Source: Adineta vaga (taxonomy: Eukaryota; Animalia; Rotifera). Taken from it: a stretch of DNA of 64,000 nucleotides. Shown here one piece after another: positions 1-64,000 of the stretch (position 1 is the stretch's first letter; each line of letters begins with the position of its first letter). The stretch is taken from NCBI GenBank assembly GCA_021613535.1, contig CP075496.1:5766001-5830000 (forward strand), given 5' to 3'. Position numbers and translations under genes: made by a program. Under the pieces are notes generated by a model. The model worked only from the letters and a program-made list of their open reading frames with translations. It was not told the DNA's origin and made no database searches.

Positions 1-1172
1 ACGTAATGAATTAAAATCTTTGAAAGAAGATGCAGCAACATTTGCATCATTACGTGCAATGTTTGCAGCACGTTGTGATGAATATGTTACACAATTAGAT
101 GAACTTCAACGACAAGTTCATGCTGCTGAAGAAGAAAAGAAAACATTAAATTCATTACTTCGTATGGCAATTGAACAAAAACTAGCATTAACACAGAAGC
201 TAGAAGATTTAGAAATGGATAATGAACGTGCACATACGACTGTGACAGTTCCAAAACGAACAAATAATTTAAGTCATACTCTTTCATTAGCTAGTGCGAT
301 AACACCTACTTCAACAGGATCAACAATTGGATTATTAACAACCGTTCCAAATACGAATACTAGCAATAGCAGCAGCAACAACAACGTCAACAACAACCAT
401 AACAACAACAGCAACAATATTATGAATGCCAATCAACTTGTTGGTAATAATGGACAATCTCAAGAAGGAAGACGTGGAAGATTCATACCACCACGAGTAA
501 GTTTTAGGAAATATTTAATTTAAGAAAACACTTCCCATTAGAAATGAATAATATCAAGCAGAGCTTGTATGAATATATGGGAAATAATCTTTTCTCGCTA
601 TCATAGTCTAGTCAATTGTATCTTTTTGGAAAAGAGGTTTGTACAGTTGAAAACGAAAACATATTATTATGACGATTTATATTGGACCTCATTTCTCTCT
701 TATGCATGTTTCAGATGATGCAAGCTCTTGCGTCAAATCGAAATCAACAACTGCAAAACAAACGATAGAGAGATAATCAGTACGATAAAATAAAAATTGA
801 TGTTGCTCTTCATTTGATTTTTCTAATTTCGCTTGATTAAGTTCTAAATTAACATTGATAAAAAAAATGCACTCATAACGAATGACGCATGGTTTGCTCT
901 TTTTCTTTCCAATGATATATTTACAATGAAAAAAAAAACAACAATAAGAATAATAACATTGCACTAAAACGCAATCATCATACATATGAAAAAAAAATCA
1001 AACTTCTATTTGCATGAAAACAGCTGTTTTATTTTGTGTTTGACTTTTTTTCGTTGAAGTAATTATCGAATTGAAATCTAAATCAATATATTCTACTGTT
1101 TAGGGTCGTCAGCATAAAGCATTTATTACTCCAACTTCACATGTTCCTCCATCATCAAAATGGGGTCATTAA
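1..1172 (+). CDS. BicD: Bicaudal-D (dynein adaptor), 3' partial; exon to 496, then terminal exon 1104-1172 (or alternative 715-768)
   Basis: [61 protein letters not shown] is the conserved BicD C-terminal cargo-binding coiled coil. GTAAG donor at 497; in-phase AG acceptors at 713-714 and 1102-1103. Confidence 0.93.
362..418 (+). repeat. (AGC)/(AAC)n low-complexity tract encoding poly-Ser/Asn in the BicD tail
   Basis: Imperfect trinucleotide repeats visible in the sequence. Confidence 0.8.
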
Positions 1173-3474
1173 AATGCATTATTAATCTTCATCTTTTCTG
1201 TGTAAATCAAAACAATATACTTGTGTGCTTTATTCCTTGTTTCTTTTTTTCCGTGATACATTTTTAAAAAAACTATCTCTGTAAATGCTTATATTGCTTT
1301 TCTTTGATCATTCCATACCTGTATCTTATGTTTCCTTTACTCGATAGTTGCTTTGCTAGTAGTTGTTCATTTATTTGTTTTGTTCTTACATTCCATCAAT
1401 TTCATACGTTTTTCTCTTAAATTTAAAGATCTGATTGGTTTTTTTAGCTTGATTTTATCTTTAAAAGTATGATAAACGGAGAGTGAAGATATTCTGTATG
1501 TTTTTTAAAACCACTTGGCACAATTGTATGAGATTGGTTTCTTTCTTTTTTTCTTCTCTTTCCTTGTTTTGTTTTTGTTCTGTTAAATATGTCTCTTGCA
1601 TATATATTTTAGTATAAAAAAACAAAGACAAAAGATACTATGTTAAGCGCATGGAAGATGTTCGAATGTTTTTTTTTGTCTTATTTCTCTCCCTTACACT
1701 CACTCTTTTTTAACTTTTGTTTATTTCTTGTTCCATGGCGATTTCTTCTCTTTTTTTAAATACATGCATTTGGAGAATACAAATGAACGCAGCTATCTCT
1801 GATTTCTATAAACAAAATCAATTGAAGGAATTAAAAATCATATGTATATATATATATATATGTCGATATAGACCATTCATTTTTCAAAATTCGATGGTTT
1901 GATTCTATTCTTCGTTCCAATCGATTAAAATAGTTCTTCATATTCGTAATGTTTATGTATGATAGATGTTGAAATGGCATTCTTAGTTTATCGTCTGTAA
2001 ATGCTCTTAAGCTTCTATTCAGCAAGTTGCACAAATAATGCATTTAGACATACACATGTTAGCTATTCTGTAAGTGATATCTGTTAGTAATATATTCTAA
2101 CGACAATCGATAATTGATGTCGACAATGTTGTTTGTATGATTATGTTCTTCTAATTGACAAAAAGCATCGATCGAAATTAATTGAATTCATTTTAACATA
2201 GAACATTTAGTTTCTTGTTTCTTGTTAATATATATATATATCATCTAGTCTATAATTATCAATCTGTCGAAATTTTATCATAGCTTTTCTGTCATTCGCA
2301 GCATGTATTTGTATAAGCTGTAAAGATAAGGATCAACAAGCAATGAGAAGAAAATCAATCAACCGATAATGGAAAATTGAAAAGCAAATGGCGCCCTCCG
2401 AGTGGACAACTGCTATATATGGTGCCATTCAGACTCGTTATCAGGATTAGAATGACGCTTGATTGACTTCATCATCAGCAACAACAACAGCAGCAGCAGC
2501 TATCCACTTGTGTATATTCTTTTGTTTCATATTTCGTGCACACGACGACAGATGGTCACATGTCCATATATACTCCCATTTCCTGTCGTTCATATATTCG
2601 TTCTCTTTCTCTTTATCGCACACTCTTCACTGTTCATTTAACAAATTCACTATCATAGGCATACATTAAAGATTGAAATCGACTTCCTCTACTCTTTTTG
2701 ATTGATCATCGAGTTCACAGGACGCGTCATTCTTCAAACGATGCTTTGTCGCGTGTCGCCACTCATCAATTGAACAAAAACATGCACATGACGGTCTCAT
2801 GAATAACACTCTGATGAGAGAAACTATACCAGCTGTTGTTCAATACATATAGAGTTTGTCTTAATTGTCTCATATTTCTGTCGTCAACCTGACGCGCACT
2901 ACCGATTTTGAAGACGAAACAATGTTCATGGCGGCACATATGTATGTCGATGTATCAAAACGAATATCTATACAAAAATGGATAGTCGAACAGGACACAC
3001 ACCGGGATAACGCCTCAGGAGTCTTAATACTGTTATCTCTTTCATTAACAATTCAACACTAGTAAAAGAACGAACACGACAACATGACACTATATTATTG
3101 ATAGATATATATATGTATGAGACTTGTATTACTGATAGATGAAGCAAAAGGGACAGGGAGAGAGAGAGAGAAAGAAAAAATACAAATACAGATGGCATCT
3201 TTTCTTTCTTTCCTTTTTTTTCAATTTTTTTCTCTTTGACAGATGTCGAAGAGAGAGAAGTCATATCGTGCTGAGCATTCATTAATGTCATTTGTCAACT
3301 TTCTCTCTCTCTCTCTTTTCTTTCTATCCGTTTTCCTCATTTTATCTTATTCTCCTATTTCTCTTAATTGAGCGACGCGTGCTCACTCGCTTCAGGAAAA
3401 AAAGCCCAATCTTCATCGTCGTTCTCGTCGAACATAGACATTTCCTGGTGAACGAACTCTACAAGAGACGTAAT

Positions 3475-4473
3475 ATGAGTAAAAAAGAAGACGGAGAAGA
3501 ACAGACGATGTTAGCAGGAAAAAGAGATGATGGAAAGAAAAAATTCTTCCAACGACGTCAATGGCTAGAAAAAAGAAGAAAAAGAAAAAGAAAAAGAAGA
3601 AACAACATCATCATCGACCAGAATCAGAAACATCGGAACGTTAGTAATGGTGGTAGCCATAGAAGTACGGTTCGATCTGTGCCAACTTCTATTCTACCAC
3701 CATTATGTTGGTCTTCAACAAGTTTAATGTGTCATCTTCAAAGTGAACATATTTCTCATCGAAATTGTTTGGATAGTCAATGGAAGTGGTCGAAAATTAT
3801 TTCAACTGAATCAACAACAACAATTTTACTAGATAATAATCGACAAATATTATTCCATCCAAGAACAAGTTCATCTACCCAAGTTATTCTTGGTGATCAA
3901 CCATTGCCATCGAATGGAAAACATTATTGGGAAATCTTTATGCCTGCTGTATATGGAACATCCATTATGTTTGGTATTGCTAGTAAGTTATTAATAAATT
4001 TAATATATATTTATATAGCTTTTGGTTATAAAATAATTATTTTAGCTAATAAACAACAATTAATATCATCGTCATTTACAAATTTAATTGGAATTGATCA
4101 ACACGGTTGGGGATTATCACACCGTGGTTTATTATGGCATAATGGTATTTCACATCAATACTTATCTCAACCAATTGAATCACTACAACCCATTCTAATT
4201 GGTTTAGAATTTGATGCTGATGAACGAACACTTTCATATACAGTTAACAATCAATCCATTGGTATTGCATTTCGTGATATTCCAAATAATGTTTTACTCT
4301 ATCCAGCAGTATCATCGACAAGTGCACAAAGTACTATGATATTGAAACATCGATGTAAAATATGTTCAACTTTACGTGAAATTTGTTTGAAATCTATAAA
4401 ATCATCAGAATTAAAAGAAGAATTTTCCTATCAATTGTTACCTCGTCATTTAATTGAACAATTGATGAAGTAA
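3475..4473 (+). CDS. SPSB3: SPRY domain/SOCS-box protein, SPSB3-like; one 63-nt intron 3983-4045; true start uncertain
   Basis: ILFHP..SSST..ILGDQPL..GKHYWEI...VYGTSIMFGI, LIGIDQHGWGLSHRGLLWHNG, LYPAVSSTSAQS and a C-terminal TLREIC..LP SOCS box all match SPSB3. The ORF track reads through an in-frame GTAAG..TTTAG intron. Confidence 0.85.
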   Translation: MSKKEDGEEQTMLAGKRDDGKKKFFQRRQWLEKRRKRKRKRRNNIIIDQNQKHRNVSNGGSHRSTVRSVPTSILPPLCWSSTSLMCHLQSEHISHRNCLDSQWKWSKIISTESTTTILLDNNRQILFHPRTSSSTQVILGDQPLPSNGKHYWEIFMPAVYGTSIMFGIASKLLINLIYIYIAFGYKIIILANKQQLISSSFTNLIGIDQHGWGLSHRGLLWHNGISHQYLSQPIESLQPILIGLEFDADERTLSYTVNNQSIGIAFRDIPNNVLLYPAVSSTSAQSTMILKHRCKICSTLREICLKSIKSSELKEEFSYQLLPRHLIEQLMK

Positions 4474-6093
4474 GAACAGTGTATTATTATTATTATTATT
4501 GATGTCTAATTCATTGTCGTCATATTGTGCAAGTTTTCAGTTCTTTTTCTTTTCTGTTTTCTTTTCTTATGGCCGAGGTCGAGAATGTGCAATGCTCAAC
4601 ATATGTACAAAAAAAAAAGACTAGCATTGTAAATTGAATGTTCGTCTATTCTTTTCTTTTCTTTTCACATTCCTTACAAACACATTTTTGTCGTCGTTGT
4701 TTGTTCTCCTCCTCCTCTGTTCATTCCGAAATAATCAAAACAAAATAAGTTTTAAATATTTTTCTTGATGTTGTTATTTATGTATTATGATATTTATTGA
4801 TTTCGTTTCTTTTCTTTTCTTCAAAAACGAGTGCCATCTAGTCAAATGAGATGTTCATGCACAACGTTCATTTCTGTACAAATTGTCTTGTGTTTGTTTG
4901 CTTTCTTTTTTTTTTCATATTCGTACATATATATATTATTTGTCTTGACGAGCCAAGAAAAAACAAAGATATTTAAATAAATATAAATTATCATTTTAAT
5001 CACGAAATAGAACAGATATTTTCATGGTTTATTTATACGATACATAGCACAATTAGAAAGAAAGTGCATGGGAATCGTACAGAAGGATTAATTGATTATC
5101 CAACAAGGGAAAATAAATTGTTTATGTATCAGTTGTTACATTCTGCCTCGGTGACCTATGATAACGATGATAGAATTGAAAAGAATAATAGATACTACCA
5201 TTATGAATTTAGAATGTATCATAGCAATGATGTAAATATCAATGAACAATTTGAATCATAAAATAATTTCTTTGAGATTTATTAAATTTTCAATAGGAAA
5301 GTTTCTAATCTACATTTCATTCGTAATTTTCACAAATTGATTACTTGAGAATTTTATCAATGAACATAGATAAAACTGATTCGTTGCAATCAACTATACA
5401 AAATAAACTATAGACTGTTATTTAATAGATATTTATACATCTGGTAATCTGCTGCAACAGAGAATCGAACGATAAGAATATCCCTTGTCATTAGAAAAAA
5501 AAGTCCTTAGGGTATGAATAGAATAGTAATTTTCGATTTTTCTCTCCTGGGAAGAATAAATGAATCTTTCATGTAATGAAACTAGCAAGAATATTTTAAC
5601 TATAGCTAATTTAACTTCAGAAATATCGAAGCCTTTTATGAATGTTAGTCATGTAAAATCTTACTAAATAAAAGTAACGAACAAATTCTCAACTTAATGG
5701 TCACAGAAGCCGTATAAACATCATTATAAATTGACAATCACATCATATATGGCATTTAGTTATCGGTAAACAAAATGATGATTGTGCTACATCGTTCTTG
5801 AAATATTCATTGATAAAGTATCATGACATTCATCAACATATCGATACAAGGATAACATCTGACAATCTATTGTTTTCTGTATTTTCATCTTAGTTATGAT
5901 AATTTGAAACATAAATTCTGGTTTATGTATTCGACCAAAAAAAGCATCTGTTAATTTATAGAGAAAAAAATCATTTATTTACATGAAGCATCTGTAAAGT
6001 TCGTTGTTGATGTCATTAAAATTTCGACGCCCTTATTTATTATCGTTCGTCAACAAAAACTACATTTAATTTTATTCTTTTCATTCAATAGAA

Positions 6094-8968
6094 ATGATAT
6101 TCTTTGGTGCTAAAAAACGTAAAATTGTCACGCCTATTCAAGAACAAGTTTGTATCGAAGAACTTAGCTATAGAAAGATAAAAGCTTATAAGTATTCATT
6201 TAGAATCCAAATACACTATTCCGTGAACATATCTTGAGAAAGACTAATGCATCAAATTTACTTGTAACAGAATACGATACTATCGAAAGAAAAAAACCAA
6301 CTTCATTTTGGAAACGAGATCTGATTATTCCTCGATGGTTATTATTAACATTAGTTTCAATAGCAGTCATTCTATTTGCAGCATTCGCTTTATTTACAGC
6401 AATTGTAACATTGAAAAAAGAAACGAATGAAGGACCATGTAAAACAAATTCCGATTGCCGTCAAGATCTGGGTTTGATTTGTAATAATTATCGTTGTGGT
6501 TGTGCTTATTCACATTTTTGGAGTGGAGAATATTTTCTTTGTGAACGAAGACGAATGATTAATCGAACATGTACAAATGATTCCATGTGTGATTCTATGG
6601 CTGAATTAAAATGTCAAAATGTTACACAAAGGTAAATGAAAAGAAGAATTTATATGGAAATAATTTCTAATCTATTAGCAATGGAAATATTGAAAGTCAA
6701 TGTCAATGTGAAGCATCGACGACATGGAATGGAGTAAAAGTAAGTACACTATCGATTTGTTAATTGAAATAACATTCAATTCATATTCATTTGCATTGAG
6801 AAAACATATGGTTGCGAATCTTTTCTGTAGAAGTTTCAATAATAATGTTGATTTATAGTGTTTATTAATAAATCGATTCAACGCTCAGTGAATATTGTTC
6901 ATTGAATGTACAGTTGTATAAGAGTAGTCGAATATAAAGAATAAATTGTGTCAAATTTTTTCTTGTTCGAGGATTTATTTTATTTCTAGTGTGGTCCTCA
7001 AGGTATTTACAATGATCCATGTCTAATGGATGCTAATTGTGATTATAGTCGTTTTTTATTTTGTAATCTAACATTACAACTTTGTCGGTGTAATACATCC
7101 ATGTTTTGGAATGGAGATTTAACTTTAAAAGCAGGTACATGTGAATATAAACGAACGGTTGGACAATATTGCTATCCATATGATGATAATTGGTGTGATG
7201 ATATTGCACCTATTGGTCAAGGTCTTCATTGTACTCAATATTCGAATCCATATGAAAGTGCTTATGGTAAATAACAAAGTTTGTTCAATAGAAATATATA
7301 ATAGTTTCGGCCAATTTTTTAGGTATATGTCAATGTACAACAAATGAATTTTATAATGGTAGTGCCTTATTAGCAAATGGATTTTGTATCCCACATCATG
7401 TATATAATGAATCATGTACATCAACGTCTAATTGTGATTACCGAAGAAATTTAACGTGTTTAAATAATCTTTGTTTATGTGCACCAGGAAAAAATTATGA
7501 TTCAACAATTGTCAGTAATGGTGTAACGGGTGTGTTGTACCTGCTGCTGGTTATCGTGATAATTGTAGTTCTGCTATTCTTTGTAGTACATCGCAAAATC
7601 TTTATTGTGATTTTTCCTATTATGGCGGAGCAAATACAACAGGTATATGTTTGTGTAATAATTCTTGGTCATATTGGGATGGATTAATATGTACGAGAAA
7701 ACTTTCCGTTGGTGGTGAATGTTCGAATAATACACAATGTATATCATCCGATGGTCTCTTCTGTAGTAATTATTCTCAGTCGATTGGTACATGTGATTGT
7801 GATAAAAATCATTATTGGAATAATACATGTGTGCAGAAGAAGTGGTTTAATGAATCTTGTTCAACATCATATATTTGTGATGATAATCGTGGTTTACAAT
7901 GTCAAGGTACAGGTGGTGCTTTATTTGAAAAATGTGATTGTTATAATATAAGTTTTATTTGGGATTCATTATATGTTACTAATCGATCTCAGACATGTAT
8001 AAAGAAGCTAACAAATGATCAATCGACCTGCTATGGTGATTTAGAATGTGAAGATTTCAATTATTTAGTATGTACGAATGGTACATGTAAATGTGAATAT
8101 ATAGATTATTGGGATGGTAGTCGATGTCAAGCAAAACGAAATTACACTAATCCATGTGATAATACGACTCAATGTCGAGATTTTTCACCTGTCGATTTAA
8201 TTTGTCGACCTGGCCCAACAGCATCAAATGCATTACAATGTCTTTGCAGTTTAACTTCATATTGGGAAGATTGTCTTCAAGCATGTGTTGTTTCAAAAAA
8301 AGTAAAATATAGAACAGTTTCTTTTTTCAATTTAAATGATTTCTTTTTAGCGTCATCAACCATGTACACTTGTATCGAATTGTTCAAGTAATGAATGTGA
8401 TCAAACTGCTAATTTACAATGTTTGAATGATAGTATTTCAAATCAAACAGCATCTGGATGGTGGTATGTAATTGAAATAGATTAAATAGTTTGAACATTC
8501 GCATAATGATTTCTTTAGTAATTGTACTTCTTTACAATGGTGGAATGGAACATACTGCCGAGATAAAGGCATACCAGCTTGGGGAAATAATGCTAGTGCA
8601 ATATGTAATGCTACATATCAATGTGCCGATTATAATTTAGTTTCATGTCCACTTGCTTCTACTTGTGAATGTGCGACAACTAAATATTGGGTATGTATGA
8701 ATTCTAGTTTTTAATATATGTAATCTTAGTGAATTTATTTTTGAAAATCAATGTTTAGAATGGCGTAACGTGTTTAGATCGAGTAATAGTTAATGAGTCT
8801 TGTACATGGTGGCAGAATTCACCAGTAAATACAACAACATGTTTAAGTGCTGCTGGTGCTGGTCTACTTTGTAACAGTTCAAGCTGTACTTTAGGAGTCT
8901 GTACAGGTGGTTTTTGTTATTGTCCTTCGGGTAAAAACTGGAATTCTATATTTCGTATATGTGTTTAA
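6094..8968 (+). CDS. Multi-exon type II membrane protein with many Cys-rich (EB-module/EGF-like) repeats; apparent frameshift near 7531
   Basis: N-terminal hydrophobic segment WLLLTLVSIAVILFAAFALFTAIV, then repeated C-x5-C...L-x-C...C-x-C...W-N/D-G..C units across short-intron-separated exons; stop TAA at 8966-8968. Confidence 0.75.
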
Positions 8969-9645
8969 ACAACCAGTGAGTTTAAAAAGTGGATTCTAAT
9001 ATTTTCCTTAAACGCTTTTTTTGTATTTTCAGACTTTAACTGCTTTATATAAAATCACTGACATTTGAATATTGCTTGTAATTCATATTTTGAGAATCCT
9101 TTTTTTCAATATATAGAAAAAGTGAATCTATATCGATTTCAATATCAATACATATCTGAACTGCTAAAACAACATCAAACATAACAGACTAACTCTGTAC
9201 ATAATCTATCGGCACATTCTTTTTTGAAATTTCTCATGTGATGGGGCTGAGCTGTCTCAATCATACTCCTGGTATCGATATCTTACGCTTGAATAGATCT
9301 CATGTGTTTCCTCGTATTGTGTGCAAATTCACATTCTTTCAATCAAAACAAATAACTTAATTTTCGGAGATTTCGATAGTAGAATTTAAATTGCAAATAA
9401 TTATTTCACTAAACTCATATACACTACACTTGTTAGCGTCCTCTACTTAAAAATTATTCTGATTGGTTTAAATTTTTCATCGCTTGTCTTTTAAATCAAA
9501 TGTATACGAACGAACGAGTCGACGATAAACTGATTGCCTGAGTGGTCAACACGACAAGACAAAGAACGATAAGGAAAAAGAAACAAGAAAACAAATAATC
9601 CTACATTTAATTATCTTACCTTTTCAGTAAACTATATTATAATAG

Positions 9646-11723
9646 ATGAGTATGTAATTTTGTCTTACCTGTGTTTTATGTTACTTTATAAATCGTGTTT
9701 TCTTTTTGTCAACAATAGACATATGACAATGAATTCGGATAAAATATTTTCTTGGGTAAAAGATTTTAAAGATTTTTGGTTACCACAAAATATTCCCAAT
9801 AATCGCCATTTATTTGAATTAATCACAAATAAATTCAATGAACTCGAATATTTACTCAATCGTAAGTACAGAAATTTATTTTCAAGGAAAGCACAAAAAT
9901 CTAACAACTTGTTTTTTTCCCAATAGGAAATACTCAACATGAAAACCAATCATCAATAGTTAATACATATCAATATGATCATCCGAATACTATAGAACAA
10001 GTTGACCTTTCAACACAACAAGCACCGGAATGTTCATTGCCAACATTACCAGACCGAAACAATCATATTGATGAAAATATTGAAAATCGAGAACAATTCT
10101 ATCGACCAGCTATTCGTATTAAACGTATTCCATTGGCTGAAGCCGAACTTTTCCTACCAGAAGGATGGAAACTTAGTAAAAAAAGATCTTTGGCATTATC
10201 GATTTTTTGTATAAAAAGAAAATGAACTTTCATTTTAGCTAAGTCGAAACGTGGCCGAAAGAAGGGGCAGAAAAAATCAGCAACAATCAATTCGAATGCA
10301 AATCCAATTAAAAAAAGTCCACGAAAAATCAAAGTACCTTTAGCATCAACTCAGGATGCAAATACAAGCGAAGGTAAGTATTTTTATTGAAACATTTTTC
10401 TATATGTGAAAGAAAAATAAAGCAGTTAAATAAGCAGATTTGATTTTCATAGCATTGGCCATTCTAAACATGTCGTATAATTGCAAAGCAATTTATCAAT
10501 CGTTTGTGTTATAGCTAGTTTTTCTTTATAAACTTAAATTTCAGCTGATGTTCTAGATCCTTCCTCTCATAATTGTATGGGTGAAATCGTGTGTAAAACA
10601 AAATTTCTTTAGTTGTCAAGACAATATTTTTCTTATTTTCTACCCTAGTAGACAACACTCAAGGTCGCTGTCGGCGGAAAGAACACTCGTAAAAATACTA
10701 TCTGCTAAAAGAATTTAAATGAGAAAATAAATATGTAAAATTAAGAAACCGTAGGATCTTGTTTATGTCATCAACAATTTATTATTACGCACATCATTTT
10801 TTTTCTTCATTTCTAAGAATTGAAATGTGCATAATCAAGGGATTTTTCTCAAATTTATTAATAGAACATAGAGAAAAGAAAATGAATTAATTCATATAAT
10901 GTGAAGTTTCATGCGTATGTTAAGTAGATAAAGTATGATTTTACTGAGTATAACAAAATATGGCAGTAAAATAATCCTTGTTTGAATAACAATAGACTAA
11001 GGTTTTGTCATGATTAAACTCGATAGTCTATGAAGTATTTTACTTATTTATTGTTTAGTTTCAAACAATGTACGAAAATCTGCTCGAACAAAAAAGAGTA
11101 CAAAATATGAATCAGCGTTATCTTTATTGAGCATTCCATCGACTAATGGTGATCAGAAGAAATGTCGACGAAAATTACGAGCTATGGATGGTGAAGATGA
11201 TGATTTGTTTACATTAGGAAATCTGTCTCAAACAAATCATACAAATGGTGATATCGATTGTGAACAAGTACCACGTTTTATTGGTCAGAATGGGATTTTA
11301 TCTCAAACACGTAAACTTAATGAAACAACAACATTATCTACATTTGATGATGATTTTACAATGAAATCACAATCACAAAAAACAAATATCGATGAAACAT
11401 TATCAAATCATCATTTCAATGAAAATAATACTCATACAATCGTTCCCGATGCACCCGTTGCAGAACCAATGAATATTCTTGAGGATGTAAGTGCAACTGA
11501 ACGCGAACAAATGTATCAAGATGTTGTAGAAACCGATGACAATGATTCGTTATTTACTTCACTTGAACTTACACGTGATAAAACGCAAGAACCAACTTCA
11601 GCTGTGAATAATCATTCAATTATTAATTATAATGATTGTATTGAAGACATATCTAACGATGGTGTGGATCCTCCTCCTTCATCTTCATCACCTAATTTAG
11701 CTTATTTTTCACTAACGACATAA
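9646..11723 (+). CDS. Uncharacterised multi-exon, largely disordered protein with basic motifs (RPAIRIKRI, KSKRGRKKG); probably nuclear
   Basis: Phase-consistent exons ~9719-9861, 9927-10175, 10239-10372, 11059-11723 with GT-AG introns. U-rich 3'UTR with AATAAA at 12057. No family recognised. Confidence 0.6.
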
Positions 11724-12162
11724 AGGTAAAAGCAAAACAGTTACATAAATACAATTTTTACGACTTAAAAAACTTTTCGTTTGATTTTCTTTTATATTAT
11801 GCTTCACTTGTTGGTTTGTTTTTTCTCGAAGATGATCTTGATTATTGTCTGTGTTCTCTGTAGTGTATATTTCTGTTTTGGTGTTCGATGGATGGGCTTT
11901 CAGTTTATTCTTCTTTTTTTTGTCTTCTCTCATAACAAATGTATTATCCATGAAGTGTTTTTACATGATAGTTATACGAGAGAACGAAATAAAGTTGGGA
12001 ACGAGTTATTTTCTTTCGTTCGTTTTTGCTTTTTCTTCTTGTATATTAATTGAAATAATAAAATTCATTTTTTGAAAACAAAAGAAAAATCATCTTCTTA
12101 TAAACAAAAAAGATGAATATATTCTCTTTCATTTTAGGCCATACACGTTTATTCTTAGATCT

Positions 12163-15100
12163 ATGTCGGCTCTTAACAATTCCAAACGTTCATTAAATTC
12201 ATCATCAAATTCGGATACATCACCTTTAAAGAAGAAGGCAAAAATTGCATTGAAAAGAAATTTTACAAATTCATCGTCGTCGAGTGATGGTTTCGATATT
12301 CCAGTGGTATTGTTATTTTCTTTTGTTCACTGATATACTGTCACGTTTAGAGAATTTAAGAGTGTTCTGAATCGAATAGTAGAAGAAGCGGAGAGTTCGA
12401 CTGTTTCATTTCCTTTTGAGATACTTACTTGATTTGTAAGCTTTCTTAAACGTATTTTTATATTTACTTCTGATATTAGTGTTCAACAAGTCGGGTCAGT
12501 TCTTCTACTGTTTCAAAACCACAAGTATCCGTATCACAAACAGTAAAACCGACCGAAATATCGCCACCCACATCAGTTCAACCACCGCCAGCGCCACCAC
12601 CAGCACCATCATCAACTCGTATTCAAATTCAACGTTCATCATCATCTTCTTCTGATGATGATGATGATTCCAATGGCAGCGATGAAATTGTCACAAAGCG
12701 AACTCGTCAACGACGAAAAAAACCTACTCCTTCGAATGAACGTTCAACTATTTTAAAACAAATGAAACGTAAAACTGAAGAAAAGAAAAATTCAACTGTC
12801 ACAACAGAATCGCCTCCAAAAATTCGAGATAAAAACAACAATACAAGTCATAGTGAAAATGAGAAAGGTCTTAATGGTACGAAGAAATGTTCATTTCAAT
12901 TTAGCGATGATGACGATGACGATAGAAATCATCCTCATCTCAGTAATAAGAAGAAGAGTGATGATGATGATGATGGTGGTACTACTGAAAGTTATGAAGT
13001 TGATGATGATAATGAAGATAAACATACAACTAAAAATGGCACTATTAAAACTGAACATAATACTGATGATGATGATGATGATGATGATGAAGATGCAGAT
13101 AATTCTCCAAACAAACGTAAAAATGGCCATATTGGCCGAAAAAATATTCGAAAAATTATCGACGATAAAGAATTAGATACTCAAACTAAACATGCTGTCG
13201 AAGCTGAATTAGAACGTCGTAAACGTATTGCTGAAAAACAAAAAGAATACAATGATACACTACTTGACCAAACGAAATGTAATTCCATGAAAGAAAATGA
13301 TCAATTAAATCCTTCAAATCATCGTCTAATTCTTGAATTAGATCAAAAAACCAATGAACCATTAATTGAAGTATCACCAAAATTAGTTCATCAATTAAAA
13401 CCACATCAATGTGATGGAATAAGATTTCTTTGGAATAATGTTTTTGAATCTATTGATGCAATTCAAAATAAAAAACATAATGGAAGTGGTTGTATTTTAG
13501 CACATTGTATGGGTTTAGGAAAAACTTTACAAGTTATTAGTTTTATTCATACAATTTTTAATTACGATCAAATAACGAATGTTAAACGATGTCTTGTTCT
13601 TTGTCCCATCAATGCTGGTAAGATAGATGAAAGGATTATTGAGTTGAGAATTCATTTTGAATTTTACTTTTCTAGCTTTGAATTGGTCAAATGAATTTGA
13701 ATATTGGTTAAATGAAGTTGAACCACCAGTTGATCATTATCAATTAACAACTATAAAACCAAATTTACGTGTAACACATATGAATTATTGGTACGAACAT
13801 GGTGGTGTTATGATCATGGGATATGAGATGTATCGACGTTTAGCAAATGGTTTTGGTTTGAAAAATAAAAAGACAAAAGCCCAAGCATACAAATGTCTTG
13901 TAGATCCTGGACCAGATATTATTGGTAACATCTTCTATGTAATTCTTCTATAATTTTGTATGTTTGTTTAGTTGCTGATGAGGGACATATTTTAAAAAAT
14001 GCTCAAACAGCACTTGCCAAATGTTTATCTAAAATAAAAACATCTCGTCGTATTGTTTTAACTGGTACACCATTACAAAATAATCTTATTGAATAGTAAA
14101 TTTTCAGTTGAAATAATTTTGTTCTGATTTTATAAATTTTCATGTCTTTTAGTTATTGTATGGTTACATTTATCAAACCAAATTTACTCGGTAGTCAACA
14201 AGAATATATCAATCGTTTTGTTAATCCCATTCAAAATGGTCAACATCGAGATTCGAATGAACAAGATGTTCGTTTAATGAAACGACGTGCATGTGTTTTA
14301 CATGAACTATTAACAGGTTTTATTGATCGAAAAGATTATTCGTTATTAAAAAACTATTTACCACCAAAATTTGAATATATTATTAACATACGTTTAAGTG
14401 ATTTACAAACAAACTTATATGACTTATATTTAAAACGACAACAGCAACAACAGGGAAATGTATTAATAGTAAAAAAAGATTTTAAATCAGCGAAATTATT
14501 TGCTGATTATCAATATTTACAAAAAATTTGGACGTAAGAAAATACGAATGATTGAATAAGTAATAGTTGTTGATTTGTTTTAGACATCCATTTTTACTCT
14601 ATCCACATTTTATTGATCATTGGAAAAAACGAATGAATCGAGATGATGATCTCATTGATGATGGAGAATTAGAAGCAATGTTTACAGATGAAGATGATGA
14701 AATGGAAGAAATGAAGAAAAAGACCAAAAAGAAAACAGAGGCAAAAAAGACGGAATCAAAGAAAAATTTTAGTGGCTTTTTAATTGATAATGTTGGTGAT
14801 GAAGATGAAGAGATGGAAACCTCAACAAATCATAATGGAAATTCAAAAATACAAAAACGAACTACTTCGAAGTCATCTAATGGTTCGTCAGTAACAACAG
14901 TAGGAAAACATTCACATAGCAATGATGATGATGACGACGACGACGACGACGACGATGATGATGAAGAAGTTATTCCTGGACATGATTCCGATGCAAAATC
15001 CAAAGCAAGCGATGATGATGATAAAGTTGAAATCGTGAAAAACTATCGAACACGAAGTCGAACAGCAGCAAATAAAGAAAAACAACAAGCATTAAAAAGT

Positions 15101-16684
15101 TCTAATGGCAAAAATTTGAATTCAGATATTTTTGATAGTGGTAATGATAATATTCGCTTGAATGAATCAACAGATGATGATCAACAAGACAATTCTGATG
15201 AACCATGGTTAAATGAAATGCGTGAACAATTCTGGTTTCCATTCTTAGATATGTTACCAGATGCGAGTGAATTCGATACGGAATTAAGTGGAAAATTTCT
15301 CTTATTGAAATCTATTCTGGATAAATGTTCGGAAATTGGTGATAAAATTCTTCTATTTTCACGTAGTTTATATACATTAAATTATATTGAACGATTTTTA
15401 TATTATTTACAAATACAAAATCAAGAAGAATATCAAAAGAAATGTGAAGCTAGAAGACAATTACGTCAGATTCTTTCTTCAAATGAAAATAATAATCCTT
15501 TATATGAATATATTCCACAACCAATAGAATGGATACGTGATCAAGATTATTTTCGTATGGATGGACAAACAGATGTTTTAACAAGAAAACGTTATGCAAA
15601 TGCATTCAATGATGAAACAAATTTACGAGCAAGATTATTTTTAATATCAACATTAGCTGGTGGCATCGGAATTAATTTAGTTGGCAGCAATCGAGTTATT
15701 GTATTCGATGCAAGTTGGAATCCAAGGTAAATTGTTGTAATACATTTTAAAACTGTATCAACATGAATAGAACTTTTCATTCATCGTTTTTGATACTATC
15801 AGAGAGAATAACGTAAATTTGAAACTAAGTTATTTTATCGTTTCGTAGTCATGACACTCAAGCAATATTTCGATCGTACCGTTTTGGTCAAAAGAAACCT
15901 GTTTATATCTATCGTTTTTTGGCGCAAGGTACCATGGAAGAAAAGATCTATCAACGGCAAGTTGTTAAACAGTCTTTATCTCAACGGTAATACTTTCAAC
16001 TATTTCAAAAGGAAGAATAAAACTGTTTTCTTTTTCAAATCTCGTTTAGAGTGATAGATGATCATCAGTTAGATCGTCACTTTACTGAAAATGATATTAA
16101 AGAATTATATAAATTCACTCCGGAACAATTGCCCGAATCACGTCCAACATCCAATACAGCTTTTAATTATTCCATTCCAAAAGATCATCTATTACTTGAT
16201 CTTTTATATGAACATAATCGATGGATACATTCTTATCATTCACATGATTCCTTACTTGAAAATAAACTCGATGAAGGTCTTAGTGAAGATGAACGACGAC
16301 GAGGTAGATAAAAATTTGTTTTTAGTTTTAATTTCATTCTATTTTTTCCTTCGCGTCAATCTAGCGTTAGAAGAATATGAAAATTTAAAACGTTTACCTG
16401 ATCATCGACAATTAACAGCACAACGTCTAAATCAACAACAACAACAATTAACAGCATCATCAGCAATGATTCAACTTCCACAACTTCAACAGATGTATCT
16501 TGATCTTTTTCGATCAATGTCAACTGAAGATCAACAAGCATTTGATTATACAAAAATGCTTCAGTACGCATATGAACTTGGTTTAACAACTGAAACGACT
16601 TCAACTTCAAAACCAACAACTAATTCAAGTGAAGTTGTCGTTTTAGAGAGCGATGATGAAGATGCAACTGATAATGCCGAATGA
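12163..16684 (+). CDS. ATRX: ATRX/XNP-type SNF2 chromatin-remodelling ATPase, no ADD domain visible
   Basis: [12 protein letters not shown]...E.ERRKRI; [13 protein letters not shown]; [18 protein letters not shown]; [19 protein letters not shown]; [10 protein letters not shown]; [14 protein letters not shown]; SGKF..L; YFRMDG; [28 protein letters not shown]; [15 protein letters not shown]; PKDHLL..HSHDSLL. All typical of ATRX. Confidence 0.92.
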
Positions 16685-18910
16685 ATTTATTTAACCTATT
16701 TAATTCTTAGCCACAAACACATACATGTCAGATAATGCATATAATTTACATTTCAATTCTTTTTTTTTTCTTGTTGTTATTCTTCTTCTTGTATATGTTT
16801 ATAATAACACAATTGTCTTTCGATGATTGACTTTTCTCTTTTCTCTCTGTCTCTTTACGTTGTGACATATTCTTTCTTTTGTTTAAAATAACTCGTTTTC
16901 TTTTTGATATTATATATTTAGGAAAAAAAACCAAGACTACAATTAAAATAAATTTTGAAAAGAAATCTTAACAGAAAAATTCAAAAGAATGTTGATTGTT
17001 CTTAGACAAATTTGAATTCGAATGTAAATGTACATTCTAAGAATAAGAATCGATAGCAACGTTTTTCTTCTTCTGTTCATTTCTTTTTTCAGTTACATCT
17101 ACACCCTCACATAATTCACTTACACATGGCGTAAACACTATTGAAACATAGCATAACTAAATTACTGTACAAGAAAATAAGCAGTAAATATGTTTATTGA
17201 ATAGCAAAAGTGAAAACCATTGCAGTATCGACCAAAGAACTATGCATTAATAATTGTCAACGTTTCTAATAGAAAGCGTAATATTTTTTAAAACTACAAC
17301 ATCATGGTGATACCTCTAAGAGGGAAAGACAACTATCGAAAAACAATACACGTTGTTCATTGATAGCATTGACTAGATACAACAAACTATCAGCAATGAT
17401 ATGTTGAAAGGATGAGCTATTCGTTCGTTTCTCATTTACAATGCTATAGAGTACAAATGTGATGAATAAGCTGAAACTAGTAGCTATTGCTATTTGTAAA
17501 TGATTGTTCATTCTTATAATTTGTCTGATTAATTCAATGTGTATGCATATGTGGTAATTGAAATGTAGCATTCATTGATATTGACATTAGCTTGCACTTT
17601 GTTTGAACTATTTCTTGATATTCTTCATATAACAGCAATACTTTAGCGGACATGAAATAGGAAAAGATAGCTGTGCATATTCATGTATTATTCAATTAGT
17701 GTTGAAGTGATTGAAACGATGAAAAACATCAAACTCATTTCAAAACGATTGTATCTACAGACTATATTCGATTTTCAACTCTTGTATTATTCTCTAGGAA
17801 AAAAGTGATTTTATGCTCGTCAATCATCAATACGTTGTAATGGTAATACTCGCAAAAAACGATGCTTATTTGAACTTTAAACACCTACTACGGCTATAGA
17901 ATCGGCGAATGCTCAAATCTGGCTGATACATCGTTTTTTACTTTGAATCTAACGCAGTCTTCCAATGTAAATAAGTTATGTTTTGTTTTGAAGTTTTATC
18001 TCATTTTCAAAGATACATCTATAGTGAAATGTATTGTGAAAAGATGATTATGTACCGTGTTTAGTTTCGTCTTGAATTATCCAGTTTTATATACTATTTT
18101 CAATATGAATCAATGAAACAAATTCTAACAGAATTCTCTTTTTCTTCCCTATCATATTTAATAAATACATATCATCTCAAAAACGAATCTTCTAGTTTTC
18201 TGAAGAAATCAATTCATCAGAATTAAATAGACGTTGTACATTCAACTAATAATAGTTAAAAGATTCTAAATAATTTATCTCACATTCAAGCAAAATAAAA
18301 ATATAATCTACAGCACTTATGAAAGATAATGTATCGTGCTTTAAAAGGATTTAACGACTGATTTTTCAGAGCGATAAAAACATTCTTTATATTAGTTTAT
18401 TTTTTCATAGAAGATTTTACGATAATTTAATCGATCACTGTTTAAATAGATATTTTGTTTAGATTATGATATTGTTTTAGAAATATCTAGACGTTTCTTC
18501 AAGCGAGGTTTTATAATCGATTTTCACCTTTGATAAAGCTGTCAAGATTGCTTTTATTATTTAGATAAAAGCAAAATAAATCGAACAGTAAGATGTATAT
18601 GTATGAATACATCTTATTATTCGAATAATAAATAATTCGACATATAATTATCGTTAATTAGATTTTTTTTATTGTTATTAATCAAATCAAATCTTTACCT
18701 TGCATTGTCAAGTAATAAACAATCGTTGAAAGCTTTTGTTGGTATTTTGTATTAGTGCAAAAAGTATATTTTTTTGTTTTATAACGATATGATCAATAGT
18801 TTACTGCTGTATTTCATTCTCAAACTAAATGTCGAAAACTTTGATCAATTAACCCTCAATGGAAGAATTATATAGAGAAGAAAATAGTAATGAGATTAAT
18901 TCATTTTTAT

Positions 18911-19905
18911 TCAATAAACATAAACATATAAATAAATAAATAAAATATAAAAATAAGTTTTGAAAGAAAAAATTGAATGAGCAGCTGATATTGGATCTTC
19001 ACGTGGGAAACTTCGATAAACTTTTCGTCCATAAATTGGTTGAGGACCACGAAAATCTTTCGCAAAGATATGATCTCGCAAATAAAGAAAATAGCTGTCT
19101 TCTAATACAATCGAATCTTTAAATAAAGTCCATATAACACCTTCAGTACACGGTGGTACTGTTAGTGAACCTGAATATCGCCAATAGTTTTCCGTATTTT
19201 CGGGGAATAACGACGCTAAATTTAAACTAAGTGCCATCGTATCATCAGTTTTAGTCAATTTGCCAGACTGTGTAAGATAGTTTTCCCAATTTGTCAATGT
19301 TGAATTTTCAGTTATTGATGTGTCTCGTTTTCGTCTTCTTACATGTGTTGCATTTATATTTTTTACACTCTGTATAAAAATACCAAGTACAGCTAGTTGA
19401 TTTGTCACTGTATGTCTATGAACTAAATGCAATTCAGCAGTAAATTTATTTCCATTGCTGAAACGCAAAGCAATCAGTATAGATATTAAGAATATTGTTA
19501 AATTATTCATTAGACTTACACTTGATGTTCACTTCCAGATTTGTAATTTTCACCCCAATGCAGATGAAAATTAACAAACTCATAAGTTCCATATAAACCA
19601 CCTCCTTGGAAAGCAATAGCAGATGTATCGTTATCTATATATTCTCCTAGAATTGTATGGCCAGTATTGGCAAGTGTAAAATTTTGTGTTACATTATAAG
19701 CTGATGTAAATCGAAATTTTGTAAATTCTATATATTCAGTAGTTTGTGTATCAACATCAATTGGTGATTGAGAACGACCGGCACATGCTGGATAAGAATC
19801 ACTCCAAACATCAGGACCTTGATCACTATAATTCCATTCTTCAGCAACAGTCGATTGAGAAAGAATAATTAAAAACATAAAGAGATTGATGATCGAAAAA
19901 TCCAT
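18911..19905 (-). CDS. Alpha-carbonic anhydrase 1 (signal peptide, hydrophobic C-tail, probably GPI/membrane anchored); intron 19458-19519
   Basis: WNYSDQGPDVW, QSPID, GHT, FHLHWG, GSEH, ELHLVH, YWRYSGSLTVPPCTEGVIW, DFRGPQP. All three Zn-binding His present. Confidence 0.95.
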
Positions 19906-22398
19906 TATGTATCTTAACACTCAAAATGAAAAAGGCGTGCGCTTTCAATTGGGTTTTGATTGTAGATGAATACGATAACGGAAAAGCGCACCTGTTTATA
20001 TCTCGATCGTTGAAACAAATAAATGTTGACGTTTGAGAAAAAACAATCTATGTTTCATTTTAAATCATCTGTTTAGAAAGTGAGCGATCGATTATCGCGA
20101 TTTTCAAAGCATCTATTCACCTGTATAGGATAACCATTATCTGTCATTTTTCGTACTTTGTCTCTTTTATACTAGAATTAATTGATTTTGATGTTTGCAT
20201 TTGATTATTATATTCTTTCGTTGCACATTTCGAGATAGCTGTTAAAACTATAACGGGGTAGTATTATTGCATTTCATATAACAAGTAACGCTCATCCTCT
20301 GGATTCGCTGACCCTTTTCTGAAAGAATGATAAGAGTCCTCAGCAAAGTCATAAAGCGGAACCTGGAGCTGACCGAATCAGGATCCAACCAAACTTTATA
20401 CATAAAAGCCTTTTAAAAGTGTTTTCATCTTTTCATTCTTTCAAAATATCATCAAATCATTTATAGAAAGAGAAAAGAAAAGACAAATACTGTTTGTAAA
20501 CATTCATGGAATTGATTGCTTTATATTTCTCAAAACTGCATCACCCGTGCTTATTTTCCTTCCTATAAAGCTCTTAAACAAACGTCTAATCGCTAATACG
20601 CATGGTCTTTTTTCTAATTTCCTTTCTATTGTATGAGTGTAAGGGGAAAGATTCGCTCATCATGTCAGATTATTTCGTAACCGAAGACTAAAGAACTTCC
20701 CATGAAGACGTCATTTTCAGGAAAAAAAAATTGTCGGATTCGTTCTCGTAGATCATCAATTAAGCGCCTCCCAACAAACGTCCAAATCACGTGAAAGTAA
20801 TACAAATCGATATTCTGAAGTGTTACTCTCTAAATCAACGTCTAGTCGTTCGTCGGCCTCCCTCTGGTCAGCCACTTACGGCTAGCCGTTACCATAGACG
20901 CCTTTATTGTTTCGTCTGCTTTTGATTCATTTCTCAAACGAATAAGTGAATTCCTTTAGTTCTCCTTTTGAAAAGGCACATGCTTTGTATTACTATGATT
21001 CTTGGAAAGAAAATAGAAAGGCCAGGTACTATTTCATGAGTAGCTAGAATCAGAGAATATTTGACTATAGAATAGTTTTTTCCATGTTTTGAAATGTTAT
21101 TTCCATTTTTGACGCACAGCTAGATCCATCAAAACAACTGCAAACATCCATCTGGATTTTATACACATATTTCTTGTAAAAATTCTATCAGATGATCTGA
21201 TGTATTATAGTCGACTACGCAAAGATGTTTAAAGAAAGATCACAAAAGTATCGCACCTATTCTGTTGATTGCCTGGAGTGCAGTTTTTTTTATCAATTTC
21301 TTACTGAATTCTATACTCAGAATTCGTAAATGATGCCAATGGCACACAGCCCACGAACACCAGGCCATTCATTAGTGGCTATTACCATTTTAAAAAGAGC
21401 TATACACTGGCATATCTATCTTGGAGAGAAAGACAAAAGACAATAGTGGAGTCGATTAGGTAGAACTGACATCAGATTCAAATTCATTACTCTCGTTAGT
21501 TTTCGATAGAACTTGAACAAACACTCATGAAATATTGAGTTTTCTGGGAGGGAAAGATAAAAACAGGTCTCAGATAAACAATTCATCAAAAACTAACATT
21601 GCTTTCGAGATCCTCGACTTCGATTACCCTTTCATCAACTCTTACATGGTAGTATAATAACTTTTAATTAGTTAATTAGAATTTCGAAAAGCTAACACCA
21701 GAATCGTGATCCTCGCCCCCGATTACCCTTTGGTCCACCCTTACTCGACAGTTTCATAGTTAATGATTTCTTAACGAGGTAATTAGATAACTAACTAAGT
21801 GGTATCTTGTAAAACTAACACTAGAATCGTGTTCCTCGACCTCGATTGCCTCTTGATAATCGTTTCATAATGGACGTAGGTAAGTTCTTGTCGTTGAATC
21901 AAATGCTATATTCTGATTGGATTAGAGAAACCATAAAAACTCTTTGTCTTAAAAAATTGTATAGATAGTTTTTTTTAAACTAACGGCAGATTCGGATTCC
22001 TTGACCTTGATTACCCTTTGATGACTCGTCTTCTAATCAGTATGAATAAGTTATGGTTAATTTATCGAATGCTGTTTCCTGATTGGCTTGGACAAACAAA
22101 CTTTAAGCATTTTAGCGACCCTATTTAACGATCCTATAACCCTTTCTTACAGAAAAGGGAATAAATATGTACAAAATTTTTCTACGTGCTTTTTCAGTAC
22201 TGTACTTTCTTTTATTAATTTGGTGAAAAGTCATAAATAGAGTTGATTAGAAAGAATTTACTCGTTAATCTGTGCATGTAATCGTTATTTTATTTACAAT
22301 ATTCGATTTCAGATCGATTGAAAATTACAATAATGTTTTGTAAACAAATCAATTCCGCAAAAGTTCAAAGTAATGATCCTTGCATTTATTCATATGTT

Positions 22399-22759
22399 CC
22401 CAGGTCGATCAATCCGATCGGATCCCATGCCGGATTCTATCGAAATCCGATGATCCGACAATATCCTATCGAATTCCTGGTGACGGAATCACTCCGGATT
22501 CTGTCGGTTGCGGATCCAATTGCATCCAACACAGGATCCTATAGTTTCCAAAAAACGGATTTCGACGGATCCGATAGGTGGGCATAAGACCGTAATAAAA
22601 TATAACTAAAAAGAACGCTCATAAAATATGCAGCTTCCGACGGAAATTTTACTGACGGAATCTAATACAGATCCGTCACCAGGAATCCGATAGGGTTTTG
22701 TAGGAACGTTGGATCCTATAGGGTCCTATCGGATCCAATATTGGATTTGTCGACCTGGG
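22399..22759. mobile_element. MITE with CCCAGGTC terminal inverted repeats and GGATCC/ATCCGA-rich palindromic interior
   Basis: CCCAGGTCGATCAATCCGAT at 22399 vs reverse complement of the right end, CCCAGGTCGACAAATCCAAT. Internal inverted pair CCTATCGAATTCCTGGTGACGGA / TCCGTCACCAGGAATCCGATAGG. More GC-rich than the flanks. Confidence 0.85.
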
Positions 22760-22867
22760 TATATATTTTTTCACAAGCCCCAAAATAATGTAATCAAATT
22801 TTTTTTTTGTGTTGATTTGATGAAAATTTATTTTCGTTTTTTCAGGTGATTCATATCACTCTCGATT

Positions 22868-23159
22868 CCCAGGTCCAACAAAACGGCGTCGTAAACTGTC
22901 TTAAACGGTAGAAAAATGGTGAAAAACGGCGAAAATCGGGGCTAATACTTCGCCGTAATCCGTTAACCCAGAAATGTATAGAAATACAGTGTAAAAAGAT
23001 GGTCGTTTCGTAGAAAGAAACGGCCGAAAACGGCAGTCGTCATCCGGAATAACGTAGTACGATGAAATGAGGTGAAAATTAAGGCAATAAATTGTCGTTT
23101 TCTGACCGTTTCTGGTCGTTTGAGGCGCTGTTTTCGACCTTAGAAATGATTGACCTGGG
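22868..23159. mobile_element. Second MITE with CCCAGGTC termini, AAAACGG-type subterminal repeats and a 2-bp TT target-site duplication
   Basis: TT-CCCAGGTC at 22866-22875 and GACCTGGG-TT at 23152-23161. AAAACGG-like motifs in the left arm and CGTTT in the right arm. Confidence 0.8.
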
Positions 23160-24259
23160 TTGCTTTCATGGTGAGAACAATACAATACGCCTCAAGAATG
23201 GTGCTGAAGAAGATAAATTAATCAGAGTGATCGACAATGATGGATTCATGTAAATGCTCTTTATTGTAAGTATGAATTATGTACAAATTAACATAATTTA
23301 ATATCAAAAATTTTAGAACGATATCCATCCTGGACGGAATTTAAAACTTGAGAAAGATATGTTTGTCTTCAAAATCAGTAAGAAATACCAGTAAGATATT
23401 TTGCACACTATGGAATGGAAAATTAGTGAGTTCGCATTTTAGATATAAAAACGAACAAGATTTTGATGAGAAACTTTTGAAATTTTTGGACTTGAAAAAA
23501 CAATAATGTTCTTCTTCGATTTTTTTTCTTCTTATTTGTTAATCAAGCAAATTTCTTCTGCTTCTTCTTCTTCTCTCTTATTATTTCTTTCTTTTTATTT
23601 CAAATAGACCAACAACACCAATGCTTTGTTTAGATTTAGAAAATTTAACATTTAAAGACGGAAAAATAAATATTTTAAATTTAGAAGAAGATTATTCGAC
23701 ATCCTCGACCTCGATTACCCTTCGATCAACCCCTACTCGGCATGACCATTGTCAATTGTTCACTAATTAGTAAATTAGCTAATTAGCTAATTAACTCATT
23801 AGTCAATGTAAATTTTTAAAAACTAACATCAGATTCGAGATCCTTGACCTCGATTACCTCCTAGGGTAAGATTCCATTATCACCCTGCTTCGTTTTGTCA
23901 TTTTACTGAATGCTGCATTCTGATTGGTTAGGACAGACAGACAAACTTTATGCATTTCAAGCCGCTGATTTTAACGCTGTATAACCCTTTCTTTCAGAAA
24001 AGGGAATAAAAATATTGATATACGATACCTCCGGTTTTAATATCAATTGCTGACTGTACACTTGATCGATGCAAAAACAACCCGAGTATTTTATATAAAG
24101 GATTAGAGAATTATTGTTGCTCTCGGTTTTATTTTTTTAAAGATATGGCCAATTTATTTTCAAATTATATATTAAACTGTTTCTCTTCCTATTATTAAAA
24201 CATATTGCGAAGGGCTTTTGCGGCGAAAAAATTTAAATGCGATTGTGAAATTCTAGATA

Positions 24260-25299
24260 TCAATGTAGGATACAGAAAATGATAAATAGAAACAAGATTA
24301 CTAAGTTTTTCGAACGAGAAATAAATGTCACGGAAGATTTTAGTTCCTCGGTTATTTTTCCTGGACAACAGTTATAATCTGGTACACTTGATAATGTTTC
24401 ATTTGGAAAATTTCGATAAATTGCTCGTGTATATAATGGTTGAGGACGGCGATAATCTTCAAAATAAACATTTTCTCGAAAACTTTCAAATTCACTTTCA
24501 GCAAAAACAATTGGTTCTTTAAATATTGTCCAAAGAATTCCTTCTGTACACGGTGGAGTTGTTAATGAACCTTCATATCGCCAGAAATCTCGTAGATTTT
24601 CTCCCATAAGATCTTCTAAATTTAAATTTATTATTGTTGATGAATTTTCCTTTTGTAAAGTTTGTGCTCGATCAAAAAATCGTTGCCATTCTTTACGTGT
24701 TTCGACATCAATAGTATCTGTACTTATATTTTCAGTTTTATTATCAAGAAATACACTTTTCATGAATATGCCGAGTACTGCCGTTTCATTAGTTAGATGA
24801 TTTTTATATACGAAATGAATTTCACCTGGATATGGAAGACCATTTCTATACAAAAAGAAAAAATATGAATATAAATTTGCTTTCATCTGAATACTAACAT
24901 TTCATGTTCACTACCAGATTTATGATTTTCTCCCCAATGTAAATGAAAACTGATAAAATCAAATGTTCCATTTAAATCTCCACCTGTCAAACGAAGATAA
25001 GATAAATGCAATTCATTATTCATTGTTCCAACAATAGTATGTCCATTATTAACAAGTGTAAAATTATGTTGATCATCATAACCAGATCCAAATATAAAAG
25101 GTGAAAATCTTTTATATGTTGTACATGCCGTTAGAATATTTATTGGTGATTGTCTTTGACCTCCACATGTAGGATATAGTTCACTCCAAACATCCGGACC
25201 ATGTTCTTCATAATTCCAATCATGATTATGATCACCCGATGTAACAACAAAAAAGAATACAATCGAACTAAGTACCAAATACATCAGTTTATCAATCAT
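24260..25299 (-). CDS. Alpha-carbonic anhydrase 2 (signal peptide, hydrophobic C-tail); intron 24846-24898
   Basis: WNYEEHGPDVW, QSPINI, NNGHT, FHLHWG, GSEH, EIHFVY, WRYEGSLTTPPCTEG, EDYRRPQP. Confidence 0.95.
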
Positions 25300-25488
25300 T
25301 TGAAAAAAAGTATCTATTTTGTATATTCATGTAAACATTTTTCTTTTATATCGAAACATGAAAATGATTTATTAATAATAAAATACAACAAATAGCATAC
25401 CTGAGGTGAAGGTGTATTTTATATTACATACATGTATATATATATACGAAACATTCTCGTTCATTCATGTGTTCTTTTTTCGAAATAT

Positions 25489-26563
25489 TTATTCGTATTT
25501 TTTCTTCCATGAAGAATAATGAATTTTACAAAAAACAAAAGTAAACAAGATTAATATGGAATAAAATACCATAAGAAAGGAAAAAAATGAATATGTAGAA
25601 CAATGTATAAGACCGAACATGAATGATTGATCTTCAATACTGATCTTTTGATCAGATACTAAACAACGATTATAATCCGGAATAGATGATAATGTTTCAT
25701 TTAGAAAATTTCGATATACAGTTCGATTATAAACAGGTTGTGGACCACGATAATCTTCAAAATAGATATTATCTCGTAAAGTTTTAAATTGATTTTCAAG
25801 AAAAACAATCGGTTGTTTAAATATTGTCCAAATTACACCTTCCGAACACGGTGGTGTCGTTAATGATCCTTCATATCTCCAAAATTCATCTAAATCATTA
25901 CCTATTAATGCATGAAGATCAAGATCAAATACAATTGAATCATTTTCAGATCTTAATGTTTCACTTGTATTGAAATATCTTTGCCATTCATAACGTGTTC
26001 GATCATCATCTTTATCCAAGTGATTTTGTTCATTATCTGCATAACTTTCCATAAATATTCCTAAAACAGCCATTTGTGATGTTAAAGGATTGACATAAAC
26101 AAAATGGATTTCACCAGCATATTTGATACCATTTCTAAGAAGAACAATTATGAAATCAAATTGTATAACTTTGGAATACTTACATTTGATGTTCACTACC
26201 TGACTTATAATTTTCTCCCCAATGTAAATGAAAATTAACAAAATTGAATGTACTATTCAAACCACCACCCGTAAGTGTTATAGGTGATTGTTTAGAGGTA
26301 TCATTAATAACACCAATAACTGTGTGTCCATTATTTTTTAATGTAAAATAATGTTTGTCATCATATGATGATGTTAATTTAAATGGTGGAAATCTTCTGT
26401 AGTTTGTACAAGCTGTTAAAATATTAATTGGTGATTGAGATTTACCAGCACATAATGGATAATAATCACTCCATATATCAGGTCCCAACTGACCATAATT
26501 CCATTGATTAGCAAAAACACAAATTGATAGGGAAAATAGAATTAAAAATACTCGAAGCATCAT
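25489..26563 (-). CDS. Alpha-carbonic anhydrase 3 (signal peptide, C-terminal TM helix with short basic tail); intron 26135-26183
   Basis: WNYGQLGPDIW, QSPINI, NNGHT, FHLHWG, GSEH, EIHFVY, WRYEGSLTTPPCSEG, EDYRGPQP. TM segment FFSFLMVFYSILILFTFVFC. Confidence 0.95.
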
Positions 26564-28453
26564 GTAATATAATAAAACCTAGTTTATAAAAAGAAAAGAT
26601 GATTATTCAAATATGCCATGATACAATAATTTATCAACTGTCAGATTTTCAATTAGAAAATATTGAAAAATCGAATGATAAATAGGTCAGTCATCGGAGT
26701 AGAAAGTAAATTAAGTCTCTTTGCATAAGATCTAGGGAAGAGAAAGATATCTGTCATTTTTTCATTGTGATTGTGAAGCAAAGATAAGATAGTCTACGTC
26801 ATCCATTCATTCAAATGATATTAAAACAAAAGAAAGATCGATATAGCGTCATCTACGTAGAATGGACAGTTTAAATTATATATTTGTTTGTAGTCAACCA
26901 ATAAGGATAACTAATAGTTTGAAAATGAAAATAACAATGATGACGCAATTGACTTTGAAAAATCAACATAAAACGAAACAAGAAAGTACGAATTTTACTA
27001 TATCATACAACAAGACAACATCTGTATGTAATAATCACTATCACAATGAACTTTCTCCTATCTTCACAATCATTGAGTGATTTGACTGAGAGATAAATGA
27101 GCGTCTTCTATTTGATCAACTATCACTGGATTTATGACTATTTTTTACGCAAAAGAAAATCTAAATAATTTCTTATGGAATGCAAGTAAATAGCTACACG
27201 TCTCAAACCCTTTCAATCTGATACACTAATCGATAAGATAAAGGTGTAATTATGCTCGAAGCATAGACGTTTCTTTCTTGTTTGTTCTAATAGTTGAATA
27301 ATATTTCTTTATGAATGACATTGAGGTGAAGAGATAAAAATAATTTATGTGTGTATTCAATATGCATTGATAAGAATATTCAAATGACGTTGACTAATGA
27401 AATGAGTATGCATTCAAAATCTAATTATATGATAAAGGAATCCTTTTCTTTTATTTTTTCAGTATAATCTCTATCAAGAAAAGAGATTTCTAGCTATTGT
27501 AATCAAATTCCACTTTTATTAAAGTTAACAAACACTCAATGACCTCTTCTATGTTTTATCGCTTTTCTTTCACTCATAGTTTTAAAATTAGTGTCAATAC
27601 AAAAAGAAAAGATATGAACTTCAATGATAATATATGCGTAATTATCGATTTACATGAAAGGATACTATTCGCTCTATTCTCTTAGATTAATGAAACTGAA
27701 CTTACAAACTATTTTACAATCGGCTAAGAGAAAACATTCTCTCAGTGCATTTTATATTAAAACATTATAAAACTCGACTTTTCCTGGCATTTTCTCTTCA
27801 TTCTATCGTCAATTCTTCTCACGATTTCTAGATACCATCGGTATCAATAACGTTCTCGATTCTGTAAAAACAGACAAATAAAACGGAATCCTCAAGATAT
27901 ATATATATATATATATATACGAATAGGTTAGAAAATCGTCTTTTCTCTAATGATTGCTATGAGTATATATAGAAATATTCATTATTTTTGTTATTTCCGT
28001 TCACAATCATTACTATTATTGCAAAGATAATTATAGTTGGAGTATAAGAATATTCTTAAACGCATTGTTTGTGACATATGGGTTCAATGATTATAGTTAT
28101 TTATCTGATTATAACCACTTAGACAATCTTTATTATTTGACAAACTTATAATTTATTGAATTTTTTTACTATTCAGTATTTAAAGAGTTAACCGAATTCA
28201 AACATCTCAAACGATACATTTTTTGAAGAGTATTCATCAAAATATTTCAAGACAAAGATGAAAATAAAGGACATTGAGTTTGACAAACTTAATTCTTCTG
28301 TACTAAACTGTCATCTAATTCCTAAGATCAAAAACACCTGCTTCATTACTTTATTCATGTCTATAAAACATAAGAATGAAGTGATTTTAGCGCTCAAAGT
28401 AGACGAGCATTAAACTTTTACAAGTAAAATGCAGATATGGTTTGTTTTTAACG

Positions 28454-29056
28454 ATGTCTATTCGTTTAAATACACATCGTTTATCTAAACAAAATTCATT
28501 AACATCACTTCATCGTCTTCAATATGGTTCAAAAGAAGATGTTGGTTTTGAACATTTATTTCAGTTTTTTCATAGAGCATTTCCATTAGCATTTAATCGT
28601 GAAACATTTCAACGTGCATATGATGCTTCAGATATATCGAAAACTGCATATCGAACAAAATATTGTTGTAAATTAAAAATCTATGCAGCAATCTTAGCAA
28701 CATCAACATTCGATACCAATCAAAAACGTCAACTGAAAATTTTAATGCTTGTTGAAGATGAACATAGTCTACATGCATTTAATATCGGTAAACGTTTATT
28801 ACTACAAATGATTGAAACATGTAAAGAATTAGAAAATATCAATCAAATTTATGCTTATGTTGAATCAACAAATTTGGATGGAATTCAGTTTTATAAAATG
28901 ATGAGTTTTCAGCAAAGAGAAATTATACAAGATTATTTTCCACGACGTGCATCATTAACACCTGATGCTATTAAACTTGAATATAGAATTAGAACAAGTT
29001 CAAATAATGAACTCATTCAGACTTTTCCAAAGAGTATGCAATTAATGATCGTCTAG
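28454..29056 (+). CDS. Intronless divergent GNAT acetyltransferase, Naa50/San-like
   Basis: IGKRLLLQMIETC...INQIYAYVESTNLDGIQFYKMMSF....IIQDYF......DA..L aligns by eye with the Naa50 C-terminal half (GIG..ML..V...C....IYLHVQ.SN..AI.FY.KFGF.....NYY.....DA.VL). Confidence 0.65.
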   Translation: MSIRLNTHRLSKQNSLTSLHRLQYGSKEDVGFEHLFQFFHRAFPLAFNRETFQRAYDASDISKTAYRTKYCCKLKIYAAILATSTFDTNQKRQLKILMLVEDEHSLHAFNIGKRLLLQMIETCKELENINQIYAYVESTNLDGIQFYKMMSFQQREIIQDYFPRRASLTPDAIKLEYRIRTSSNNELIQTFPKSMQLMIV

Positions 29057-29247
29057 AATAAACATTTCATTGTTGGATTTAAATCAAAATAACATGTGAT
29101 TGAATTATTTTGAAAAATTTCTGCTTTCAGTGATTGAATCAAATTCTTGATTATTGAAATATCATAAGTTTCTACAGAATCCTTTTTTCGATATTACTCT
29201 TGTAATAACTAAAAGATATTGATAAATGAAAATGTCCTGTTTTTAAT

Positions 29248-29410
29248 ATGATCTGGAAAAAAAGATCTTTAACATATAAAATATCAACCAATTATTCAAT
29301 TGATATACGTACTGTTGCATATTCTACACCCTTAAATTTTGTTAATATCCGTGATCATCCTTTTCGATTTATTGCACATAGGAGATCAACAATGGCAATG
29401 GACCAATCGA
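29248..29410 (+). pseudogene. Possible degenerate fragment of a matrix-metalloproteinase catalytic domain
   Basis: WKKRSLTYKI..NYS.D...TPLNF resembles the MMP motif W.K..LTY.I.NYT.D...TPL.F. No HExxH or other exons found nearby. Confidence 0.3.
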
Positions 29411-30124
29411 CTATCCATACTAAAAACCGTCTTCTTCCTTTCAATGAAACAACATATTTATATTTATCTTTTTAAAGAGAATTGATTTTCAGATAGGAAA
29501 AAAGTGTAATGATGCATTAAACATATAGCCTATACTGACAGAACTTTGAAGTTTGACTGGTTCTGTACGAGAAAAAGAGAGAAAGAGAGATGAAATGCAT
29601 AAAAAAGAATCTGCTCTCATTTTACTTATTCGTATGTCTTATATATGGCGCGAATATCGAAATATGAGCAGATGCAATAATATCGTTCCGTAATCGTCCC
29701 ATTACTCGTTCCTTCCTTTATGGCGGGTATTTACGGAACTTCACATTATCGTTGATGGATATTCATTTACATATACATACATAAATCTGACTATTCGAGT
29801 AGATTCGGTTCAGATATATGTGACATTACTGCTCACCTATCAGACAGAGGAAACTATCTGGAAAGAATAGTCATCAGTTCAGTGCATTTGTTTCAGAGAA
29901 CATATAATACATTATCGAACGCGCGAACAAACCATTTCATTCTACTCTTCGACAACGATTAAAACATACGAAAAAAATATTGTTTGTTTTTGAAAAACTC
30001 TTGTACGAATTATATTACTAGGGATACATTTTGTAGCGATATGGCAAGATACCAGCGTGACTGATGGATTTTTCTAAGAATTTCAGTCATCTGATGTCTT
30101 TCCACTTTGCTCAAAAAGAAAATC

Positions 30125-30245
30125 AAATGAGGTCATTACAACTTCATCGAGATAACCTTCGAAGTAATGATTACCAACGAATATGGGTGTCGCATTGACT
30201 AACTTTAGAATCCCATCTCCATCAATTCTTTTCACAGTGAAGATA
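30125..30245 (-). pseudogene. Possible LamG/ConA-like domain remnant
   Basis: DGILK...ATPIFVGNHYFEGYLDEV resembles the LamG-type C-terminal motif (.IG....F.G.IDEV). Isolated fragment only. Confidence 0.25.
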
Positions 30246-31519
30246 ACATTAGTACACAAAGCTTTAATACTGTTTATCAATATTTCGAATGGTTTTTTCG
30301 CTTCATGTAAACTAAAGCATGCATGCACAATTAGCATCTGACGGACAAAAATAGACAATATTAATTGTATATGATTAGCTATAGATGTACGAACAAATCA
30401 TGTATCGTTGACAAGTTCCGATATTAATAGTTACATATGTCACAAAATTTCTATTCATAAGAAATCAATTGGATAAGTTATAGTATTAAGATCAAGTCGA
30501 ATAATAGAACACAGTGATGATCTGATTTTCTTAGTGTTACCACACTATGCGATGCGTTAGAAATGTAGCACTTTCTTTATTTGTATCATGATTTCACTTC
30601 AGAACTTGTTGTCATAGGTATATCTTTATTGGCTATCTATTTAAACTTATTATCAATTCAATGACTCTGAAGCTCGATAATTTACCATGTCAATCGAATT
30701 CATTTTCAATACCTTTCCTTGTTCTTATTGTATTTTCTTTCATAATAATCAAGAATAATGAAACTTACGAACATAAAAAAATATCTATTATTCAAATACA
30801 TTTTTCGATTGGCCTCATTTTTAAAATGTATAGATGGCGATATGATTTGAAAAACTATAATAAAGAAGAATTGTCTATCCATAAAAAAAAGCAAGGTATA
30901 GTTAAATTTATACCTGTAACTTAGAGAATGTTTCAGTTTTGTTCAATTACAAATTTCATCAGAATGTGTATTAATTATATCGATGAGAAAAAAATATCTT
31001 TCCTTATGCAATAAAACTAATAAGCCAATCTCAATTAGCTTTGTCATATTATTATCGCACAAATTTTCATTTCCTGTGGTGTACCACTCGCAGTATTCCT
31101 TTTTCGTTCGTTCTTATTTTCCATGTTCATTTCAATCTTTCGTACATTTCATTTGAACTTCTCAATGTACGTCAGTTCAATTATAATAGCTAACATGACT
31201 GACCTCGGTCATTGTTTTCTCTCGTTCATTCTTTCGTTTTATTTTTCCTAGAACTAGTTCGTCTTTTCGAAAATAATTCTTTTAGAAAAACATCCTTTCT
31301 CTACAGACACAAATCGGACGAGATACATATATGTATATCTAGTTTACTAGCTCTTATGCACAATTCTTTCTTTTAATCGACTGACGAGTGAAGTGTGAAT
31401 TCGAACTACACAGATTTCAGTCATTCGTTGCAAAATCATCGAAATAAACACACACTCGTTTAACACATCATTTCATCGACTATCTGTATTTAAGAAAGAG
31501 TGTGTGTATTTTCATCATC

Positions 31520-33181
31520 ATGGATATTAATTGTTGTCCACGCAACGATTTTTCATTTCCAACAAAAAATAGTACAAAAGATATTATTTCAACATGGCCA
31601 ACAACATTGAATGGAAATCTTTCGAGTAAGAAAAAAGAAAGCAGAAAATTTTGTTATAAAAACTTAACTTCATCTTTGTTTTCAAGATGACAATATCTTC
31701 GATCAAGAAAATAAACCATTTCAGGACTATATTTTACGTAATACTTCAAATTTGATTTCACTTGAACAATCATCATCGTCCTCATCATCATCATCATTAT
31801 CATGTGTTTTACCATTTCAACAACTTGTTCTTAATGATCTTACTACACAACACAATTCATCGATTTTCTCATTTACAAATTCAAATGAAGCATTACCATT
31901 TAGTGCAAGTCATCAAAATCATATTAATGATGAAAATGCTCGACCACCATGGTTACTATCATTAGCACCAGTTTCACAGATTTCACCACCATTTTTACAA
32001 CAAAATCATCACCATCATCACCATCAACATCAACAGCAGCAACAACAACAACAACAGCAATCGAATCTTCCGATGATGTCACCTTTACAAGATGATTCAA
32101 CGGAAAATATTCGTCATTGGATTGGTGATTTTTCTACTGAACAAAGCAATTCGAATAATACTAATTCGAATAATAGTATTCAACAAATTCCATTACTTTC
32201 ACAAAAAGTATTTATCGGTGGTGTACCACGTTTTGCAACTGAAACTGATATTCATGCTAATTTTGATCGTTTTGGCGTCTTCGAAATTCAATGGCCAAAA
32301 TTACATGGTGGACACAAAGAACAACATCGAGAAAATGGCTTTTTCCATATTGTATTTCATAATGCAAAATCAGTCTGTGCTTTATTAGATAATTGTTCAC
32401 GTCATACAAATAATAATGCATGTGCTGATTATTTTATTCATTTTGAAACAGCAACTGGTTCAAGAAAAACTGTTGAAGTTATTCCATGGAATATTGGAGA
32501 TAATAATTATGCGTTACGGTAAATATTCTGTTTATAAAACAATGAATTTTATCAATATATCTTTAGACCACCACAGCAACTTGATTCGAAAAAAACGATT
32601 TTCGTTGGAAATCTTCATGGTACCATGACAGCTCGATATTTATGGCGTTTAATGGAAGATTTATTTGGTGGAGCTGTCTATGCTGGTGTCGACATTGATA
32701 AATATAAATATCCGTAAGAAATATACATATTTGATCTCCGTCTATCTTACTTTTGAATTTTTCTTATCTATAGAATTGGTAGTGGTCGTGTTACATTTGA
32801 TAATAGTTCCAGTTTTCTTCATGCTGTTTCGACTGCTTTTGGTATATTGAAAAATTGAAATGGTACTTTTCATAAAAAATTCTCTTATTTTTAGTTGATG
32901 TACGCACTCCACGTTTTCTTAAACGTCTTCAAATTGAACCACATTTACAATATCGATTTTGTTCATTGTGTAAAACTGCTGCTGGTGATTTATTCTGTCG
33001 AAATTTTGCCTGTTTCGATTATTTTTGTCAACGTTGTTGGCAAAAAATTCATATTGGTAGCATGGCATCACATAAAGCAGTAACACGTCATTCGAAATCT
33101 TCGCAACCAGTCTTTCATCCTATTCAACAACAAACAATGTCTCAACCAGTTGATTGTGTTGTCGGTAGCAATGGATTTTAA
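31520..33181 (+). CDS. CPEB1: Cytoplasmic polyadenylation element-binding protein, CPEB1/Orb subfamily (His/Gln-rich N-terminus, 2 RRM, ZZ finger)
   Basis: [72 protein letters not shown].....FC....[10 protein letters not shown]...H.....H across five exons. Confidence 0.93.
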
Positions 33182-34409
33182 ATCTCAAATTTGTTTGTAT
33201 GTATGTATGTTCGAAATTTCAATTGAATTTTCTAGTCGTATCATCGAACATAATGATGAATGACTGTTTATGTGTTCCTCTTATATTTTATATTTTCTCT
33301 TTTACATAAATTTTTCTTTCTCTTCATGTGAAGAGATCTTTTTTTTTGTTAACATGATATCAACAACTCAGTACGAGGTTGTTCAATATGTGAACGTATT
33401 TTCTTAGAAGACGGTTTTTCTTTTTTTCTTTTCTCAAGCTAAAATTTGCTTGTCTCTTAGTTGATTTTTTTTCTCTTCAATTGCTCTGTCATGTAAGTCG
33501 TGCAAAAATGAAGAACTATTCAAATGTGAAAACAATAATAGAATACTTTCTTTCTTCTTTTCTTTTATTCTAATTTTTCTTCTCAATTTCATTTCTTGAT
33601 CTTTTTTCTGTCTGTGTTAGAAAATGATCTGTTTAATATATATTTTTTCTGTCTTTTGGTATTGTCATTTTTTTCTGCTTATTTTCTCTTTTTTTTTGCT
33701 TGGGTTTGAGTCTTTTTTTTGTCATCATATGATTGTAAAACATTGACAATGTGAAAACAGAATCGATTTCTAGATTCTCGTGAATGATACTGTTTAAAGT
33801 AGAATAAATGATCTTAATTATGACAATATTTACTCGAATGTTATTTTCTATAATAAGTTATAACACCATCTTATACATAACCATACTAATATCTTTGTAG
33901 ACTTTGTCTAATACATTGTACATAGACATGACTTTATCGTTCGTATGAAAAGGTAATTTGTAGTGCTAAAGAGTGTTTTCTTACTTGTTGTTCATTACGA
34001 TAAAGATAGGAAAATTTTATTGAGTTCACATTACTGTCACAAACATAAGAGATATGATAAACTCAATATAATGTGAACTTTTAAGTAAATAAAAACTTTT
34101 CAATCAGATAAGTCAACTATTTGAAGTGATATTTAATTGATAGATATCAACATAAGTCTTCGCCGAATTCTTCTCTTTCCTTTATATAGTCAAGTGGAGA
34201 TTAATTCAAATCATTACTTTTCTGATTTAAGTCTTTTGATATACGAACAAAAATCATAATTAAACTCGTTTTCTTTGAGACAAAAAGAAACAACAATAAT
34301 ATTAAACAACGACAACAATAGAACAAAGAGTATGGAAAACACCAGTTCTTCAGTGTAGCTGAAGACAAAAAAAATAATTATTATTAATCTGACAAAAGAA
34401 AAAACGTTT

Positions 34410-36738
34410 CTAAGAGATTCGATCTAACTGTACAAAAATTTTGCCATCATAAAATGGCACTAGTTCATCATCCATTGTCAATTCACGAAAAACATACTGC
34501 TCTTTATTAATATCTGGTGTACAAGTTGTTTTGAAGAAATATCTATAAGACGAAAAAATAAATTTCTTTCTCAATCATCTTTAGAAAATGTCCTTTTCTC
34601 ATACCTGTAAATTGGTTGTTTTTTGAATAGTTGTCGAAATTCTTTCAGAATTAAATGATCATGTATGCGAGGAATCGTTGATAGAAGAGCATTATGACTA
34701 TCAAGTGATGGATACCAAACAACATCAATAGTTGGTAAACGTTGACAACGATATGTTTCATAATTTCTATAAAATATATCTTCTTCATATTTCAGTATTC
34801 CAGCTGATTTTACTCACTTTTCTGATGTATCTGTTCCAACGCCTGAGTCGGATCGTGTAAAACTATTCCCTAGTATGGAATAGTTTTTGTTTTGGTAATG
34901 TTTTGATATCAATGGTGATTTATATCGATAAGTTGTTTTCGTTGGACTTTCAAATAGACTATTATCTGCATCATCGATTGTTTTCGCAATTTGAGAATCA
35001 AGAACAGCTAATGAATCTTCATCCACTGTTCGATGATCTATAAAAGTAAGTTTATTATGTACATTGAGCGATTGAGATAGGCCACGAATTTTTGCTGCAC
35101 TGGAATTTTCTGCTTGATAAGCTAGAAGACGTGTTTTAATTTCTTCGAAAAACGCAGCTGGATCACGTTGTGCAAGACTATATTGATCTCTTTGTTGTTT
35201 AGTTAATTTAGTTGTACGCTTTCAAATAAACAAGATAACATAGAAAAATCTTTATTTTTGATTTTATCAATGATAAACATACCGGTTGTTTTGATACATT
35301 CAATCCGGCTTCATGATCAGCAATCAATGTTGATCCTTCCAACGAACTAGAATAAAACAATATTCAGATGTTTATTTCTTTTCAAACTTTTCTTTTCTTA
35401 GAAAAGATTCAACTTACAATGCATAAGGATTTCGCATCAATAAGAGTGTCATTGTTCAAGTAAATGTACAGTTAATCTCAAAATATGAGAGATGTATATA
35501 TGTCTCTCTATTTCTTTTCTTTCTTTTTATTTCTCTCGCTCTTTTTTTTTGATAGTCTGCTCTCTAACAAGCGCGGCGTCGGCGTCGGCACAATAGTGTA
35601 ATCTAATTGAATGTGATTCATGTTGACAAGATCAAAAAGACCGACAACGTTAGAAGTTAGAACGATCAAAGTAAACCGCGTACTTTGAAGTTCAGACAAG
35701 CCGCGATGGTGGTGGCGGCAACGACAGAAGAAGACAAGAGAAAAGAAACGAATCAACCAACGAACCAACGGTCGATGGTTAACCATTCATCCATCGAGCC
35801 TAATCTACAGGTTGTTCTCTTACTCTTCAATCAACTATTTCAGTGAAAGCGTGACGAAATGCATACACTTGTTTGATGATGAATGATCACAGATCTCACT
35901 TTCGGCTGTCTTTCTCCAAAACATATTGCCATGTGATTGAAGAATATAAAAGATGGCACCTCTACTCTTTTCTGTATGATGAAAAGAAATTCAATTTGAT
36001 GTAGACTTACCTAGGGTCATTTGAATGCTGACGAATGTGGGATGATGTTTTTATAGGAGCAGAAGTACTAGAAAAAAAAAGAAATTCCTTATCACATTAG
36101 TTTATTCTTTTACGCGATTAGAAGACGAAAGAAAAGATAGAAAATTAAGAAGCAACTTCTTTCTTTGAAAAGAAATCTTACTTAAGAATACGGTGACTAG
36201 TTTTTTGTTTTAAGTGTTCATAAACATCCTTTCTTCTCAATGACATTGCTCTTCTATGCATTGGACTAAATGTTGATGTATTCAAAGCTTGTCGTTTTGT
36301 TTCATTTTCTTCTTGATATTGTTGTTGTTGTTCTTCAATAAGAAATTTTGGATAACACATTTGTAACATATATTTTAAAACATATTCTTGAGCTTGTTCA
36401 TAAAATTTCAAATGATATTCATGTTTAATTAATCGTTGTTTTATTGATGAGATTAAATCATCCGGTAAAGAAAATTTCTTTTTCGATGAAGATAAATCTT
36501 TCTCATTCGATAAATAATGTTTATAGATCAATTGAATAATTGCACCTTGTTTTGTCGTATCATCAAGTAAATTTTTTAGACCATCACATGCTAAATAGAA
36601 TTCTAATACATATGCTAATTGTTCAGATTTCATATAAATATAAAATTGTTCACATAATTCGGGTTGATTAAGAAATTGAAGAAATTGTTTGCGTAAATCA
36701 CACTCGGTCGTTTTCGTTGATGATGATGATGATGTCAT
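34410..36738 (-). CDS. Axin: Axin (RGS domain, GSK3- and beta-catenin-binding segments, DIX domain); non-coding 5' exons upstream to at least ~38050
   Basis: RGS: FYIYMKSE....VLEFYLACDGL...IYKHYL...FYEQAQ...YPKFL. DPAAFFEEIKTRL resembles the Axin GSK3-binding helix. EDSLAVLDSQI resembles the beta-catenin-binding helix. DIX end YRYFFKT..VFRELT.DDELVPFYDGKIFVQLDR. Confidence 0.88.
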
Positions 36739-38636
36739 ATTCAATCTAATCAAATGAATAAGCATATGTGTTTATTTGAATGTATATATATACGTACATA
36801 AATATCTTCATTAGAGAACTCAGAAGAGCAGAATAATCAATCGACTTACCACATTATAAAATTGTTTTTATTAACTGAAAAGAGATATCTAATGGACTTT
36901 TCTATGTGCGAATATATAGATTTCTTTTGATGTTAAATGCTTACTGAATAGACAGAACGAAAAAAAAAACGGTCGGAACACTTTTTGAATAATTTCAAGC
37001 AGTAACAGCTTTTTCTTTCTTTATCGAAAAAAAAGAAAGATCAAAGAGATTTATTGACAAATGATCATCGTACATTTTCTCATGACGAACAATTCGTATG
37101 AAAAGAGAAAATTTTTCGAAAATCAAGATGTCATCATCATTATTTCTAATGATGATATGTTAAGAGTGCTATATCTGATATCTTCAAGAGATCAATATGA
37201 CACGGTTTGCGCTACTTCGAAAAAATAAAAAGAATGATAAACATATTCATTTATTGATACATGTCAATTGCCTCTTCAATCTAATCAGCTCTTGATATCG
37301 AACATTTGGTTTTGTTTTTGTCGAGAAAAGTATCAGCGTTGATTTGTTTAAGAATTATCTCAACGGATGGAGAATATGTCGTGAGAGACGATTAACACAC
37401 GGAAGAAATGAAATTCAATTAGAAAATCGAAGTGAGAAAGATAAAAAAAATTGAATGAGTTTTCTATGTTGTTCAAATAAAATTATCGCTTTCAATGTGA
37501 TGATTTCGTTTACAGATAAAACATTTGTCTTGCACTTATCAGATCGATAGATTACTTTCTGTATACATTATGTCTCAAATAGAGGAGGTTATGGATGATT
37601 GAATTTTGTTACAAGATGTCAGAGAAGAAGTGTGAAAAGATACTTTTAGAAATTGATCGAATGTCTATGAAAACATTCTGCGATTTTATCTAAGTTTGAT
37701 TGACGAACTATGATCTATCTAATCTTTGTCTAAAAGTATGAAGATACATTTCAATATTGATGATTTGCAAAAGAAGAGTATACATCATTGTTATTGCTCA
37801 AGTGGTGACGAATATAGAAAGAATTCATAAAACAATACATGAGCAGGCGTGTGAAAAATCGAGAATTGTAAACTATGGTACACATAAGAATTGATTTCGT
37901 CACCTACTTAACGAAAGATTAATTTCAAGAAAATGATAATCAGCTCATTTCAATATTTATCAATATTATTGATTTGTACGTTTAGAAAAGAAGACGGAAA
38001 TTTTATTCTAAGGAATATAGAATCAATGTATATTAAATAGAGAACTTACCCCTCGTTGTATGTTCTTTTCTTTGAATTCTGATAGTTTGTCATTGTTAAA
38101 TCGAACTATCTATTTATTTCCACACGTTCTCATTTACACTGTAAAACAGACGTAGACAAAACTTTATTTTCTCTCTCTCTTTCTCTGTCATTCACTCGGC
38201 TTTTCCTCACATTTATGCCAGTGGCATTTCACCACTTGAACAACCGAATTTCCTTCTTAACATCATGACTGACGCGTGCTGCCGTCAATATATTTGATAA
38301 AATAAAAAAGAAGGCGAAGAAGAAGAAAAAGAGTACTTGATTAGATTGTCTATAGCGGATCATATTCAATTTCTGATACTTCCTGTTAAGCATCGTCTTA
38401 CAGAAATTAGAAGGCAATTATTTTCCCATTAATCGAATATGAATCTTCTTACTTGTAGGAGAAATTCTATTGCATGTAAAGATTTTCTTCAAATCGTTCA
38501 ATCATAGATAGAATATGGCTGAAATAAAGATGGCTCGAGGGATGGAGGAGATGAAGCGAGAGAAAGAAAAATAATTAAGTACATTATTGCCTCAAACAAA
38601 GGCGTGTCTTCCGGTCTGGCATAATAAAAACTAGAC

Positions 38637-38664
38637 GAATGAATGAATGAATGAATGAATGAAT
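38637..38664. repeat. (GAAT)7 microsatellite in the region between the Axin 5' end and the TAF12-like cluster
   Basis: Directly visible. Confidence 0.9.
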
Positions 38665-39461
38665 CGAAGAAAACGCGAGAGAGAGAAAGGAAGACAGAAG
38701 GCGGAGTAAGCAAGAGTGAGAATGTTGCATTACGTCAAATGAAATATAGCATGTCTTACATGCGCATGAATAATTCAATAGATAGATAAAAGAGAATAGT
38801 TAACTTACTTTTTTGATAGTTGTTGTAACAATGACATGGTAAATTTTTTAATAAATATCTAGAATATAACTGATTTCATCTATTATTCATATTTCTTTTA
38901 AGAATAGATATTCAATAATCCATGTCTTTTTTTTTCTTCATTAGTTTATCAATAAAACATAGTTAATAAGAGAAAAAAATCACTTTTTTCTTAATCATAC
39001 AAGAATTCTTTCCGTTGAACGAAAAGTATCTTGGTCAGTATCAGTGAGACTTGTTCAAAATATTTTTGATTTATCAAACATAGTCAAGTAAACTTAAATG
39101 ATAGTCCGATCGATATTTAGAACATGAACAAACAGAACTTCTTACCATAAGTTAATCTTACAATATCTCTGAATGATATGGATATGAAGTGAACTATTTC
39201 CTGGTCATGTCTAAGGAAAGACTTTTTCATCCATTTAATCAATGGGACTGTCCTGTGATGGATATCACTCAATAAAGGATAACCGTTTTTTCTTTCTTTC
39301 TTAATCATCTTCTGATAGGTCGATTTTCATTCAATCAAAACAGTTCTTTCGTCCTTTTTAACGCAATATTTATCGTTTGTAGCGACAAATTTTTATTTAT
39401 AAACAATAAAAGATTGTTCGCTTGATCCATTCATTTATTCATTCATTTTCTTCGAACAAAG

Positions 39462-39755
39462 ATGACAACAAACAATCGTGAAGATCTTCCTTCAGCAGCT
39501 TTTTTTACTCGAATTCTTCTTCAATCAGGCCAATATTCATCATCACCAACACTTGAGTCTGATACAGAGAAATTACTTGTTAATTTTGCTACTTTATTTG
39601 CTCAACAATTAGTTTCCAAATCATCTGCTGCTGCTGTTGCTTCAAGACGTACACAAAAATCTACTTCTATTACTCTAAATGATGTTAATTTTGTTTTAAA
39701 ACATCAATGGCCTATTTATGATTCGTCTTCATACAATAAAATATCTCAAAACTGA
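39462..39755 (+). CDS. Small intronless histone-fold protein, TAF12-like
   Basis: LESDTEKLLVNFATLFAQQLVSKS.....RR..KSTSITLNDVNFVLKHQW matches the TAF12 histone fold (LDEDVEEMLLQIADDF..SVV..AC.LA.HRKS.TLEVKDVQLHLERQW). Confidence 0.65.
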   Translation: MTTNNREDLPSAAFFTRILLQSGQYSSSPTLESDTEKLLVNFATLFAQQLVSKSSAAAVASRRTQKSTSITLNDVNFVLKHQWPIYDSSSYNKISQN

Positions 39756-39790
39756 ATACATAATCCTTCTTTTTATCGATTATTTCAGAT

Positions 39791-40306
39791 ATGTCGCATC
39801 ATTATCGTATTAATGGATCAATGATCCAACAATTTAGTGGAAAACCAGTTAGCATTATTGGTACGGTTAGCAAGGTAAGACCAGCATTTTTGAATTTATA
39901 ATTCAGTAAAGAATAAAATGTAAAAATGTTTAGGTTCATCCATCAGGCGATGTACTTGATTTAGAAACAAGTGATAAACAACATATTGTTGTACGTTCAT
40001 CGGAACATATTGTATGTGAAAAGAAAGATTTTTGCGATTTTATTCGATAGAAATTGTATTTTTGAAGGCTGATATTAATCCTGGTAGTATTATTGAAGTA
40101 CTTGGAAATGTCGATAATCGAAATCAAATTATGTGTGACACAATTGTAGCATTCGAACCTGAACAAACGGCTAATTTTGGTAAAAATTACAAAATTAAAA
40201 AAAGCTTCTTCATGTCTTCTATAAAATCTATTTAGATATGGATATGTACAATCAAGCTGTTATGCTTTTTCAACATTATCCTCAAGACTATCTTGTTAAT
40301 CTTTAA
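39791..40306 (+). CDS. RPA3: Replication protein A 14 kDa subunit (4 exons)
   Basis: Spliced MSHHYRINGSMIQQFSGKPVSIIGTVSKVHPSG....LETSD...IIEVLGNV....ANFDMDMYNQAVMLFQHYPQ matches the RPA3 OB fold. Phases are consistent across the GT-AG introns. Confidence 0.88.
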
Positions 40307-40406
40307 TTCTTGTAGAAAAAAAGGAGCTTACACGTCAGATGTTTCTTATTGAATAAAAAAAAGTCAAGTTAGGAATTGATATATAGATATAAAGATTTTA
40401 TTTCAG

Positions 40407-41541
40407 ATGGCTAGTTCATTAATTCGACATTTTGCTCGACCGGTTTTAACAACAAGTAAAGGTAGAGTTCGAATGGAAAATCAAGACATCAATATTGATC
40501 AAGGTTTAATTTAGGATTTTTGTCTGCAGCTACACATCGAACTATTCCTTCAAGTTCGATTCTTCTTTTTCATCGCACTCAAGCAACAACACCACCAGGA
40601 CCAGCACCGACACCTAATGTTCCAGCTCGTAAGCTTTATTTTTCTATCATACAATGTTTCAAATCATTTTTTTTATATAGCGAGTCTTATTCGTGTGAAT
40701 GTTGAACAACGTAAAGCACTAGTTGATTTTGGTCAATATGTTGCTGAATGTTTACCACGTTTTGTACAACATGTACAAATGACATCAACAAATGAATTAG
40801 AAATTTTAATTCATCCAGATGGAATCTTTTCTGTTATCGCTTTTCTTAAAGATCATACAAATGCTCAATTTAGTTCATTAGCAGATATTACTGCAATTGA
40901 TGTACCTACACGAACTTATCGCTTTGAGGTATGTATTCTTATTGTTGAACACTATTGTCATTTTATTTATTTAGCTTGCCTACAATTTACTTTCATTACG
41001 TTTTAATTCACGTGTTCGTGTTAAAACATATACTGATGAAATAACACCAGTAGCTAGTATATGTGATATTTTCGACGCTGCTAATTGGATGGAACGAGAG
41101 GTTTGTGGAATAAATTCCTATAAAATTAAATTTATGATCATTACAATTGATTTATAGGTTTGGGATATGTATGGTATCTATTTTACTAATCATCCTGATC
41201 TACGTCGTATTTTGACTGATTATGGTTTCGAGGGTCATCCAATGCGAAAAGATTTTCCTTTACCAGGTTATACTGAAGTTCGATATGATGAAGAACAACG
41301 TCGTGTTGTAATTGAACCAATTGAATTAACACAAGATTATCGTAAATTTGATTTGAGTACACCATGGGAAACATTTCCTAAAGTAAGATTTACCAAATTG
41401 AATATTGAAATATAAAAACTAAATCTTTCTTCGATGATGTTTTAGTTTCGTAATCCTAATCATGATGATTCGAAGAAACGTCAAGAAGCAAAAACACCTG
41501 AACTTTCTCAACCGGTAGCTGCCAATGAAAATAAAAAATAA
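40407..41541 (+). CDS. NDUFS3: Complex I 30 kDa subunit
   Basis: [88 protein letters not shown]. Confidence 0.97.
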
Positions 41542-41726
41542 ATGAACGACTCCTACGTTCCTTTTTGCTTTCTTTTCCTGTACATAGGTGTCGTTTGTTT
41601 TTCTTCTATTCAGTTTCCATTTCAAACAATAAAATTATCTTAGCATCATCCCACAAGATTCATATCTTTTCACTTTAATACAACACAAAACCTCTGTATC
41701 TCTCTCTCTCTTACAGATATTTCAAG

Positions 41727-41981
41727 ATGTTAATATCAACAATTCTTCAAAGAACAGTTTTAAAGTCAACTTCATTGCCAATGATGTTTATTCGATCATA
41801 TAGAACAAAAGATATGTTACGTCGGCGATGTGCAGATTGTTATGTTGTTTGGCGTTATGGACGAATGTATATTGAATGTCCAAAATTTCCACGTCATAAA
41901 ACTGTGTCGAAATTTGCCAAAGAAAAAGGCTGGGGTTGGCTAGATTGGCGATTAGCACCCAAACTTGAACGAATCAAATAA
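41727..41981 (+). CDS. MRPL36: Mitochondrial ribosomal protein bL36m
   Basis: Basic transit-peptide-like N-terminus, then YRTKDMLRRRCADCYVVWRYGRMYIECPKFPRHK (L36 zinc ribbon C..C...C....H). Confidence 0.88.
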   Translation: MLISTILQRTVLKSTSLPMMFIRSYRTKDMLRRRCADCYVVWRYGRMYIECPKFPRHKTVSKFAKEKGWGWLDWRLAPKLERIK

Positions 41982-42960
41982 TGAATTTGTCAATTTTGTT
42001 ATTCGTTTTGTTTACTGATAGAATATCATAAAATAAACATTGTAGTCTAAACGATTGGATAAAATTGATAATTTTATTCTCAAATATAACGATCATGTCC
42101 GTGAAGATGATTTCTTGAGAATACGATGATTACTTTGGTCGTTTTTCTCATCTCCACATGTTTCTAACAAGTACAATAACAATCGCCATAGAAAGTTATG
42201 AGAAGAAAAAGTGATGACTGTCTAGCAAAAAAATTGTCTAATCAAAACATCATAAGAATGAATGAGATGAGTTCGCACGATGATATTAATGCTGTATGAA
42301 CTCTATCTGCAGGAGGTGGAGAAAAAAGAAAAAGACGAGAATCATTTGGAACAACGATATAAACTACTAGACTGTTGCAATCTCCACAGTCATTAATCAA
42401 ACAAATGATGAACCATTGTTTATAAGCGTGATTGCACACGTATGCAACTATTCATCATTTTACCATCAATTTACGAAAGAAAGAAAGAAAGAAGAGAACA
42501 CGCATAATCAATATATAACTTGTTAGTAGGATAATCTCATTGATGTCAAAGAGATGAGCATATATTCTCTAGTGTTAGATAGAAATCGACTTTCCATCAG
42601 TAAATGTCCCTGCTGTGACGTTTTATTGATATGATATTGGATAAATTTGTCCATTTGGTATTGTTTCATTTTCCATTTAACCATCTGTTGGATTATTCTC
42701 TTTTTGTTATTTGATCGATTCGAGGTGTGTGTGTGTGTGTGTATACGTTAAGAGAAAACCTTGTCTCGAAACATCATTGCTTGTTTTTCAATCAATCAAT
42801 CGCTTAGTCTTACGTCATTCTTTTTTTTTCTCTAGAAAAAATGCGACGAGGATGCTCATTTCGATATGGAATGAATCACATATGTGTATTAAGAATTCTT
42901 CTCTAGAACAGATTTATCAGGTGCTTGACATTTGATAGATTGATCTTCATTGTCATATCA

Positions 42961-43308
42961 ATGGTGGTCATTGATTGGCTTCAAACATCAGAATTTATTC
43001 GTGGTAAATCATTTCTTTTTTCAAAATATAAAGTCATTTCTCTTTTTGTTCCAGCAAATTCTGAACGTTTTATCCTATACTCTCTATGTGGATGTTTTAT
43101 TGGTATTGCAGTTATTTTCTTAACAATCATTGTTGTTCTTTTTATGGAACAACGTGAACAACACGTTGAAAAAAATGAAAAAATTAGAAATAATTATCAA
43201 GTGCCAAGAACTGATGATACGTATAATGATATTTTACCTTCAACACGTCCTTATCCATCTGTTTATCATTATAATGAAAGAAATCAAAATGAAATTTATC
43301 ATATTTAA
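42961..43308 (+). CDS. Small single-pass membrane protein with Tyr-containing cytoplasmic tail; 5' structure unresolved
   Basis: Hydrophobic FILYSLCGCFIGIAVIFLTIIVVLFM after an in-frame GTAAAT..TTCCAG intron (~43003-43053). No family recognised. Confidence 0.45.
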   Translation: MVVIDWLQTSEFIRGKSFLFSKYKVISLFVPANSERFILYSLCGCFIGIAVIFLTIIVVLFMEQREQHVEKNEKIRNNYQVPRTDDTYNDILPSTRPYPSVYHYNERNQNEIYHI

Positions 43309-44987
43309 TATGGAGATAGAAAATCTTCTATATACAACAGTCAACATCCGGTGATTATAGAATTTAATTATATAATCGCTATTTGGTATAATCAATGTTT
43401 TCAAATATTACAATTGATTTACTTCGAACAAATAGAGAATAAAGGGAAGCTCTTTTTGTCAAAATTTTTTTTTCTTAATAAATACATTCTTTATTGCACA
43501 ATTTCTGTTGCTTTTTGTTTTTTTTGTAATTGAACAAACGAGCTATCTATCGATCAATGATTACAGTTACTATGGAGTTTACTCTGTTGATAGGTATGAA
43601 GCACTCAGTTTCTTTTTCAAAATATTTTTCAAATCATTCATATGGATTCTCTGTTTATTACTGCACAGTTCAAATAAAGAATTATTGAATATATATGTTA
43701 TTTCAATGTACCTCTCTCTGTGTCGAAGATCAATTTTCTCACATCAATTTGAATCGACTGTTTCACTACGGTCTTGATCATACATGTATCCTTCGTGCAT
43801 CGTTGACTAAACGAAACGTATTCCTTGAGTTGCTCGTGTCAATTATCATAAATAGATTAGTGAATAATTGATTGATTCGTTGTAAAATACAAATATTTTT
43901 TTGTTTGCCACTATGAAATAATGAAACACATTCGAATACAAAAGACGAGAGAGAAAAGAAAAAAACCTAATTTTTTCTTCTTACACGTACTTCAACTTAA
44001 TGATGTTAACAAAATTTGAATAAAAAACGAAGGAAAGAGTAAGTGAAGGAAACAATAAGACTATCAAAAAGAAAAAAAAAGAAAGAAATGAGAAAATGAA
44101 CAAACATCAAAAGTCATTTCTATTCGTTGTAATGAAAATTGATCGTTGAAAGTAGTTTTAATCAAAAAAATATGATGATGGTTACAAATGAAATAGTCAT
44201 AGCAGATTCCTTGAATAAGATTTCATTGAATAAACAACAAATGATTGGAGCTGTTACAACAATTGAACAATGGAATCATTCTCAGGTAAGTGAATTTCGA
44301 TTGCATGGGTATATCGAGTATTTCTATCCATAGATACATGAGAAAATCAGCTGTTTGTAGATACGGTGTAATAGTTTAAATCATACAATTATTTTTCAAT
44401 GCGTTCGATTCTTGCTTAACGACAATGTTAAATACAAACCCTGAAGTTAAATTACCACTTAAGAGAAAGTTACTTTGACAAAATGTAGACGAAATTTCTA
44501 ATTGAATATTGTATTGATTGCGAATAATTGAAAAGAAAACACATTTAAACTTGAAGATCATAGACATTTCTAATATTCAATATTTGATCCACTTTATTTC
44601 TGTTTGTAGCGATGTCGATTTATCGAACGATTATTACCTTTATGTAGTACATATCAACTCGATATGTTATGGACAGTTTTACAAGTATCTTTGCATCGGG
44701 ATTATTTCTATACGGTTAAATCACATTATCCTGAGTATCATTTCAAACGAATTAGTACACCTAGTAGTCGAACACTTAAAGTATGAGAAAAGAAAAAAAA
44801 TCTTTCTTTTATAAAAATTTCTATACGTATATATATATACAAAAAAAAGGAATATCGTCATCGACGTTTGGATGGAGAAGAAAGCTTCTACCTAAGTAAC
44901 ATCGACGACCTTCAAGAATTTCGCGATGATGATGGTCTACCAAAAAAATCACAATCCGTATTTACACCGTAAGTCTGTTTTTTCTTG

Positions 44988-46392
44988 TTAAACTGTAGAT
45001 GCAATTCTTGGATCGAAATCTTCAACATTGTTGCATGGTTTTGGTATATCATAATGATTTTCTGTTGTCTGTAATTTCATTGATGGTATGGCTGTACCAA
45101 GTAATGCATCTAATTGTTCATCTGTAAAACAAGTTGTTGATTGCCGTGGATAATCATAATGTGAAGAATTCTCTCTTGGATTATAGGTTGAAGAACAATT
45201 TGTATTGTAGCCTGTTGTTGTTATTAAATCTGTATTACATCCGATTTTTTCTAAAACTCTTCGAATACTATTTGTACGTCGAAGTGAAGGACCATGTTGA
45301 GCACGATAGACTTCTGGATCGACACGAAAACAACCAAAAGTTTGCACTTTTTGTTTAACATGTACACGAGGTGGATCATATTGAACAATGATATTACGTT
45401 GTGTACATGGATTTCGATCTTTATTTTCTGCTCGTTGATAGACGACAGGTCGTTGAGGTGGCACTTTGTACGGTAACCATTTTTCAATGATAACTGGTCG
45501 TGGTTTAGCTGGTAAAGGTGGTTTACGTTTGATAACGACACGGCGCGGTGGTGTTGGAAGAGGTGGTAATTTTTTTGTAATAACTTTTGCTGGTTGATAT
45601 ACTGGCGGAGTTGGTGGTTGTTCTCGTACAATCATCGGTGATGGAGTTCGCGGTGGCAATGGCCTATGAAAAATGAAAAGAGTTTTTTCTTTAAATTTTG
45701 ATGGATATCACAAAAGGTTTTTACGGTGTTGCTGAAACAACAAGTGGTGGAGGATCAGCACACGGTGCTGATTGTATTTCACGAATAACAAGTGGTCCAG
45801 GTGGTGGTGGTGTAGGTGGTCTTAAATAACGAACACCTACTTTTTGTGTATAAACAACTTCTTTAGGATTATCACAATAGACAATTTCGGGATTAGGATC
45901 ACAATTGTATTCCATATTTGAACATTCTGTTGATAAATCCACTCGATTCAAATGTGGTTCTGATTTAGTACGATTTTGTAATGAATTATTGCGTTCATAA
46001 AATCGAACACGACGTGATCGTCTCATTTTTTCCAAACAACCACCACAATCTTCATTATCACTTGGTATACGTGGAATATTAATATGTTCAACGCTTGAAT
46101 GTTGATTATCTATTGATACAGATCGTTGTTTTCGATTTAATTCTTCTTGATGTCGATATTTGTCAGGAAAAAGTCGAGCAAATGCTGATTGTGGTCCACA
46201 GATAAGATTTCCACGTTTGATTGGATTTGTTTCCCAACTTACTGCCGTGGTCGTCATTGCATCACGTTTTTGATTTCTATTTCTATAACTGGGTTCTATT
46301 GTCTCTTCCAGTGAAGAGACGTTTTGTGTTTTGAGAAAATGCGTACGTTCATTATTATTAACATATTCATTTTTATAAATATTCGTGTTCAT
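44988..46392 (-). CDS. Pro/Val/Ile-rich uncharacterised protein (YLRPPTPPPPGP-type); intron 45664-45724
   Basis: Two 223-aa ORFs joined by a 61-nt phase-2 GT-AG intron. Repeated P-rich/beta-strand units such as PLVIRE, PMIVRE, RRVVIKR, PVIIEKWLPY. Confidence 0.8.
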
Positions 46393-46863
46393 TTTGAAAT
46401 TTCAAGGTGAAATTTTACTCACAAAGTAAAATATGATTAGAATAATTACCTTGAATATATATATATATGTATATGTATGTATCTGTATTGATCACTGTCT
46501 TCTTCTTGCCGATTCAAATGACCGAATCGTTTCGAGCAATTATTTAAATGATCGTCGACAATCAATTTATATGACCATGAGATAAATGAATGAAGGAATA
46601 TCATGTGTTTGTTTCGCTTCATTGATTATACAGTTTGAAGATAGGAAGATTTCCTTTGATTTCATTTTTGTAGTATATATGTATATAGATATTCAAAAGA
46701 TAAAATTTCAACATCGGTTCAATCATTAATACATAAGAAAACGAATGACAAAAATCGATCTACATATCAGTAAATGAAGTTGTCAATGTCAGACTTATTT
46801 TGATAATTCTTTTATTTATTCAGAAGTATTGATATAAATCTATTGAATGGACCAAAACCGAAA

Positions 46864-49767
46864 ATGTCAAGTCGATTGACACAAAAAACAGCTCGATCAG
46901 TTATGTCATTATGGGCAAATGAATCGACTTGTTCTTTATCGACGGTTAATTGATTCTTGTTCTGCTTTATCTTTGCAAAACTATCTGTTATTAGTAGATG
47001 TCTAATGTAAAGAGTTGTGAACAACTTTATAATTGGTTTACACGTTCATGGTCAGGTAAGATTAGAAGTTGATTGGGATGTATACGTTTATCATTATTTG
47101 ATTATTATTGAATAGAATCGGAACAAAATGATTTTCTTCGACGATTGATTATGAAATTAGATGAAAGACAACATTATTTTATATCTTGTGGAATTATGGT
47201 AAGAAATTCATTAGTAGAATTGAAATAATATCTATTTCGTATATATGTAGCAACGTCGTTATCGTGATTTCATCAGTTTATTACCTGGAAAAATTGCTTT
47301 TCGGATATTAAATTATTTGACTGTACCTGAATTATCTCGATCTCGTCGAGTAAACGAACATATTGACTAAGAAAACAAAATAAACAGAATTTTCGTTTTC
47401 TTTTCAGGTATGTAAAACTTGGAAATCAATTATTGGTCATGAACGTGCTCTTTGGAAACCAAAAGTAAAAGAAAAAGCATCTGGTAATATAGAATCTAAC
47501 GTTTTTTCGATTCTACAGACTAAATTTTATTTCTATCTAGATAATTCAAATAAGATACAAGCAGACTGGGAAACTTTTCAAAAACAACGTTTCATTATAA
47601 AACGTCATTGGTTAACTGGAACAGCACATCTTACTAAATGTGAAGGTCATACAGAAAGGTATTGATTTGAAATGAATAATATCGTTTTTTCTCATGGATT
47701 ATGTTCAGCTATAGTTTGCATTGTACCTAAAGTAGGTTTTCGATTTTGATGATGTGGTATATTATATACTGGTAAATCATCAATCGTTAGTTTTCTTAAT
47801 AAGTCATTACTACTATTTTCATTTGTACTAAATGAAACACGAGAAAGTCGTCGTTGTACTGATGCAGAAACATACGGTTGATCGAGTCGTTTTAAAGATT
47901 GTTTCATAGCAGCAATATGTTTCACTGTCTTAGGATTAACATCAATAAAACGTTCTAATAATCTATGTGCGTAATTTTTGGTTTTGAGATGATGAACAAC
48001 TGCAATGAATACATGTATAACAAATGCAAATGCTAATAATAACGGTGCTAAATAACCTGATGAACCACCATGATGTGAACCAACAATTTTTTCACCTAAT
48101 GTAAATTCATAACATGTCGATCGAGGTTTATATTCATTTCCATATTCATCTATAAAGGAGATACATGTAACATAATCATCTTCATGTAAACCAATAAGAC
48201 TTAAAGAATTATGTGTATCAACTAGTCGTTGTTTTGGCAAATGTTCTATATGATCTGGAGACGCAAATGGTCGAAAATCAAAATAATAATATCGGTATTC
48301 ACCAAATGTTGAATTTGATATATCGAAGTAGACCGATACTTTACCAGTACGTGCATCTCTTGTATGACCAAAATTAAGATCTAAATTATCTGATGAAATT
48401 GCAGAATTTTCTGTATCAAGTGCTTGAATAGAACACAAGATAAGATTGAATAGGAGAAAGTATCTCGTCTTGATTTTCATGTTCGTCTGTTTTTATGATG
48501 TAAAAATGAAAGTAATAACATCATTGATGCTTAGAAATATCGTTTCATTGAAAAGATCATCAATAATAAATCTTTGTTTTCTAAAGGGTATTGTGTGTTT
48601 GTGGAAATGCAACGCACATAGCAACGGGTGGTCTTGATCGAAAAATTAAAATATGGTTATTAACTGATGGTACATTGTGTCAAACATTAATTGGACATAC
48701 CAAAGGTGTTTGGTCACTAAAATTTCTTTCAGCAGCAATTTTAATCAGTGGATCATATGAAGCAACACTTAAGGTGAGCATTTGTTTGATTTTAGAAGAA
48801 AAAAACATATCAGATTGGTTTAGATTTGGAATATAAATACGGGAGTTTGTTTACGAACACTTCTATCACATAAAGGTCCTATTTGGTCATTAGCATGTTC
48901 AAATGTATTCTGTCTATCTGGTTCTCAAGATCGAACTGTTTGTTGAATCGAAGATTGAAAAGATTGATTTTCTATTCTAAATTTTTCATAGGCTCGTTTA
49001 TGGCTTTTGCCTAAATGTGAATTACATGCAACATTAACGGGCCATACATCAAGTATTTTTGGTGTTGATCTCAATCAAGAACAAAATCTTTGTGCCACAT
49101 CCTCAGCAGATAAAGTATTGCAATATATAAAGAGGTTTTTCAGGAGATAAAAAACAAGAAATTCATTTCTAGACAGTCCGTCTATGGTCCTTAATGACAA
49201 ATCGATGTGTAAAAATATTGCATGCATCTACAGATGATTTTATTATGAGTGTATCACTTCAACATGGTTTCATTGCGTACGCATTTGGTGTACATATAAT
49301 TATCTACCGAGTTAATATTACAGAAATTCGTGCATGTACTGTACAGAAAGTAATGGAAACACAAGAACATTGTGGAAGGTAACTGATGAATTGAGAAAGA
49401 CTTTCTTTTGTTACGATTCTAGTTTGTTTTCTTTTCCCGTAGAATTGAAAGTGTTCAATTGATCAAATTAAATGAAGATGAAAAATTACCATCACTTGTA
49501 TCAGCTGGACACGATGGTTTAATTAAATATTGGGATTTAATCAAGTAAAATATACTATTTTTTGTAGAATGAAAGCATTGATTGATTGATTGATTGATTT
49601 TTTTTTAAATTTCTTTCAGTATTGCAAGTCAACATACTTATAATGTACAAAATGAAGATCTTGTGAAAATTAATTCTATTTATGCTGATCCAACTCATAT
49701 TGTTACTGTTTGTGATGATACTTCTGTGAAAATATTAGATTTTTCTATTCGAAAACATGATGATTAA
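46864..49767 (+). CDS. F-box/WD40 protein with a beta-TrCP-like dimerisation segment; start uncertain (46864 or 46998)
   Basis: WSESEQNDF.. (D-domain-like), DFISLLPGKIAFRILNYL..PEL.R..RVCKTWK...LWK (F-box), WD repeats GHTER..ATGGLDRKIKIW, GHTKGVWSL..ISGSYEATLKIW, SHKGPIW..SGSQDRT.RLW, GHTSSIF..TSSADKTVRLW, SAGHDGLIKYWD. Confidence 0.85.
47692..48480 (-). CDS. Intronless type I membrane protein (signal peptide, FN3-like ectodomain, TM) nested antisense in the FBXW intron 47659-48586
   Basis: 262-aa ORF with signal MKIKTRYFLLFNLILCSIQA, FN3-like SLSLIGLHEDDYVTCISF, TM YLAPLLLAFAFVIHVFIAVV, and a cytoplasmic RRLSRVS motif. Confidence 0.8.
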   Translation of the reverse strand: MKIKTRYFLLFNLILCSIQALDTENSAISSDNLDLNFGHTRDARTGKVSVYFDISNSTFGEYRYYYFDFRPFASPDHIEHLPKQRLVDTHNSLSLIGLHEDDYVTCISFIDEYGNEYKPRSTCYEFTLGEKIVGSHHGGSSGYLAPLLLAFAFVIHVFIAVVHHLKTKNYAHRLLERFIDVNPKTVKHIAAMKQSLKRLDQPYVSASVQRRLSRVSFSTNENSSNDLLRKLTIDDLPVYNIPHHQNRKPTLGTMQTIAEHNP

Positions 49768-50487
49768 ATAGTTTCTTGTTTGCTTTCTGTGTTTTTTTTG
49801 TCAATAAAATCACTTGAAGACAAAAGAATGACAAGATATTAATACAGTAAGTTTATTTCTATATAAAAATAGAATGCACGTACTTAAGAACCTCTTCTAA
49901 AATGATAAATAGCGACATCTATATAATAATTTATTTGTCTGTTTATTGACTTTACTTCGAAAGTGCATATATGGAAAAACACACAATAAAATATTCTCAT
50001 TCGATTGTCTATTATTCTACGCTCTTATTTCAATTAATTTTGAGATATTTGAATCATTAGAAAATGAAAGGTTGTTAGATAATCGACTCATTAACTATGT
50101 TGAAATCCTCTCTAATGATGGTTTGGACCAACAGAATCTAGAAGAAAGAAAAATAATATGGCTCAAAAGCCGCCCGACAAGAACATATACGTAACCGTCG
50201 TTCGTTTATTCTATCACTACTATTTCATATTTGTATTTAGTCTTCATTATTGTCTACAATCAGAGACATATCTGTCTGCAGATCATTTTCATTTTATTCT
50301 CACTTAGGCGCGTGTCTTTAACAATGTGAGCAATAGTAATATTAATATGAATTAGTGAAAAGAACCTTATAAATTATTCCATTTCTTTTTTTGATAAAAT
50401 AGAATATGAAAAAATTATCATTTTGAAAATCTATTTGTAGATAATACATACCTGATCGATTTGTTTTTCTTCATCGAAAAAACAAAA

Positions 50488-53260
50488 ATGTCAAACGATG
50501 CACGTCAAAAGAATTACAAACATCGAGGTCTTGATAGTGAAGAATTACGTAAAAGACGTGAAGATTTAAATGTTACTTTACGTAAACAAAAACGAGAAGA
50601 ACAGGTATTAATTTCTTTAGTACTCTTCTCTCGCTAAAACTAATCATTATATTTTTTTCAAATTTTAGCATTTTAAACGACGAAATTTAGCAAGTACAAA
50701 TGAGCCTGAAACATCAACTCCATTTGGTGTGTCAGGTGCTGGTACTCAACCAAGTGGACCTTCAGAACCGGTAAAGAATGATTTCTATGATAGATAATGA
50801 AAGAAAAATCGAAGTGTATTAGAAAACAGAGTGAGAAAATGAGCATTCTCCTAAACTATAACATTTGAAAGATGTTTTTGCACTTACTATCATGGTTGAA
50901 ATGGTAGTAAGTTAGTTGGAAATAACAGATGTAATGTGTATGTCCTCACCTTCACATCAAACAAACGTTAGTCAGAATTTTTTATATTTTTGTTGATCTT
51001 GCTCGCTCTCTTATAATTTGATTTTAAATGTTAAAACAACGCTTTGTTTTGCCAGGCATAAAAAATTATAAAATGGCTTTTTCTAAGTTATGTTTTGTCA
51101 TCGTCATCATTAATAATTACATAGTCTAGATGCTTTTCTAATTTGATGATATGTGTGGGAAATTATATTGATATTTATCAATCGAACAATAAATAAATCA
51201 AAGGAAATAATCATGATTTCAAAGAAACTAATTGTTCATATCGAATAAAGATATATGATGTATCATAGGTTATTACCAGTCAAATGGTTGCAGCTCTATT
51301 CGGTGACGATCCTCAACTGATGCTTGATGCAACAATTCGTTTTCGAAAATTACTTTCGAAAGGTTTTCTAAATCAATCAATTTATTATTTTTTCGCAATA
51401 AAACTAGTTTCTCATTTTCTTAGAACCTAATCCACCTATTGATGAAGTTATCACCGCTGGTATCGTTCCACGCTTTGTTGAATTATTGAAATTTCAACAT
51501 TTTCAAATTCAAGTAAGTTCGATTGAGAAAGAATCAGCGATGTGAAAAATATTCTCGTCATTTGTAGTTCGAAGCTGCCTGGGCCTTGACAAATATTGCA
51601 TCAGGAAATTCAAGTCAAACGAAATATGTCATCGATGCTGGTGCAGTACCAGTTTTTGTTCAATTATTAAGTAGTGCTAATGAAGATGTTCAAGAACAAG
51701 TACTTATTTCATTACTAAGAATTTGATTTTGATTAATGCAATATTCCTTATGTTTAGGCTGTTTGGGCATTAGGAAATATTGCTGGTGATAGTCCTGAAT
51801 GTCGTGATTATGTTCTTGACACAGGTGTTCTTCAACCATTATTAAAGTACGAAGAAAAAGAGAACATTCTCTTCTTCTCCTATTCTTTCAAAATATTAAT
51901 GTATGTTTTTTTTTCTTTTCTCTTCAGTATCTTTTCACGGAATACACGCTTAACAATGGTACGAAATGCAGTATGGTGTTTATCGAATTTATGTCGTGGT
52001 AAAAATCCAGCTGTTGATTTCAATAAAGTAAAGATGATATGCAACTTTGAAAATATACAAATAGAATCATTTAGGTTGCAGCAGCATTACCCGTTCTTAG
52101 TCGTTTACTCTATAATCTTGATTCAGATGTATTAGCTGATACATGCTGGGCTATTTCATATCTATCTGATGGACCTAATGAGAAAATTCAAGCAGTCATT
52201 CAAGCTGGTGTTACAACAAGACTTGTGGAATTATTAGCGTAAGAAAATGACCCCGTTCTTTTTAATAGGATAAGTCAATGTGAACTTGTTTTTAGACATC
52301 CAATTTTAAACGTACAATCATCAGCTTTACGTGCCGTTGGAAATATTGTTACAGGTGATGATCAACAAACTCAGGTATAGTATTCATTTGAATGTATAAC
52401 TTGGTTTTCTCATTGTTTTCACTATTGTTTCTAGCTTGTTCTTGATGCCGGTGTTCTTTCACATTTATTAACATTACTTCAAAGTCAAAAAGAATCTATT
52501 AAAAAAGAAGCTTGCTGGACTCTATCAAATATAACAGCCGGAATTCAGGTTCAAATTCAAGTAAATATTTTAAATAATTTTTCTTCTAATGAATATCTAT
52601 GATTTCATAATCTAAAGTACCTTCATAGTTCTTTTTTTATGTAATCATACTTGTTTTTAATTCTAGGCTGTTATTGATGCAAATATCTTTCCATCCTTGA
52701 TCAATATTCTTAAACATGGTGATCATAAAACTCGAAAAGAAGCTGCCTGGGCCGACTAATGCCACATCCGGTGGTACACCACAACAAATAAAGTGAAAGA
52801 TATGCATTTATTTATTTCATTCTATTTGGATTTTCTTTTTTTCCCTCGAAGATATGTGATTGATCAAGGCGCAATTCCACCTCTATGTGAATTATTAAGT
52901 GTTACAGATACGAAAATCATTCAAGTAGCTTTTAATGGTTTGGAAAATATTCTAAAATTAGGTGCAGCAGAAGCAAAACGAACGAATGGACCCAATCCAT
53001 ATGCAATTATGATTGAAGAATGTTTCGGTTTAGATAAAATTGAATATCTTCAAAGTCATGAAAATATTGAAATCTATCAAAAAGCTTTTCATCTCATAGA
53101 AACATATTTTGGTGTTGAAGAAGATGAAAATCTTCCTCAACAAGGTGAATCTGCACCATTTGAATTTGGTACAACGAATACATCGACAACAAATGGACAA
53201 ATGAATTCAACCGGTGTGAATATCAATCAACAATCGACACAAGGTCAATTTCAATTTTGA
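50488..53260 (+). CDS. KPNA6: Importin-alpha, alpha1 (KPNA1/5/6) subfamily; apparent frameshift at ~52754
   Basis: IBB domain [23 protein letters not shown]; ARM repeats [65 protein letters not shown]; [36 protein letters not shown]. Confidence 0.93.
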
Positions 53261-53927
53261 ACAGTTTAACTTTAGTAATTGAATGATGAAGACTATCTTT
53301 AGATATATGTCTCTCACTTACTTCTTTTCTCTCTCTCTCTCTCTCTTCTTTTTTTGTTATAACAACTTGTCTTTTTTTTTAAACTGAAACCTTCTATAAT
53401 CTCCTGTTTTTCATTCTCATTGATAGATCTGCTATACGAGCATTTTTAATGTTGAACGAAAGCACTATGAAGAATAATCGCATTCTTTTCTCTTTCTTTC
53501 TTTCTTTCTTTTTCTTCTTCTACCGGTGATCATGCCGCAAGTATTTGTCTGTGTATGTGTTTATTTTTCTTTTTTGGATAACAACAGGATATGAACAGCG
53601 GCGACATGTTATTTTCTTCATCTTTTAATCAAGAAGATTTAAAGCAATGAAGATAATTTTCCTTTGGAAAAATCTGTGAATAGATGATTTCATTCTTCGC
53701 TACTTAGTTAAACAGTGTAAGTTACTAAAAGGAACAAAGAGTATATGTATTTTGTACAAACTCGATGCAAAGAATACGTGACTAATACGTTTTTTTAGAC
53801 GAAGCTAAATATACTATATTAATTATTATCATCAACATTCGACTGGTCAGGTGTAACAATCTCGAGTTCGTTCATTGAATTGTATAGTACATGAGTGATA
53901 ATATCAATCGTAATATTATATTCGTGT

Positions 53928-54438
53928 CTAGTCTTCTTCCTCAGTCATTTCTTCTTCTTCATCTTCTTCGTTGATGTCTTCTTCTGATGTCAATTCTGAT
54001 GTAATTGTACGTCGAGCTTCTTCAAATGCCTTTTCAGTTTCGACAGATGGATCATTTTTTTCTAGAAATTCTTGTGCAAATTCATCTTTAGGTAGAGGAG
54101 GTTGACTTGGATTGAACTCTTCATATTTCTGACCCCAGCCAACATATAAATTGAAATATTTCCTACAACAGCTTGAATCAATAGATGATAGTAAAAAAAT
54201 TCTAATAATACATACTCAGCATGACCAAGAGTAAAAGCACCTGGCCAAATATTCGATCTCACATAACACATGCTATACTCACGCATGATAGACATTGTTA
54301 AACCGATAGACCATGGAGTTTGATCGGTATGCATTAATTTATCATCACCAATTGGTTGTAAAAGTGGAGCTGGAATTTGAAGTTTATTTTCATCTAATAT
54401 ATCTTCATCTTCGTCTCCTTCACCACCATGACTCATAG

Positions 54439-54480
<42 letters not shown>

Positions 54481-56444
54481 CAAAAGAAGGTGGGCGCCAA
54501 AATCGAGTACGTCCTTGCGGTAAAATTTCAGGTAGAGAATGAACCCATTCTTGTAAGTTTTCATCAGCTAACAATTCAGCTGTGATTGGATTTGTTACAT
54601 CATCATTGAATTCAGAATTAATTCTAATCTTTGGTTCTATTATTTGACTTTCTCTAATTATGATATTCTATATAACATGCAAATTCTTTTACCTTTATAT
54701 TGATCACTGTCAGTAGTTTCTCCTTCTCCTTCTTCTTCGTCTGTTTCAGTATCCGATAAAATATAGAATCCAGCTGGGGAGATATGCGTCGTTGCTGTAA
54801 TACGCGCAATTTGTGCTCGTAAATAATCTTTTTCTACACCAATAAATGGTGGAAAACCATTCACCAGTGATGAAAGACATCCAGTGAAAAAACATCGAAT
54901 TTTTCGAGCATGATCAATCATTGCTGGTTTCACATCAGGTAGTTTTATCCATGGAAGTCCAGGTGAATTAGTTACGAAGTACGTATATTGGTTAGTACCA
55001 ACTCCACGTGGTTCATTAGGAATTTCCATCGATTCTGTTTGTATTGCAGGCTGATTTGTATATTGAAGTCTTTTTTCTGTTTTTAACAGTAGTTTTGAAC
55101 CAATAATGTCAATTTCATCGAGTGAGATTTCTTTCTCGTTTTGAATCTTTTCTAATAGTAACAATCTTATATGTTATGATAATTATTAATTCTACCTGAA
55201 CGATATAATAATTGCAATGTAATCCAAATATTTTCCCCCAAAACTTCATTTCCGTACAATTAATTCGATCGTTCAAACGTTTCATAGCTGACCAAATCCT
55301 ACAGAAACAGAAAAGAATCAAATAAGAAAATTCCACATCAATTCATGTTTTTCTACAGAATGATCTCAGTAGGATGAATACCATATCCCGCATTCGTACA
55401 ATAATTAGATATGTCCATCAGATAAGGAACAATAGAACTTGCAAAATCTTTAGAATTCAATAAATATCGTTCTTTTCCCTGAAATAAGGATTTTAAAGAA
55501 AACAACCTTATTGCATAAAAGATGAACCTGCAATAATTGAGCATGGATTTTCGTCAACATTAAATCGGCATCATTTTTTGGTAGTCGTAAATCGGATCTT
55601 AATATTGGATAATTTAATTTTTCCAATAGATCATCTATAATTAATAATAATTCTTAGTGATGTAGAGTATAGAATGACTCTTATCTTTTACTGATATTCG
55701 CTTGTGGATTTTGAAGCGCATCACCAATAATATATGCAAGATGATCGTATCTAAAGAAAATCTTTATTCGAACATTTAATCTAAGATGATTTTTGCTTAC
55801 AAGCTGATCTCTTCATGATGCTTTGTTTTAAGTAAATGAGCTTTTGCATCGATGTAAGTATCTTGACGTACAAATTGTTGAGATTTTAGTTGATATTTCA
55901 AAAATTTATCTGTAGAATTGAAAAGTAAAAATAATTTTCGGAATGTTTGATTCTCACCGACATCCCAACTAACCCAGATTAAAAATGGCACGGATGAATG
56001 AAACATTAATTTGAATATATCTGTCTCATATAATCGATTAGAAATCGTTGTTTTATTGATAATCTTTGATTTTTTTAATGAAAGAAACAATTAGAATAGA
56101 GTACTACAAAGAATATATACTGATTATGCTTACAAGAAGGCGATCACCTTGTTTCAGAGAATTACTCAAATCCGGATGTAATATTTGTTTTATAAACCAG
56201 AAATCATCGATTTTAATAATATCAAATGGTTTTTGACGTAAACGTCGTGTCAAGATAACACAACGTATATTTCCCATCTGATGAACATCAACATCCGTAG
56301 GTAAACTTACTCCTGTTGATAAATAGCACTTTAGATCGATCACTAGTAACAAAAATGTATACTTTGTTCAGTAATAATATCAAGAAATTGATTTGATGAT
56401 TCAATATTCAGTGAGTATGCCAAAGGTATCTGCTCTGATTCCAT
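53928..56444 (-). CDS. RSPH4: Radial spoke head protein RSPH4/6 family with an N-terminal PDZ-like extension
   Basis: AKAHLLKT...SLYDHLA; KFWGKIFGL.CNYYIV; E.RGVGTN.Y.YFVTN.PG.PW.KLPDV.P..I..AR.I..FFTG; FPPF.G.E.DYLRAQIARI.A.T.ISP.GFY; WVH.LP.ILPQGR; VRSNIWPGA; NLYVGWGQKY. Acidic C-terminus. Confidence 0.88.
54438..54479. repeat. (GTT)14 microsatellite encoding poly-Thr inside the RSPH4/6 CDS
   Basis: Directly visible. It lies where RSPH4/6 proteins normally have an acidic low-complexity loop. Confidence 0.9.
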
Positions 56445-56839
56445 CGTGATATATGATTTTATTTTTAATCAATTTGTTCATTTCGCGCTAAAAAGACTTT
56501 TTTCGTCTAAGATCTAGTCAGTGATTCATTTTTCGTATGGTCAACTTCAAACAAGTATTTATGTTTCATGACATTCATCCCACTATCTTCTACTGAAATA
56601 GACAACAATCTATAATTTCGTTTTTTTGTTCTCTTATCTTTTACCTATTTCATGACAACTAGTCAGAACAGACAATTTAATAACTAATTTGTCATGAACA
56701 AAAGTTATGACCAGAATATACTTTACTCATTTTTGTCTCCTGACAATCAGCATCTTCATATTTTCCAATATATTTTATATATCACTTTTAAACGACTTCA
56801 GGATTCTTTTCATTTTCATTAAAAGTTCAAGTAGCAAAA

Positions 56840-58151
56840 ATGAAGTTCGTATATTTGTTGACAGTCTTATATTTCATTTGTATATCATTTGAATATGCCC
56901 ATCATAATGTTAGTCTATTTCATCCATGGATTTTACCATCTTATATAAGTAAAATATAGTTTTTATGAGTTAATCTGAACAATTTAAGTTCCTTTCTTTT
57001 GAAGAAAAATGTTCATGGACCATATGGTTTAATAGTGGAAAACCATATAATTCTAGTAGTGGTGATTTTGAAGATACGATTGCAATCATAGCTAATAATC
57101 CTGAAACAATATGTAGAGCACCTATTGGTATCGAAGTTCAATCAATTAATTACGAAAATGGTAACTGGAATTATGAATAGCAAACAATACATACAGCTGA
57201 TAATATCACTTTGTTCTCATTTCATTCAACAGAGCCAGCAGGTGTTGATTTTCGTGTACGATATTGTTGTCCGAACAATATTTTAACTAGTTCAACTCCT
57301 GAAACAACAACTGAGTCATCCACCTGTGGAGTTCAAGAAATCATGCCACAGACGAATGAGAATACATCAGAGAGTATTTATGATATAGAAGCAGTAGCAA
57401 ACTCATGGCCATGGGTAAATATTGATTAAGAAAATTATATCTAATTCGATCTCTAAGTGATTACTGTATATATAGATGATCTATGTAAACAAATCAAGGG
57501 TTTGCTCAAACGAAACTTGTTCGACAGATTGTGGTGCCATATTAATTGATAAAGATCATCTTATCACTAGTGCTCATTGTATCGACATGATAGATCCAAT
57601 GAATATTAGTTTAATCGCTGGTGCACATCGTCTATCATCTACATCTGAACAGAATCAACGACAATTGCGCTCAATTAAACAGATATTTCTTCATCCTGAA
57701 TACAATTCATCAATAAATGTCAATGACATTGCTACTTCGTCTAGAGACATCATTCATATTCACAAAATATGTACAACCAATATGTCTATACAATGTAAAA
57801 AGCCAGTTTAACGAGAAAGTAATTGTTGTCGGTTGGAGAAGAAAACAGTTTAATGGTGTAAATTACAAGACATTGAAACAAGTTTATACTACAGTTATAA
57901 ATGATTGCAAATCTTACTGGTCATTCTATGATAATAACTTTCAACTATGTGTTCCAAATATGTTCAATAAATCTTCAATGTGTCAAGATCATGAGTATGG
58001 AGCAATTTTTACGCAACAGAATGGACACTATGTTCTTGAAGGTATATCCAGTTATATGAAAGAATGTAATACAATAGACGAAGGATATAAACCGAGTATT
58101 TATACACGTATATCCACTTTTCATACATGGATCAATCAAATTGTTCAATAG
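56840..58151 (+). pseudogene. Secreted WxxW(mucin-type)-domain plus trypsin-like protease homologue, probably pseudogenised and non-catalytic
   Basis: CSWTIWFN..KP....GDFE.......IC..P..IE...DFRVRYCC (WxxW domain); SWPW, CGAILI...LITSAHC, NDIA, VQPICL, VVGW, PSIYTRIS.F..WI (S1 protease). In-frame TAG at 57178, frameshift at ~57734, GDSGGP replaced by DHEYGA. Confidence 0.75.
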
Positions 58152-58689
58152 AAAGTATAAATAAGATATTAAATGTTATACTTCCATTGAAATTTGATAA
58201 ATCAATAAATTGGAACTTTTTTGTTTCTTGTCATATGTGACAAATATATATATATTAAATATCTTTTAAATATCTAACAGACGTGTGTGTGGTATGTCAA
58301 ATTGAAAATGCATTTCTCTTCAGTAAAAATGCCTTCCACAACAATGAATTTTTTCATTTTTTTCTATTTGCTACTAAACTTAAGTATAATAATGATCGTT
58401 TTACAAAATGTCTTTGCATAATCGATAACTAAAAGAAGTCTGAATGGTTGCACTGAAAACAAGATGGTAATCATTGAAATAATTGCAAAAGCAAATGGAT
58501 CCGATCAAATACGAGTAATCAAAGATCATTTATTAGGCACACTAATGATCGAAGACGAGTCGAACTTTTTGATTAATCACATAAACACATATTAGATTCC
58601 ATGCTAGAACTATTTCAAGGTCAAATTCTTATTTTCGATCATTCATAATAAGTACGAATATATGGTAATAAGTATTTTCTGTATACAGC

Positions 58690-58760
58690 AGATGAAACAG
58701 CTGGAAATGTGATGAGAAACCGCCAGAGAACTATCTTATGTCCAGAAACAATGATCGATG
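58690..58760 (+). mobile_element. Possible hAT transposase C-terminal dimerisation-domain remnant
   Basis: TAGNVMRNRQRTILCPETM resembles the hAT motif S.AG......R..L.PE.V. Very short; no TIRs found. Confidence 0.2.
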
Positions 58761-60532
58761 TTAATAGAACACTTTAACTGATCTGCTTGAAGTTATTTGT
58801 TTCGCAGTGATCAATTAGCGTATGTACTAGAACGACATAGTCGATGTGTTTTTTCATCCTAATTCAAAGATTTATTATATATTGAGTTTTCGACAGTATT
58901 GAATACAAGAAATTTAGGGACGATGGCACATATTTGAACAGCTTTTTTCTATTTCATTGGCATATCGTATAAAAAGAAGTCTATTAATAGCATTGCATTC
59001 TTTCTGAATGAATTGTATTTAAAAACATTCCACTTCTTTTTGCGATTTTAACCTACATGTTTACATTAAAGATACGTAAATCAACTTGATTCATGTCATT
59101 TAACTATAGCATTATATATACATATATGATAAAAATCGAGTGAAGATAACCTTGTCTTTGACATGTTCCTTGAAGAAACAACATTTCTCGTGTACATTTA
59201 CATTTAAATCAGCAACGAATAATTCTATAGTGTTTTGCATTCATAATTACCATGTACAATGAGTATAGCTTACTATGTTTGAAGTTTTTCTGTTATCTTC
59301 AAATAATAGTATTTATCTATTTAAGAAGAAAAATAACTATTAGCTACGTGCTAATACTATCGAACGGAGTTATCTTTCGATCATTTAGACATTGATATTC
59401 ATCATTCTCTATTAATCGTAATAAAGATGATGGTCGTCATCTCTCATTTGTCATATTTCATTTATACAATATGATGATGGACATATGTGTTTACGTTATG
59501 TTTGATGGCAAAAAGGCCAGTAATATGCATAACGATTAATTTAATACTCATGCGCAATTTCCTCTTCTTGTGTTTTTTTCTCCTAATAACAAAAACTAAC
59601 AAGATGCGTACATATATATATAAATAACTGTACGTATTCAAGTCGACAATTGTAGTACGCGAAGAAATCAAAAATATAGGAGAAAGTCAAGCACGCATAA
59701 TAAGTACTTTGCCTACAGTAATGACACACACATATATATATATATATATATACCAAACGATTTGCCAGTTGGTCTTTTAAAAGCTGTACTTTAGTTCTTT
59801 CTGCAGATGAAATTACAATTTCTCTTGTACCCATTCTAATTTTAACAAAAAAATAGTACAATAATCAGATGTTAACTCATATTAACATTAATGAATCATA
59901 TAGCAAAGACAATACTTTCATTTTACTAACGGAGAACAAGAAGAAGAAGAAGAAAAAACGAAATCGCACAGGAAGCAGCTAGAATATTTATATAGTCTAT
60001 CCGACACGAAATACAGTCTTCAAGCTGCACCTATTTTGATTGATCTACTATGAAAAGCGAACAAAAAAACACGAGACAGAAGAAAAAAGAAAGTTGGATG
60101 TTAGATAATAGGAAGACAAACGGAAGAAAACAAAGGACGTCATTCGAAAGCAGAGATCAAACACACACACACAAACAAAAAAAAGTAGAAATGGCAGATA
60201 GATCCTCACAACATGCTTGTTTTTTTCCATTTTCTTTCCTTTTAATATACATGATTGAAATGAATCAAACAAACAAACAAAACTATTACTTAAGCATGAT
60301 AACTATGCAAAAGTATGCAAGAGGCACAGTAGTGAAATCATGTGTATTAGTTTCACGTACACACTAGATGAAAGAGGAAAAAAACGAAACTAGACGAAAA
60401 GTAGAAGAAGAAGAAGACAAACACAATAATAGTGGAGTATGTGTGAATGAGAAAGACAATTAGCATACACACATACACATATGTCTTTAAATGAATGAGA
60501 TGACAATATGAAAGATAGATAGGAATAATTAT

Positions 60533-62097
60533 TCATGTTGGTCGTGCATTAAGTCTAGGAGAAGGAAGATCGCCGAACAATTCTGTACCATCTGTACACA
60601 TTGATCGACTTAAATCACGAAACGATTTTCCAATGCGTTCAAGATCATCACTACCATCATCATCCTTGAATAAGAAAGAAAGAAAGAAAAGATTAGATAC
60701 TGTATGTATTATTAATGATAATAGTAACTACTTGATGAGGAATAGCATATGCAGCTGAAGGACGAAACGTAATTTCTCGTGGTAATGACATAGCAAAATT
60801 TGATATGTTACTATTATTAATGTACCAACCTGAATGGAAAGTTATTTGTGTATAATTTAATTGATTTGAAAAAAGGAATAAGTTTATCTTACCTTGATTT
60901 TCTAGCATAGGATCATCATTTGTTTCATCGTCGGTAGTAGTATTTCGTTCCGAAAATGCCTGATATATCGTGAAGAAAAAGAAATAAAATATTCAAACGA
61001 TAATTAACGTAAACATACTCGGTCAATTGTTGATAAATTTCGACCGGAATCTGCTGCACTAATATCGAAAATATCCGAGCCAAATCCTGATTCAGTACTA
61101 TAGAAGATACAAATGAAGAATCTATTAATTTAAAAAAAATGTTAATATACCTGTTTTCATTAATATATGAACTGGAAGTTTGTAAAGTTGGTGATCCTTT
61201 TGTGCTTGATGTATGTCGAGATACCGATCGCATTAAACTATATTCAATATAAATAATCATCATTTCATATTAGTTCTATTATATGAATTTTACTTTAAGA
61301 ATACATCGAGTTCTTTGTTTAATGTATCTTGTTTTGATTTTAATATTTCTTCTTGTTCACGTTGATACATTCTATTGAAAAGAAAAACATTATTTATTTT
61401 GTTTTTAAAAAATAAAAAACAAAAATCTTACCGAATTCTTTCTTCTGTTTCTCGTTCCATATTTTCTGTTGATTGTCGAAAAAGTTGCTGTGCTAATTCA
61501 CATTCACGTTGAACATTATCATCTAAAATCAAAGAAAAACATAATTTTCCAGACAATTTCATTTCATTCTATTTACCTTGTGAACGAAGTAACCGTCTCA
61601 TGCTTAAACTATTCAACATGTCTGGTAATACTATCCGTGCTACTTTCGAATAATTTGGATCATGATAAATAGTACTAACTGATGATTCATCCTGAAAAAT
61701 ATCATTCGAATTCAAATTAACATATGAAAATATTCTTAATCAAAATCTTACCAAAAGATCTTTGTTGATTAACATTCGACTTGGAGCTATATTTGTAACA
61801 TGGGTATATAGATTACAGCCTGAGCACCGGTTCAATTTCATGTCACGCACGGGTATTATTTGGAGAAGACTCTGCCATGTAATATGTATCGATTGATCGG
61901 TTGGGACCTGGCATACATACCATTCATGTGCTATATTAACATATTGTGCTAAATCAACGGGTACAAATTCTAAACAGTTTCGAATGAAAGAAAATTTAAT
62001 ATTGAAAAAAGATATTCATACTTGTCAGTGTTTCTTGATCATCGGCTGCTTCCAGTGCATCAATATTAATATTGAGGCAATGGCAAAAGAAACGCAT
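60533..62097 (-). CDS. AKT1S1: PRAS40/Lobe-like mTORC1 regulator (multi-exon)
   Basis: Spliced N-terminus MRFFCHCLNI...C..C..YTH...YSK..RIVL (invertebrate PRAS40/Lobe-type); FAMSLP; C-terminus DLERIGKSFRDLSRS..DGTELFGDLPSPRLN vs human DLDRIAASMRAL....DTQVFGDLPRPRLNT. Confidence 0.8.
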
Positions 62098-63034
62098 GAC
62101 TAGAAAACAACCAAACTCACACACTCACACACACTCTCGCGTCTTTTGTTGAAAAAGAAATCTTAAATAAATCGAAAAAAAATAACAAAAAAAAAGATTC
62201 AATCTAATAAAGGTAGCTACTACGTATGATAAATAATCTAAGCATTCAAACATCGGCATAAACAGGTCGAATGAAAATGCACGAGGGCGAGGGTAACTTA
62301 TTTTTGTGTTCTTGTTCTCGATTGATGACTCATGCATACTCGTCGATATATTTACTTTTAAAACTAGGCAATTCTGATCAAAGATTTATTCATTTTGTTT
62401 TTCTTTTGTAAAAGAATTTATTCGAAGTTTTCTTTAGAGAAAACAAATGTCGCTTTTACAAGAAGAAATGAAATATGATCGGTGGAATTCTTCTATCCAA
62501 TCAAATTTTTTCTTTCTTTCTTTCTTTAACAGGCTTATTTTCTTCTAATATTTGAAAACAATCTAAATGAGAGAACAAATAAACATTTAATAACAGAGAA
62601 TTTGTTTTCGTAAAAAAATATAACTTCACATAGAAAAGATTTCAAATTAATGAAAGAGACATATTTGGTTTCTTGACAATAGAACATCTATACAAGTATT
62701 TTAACAGGCGTAACTAGAAAAGTCACGAAAATATGGATTCTCAATCAGAGTCTTTTTTTATTTTTTTTGAAAAAAATACATATTCTTGATATCTCTATAA
62801 AATGTGCATCTGTTTCATATCCATCATGATTACGTTACATTTCGTAGCAATTTCTATGTCTTCTTTGTTTCTTATGTACCATCCAGTCATCGACATCCAG
62901 TAGATTCTAAGTACACTTTCAATAAGACTACTTCGGGAATCATGCTAAGATCTTTTCTTCAAAGCATCATACTTAATCTATTCAAAATGAATCTTACTAA
63001 TTACGCTTTTATTTTTCTTATAGAAAACTACAAA

Positions 63035-63328
63035 ATGCCAATAAAAGTTTACATGACAAATATAGCTAGTAATCAATTAACAATTGGTAATCAACGAAAA
63101 TTAAAACATATACTTGATACGAATAAAATCGATTATAATGAAATTGATATTAGTGATGCTAAGAATAGTAATGAAAAAGAATTTCTTCAACGAACATTAG
63201 CTTCATTAAATCAAAAAATGAGTTTACCATACGTCTTCAATGAAGAACAATATTGTTGTGATTTCGAAGGAATATCATCCGCAGTGGAATCAAATTCACT
63301 CAAAGAAATCTTGAAATTAGATAACTGA
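63035..63328 (+). CDS. SH3BGRL: SH3BGR-family thioredoxin/glutaredoxin-fold protein
   Basis: IKVYMTNIAS......Q......L....IDY.EIDIS.....EKEFL......LPYVFNEEQYCCDFE....AVE.N.L.EILKL. The real start is the ATG at 63035, not the ORF-track start at 62804. Confidence 0.85.
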   Translation: MPIKVYMTNIASNQLTIGNQRKLKHILDTNKIDYNEIDISDAKNSNEKEFLQRTLASLNQKMSLPYVFNEEQYCCDFEGISSAVESNSLKEILKLDN

Positions 63329-63483
63329 TGAATATGACAATCAAAAATGATCTCTTATACCTTTTTCTTCTCATACATAAAACTATGAACACCGGTTATT
63401 TTTTTCTTTTCGTACCTTTTTTTGTGATTGATTTGATTTGATTTGATGAAAATGAATATAATCGAGAATTGATTTTTCTAGAT

Positions 63484-64000
63484 ATGACAACATTGAAATT
63501 TGTACCCTACTCAAGTGCATTTGATACAGGTTTTTGGCATGAATTAACACGGCGAAAACTTGATATCTATCGACTTGATTCATCAGATCAAGCGATTTTC
63601 GGTTATTATTCAAACGGTAAACATTGAAAACGAGAGAAATTTTCAAGTTGTTCTTGTTTATTCTAATAGACGCCAATGATAATATGCCGGCATTATTCAA
63701 TGTTGATCATCAGTGTTTTGATGAGTAAGAAAGATTCGATTGTTTTAAGAGATTCGCCAAAAGAAATAAATCAATTTTTTTATTCGATATTGAGGGGTTA
63801 ATCAACATTAATTTTAGCTTATACTTGTTCGAGATCATTCATTTATGCGCATTAGAGAAATAATAATCATCAATTTTAATAATTCTTTAGAAATAATAAA
63901 ACTCTTAATCAACAACATCAGCAGCAATATACAGTCGATGGTACTTTAAAACTTGTTAATACAATTGAAGAATTTAAAACTTTTGATATTGATAAAGCCT
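63484..64000 (+). CDS. ATG7: Autophagy E1-like enzyme ATG7, 5' partial (runs off the window)
   Basis: MTTLKFVPYSSAFDTGFWHELTRRKLDIYRLD.....FGYYSN ... GTLKLVNTIEEFKTFD matches the ATG7 N-terminal domain (LQFAPFSSALD.GFWHELT.KKL..YRLD...GYY.N...GTL.NTNTLE.FK). Confidence 0.9.

Follow-up and report, generated by a model that had tools for sequence, protein, structure and literature searches.

Our analysis reveals, in Adineta vaga, which is a bdelloid rotifer, a compact cluster of four genes that is probably an operon resolved by spliced-leader trans-splicing. In the window (the whole stretch of DNA that was analyzed, 64,000 nt), gene 1, RPA3, NDUFS3 and MRPL36 are read from the sequence head to tail on the + strand. 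The stop-to-ATG gaps are 35 nt (gene 1/RPA3), 100 nt (RPA3/NDUFS3) and 185 nt (NDUFS3/MRPL36), and both the shared orientation and the gap sizes are as claimed by an earlier note on this DNA. The genes are:

39462..39755, + strand: gene 1, single exon, 97 aa, TAF12-like histone-fold protein, putative bdelloid-specific paralogue
39791..40306, + strand: RPA3, replication protein A 14 kDa subunit, PF08661 on exon 1 (Pfam)
39791-39874, 39934-40011, 40068-40179, 40236-40306, + strand: RPA3 exons, from RNA contigs
40407..41541, + strand: NDUFS3, complex I 30 kDa subunit, PF00329 on three exons (Pfam)
40407-40461, 40515-40628, 40681-40928, 40975-41100, 41158-41382, 41446-41541, + strand: NDUFS3 exons, from RNA contigs
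41727..41981, + strand: MRPL36, mitochondrial ribosomal protein L36, single exon, 84 aa, PF00444 (E 3.5e-11)

The same note had named the products TAF12-like, RPA3, NDUFS3 and MRPL36. The last three names are borne out by the matches to PF08661, PF00329 and PF00444, which all exceed the Pfam threshold in searches run exon by exon. For gene 1 only the likeness stands. Its match to PF03847 (TFIID_20kDa) is weak (E 2e-4; 22.2 bits, gathering score 27), a profile of its family (21 sequences) matches human TAF12 structures (E 2.8e-5), and its 40 homologues, of 93-115 aa, come from bdelloids only wherever the source has a name. A canonical TAF12 fold is found on another chromosome of the genome (G000:C6:11523353; 49 bits against PF03847). 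Since gene 1 falls below the gathering score and a better-scoring locus exists elsewhere, we take it for a TAF12-like paralogue specific to bdelloids and not for TAF12 proper. The same genome was searched for another (ohnologous) copy, once with DNA and with three proteins, and only the locus itself was returned.

The spacers between the genes are short and contain the following elements:

39756..39790, + strand: junction 1, the entire 35-nt spacer being gene 1 3'UTR, acceptor AG at 39787-8
40307..40406, + strand: junction 2, RPA3 3'UTR, AATAAA at 40352-7, acceptor AG at 40405-6 abutting the NDUFS3 ATG
41542..41726, + strand: junction 3, NDUFS3 3'UTR, AATAAA at 41628-33, poly(A) site at ~41654-41656
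41657-41716, + strand: intercistronic stretch of junction 3, 60 nt, followed by the MRPL36 5'UTR at 41717-41726

The positions of AATAAA, acceptor and GT at the three junctions are all as described in the earlier note. The hexamer occurs at 39735 (within the gene 1 CDS), 40352 and 41628, and the acceptor AGs (39787-8, 40405-6 and 41715-6) are all of the form YAG|AT and lie 0-10 nt ahead of an ATG. GT is absent throughout 39756-39788, and the sole GT after 41628, at 41696-7, is 19 nt ahead of the AG. Taken alone, AATAAA is weak evidence: the 64-kb window has 1.6 per kb on this strand, and other lineages do not keep the hexamer of junction 1. It is the acceptors, not AATAAA, that exceed chance. 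The NDUFS3 3'UTR also includes a Pumilio-like element, CCTGTACATA, at 41577-41586. The poly(A) signal of NDUFS3 is embedded in a 19-mer that was not widespread as a genome-wide motif. A conserved hairpin in this 3'UTR was considered and rejected (RNAalifold -2.8 kcal/mol, one compensatory pair); what is conserved there is the sequence.

The RNA evidence consists of assembled RNA-derived contigs, as distinct from reads or single molecules, from four runs (X1, X3, X5 and X6) of three studies, X1 and X3 being runs of one study. An RPA3 contig of X5 has 21 non-genomic letters, GGCTTATTACAACTTACCAAG, ahead of 39787. With the genomic AG of 39787-8 added, they read as the 23-nt rotifer leader published in PMC3795323 (Table 1), which is joined at 39789, where RPA3 starts. 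The spliced leader is thus joined to RPA3 at the very position where the earlier note had placed it. That note had also raised the idea of a leader variant specific to downstream genes, which finds no favor at RPA3, where the leader is the ordinary 23-nt bdelloid one. When up to one mismatch was allowed, the leader exon with its GT donor was found in 42 genomic copies that share one sequence (0 for the reversed-pattern control). On the MRPL36 side, an X5 contig (record 9) begins at 41715 with 7 unaligned letters. Exact-pattern scans of JGI metagenome contigs gave no leader-NDUFS3 or leader-MRPL36 junction; these blank scans are uninformative, since the collection may hold few rotifer transcripts.

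Could the acceptors instead serve cis-splicing, with non-coding exons from upstream spliced to the coding exons of RPA3, NDUFS3 and MRPL36, and with a 5'UTR intron of RPA3 enclosing the gene 1 ORF? The only joints seen in the contigs are the eight internal introns, all GT..AG (three in RPA3, five in NDUFS3), and no splice from an upstream exon into 39789, 40407 or 41717 was found in the contigs of the four runs. The earlier note had given such joints as a possible refutation; their absence from these contigs favors the operon. The letters joined at 39789 are those of the leader, encoded elsewhere in its 42 copies. Furthermore, gene 1 belongs to a conserved protein family and its message has its own poly(A) tail, which contradicts its being an ORF within an RPA3 5'UTR intron. 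We found nothing in favor of cis-splicing and regard it as extremely improbable.

The poly(A) tails reveal how the messages are separated. In X6, the gene 1 message ends in 14 non-templated A that follow 39789, the same place as the leader junction, and the RPA3 message in 18 that follow 40407, directly after the acceptor AG. At these two junctions the tail begins ~50 nt past AATAAA. The NDUFS3 message has 10 non-templated A behind 41656 (X6), where an X5 contig also ends; this is 23 nt past AATAAA and 60 nt ahead of the MRPL36 acceptor. The MRPL36 mRNA ends at ~42056, where the contigs of X1 and X5 stop, past the AATAAA at 42032-7. The layout that had been proposed for every junction, with AATAAA followed 50-90 nt later by the acceptor, therefore holds for the presence of the motifs but not at junctions 1 and 2 for their arrangement, where there is no intercistronic DNA and poly(A) starts at the AG. 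Junctions 1 and 2 are of the type known from Ciona and junction 3 is nematode-like, so that both layouts occur in one cluster, whose reading as a spliced-leader operon is well supported.

The tails of gene 1 and RPA3 raise an additional question: could one reaction make both ends? Trans-splicing would leave an upstream 3'-OH exactly at the AG, so that a separate AAUAAA-directed cleavage would be unnecessary if this 3'-OH, once released and debranched, were polyadenylated. This would fit the tails that start directly after the AG, with the nearest AATAAA ~50 nt upstream, and at least one lineage (L019) in which no screened hexamer variant was found within ~100 nt. Satou et al. (2006) discussed such a route as an open alternative for Ciona (PMC1488885). 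We consider it a tentative and rather doubtful proposal, which could be tested in a bdelloid with many such junctions.

The spacers also occur in spliced RNA. A contig of 2137 nt in X1 spans 39478-42056 with 8/8 introns removed and 3/3 spacers kept. The RNA is continuous over 39478-39872 (junction 1) in X1 and over 40235-40459 (junction 2) in X1 and X3. Contigs of X3 cross junctions 2 and 3 and contain the 60 nt of 41657-41716, which are outside both mature mRNAs. Hence, RNA across all three junctions, as the operon reading had anticipated, is present in spliced contigs, junction 1 being bridged in one run only and junctions 2 and 3 in two runs of one study. Assembled genomic DNA is an unlikely source of these contigs, because contig depth in X1 and X3 is zero over both flanks, 39002-39335 and 42175-42842 (the latter in 4/4 runs).

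The cluster, whose conservation in other rotifers the earlier note had proposed to check, is kept across bdelloid families. Gene order and strand are the same in A. ricciae, R. magnacalcarata, R. sordida and at least five further bdelloid lineages. Overall, at least nine bdelloid lineages of two families (Adineta, Rotaria and metagenome lineages) keep the order, the strand, the gap sizes (19-51, 98-123 and ~140-200 nt) and the acceptors. YAG|AT was found at 18/18 acceptors checked in six lineages; TTCAG|AT at junction 1 is kept in nine lineages, and ATTTCAG|ATGGCTAGTTC at junction 2 is invariant in nine. A TGTA after the RPA3 stop codon is conserved in 5/6 aligned lineages. The 60-nt stretch of junction 3 is not conserved between Adineta and Rotaria. 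The neighbors outside the cluster (Axin-like and CPEB-like) are likewise syntenic, so that conserved gene order alone is no proof of operon constraint. Short contigs from JGI, ENA and Logan were rejected as transcripts since all retain introns and are thus genomic; they were used as evidence of synteny only. A word search for relatives of MRPL36 outside bdelloids gave only four close bdelloid clusters. In one public Rotaria annotation, RPA3 and NDUFS3 are merged into one 391-aa protein.

Upstream of gene 1 there is a conserved region between the cluster and a divergent neighbor:

39240..39461, + strand: conserved promoter-like region, from a six-lineage alignment, shared with the divergent Axin-like gene
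38809..39001, - strand: 5' exon of the divergent upstream neighbor, Axin-like (RGS + DIX domains), contigs of X1 and X3 covering ~38809-39000

This region includes an invariant 10-mer, TAGCGACAAA, at 39380-39389, a TATA-like TTATTTATAAACAA at 39393-39406, and an invariant AACAAAG that abuts the gene 1 ATG. The Axin-like exon, whose donor is at 38808-7 on the minus strand, bounds the shared region; its contigs (X1 and X3) carry 255 further letters beyond 38809-39000, and in A. ricciae and Rotaria the same neighbor carries RGS and DIX annotations. By footprinting, dense conserved blocks occur only upstream of gene 1, and the spacers have acceptor and poly(A) elements and one 17-mer. This points to a single promoter upstream of gene 1 that may serve all four genes. 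The contigs start at 39478 or 39500 and did not reveal where the gene 1 transcript has its 5' end.

These observations also bear on whether the genes could be four independent, tightly packed units, with downstream promoters inside the upstream CDS or 3'UTR and short outrons removed by trans-splicing. Over half of bdelloid mRNAs, clustered or not, carry the leader, according to a statement in PMC1925144 that cites Pouchkina-Stantcheva and Tunnacliffe (2005). Contigs cannot prove single molecules: the bridging ones could be read-through or assembly joins, for instance an upstream mRNA stitched to an overlapping, outron-bearing pre-mRNA from an internal promoter. The expression levels also appear unequal among the four genes, contig depth differing several-fold, although it cannot rank genes. 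Yet the AG that the downstream gene uses at junctions 1 and 2 is also where the upstream message stops, so that the branch point and pyrimidine tract of the downstream gene lie inside the upstream mRNA. The RPA3 promoter would need to sit within the 294-nt gene 1 CDS, the spacers are without the dense promoter-like blocks found upstream of gene 1, and the 60 nt of 41657-41716 occur in spliced RNA contigs of two runs. Independent units are, in our view, quite improbable.

The 17-mer of spacer 2, GTCAGATGTTTCTTATT (40334-40350), which includes an initiator-like TCAGAT, suggests a refinement of the operon reading, rather than an alternative to it. The upstream promoter would serve the cluster and an internal promoter in the RPA3 3'UTR would produce extra NDUFS3 (and MRPL36) transcripts, whose ~70-nt outron the leader would replace at 40407. 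C. elegans is known to have hybrid operons of this kind, with internal promoters. The 17-mer is kept in 6/6 aligned lineages, ~60-75 nt upstream of the acceptor, and no second exact copy occurs in the genome; in three runs, mean depth is highest for the NDUFS3 contigs, a weak point since depth is per contig. However, the 17-mer could equally be a regulatory or polyadenylation-enhancing element of the RPA3 3'UTR, with TGTA near the stop, and at up to one mismatch it has 19 occurrences vs 7 in the control, which argues against a widespread core-promoter motif. An internal promoter is thus possible but unlikely.

Under the preferred operon reading, RNA polymerase II would start in the bidirectional promoter region at ~39240-39460 and transcribe the four genes as one precursor, so that one molecule would carry all of them. 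The cis-introns would be removed from this precursor. Its division into single-gene messages would come about through 3'-end formation with polyadenylation, together with trans-splicing, in which the cap would come from the ordinary 23-nt bdelloid leader at the YAG|AT located 0-10 nt before each downstream ATG, presumably also on NDUFS3 and MRPL36. At junctions 1 and 2 the upstream tail would start right after the AG used by the downstream gene, and at junction 3 cleavage 23 nt past AATAAA would leave 60 nt before the acceptor. Gene-specific levels are probably set post-transcriptionally, e.g., via the conserved 3'UTR elements.

Nematodes, tunicates, flatworms, chaetognaths and a few protist groups are known to have spliced-leader operons, and we found no report of a rotifer operon in the literature searched. 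The cluster described here is a compact, conserved and experimentally tractable example in which both known junction types occur together. It bears on whether operons arise wherever leader trans-splicing exists, on how messages are separated without intercistronic DNA, and on the building of bdelloid gene models, the Rotaria fusion being a case in point. Its content suggests the cotranscription of mitochondrial and core nuclear housekeeping genes; the animal is known to recover from desiccation arrest. Recovery of this kind is a setting in which operons have been proposed to be of help, reportedly by Zaslaver et al. (2011; cited in PMC12460157).

How does the cluster compare with known operons? 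In C. elegans, SL2-type operons have intercistronic regions of ~100 nt and a minor SL1-type has none, and operons are enriched for mitochondrial and basic gene-expression genes, which the content of the bdelloid cluster fits. In C. elegans a polycistronic precursor is resolved by 3'-end formation and trans-splicing, as it would be here, the spacing of junction 3 resembling the SL2-type and junctions 1 and 2 the SL1-type. In contrast to SL2 operons, RPA3 has the ordinary bdelloid leader instead of a specialized one, nor was a U-rich element identified in the 60 nt of junction 3.

Chaetognaths are gnathiferan relatives of rotifers, and in Paraspadella gotoi ~18% of genes lie within operons that trans-splicing resolves (PMC12460157). 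The same study names rotifers loosely among the lineages with "trans-splicing and operonic transcription," with no rotifer operon data. Chaetognath operons resemble the bdelloid cluster in having no operon-specific leader and an enrichment in housekeeping genes (PMC12460157), but the leaders are unlike.

The likeness to Ciona and Oikopleura extends to several traits: genes are co-oriented, the upstream poly(A) directly follows the downstream acceptor AG (here at junctions 1 and 2), monocistronic and operon genes share one leader, housekeeping genes predominate, and a canonical AATAAA near the cleavage site is absent or not conserved. The bdelloid cluster differs in belonging to another phylum with an unrelated leader sequence, and in that its junction 3 has a 60-nt intercistronic stretch and an AATAAA 23 nt before cleavage. 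The Ciona operons are known from single-molecule dicistronic cDNAs, whereas the bdelloid cluster is known from assembled contigs. Ciona operons were established by dicistronic RNA, leader-bearing downstream mRNA and the lack of intercistronic DNA, and it was argued that both ends need transcription across the boundary (PMC1488885). Here the same three lines of evidence (contigs that bridge the junctions, the leader on RPA3, and no intercistronic DNA at junctions 1 and 2) support the reading of the bdelloid cluster as an operon.

Four co-oriented genes lie on contig 4 of the A. vaga genome (100.8 Mb in six pieces), in an AT-rich window (GC ~0.30) whose proteins have their nearest named relatives in Adineta ricciae (81% identity), A. 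steineri, and Rotaria. Transcript evidence came from Logan contigs, i.e., four assembled RNA runs from three studies (X1 and X3 from one study, X5, and X6). The main features are the following.

~38809-39001, minus strand: 5' exon of an Axin-like gene (low-depth RNA contigs, minus-strand donor)
39462-39755, plus strand: gene 1, single exon
39791-40306, plus strand: RPA3, four exons (introns are GT..AG joints in RNA contigs)
40407-41541, plus strand: NDUFS3, six exons (introns are GT..AG joints in RNA contigs)
41727-41981, plus strand: MRPL36, single exon
39787-8, 40405-6, and 41715-6, plus strand: acceptor AGs (genomic sequence)
Behind 39789, plus strand: gene 1 poly(A) tail, 14 non-templated A (X6 contig)
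Behind 40407, plus strand: RPA3 poly(A) tail, 18 non-templated A (X6 contig)
Behind 41656, plus strand: NDUFS3 poly(A) tail, 10 non-templated A (X6 contig; an X5 contig also stops there)

The gaps from stop to next ATG at gene 1/RPA3, RPA3/NDUFS3, and NDUFS3/MRPL36 (junctions 1, 2, and 3) are 35, 100, and 185 nt, and the genomic sequence of the spacers has no usable GT donors. This layout had been described in the earlier note, and we re-found its gap sizes, AATAAA positions, acceptor AGs, and lack of usable spacer GT; Pfam matches, searched exon by exon, uphold the identities of RPA3, NDUFS3, and MRPL36. The positions of the AATAAA at each junction also stand, but they carry little weight as evidence because the window has 1.6 copies of the motif per kb, and the junction 1 copy is not conserved, a recognisable hexamer being missing in one lineage.

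Spliced RNA contigs cross the gene boundaries. A 2137-nt contig of X1 spans 39478-42056 with 8/8 introns removed and 3/3 spacers kept, and X3 contigs extend over junctions 2 and 3. These spliced contigs include 41657-41716, a 60-nt stretch that is part of neither mature mRNA. Since the mature messages have no common sequence at junctions 1 and 2, a 31-mer assembly crossing them means that some RNA (or DNA) reads cross as well. Neither flank (39002-39335, 42175-42842) is covered by any contig of X1 or X3, which speaks against genomic DNA in the assemblies as the source. We infer that one molecule carries all four genes. The acceptors could instead be cis-splice sites joined to upstream exons, an alternative already raised with the operon proposal. 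This is contradicted by the RNA contigs of the four runs, in which the joints seen are the eight internal introns only, and no upstream exon is spliced to 39789, 40407, or 41717.

A downstream gene provides the second line of evidence. A spliced RPA3 mRNA contig of X5 has 21 letters before 39787 that are absent from the locus; together with the genomic AG at 39787-8 they spell the published 23-nt rotifer spliced leader (PMC3795323, Table 1). Hence, the leader is joined to RPA3 at 39789, the acceptor where it had been predicted. One X5 contig starts at 41715 and has 7 letters that do not align, a hint of a leader on MRPL36. We infer that both NDUFS3 and MRPL36 receive it. The leader exon followed by a GT donor occurs in 42 genomic copies, all with T at position 1 versus G in the cDNA; the other 22 letters are identical. 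These 42 spliced-leader RNA genes (C1:2551158-2551338, C5:9884354-9925971, and others of the whole genome, G000; loci L001-L006) are often inverted pairs, with leader exon starts ~156 nt apart on opposite strands, and are arrayed mostly on contigs 2 and 5. Elsewhere in the window, 22307-22335 (plus strand) holds an acceptor-like TTTCAG/AT with an ATG 20 nt further on that starts an 84-aa open reading frame, and may be another trans-splice acceptor.

The third line of evidence concerns message ends. Because 39789 and 40407 are themselves A in the genome, the tails at junctions 1 and 2 start directly after the acceptor AG, ~50 nt beyond any AATAAA, with no intercistronic DNA at either. At junction 3, cleavage falls 23 nt past the AATAAA and 60 nt ahead of the acceptor. 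At junctions 1 and 2, cleavage and trans-splicing are possibly mutually exclusive on each precursor, or trans-splicing itself possibly makes the 3' end, which is then polyadenylated; both readings were considered for Ciona (PMC1488885). The upstream 3' end overlaps the downstream branch point and acceptor, so either product needs transcription across the boundary, as argued in that study, and an independent RPA3 promoter would need to be within the 294-nt gene 1 coding sequence. This weighs against the main true rival, fully independent promoters for each gene, which we consider unlikely. Contigs of X1 and X5 stop at 42056, 19 nt past an AATAAA, and the RNA contigs of the four runs have no plus-strand expression after it; therefore, the unit ends with MRPL36.

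The NDUFS3 3' UTR has features of its own. The surroundings of its poly(A) signal (41625-41652, AACAATAAAATTATCTTAGCAT...CCC) are near-invariant across bdelloid families, well beyond the hexamer, with one sole near-copy elsewhere in the genome. At 41577-41586, CCTGTACATA fits the Pumilio/PUF consensus UGUANAUA and has the upstream C that is characteristic of Puf3 sites in yeast mRNAs for mitochondrial proteins. The element is CCTGTA(N)ATA in 5/6 aligned bdelloid lineages and in a further bdelloid locus (L029), and CCTGTGTATA in R. sordida; it may set NDUFS3 levels post-transcriptionally.

The cluster extends beyond A. vaga. Gene order and strand are kept, with a divergent RGS+DIX gene ahead, in A. 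ricciae, Rotaria magnacalcarata, R. sordida, and five or more other bdelloid lineages represented by metagenome/Logan contigs; the gaps are 19-51, 98-123, and ~140-200 nt. YAG/AT is found at 18/18 acceptors compared (six lineages), and the NDUFS3 acceptor ATTTCAG/ATGGCTAGTTC is invariant in nine lineages. Genes outside the cluster are syntenic as well, so conserved order alone is no proof of operon constraint. DNA and protein searches found no second copy of the cluster in the A. vaga genome. The conserved spacer sequence not accounted for by acceptor and poly(A) elements consists of one 17-mer in spacer 2 and several 3' UTR blocks in spacer 3. The 17-mer GTCAGATGTTTCTTATT (40334-40350, RPA3 3' UTR), kept in 6/6 aligned lineages and unique in the genome as an exact match, could be an internal initiator, a 3' UTR element, or a processing signal. 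The main refinement of the operon reading, less likely than its plain form, would be a hybrid operon with an internal start near this site, which has an initiator-like TCAGAT, besides the upstream promoter.

Gene models vary among relatives. The public annotation of R. magnacalcarata GCA_905332145.1 (L014 5358-7429) merges RPA3 and NDUFS3 into a 391-aa model; the fusion probably stems from polycistronic RNA used as evidence. A second assembly of this species has them separate. The NDUFS3 exon 4/5 intron is missing in two bdelloid lineages (L015 6601-6951 and L021 2069-2419), and the exon 3/4 intron is ~340 nt in R. magnacalcarata (L013 6527-6864) versus 46 nt in A. vaga.

Gene 1 had been called TAF12-like. 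The histone-fold likeness holds, since a profile of 21 homologues matches the human TAF12 fold (E 2.8e-5), but TAF12 proper it is not: the Pfam TFIID_20kDa match is weak (22 bits, cut-off 27), and the canonical fold (49 bits) sits on a different contig. Given also a family of 40 homologues of 93-115 aa, every named source being bdelloid, sequence comparison indicates a small conserved bdelloid-specific TAF12-like paralogue, a real gene rather than a chance ORF. The AACAAAG immediately 5' of its ATG (39455-39464) is invariant in six lineages; its AG may serve gene 1, too, as a trans-splice acceptor, or the motif may be a conserved translation-start context. RNA contigs begin only at 39478, inside gene 1. 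Further upstream, the six-lineage alignment has dense conserved blocks, with an invariant TAGCGACAAA and a TATA-like TTATTTATAAACAA besides AACAAAG. The Axin-like neighbour (RGS and DIX domains in relatives) covers 38809-39001 and 36178-36765, its 5' exon being spliced over ~2 kb, and relatives have a CPEB-like gene farther upstream. The ~460 nt between the Axin-like 5' exon and gene 1 are a candidate conserved bidirectional promoter region shared with the operon, and a single promoter would serve the cluster.

Taken together, spliced RNA contigs across boundaries, a leader-bearing downstream mRNA, and the lack of intercistronic DNA make it quite likely that the locus is a spliced-leader operon; the polycistronic reading of the earlier note thus gains support from the bridging X1/X3 contigs, the RPA3 leader, and the poly(A) tails at acceptors. 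A 2021 SLIDR/SLOPPR paper states that no operons were reported in rotifers, a 2025 chaetognath genome paper names rotifers only loosely, and our literature search on operons, polycistronic transcripts, and the spliced leader in bdelloids and Adineta turned up none. The type of system is well known; this locus adds a rotifer cluster that combines the three lines of evidence. Ciona operons were established on these same three lines (PMC1488885), and junctions 1 and 2 resemble them, with boundary-crossing spliced RNA contigs, the leader on RPA3, and no intercistronic DNA, whereas junction 3, with its 60-nt intercistronic stretch, is nematode-like.
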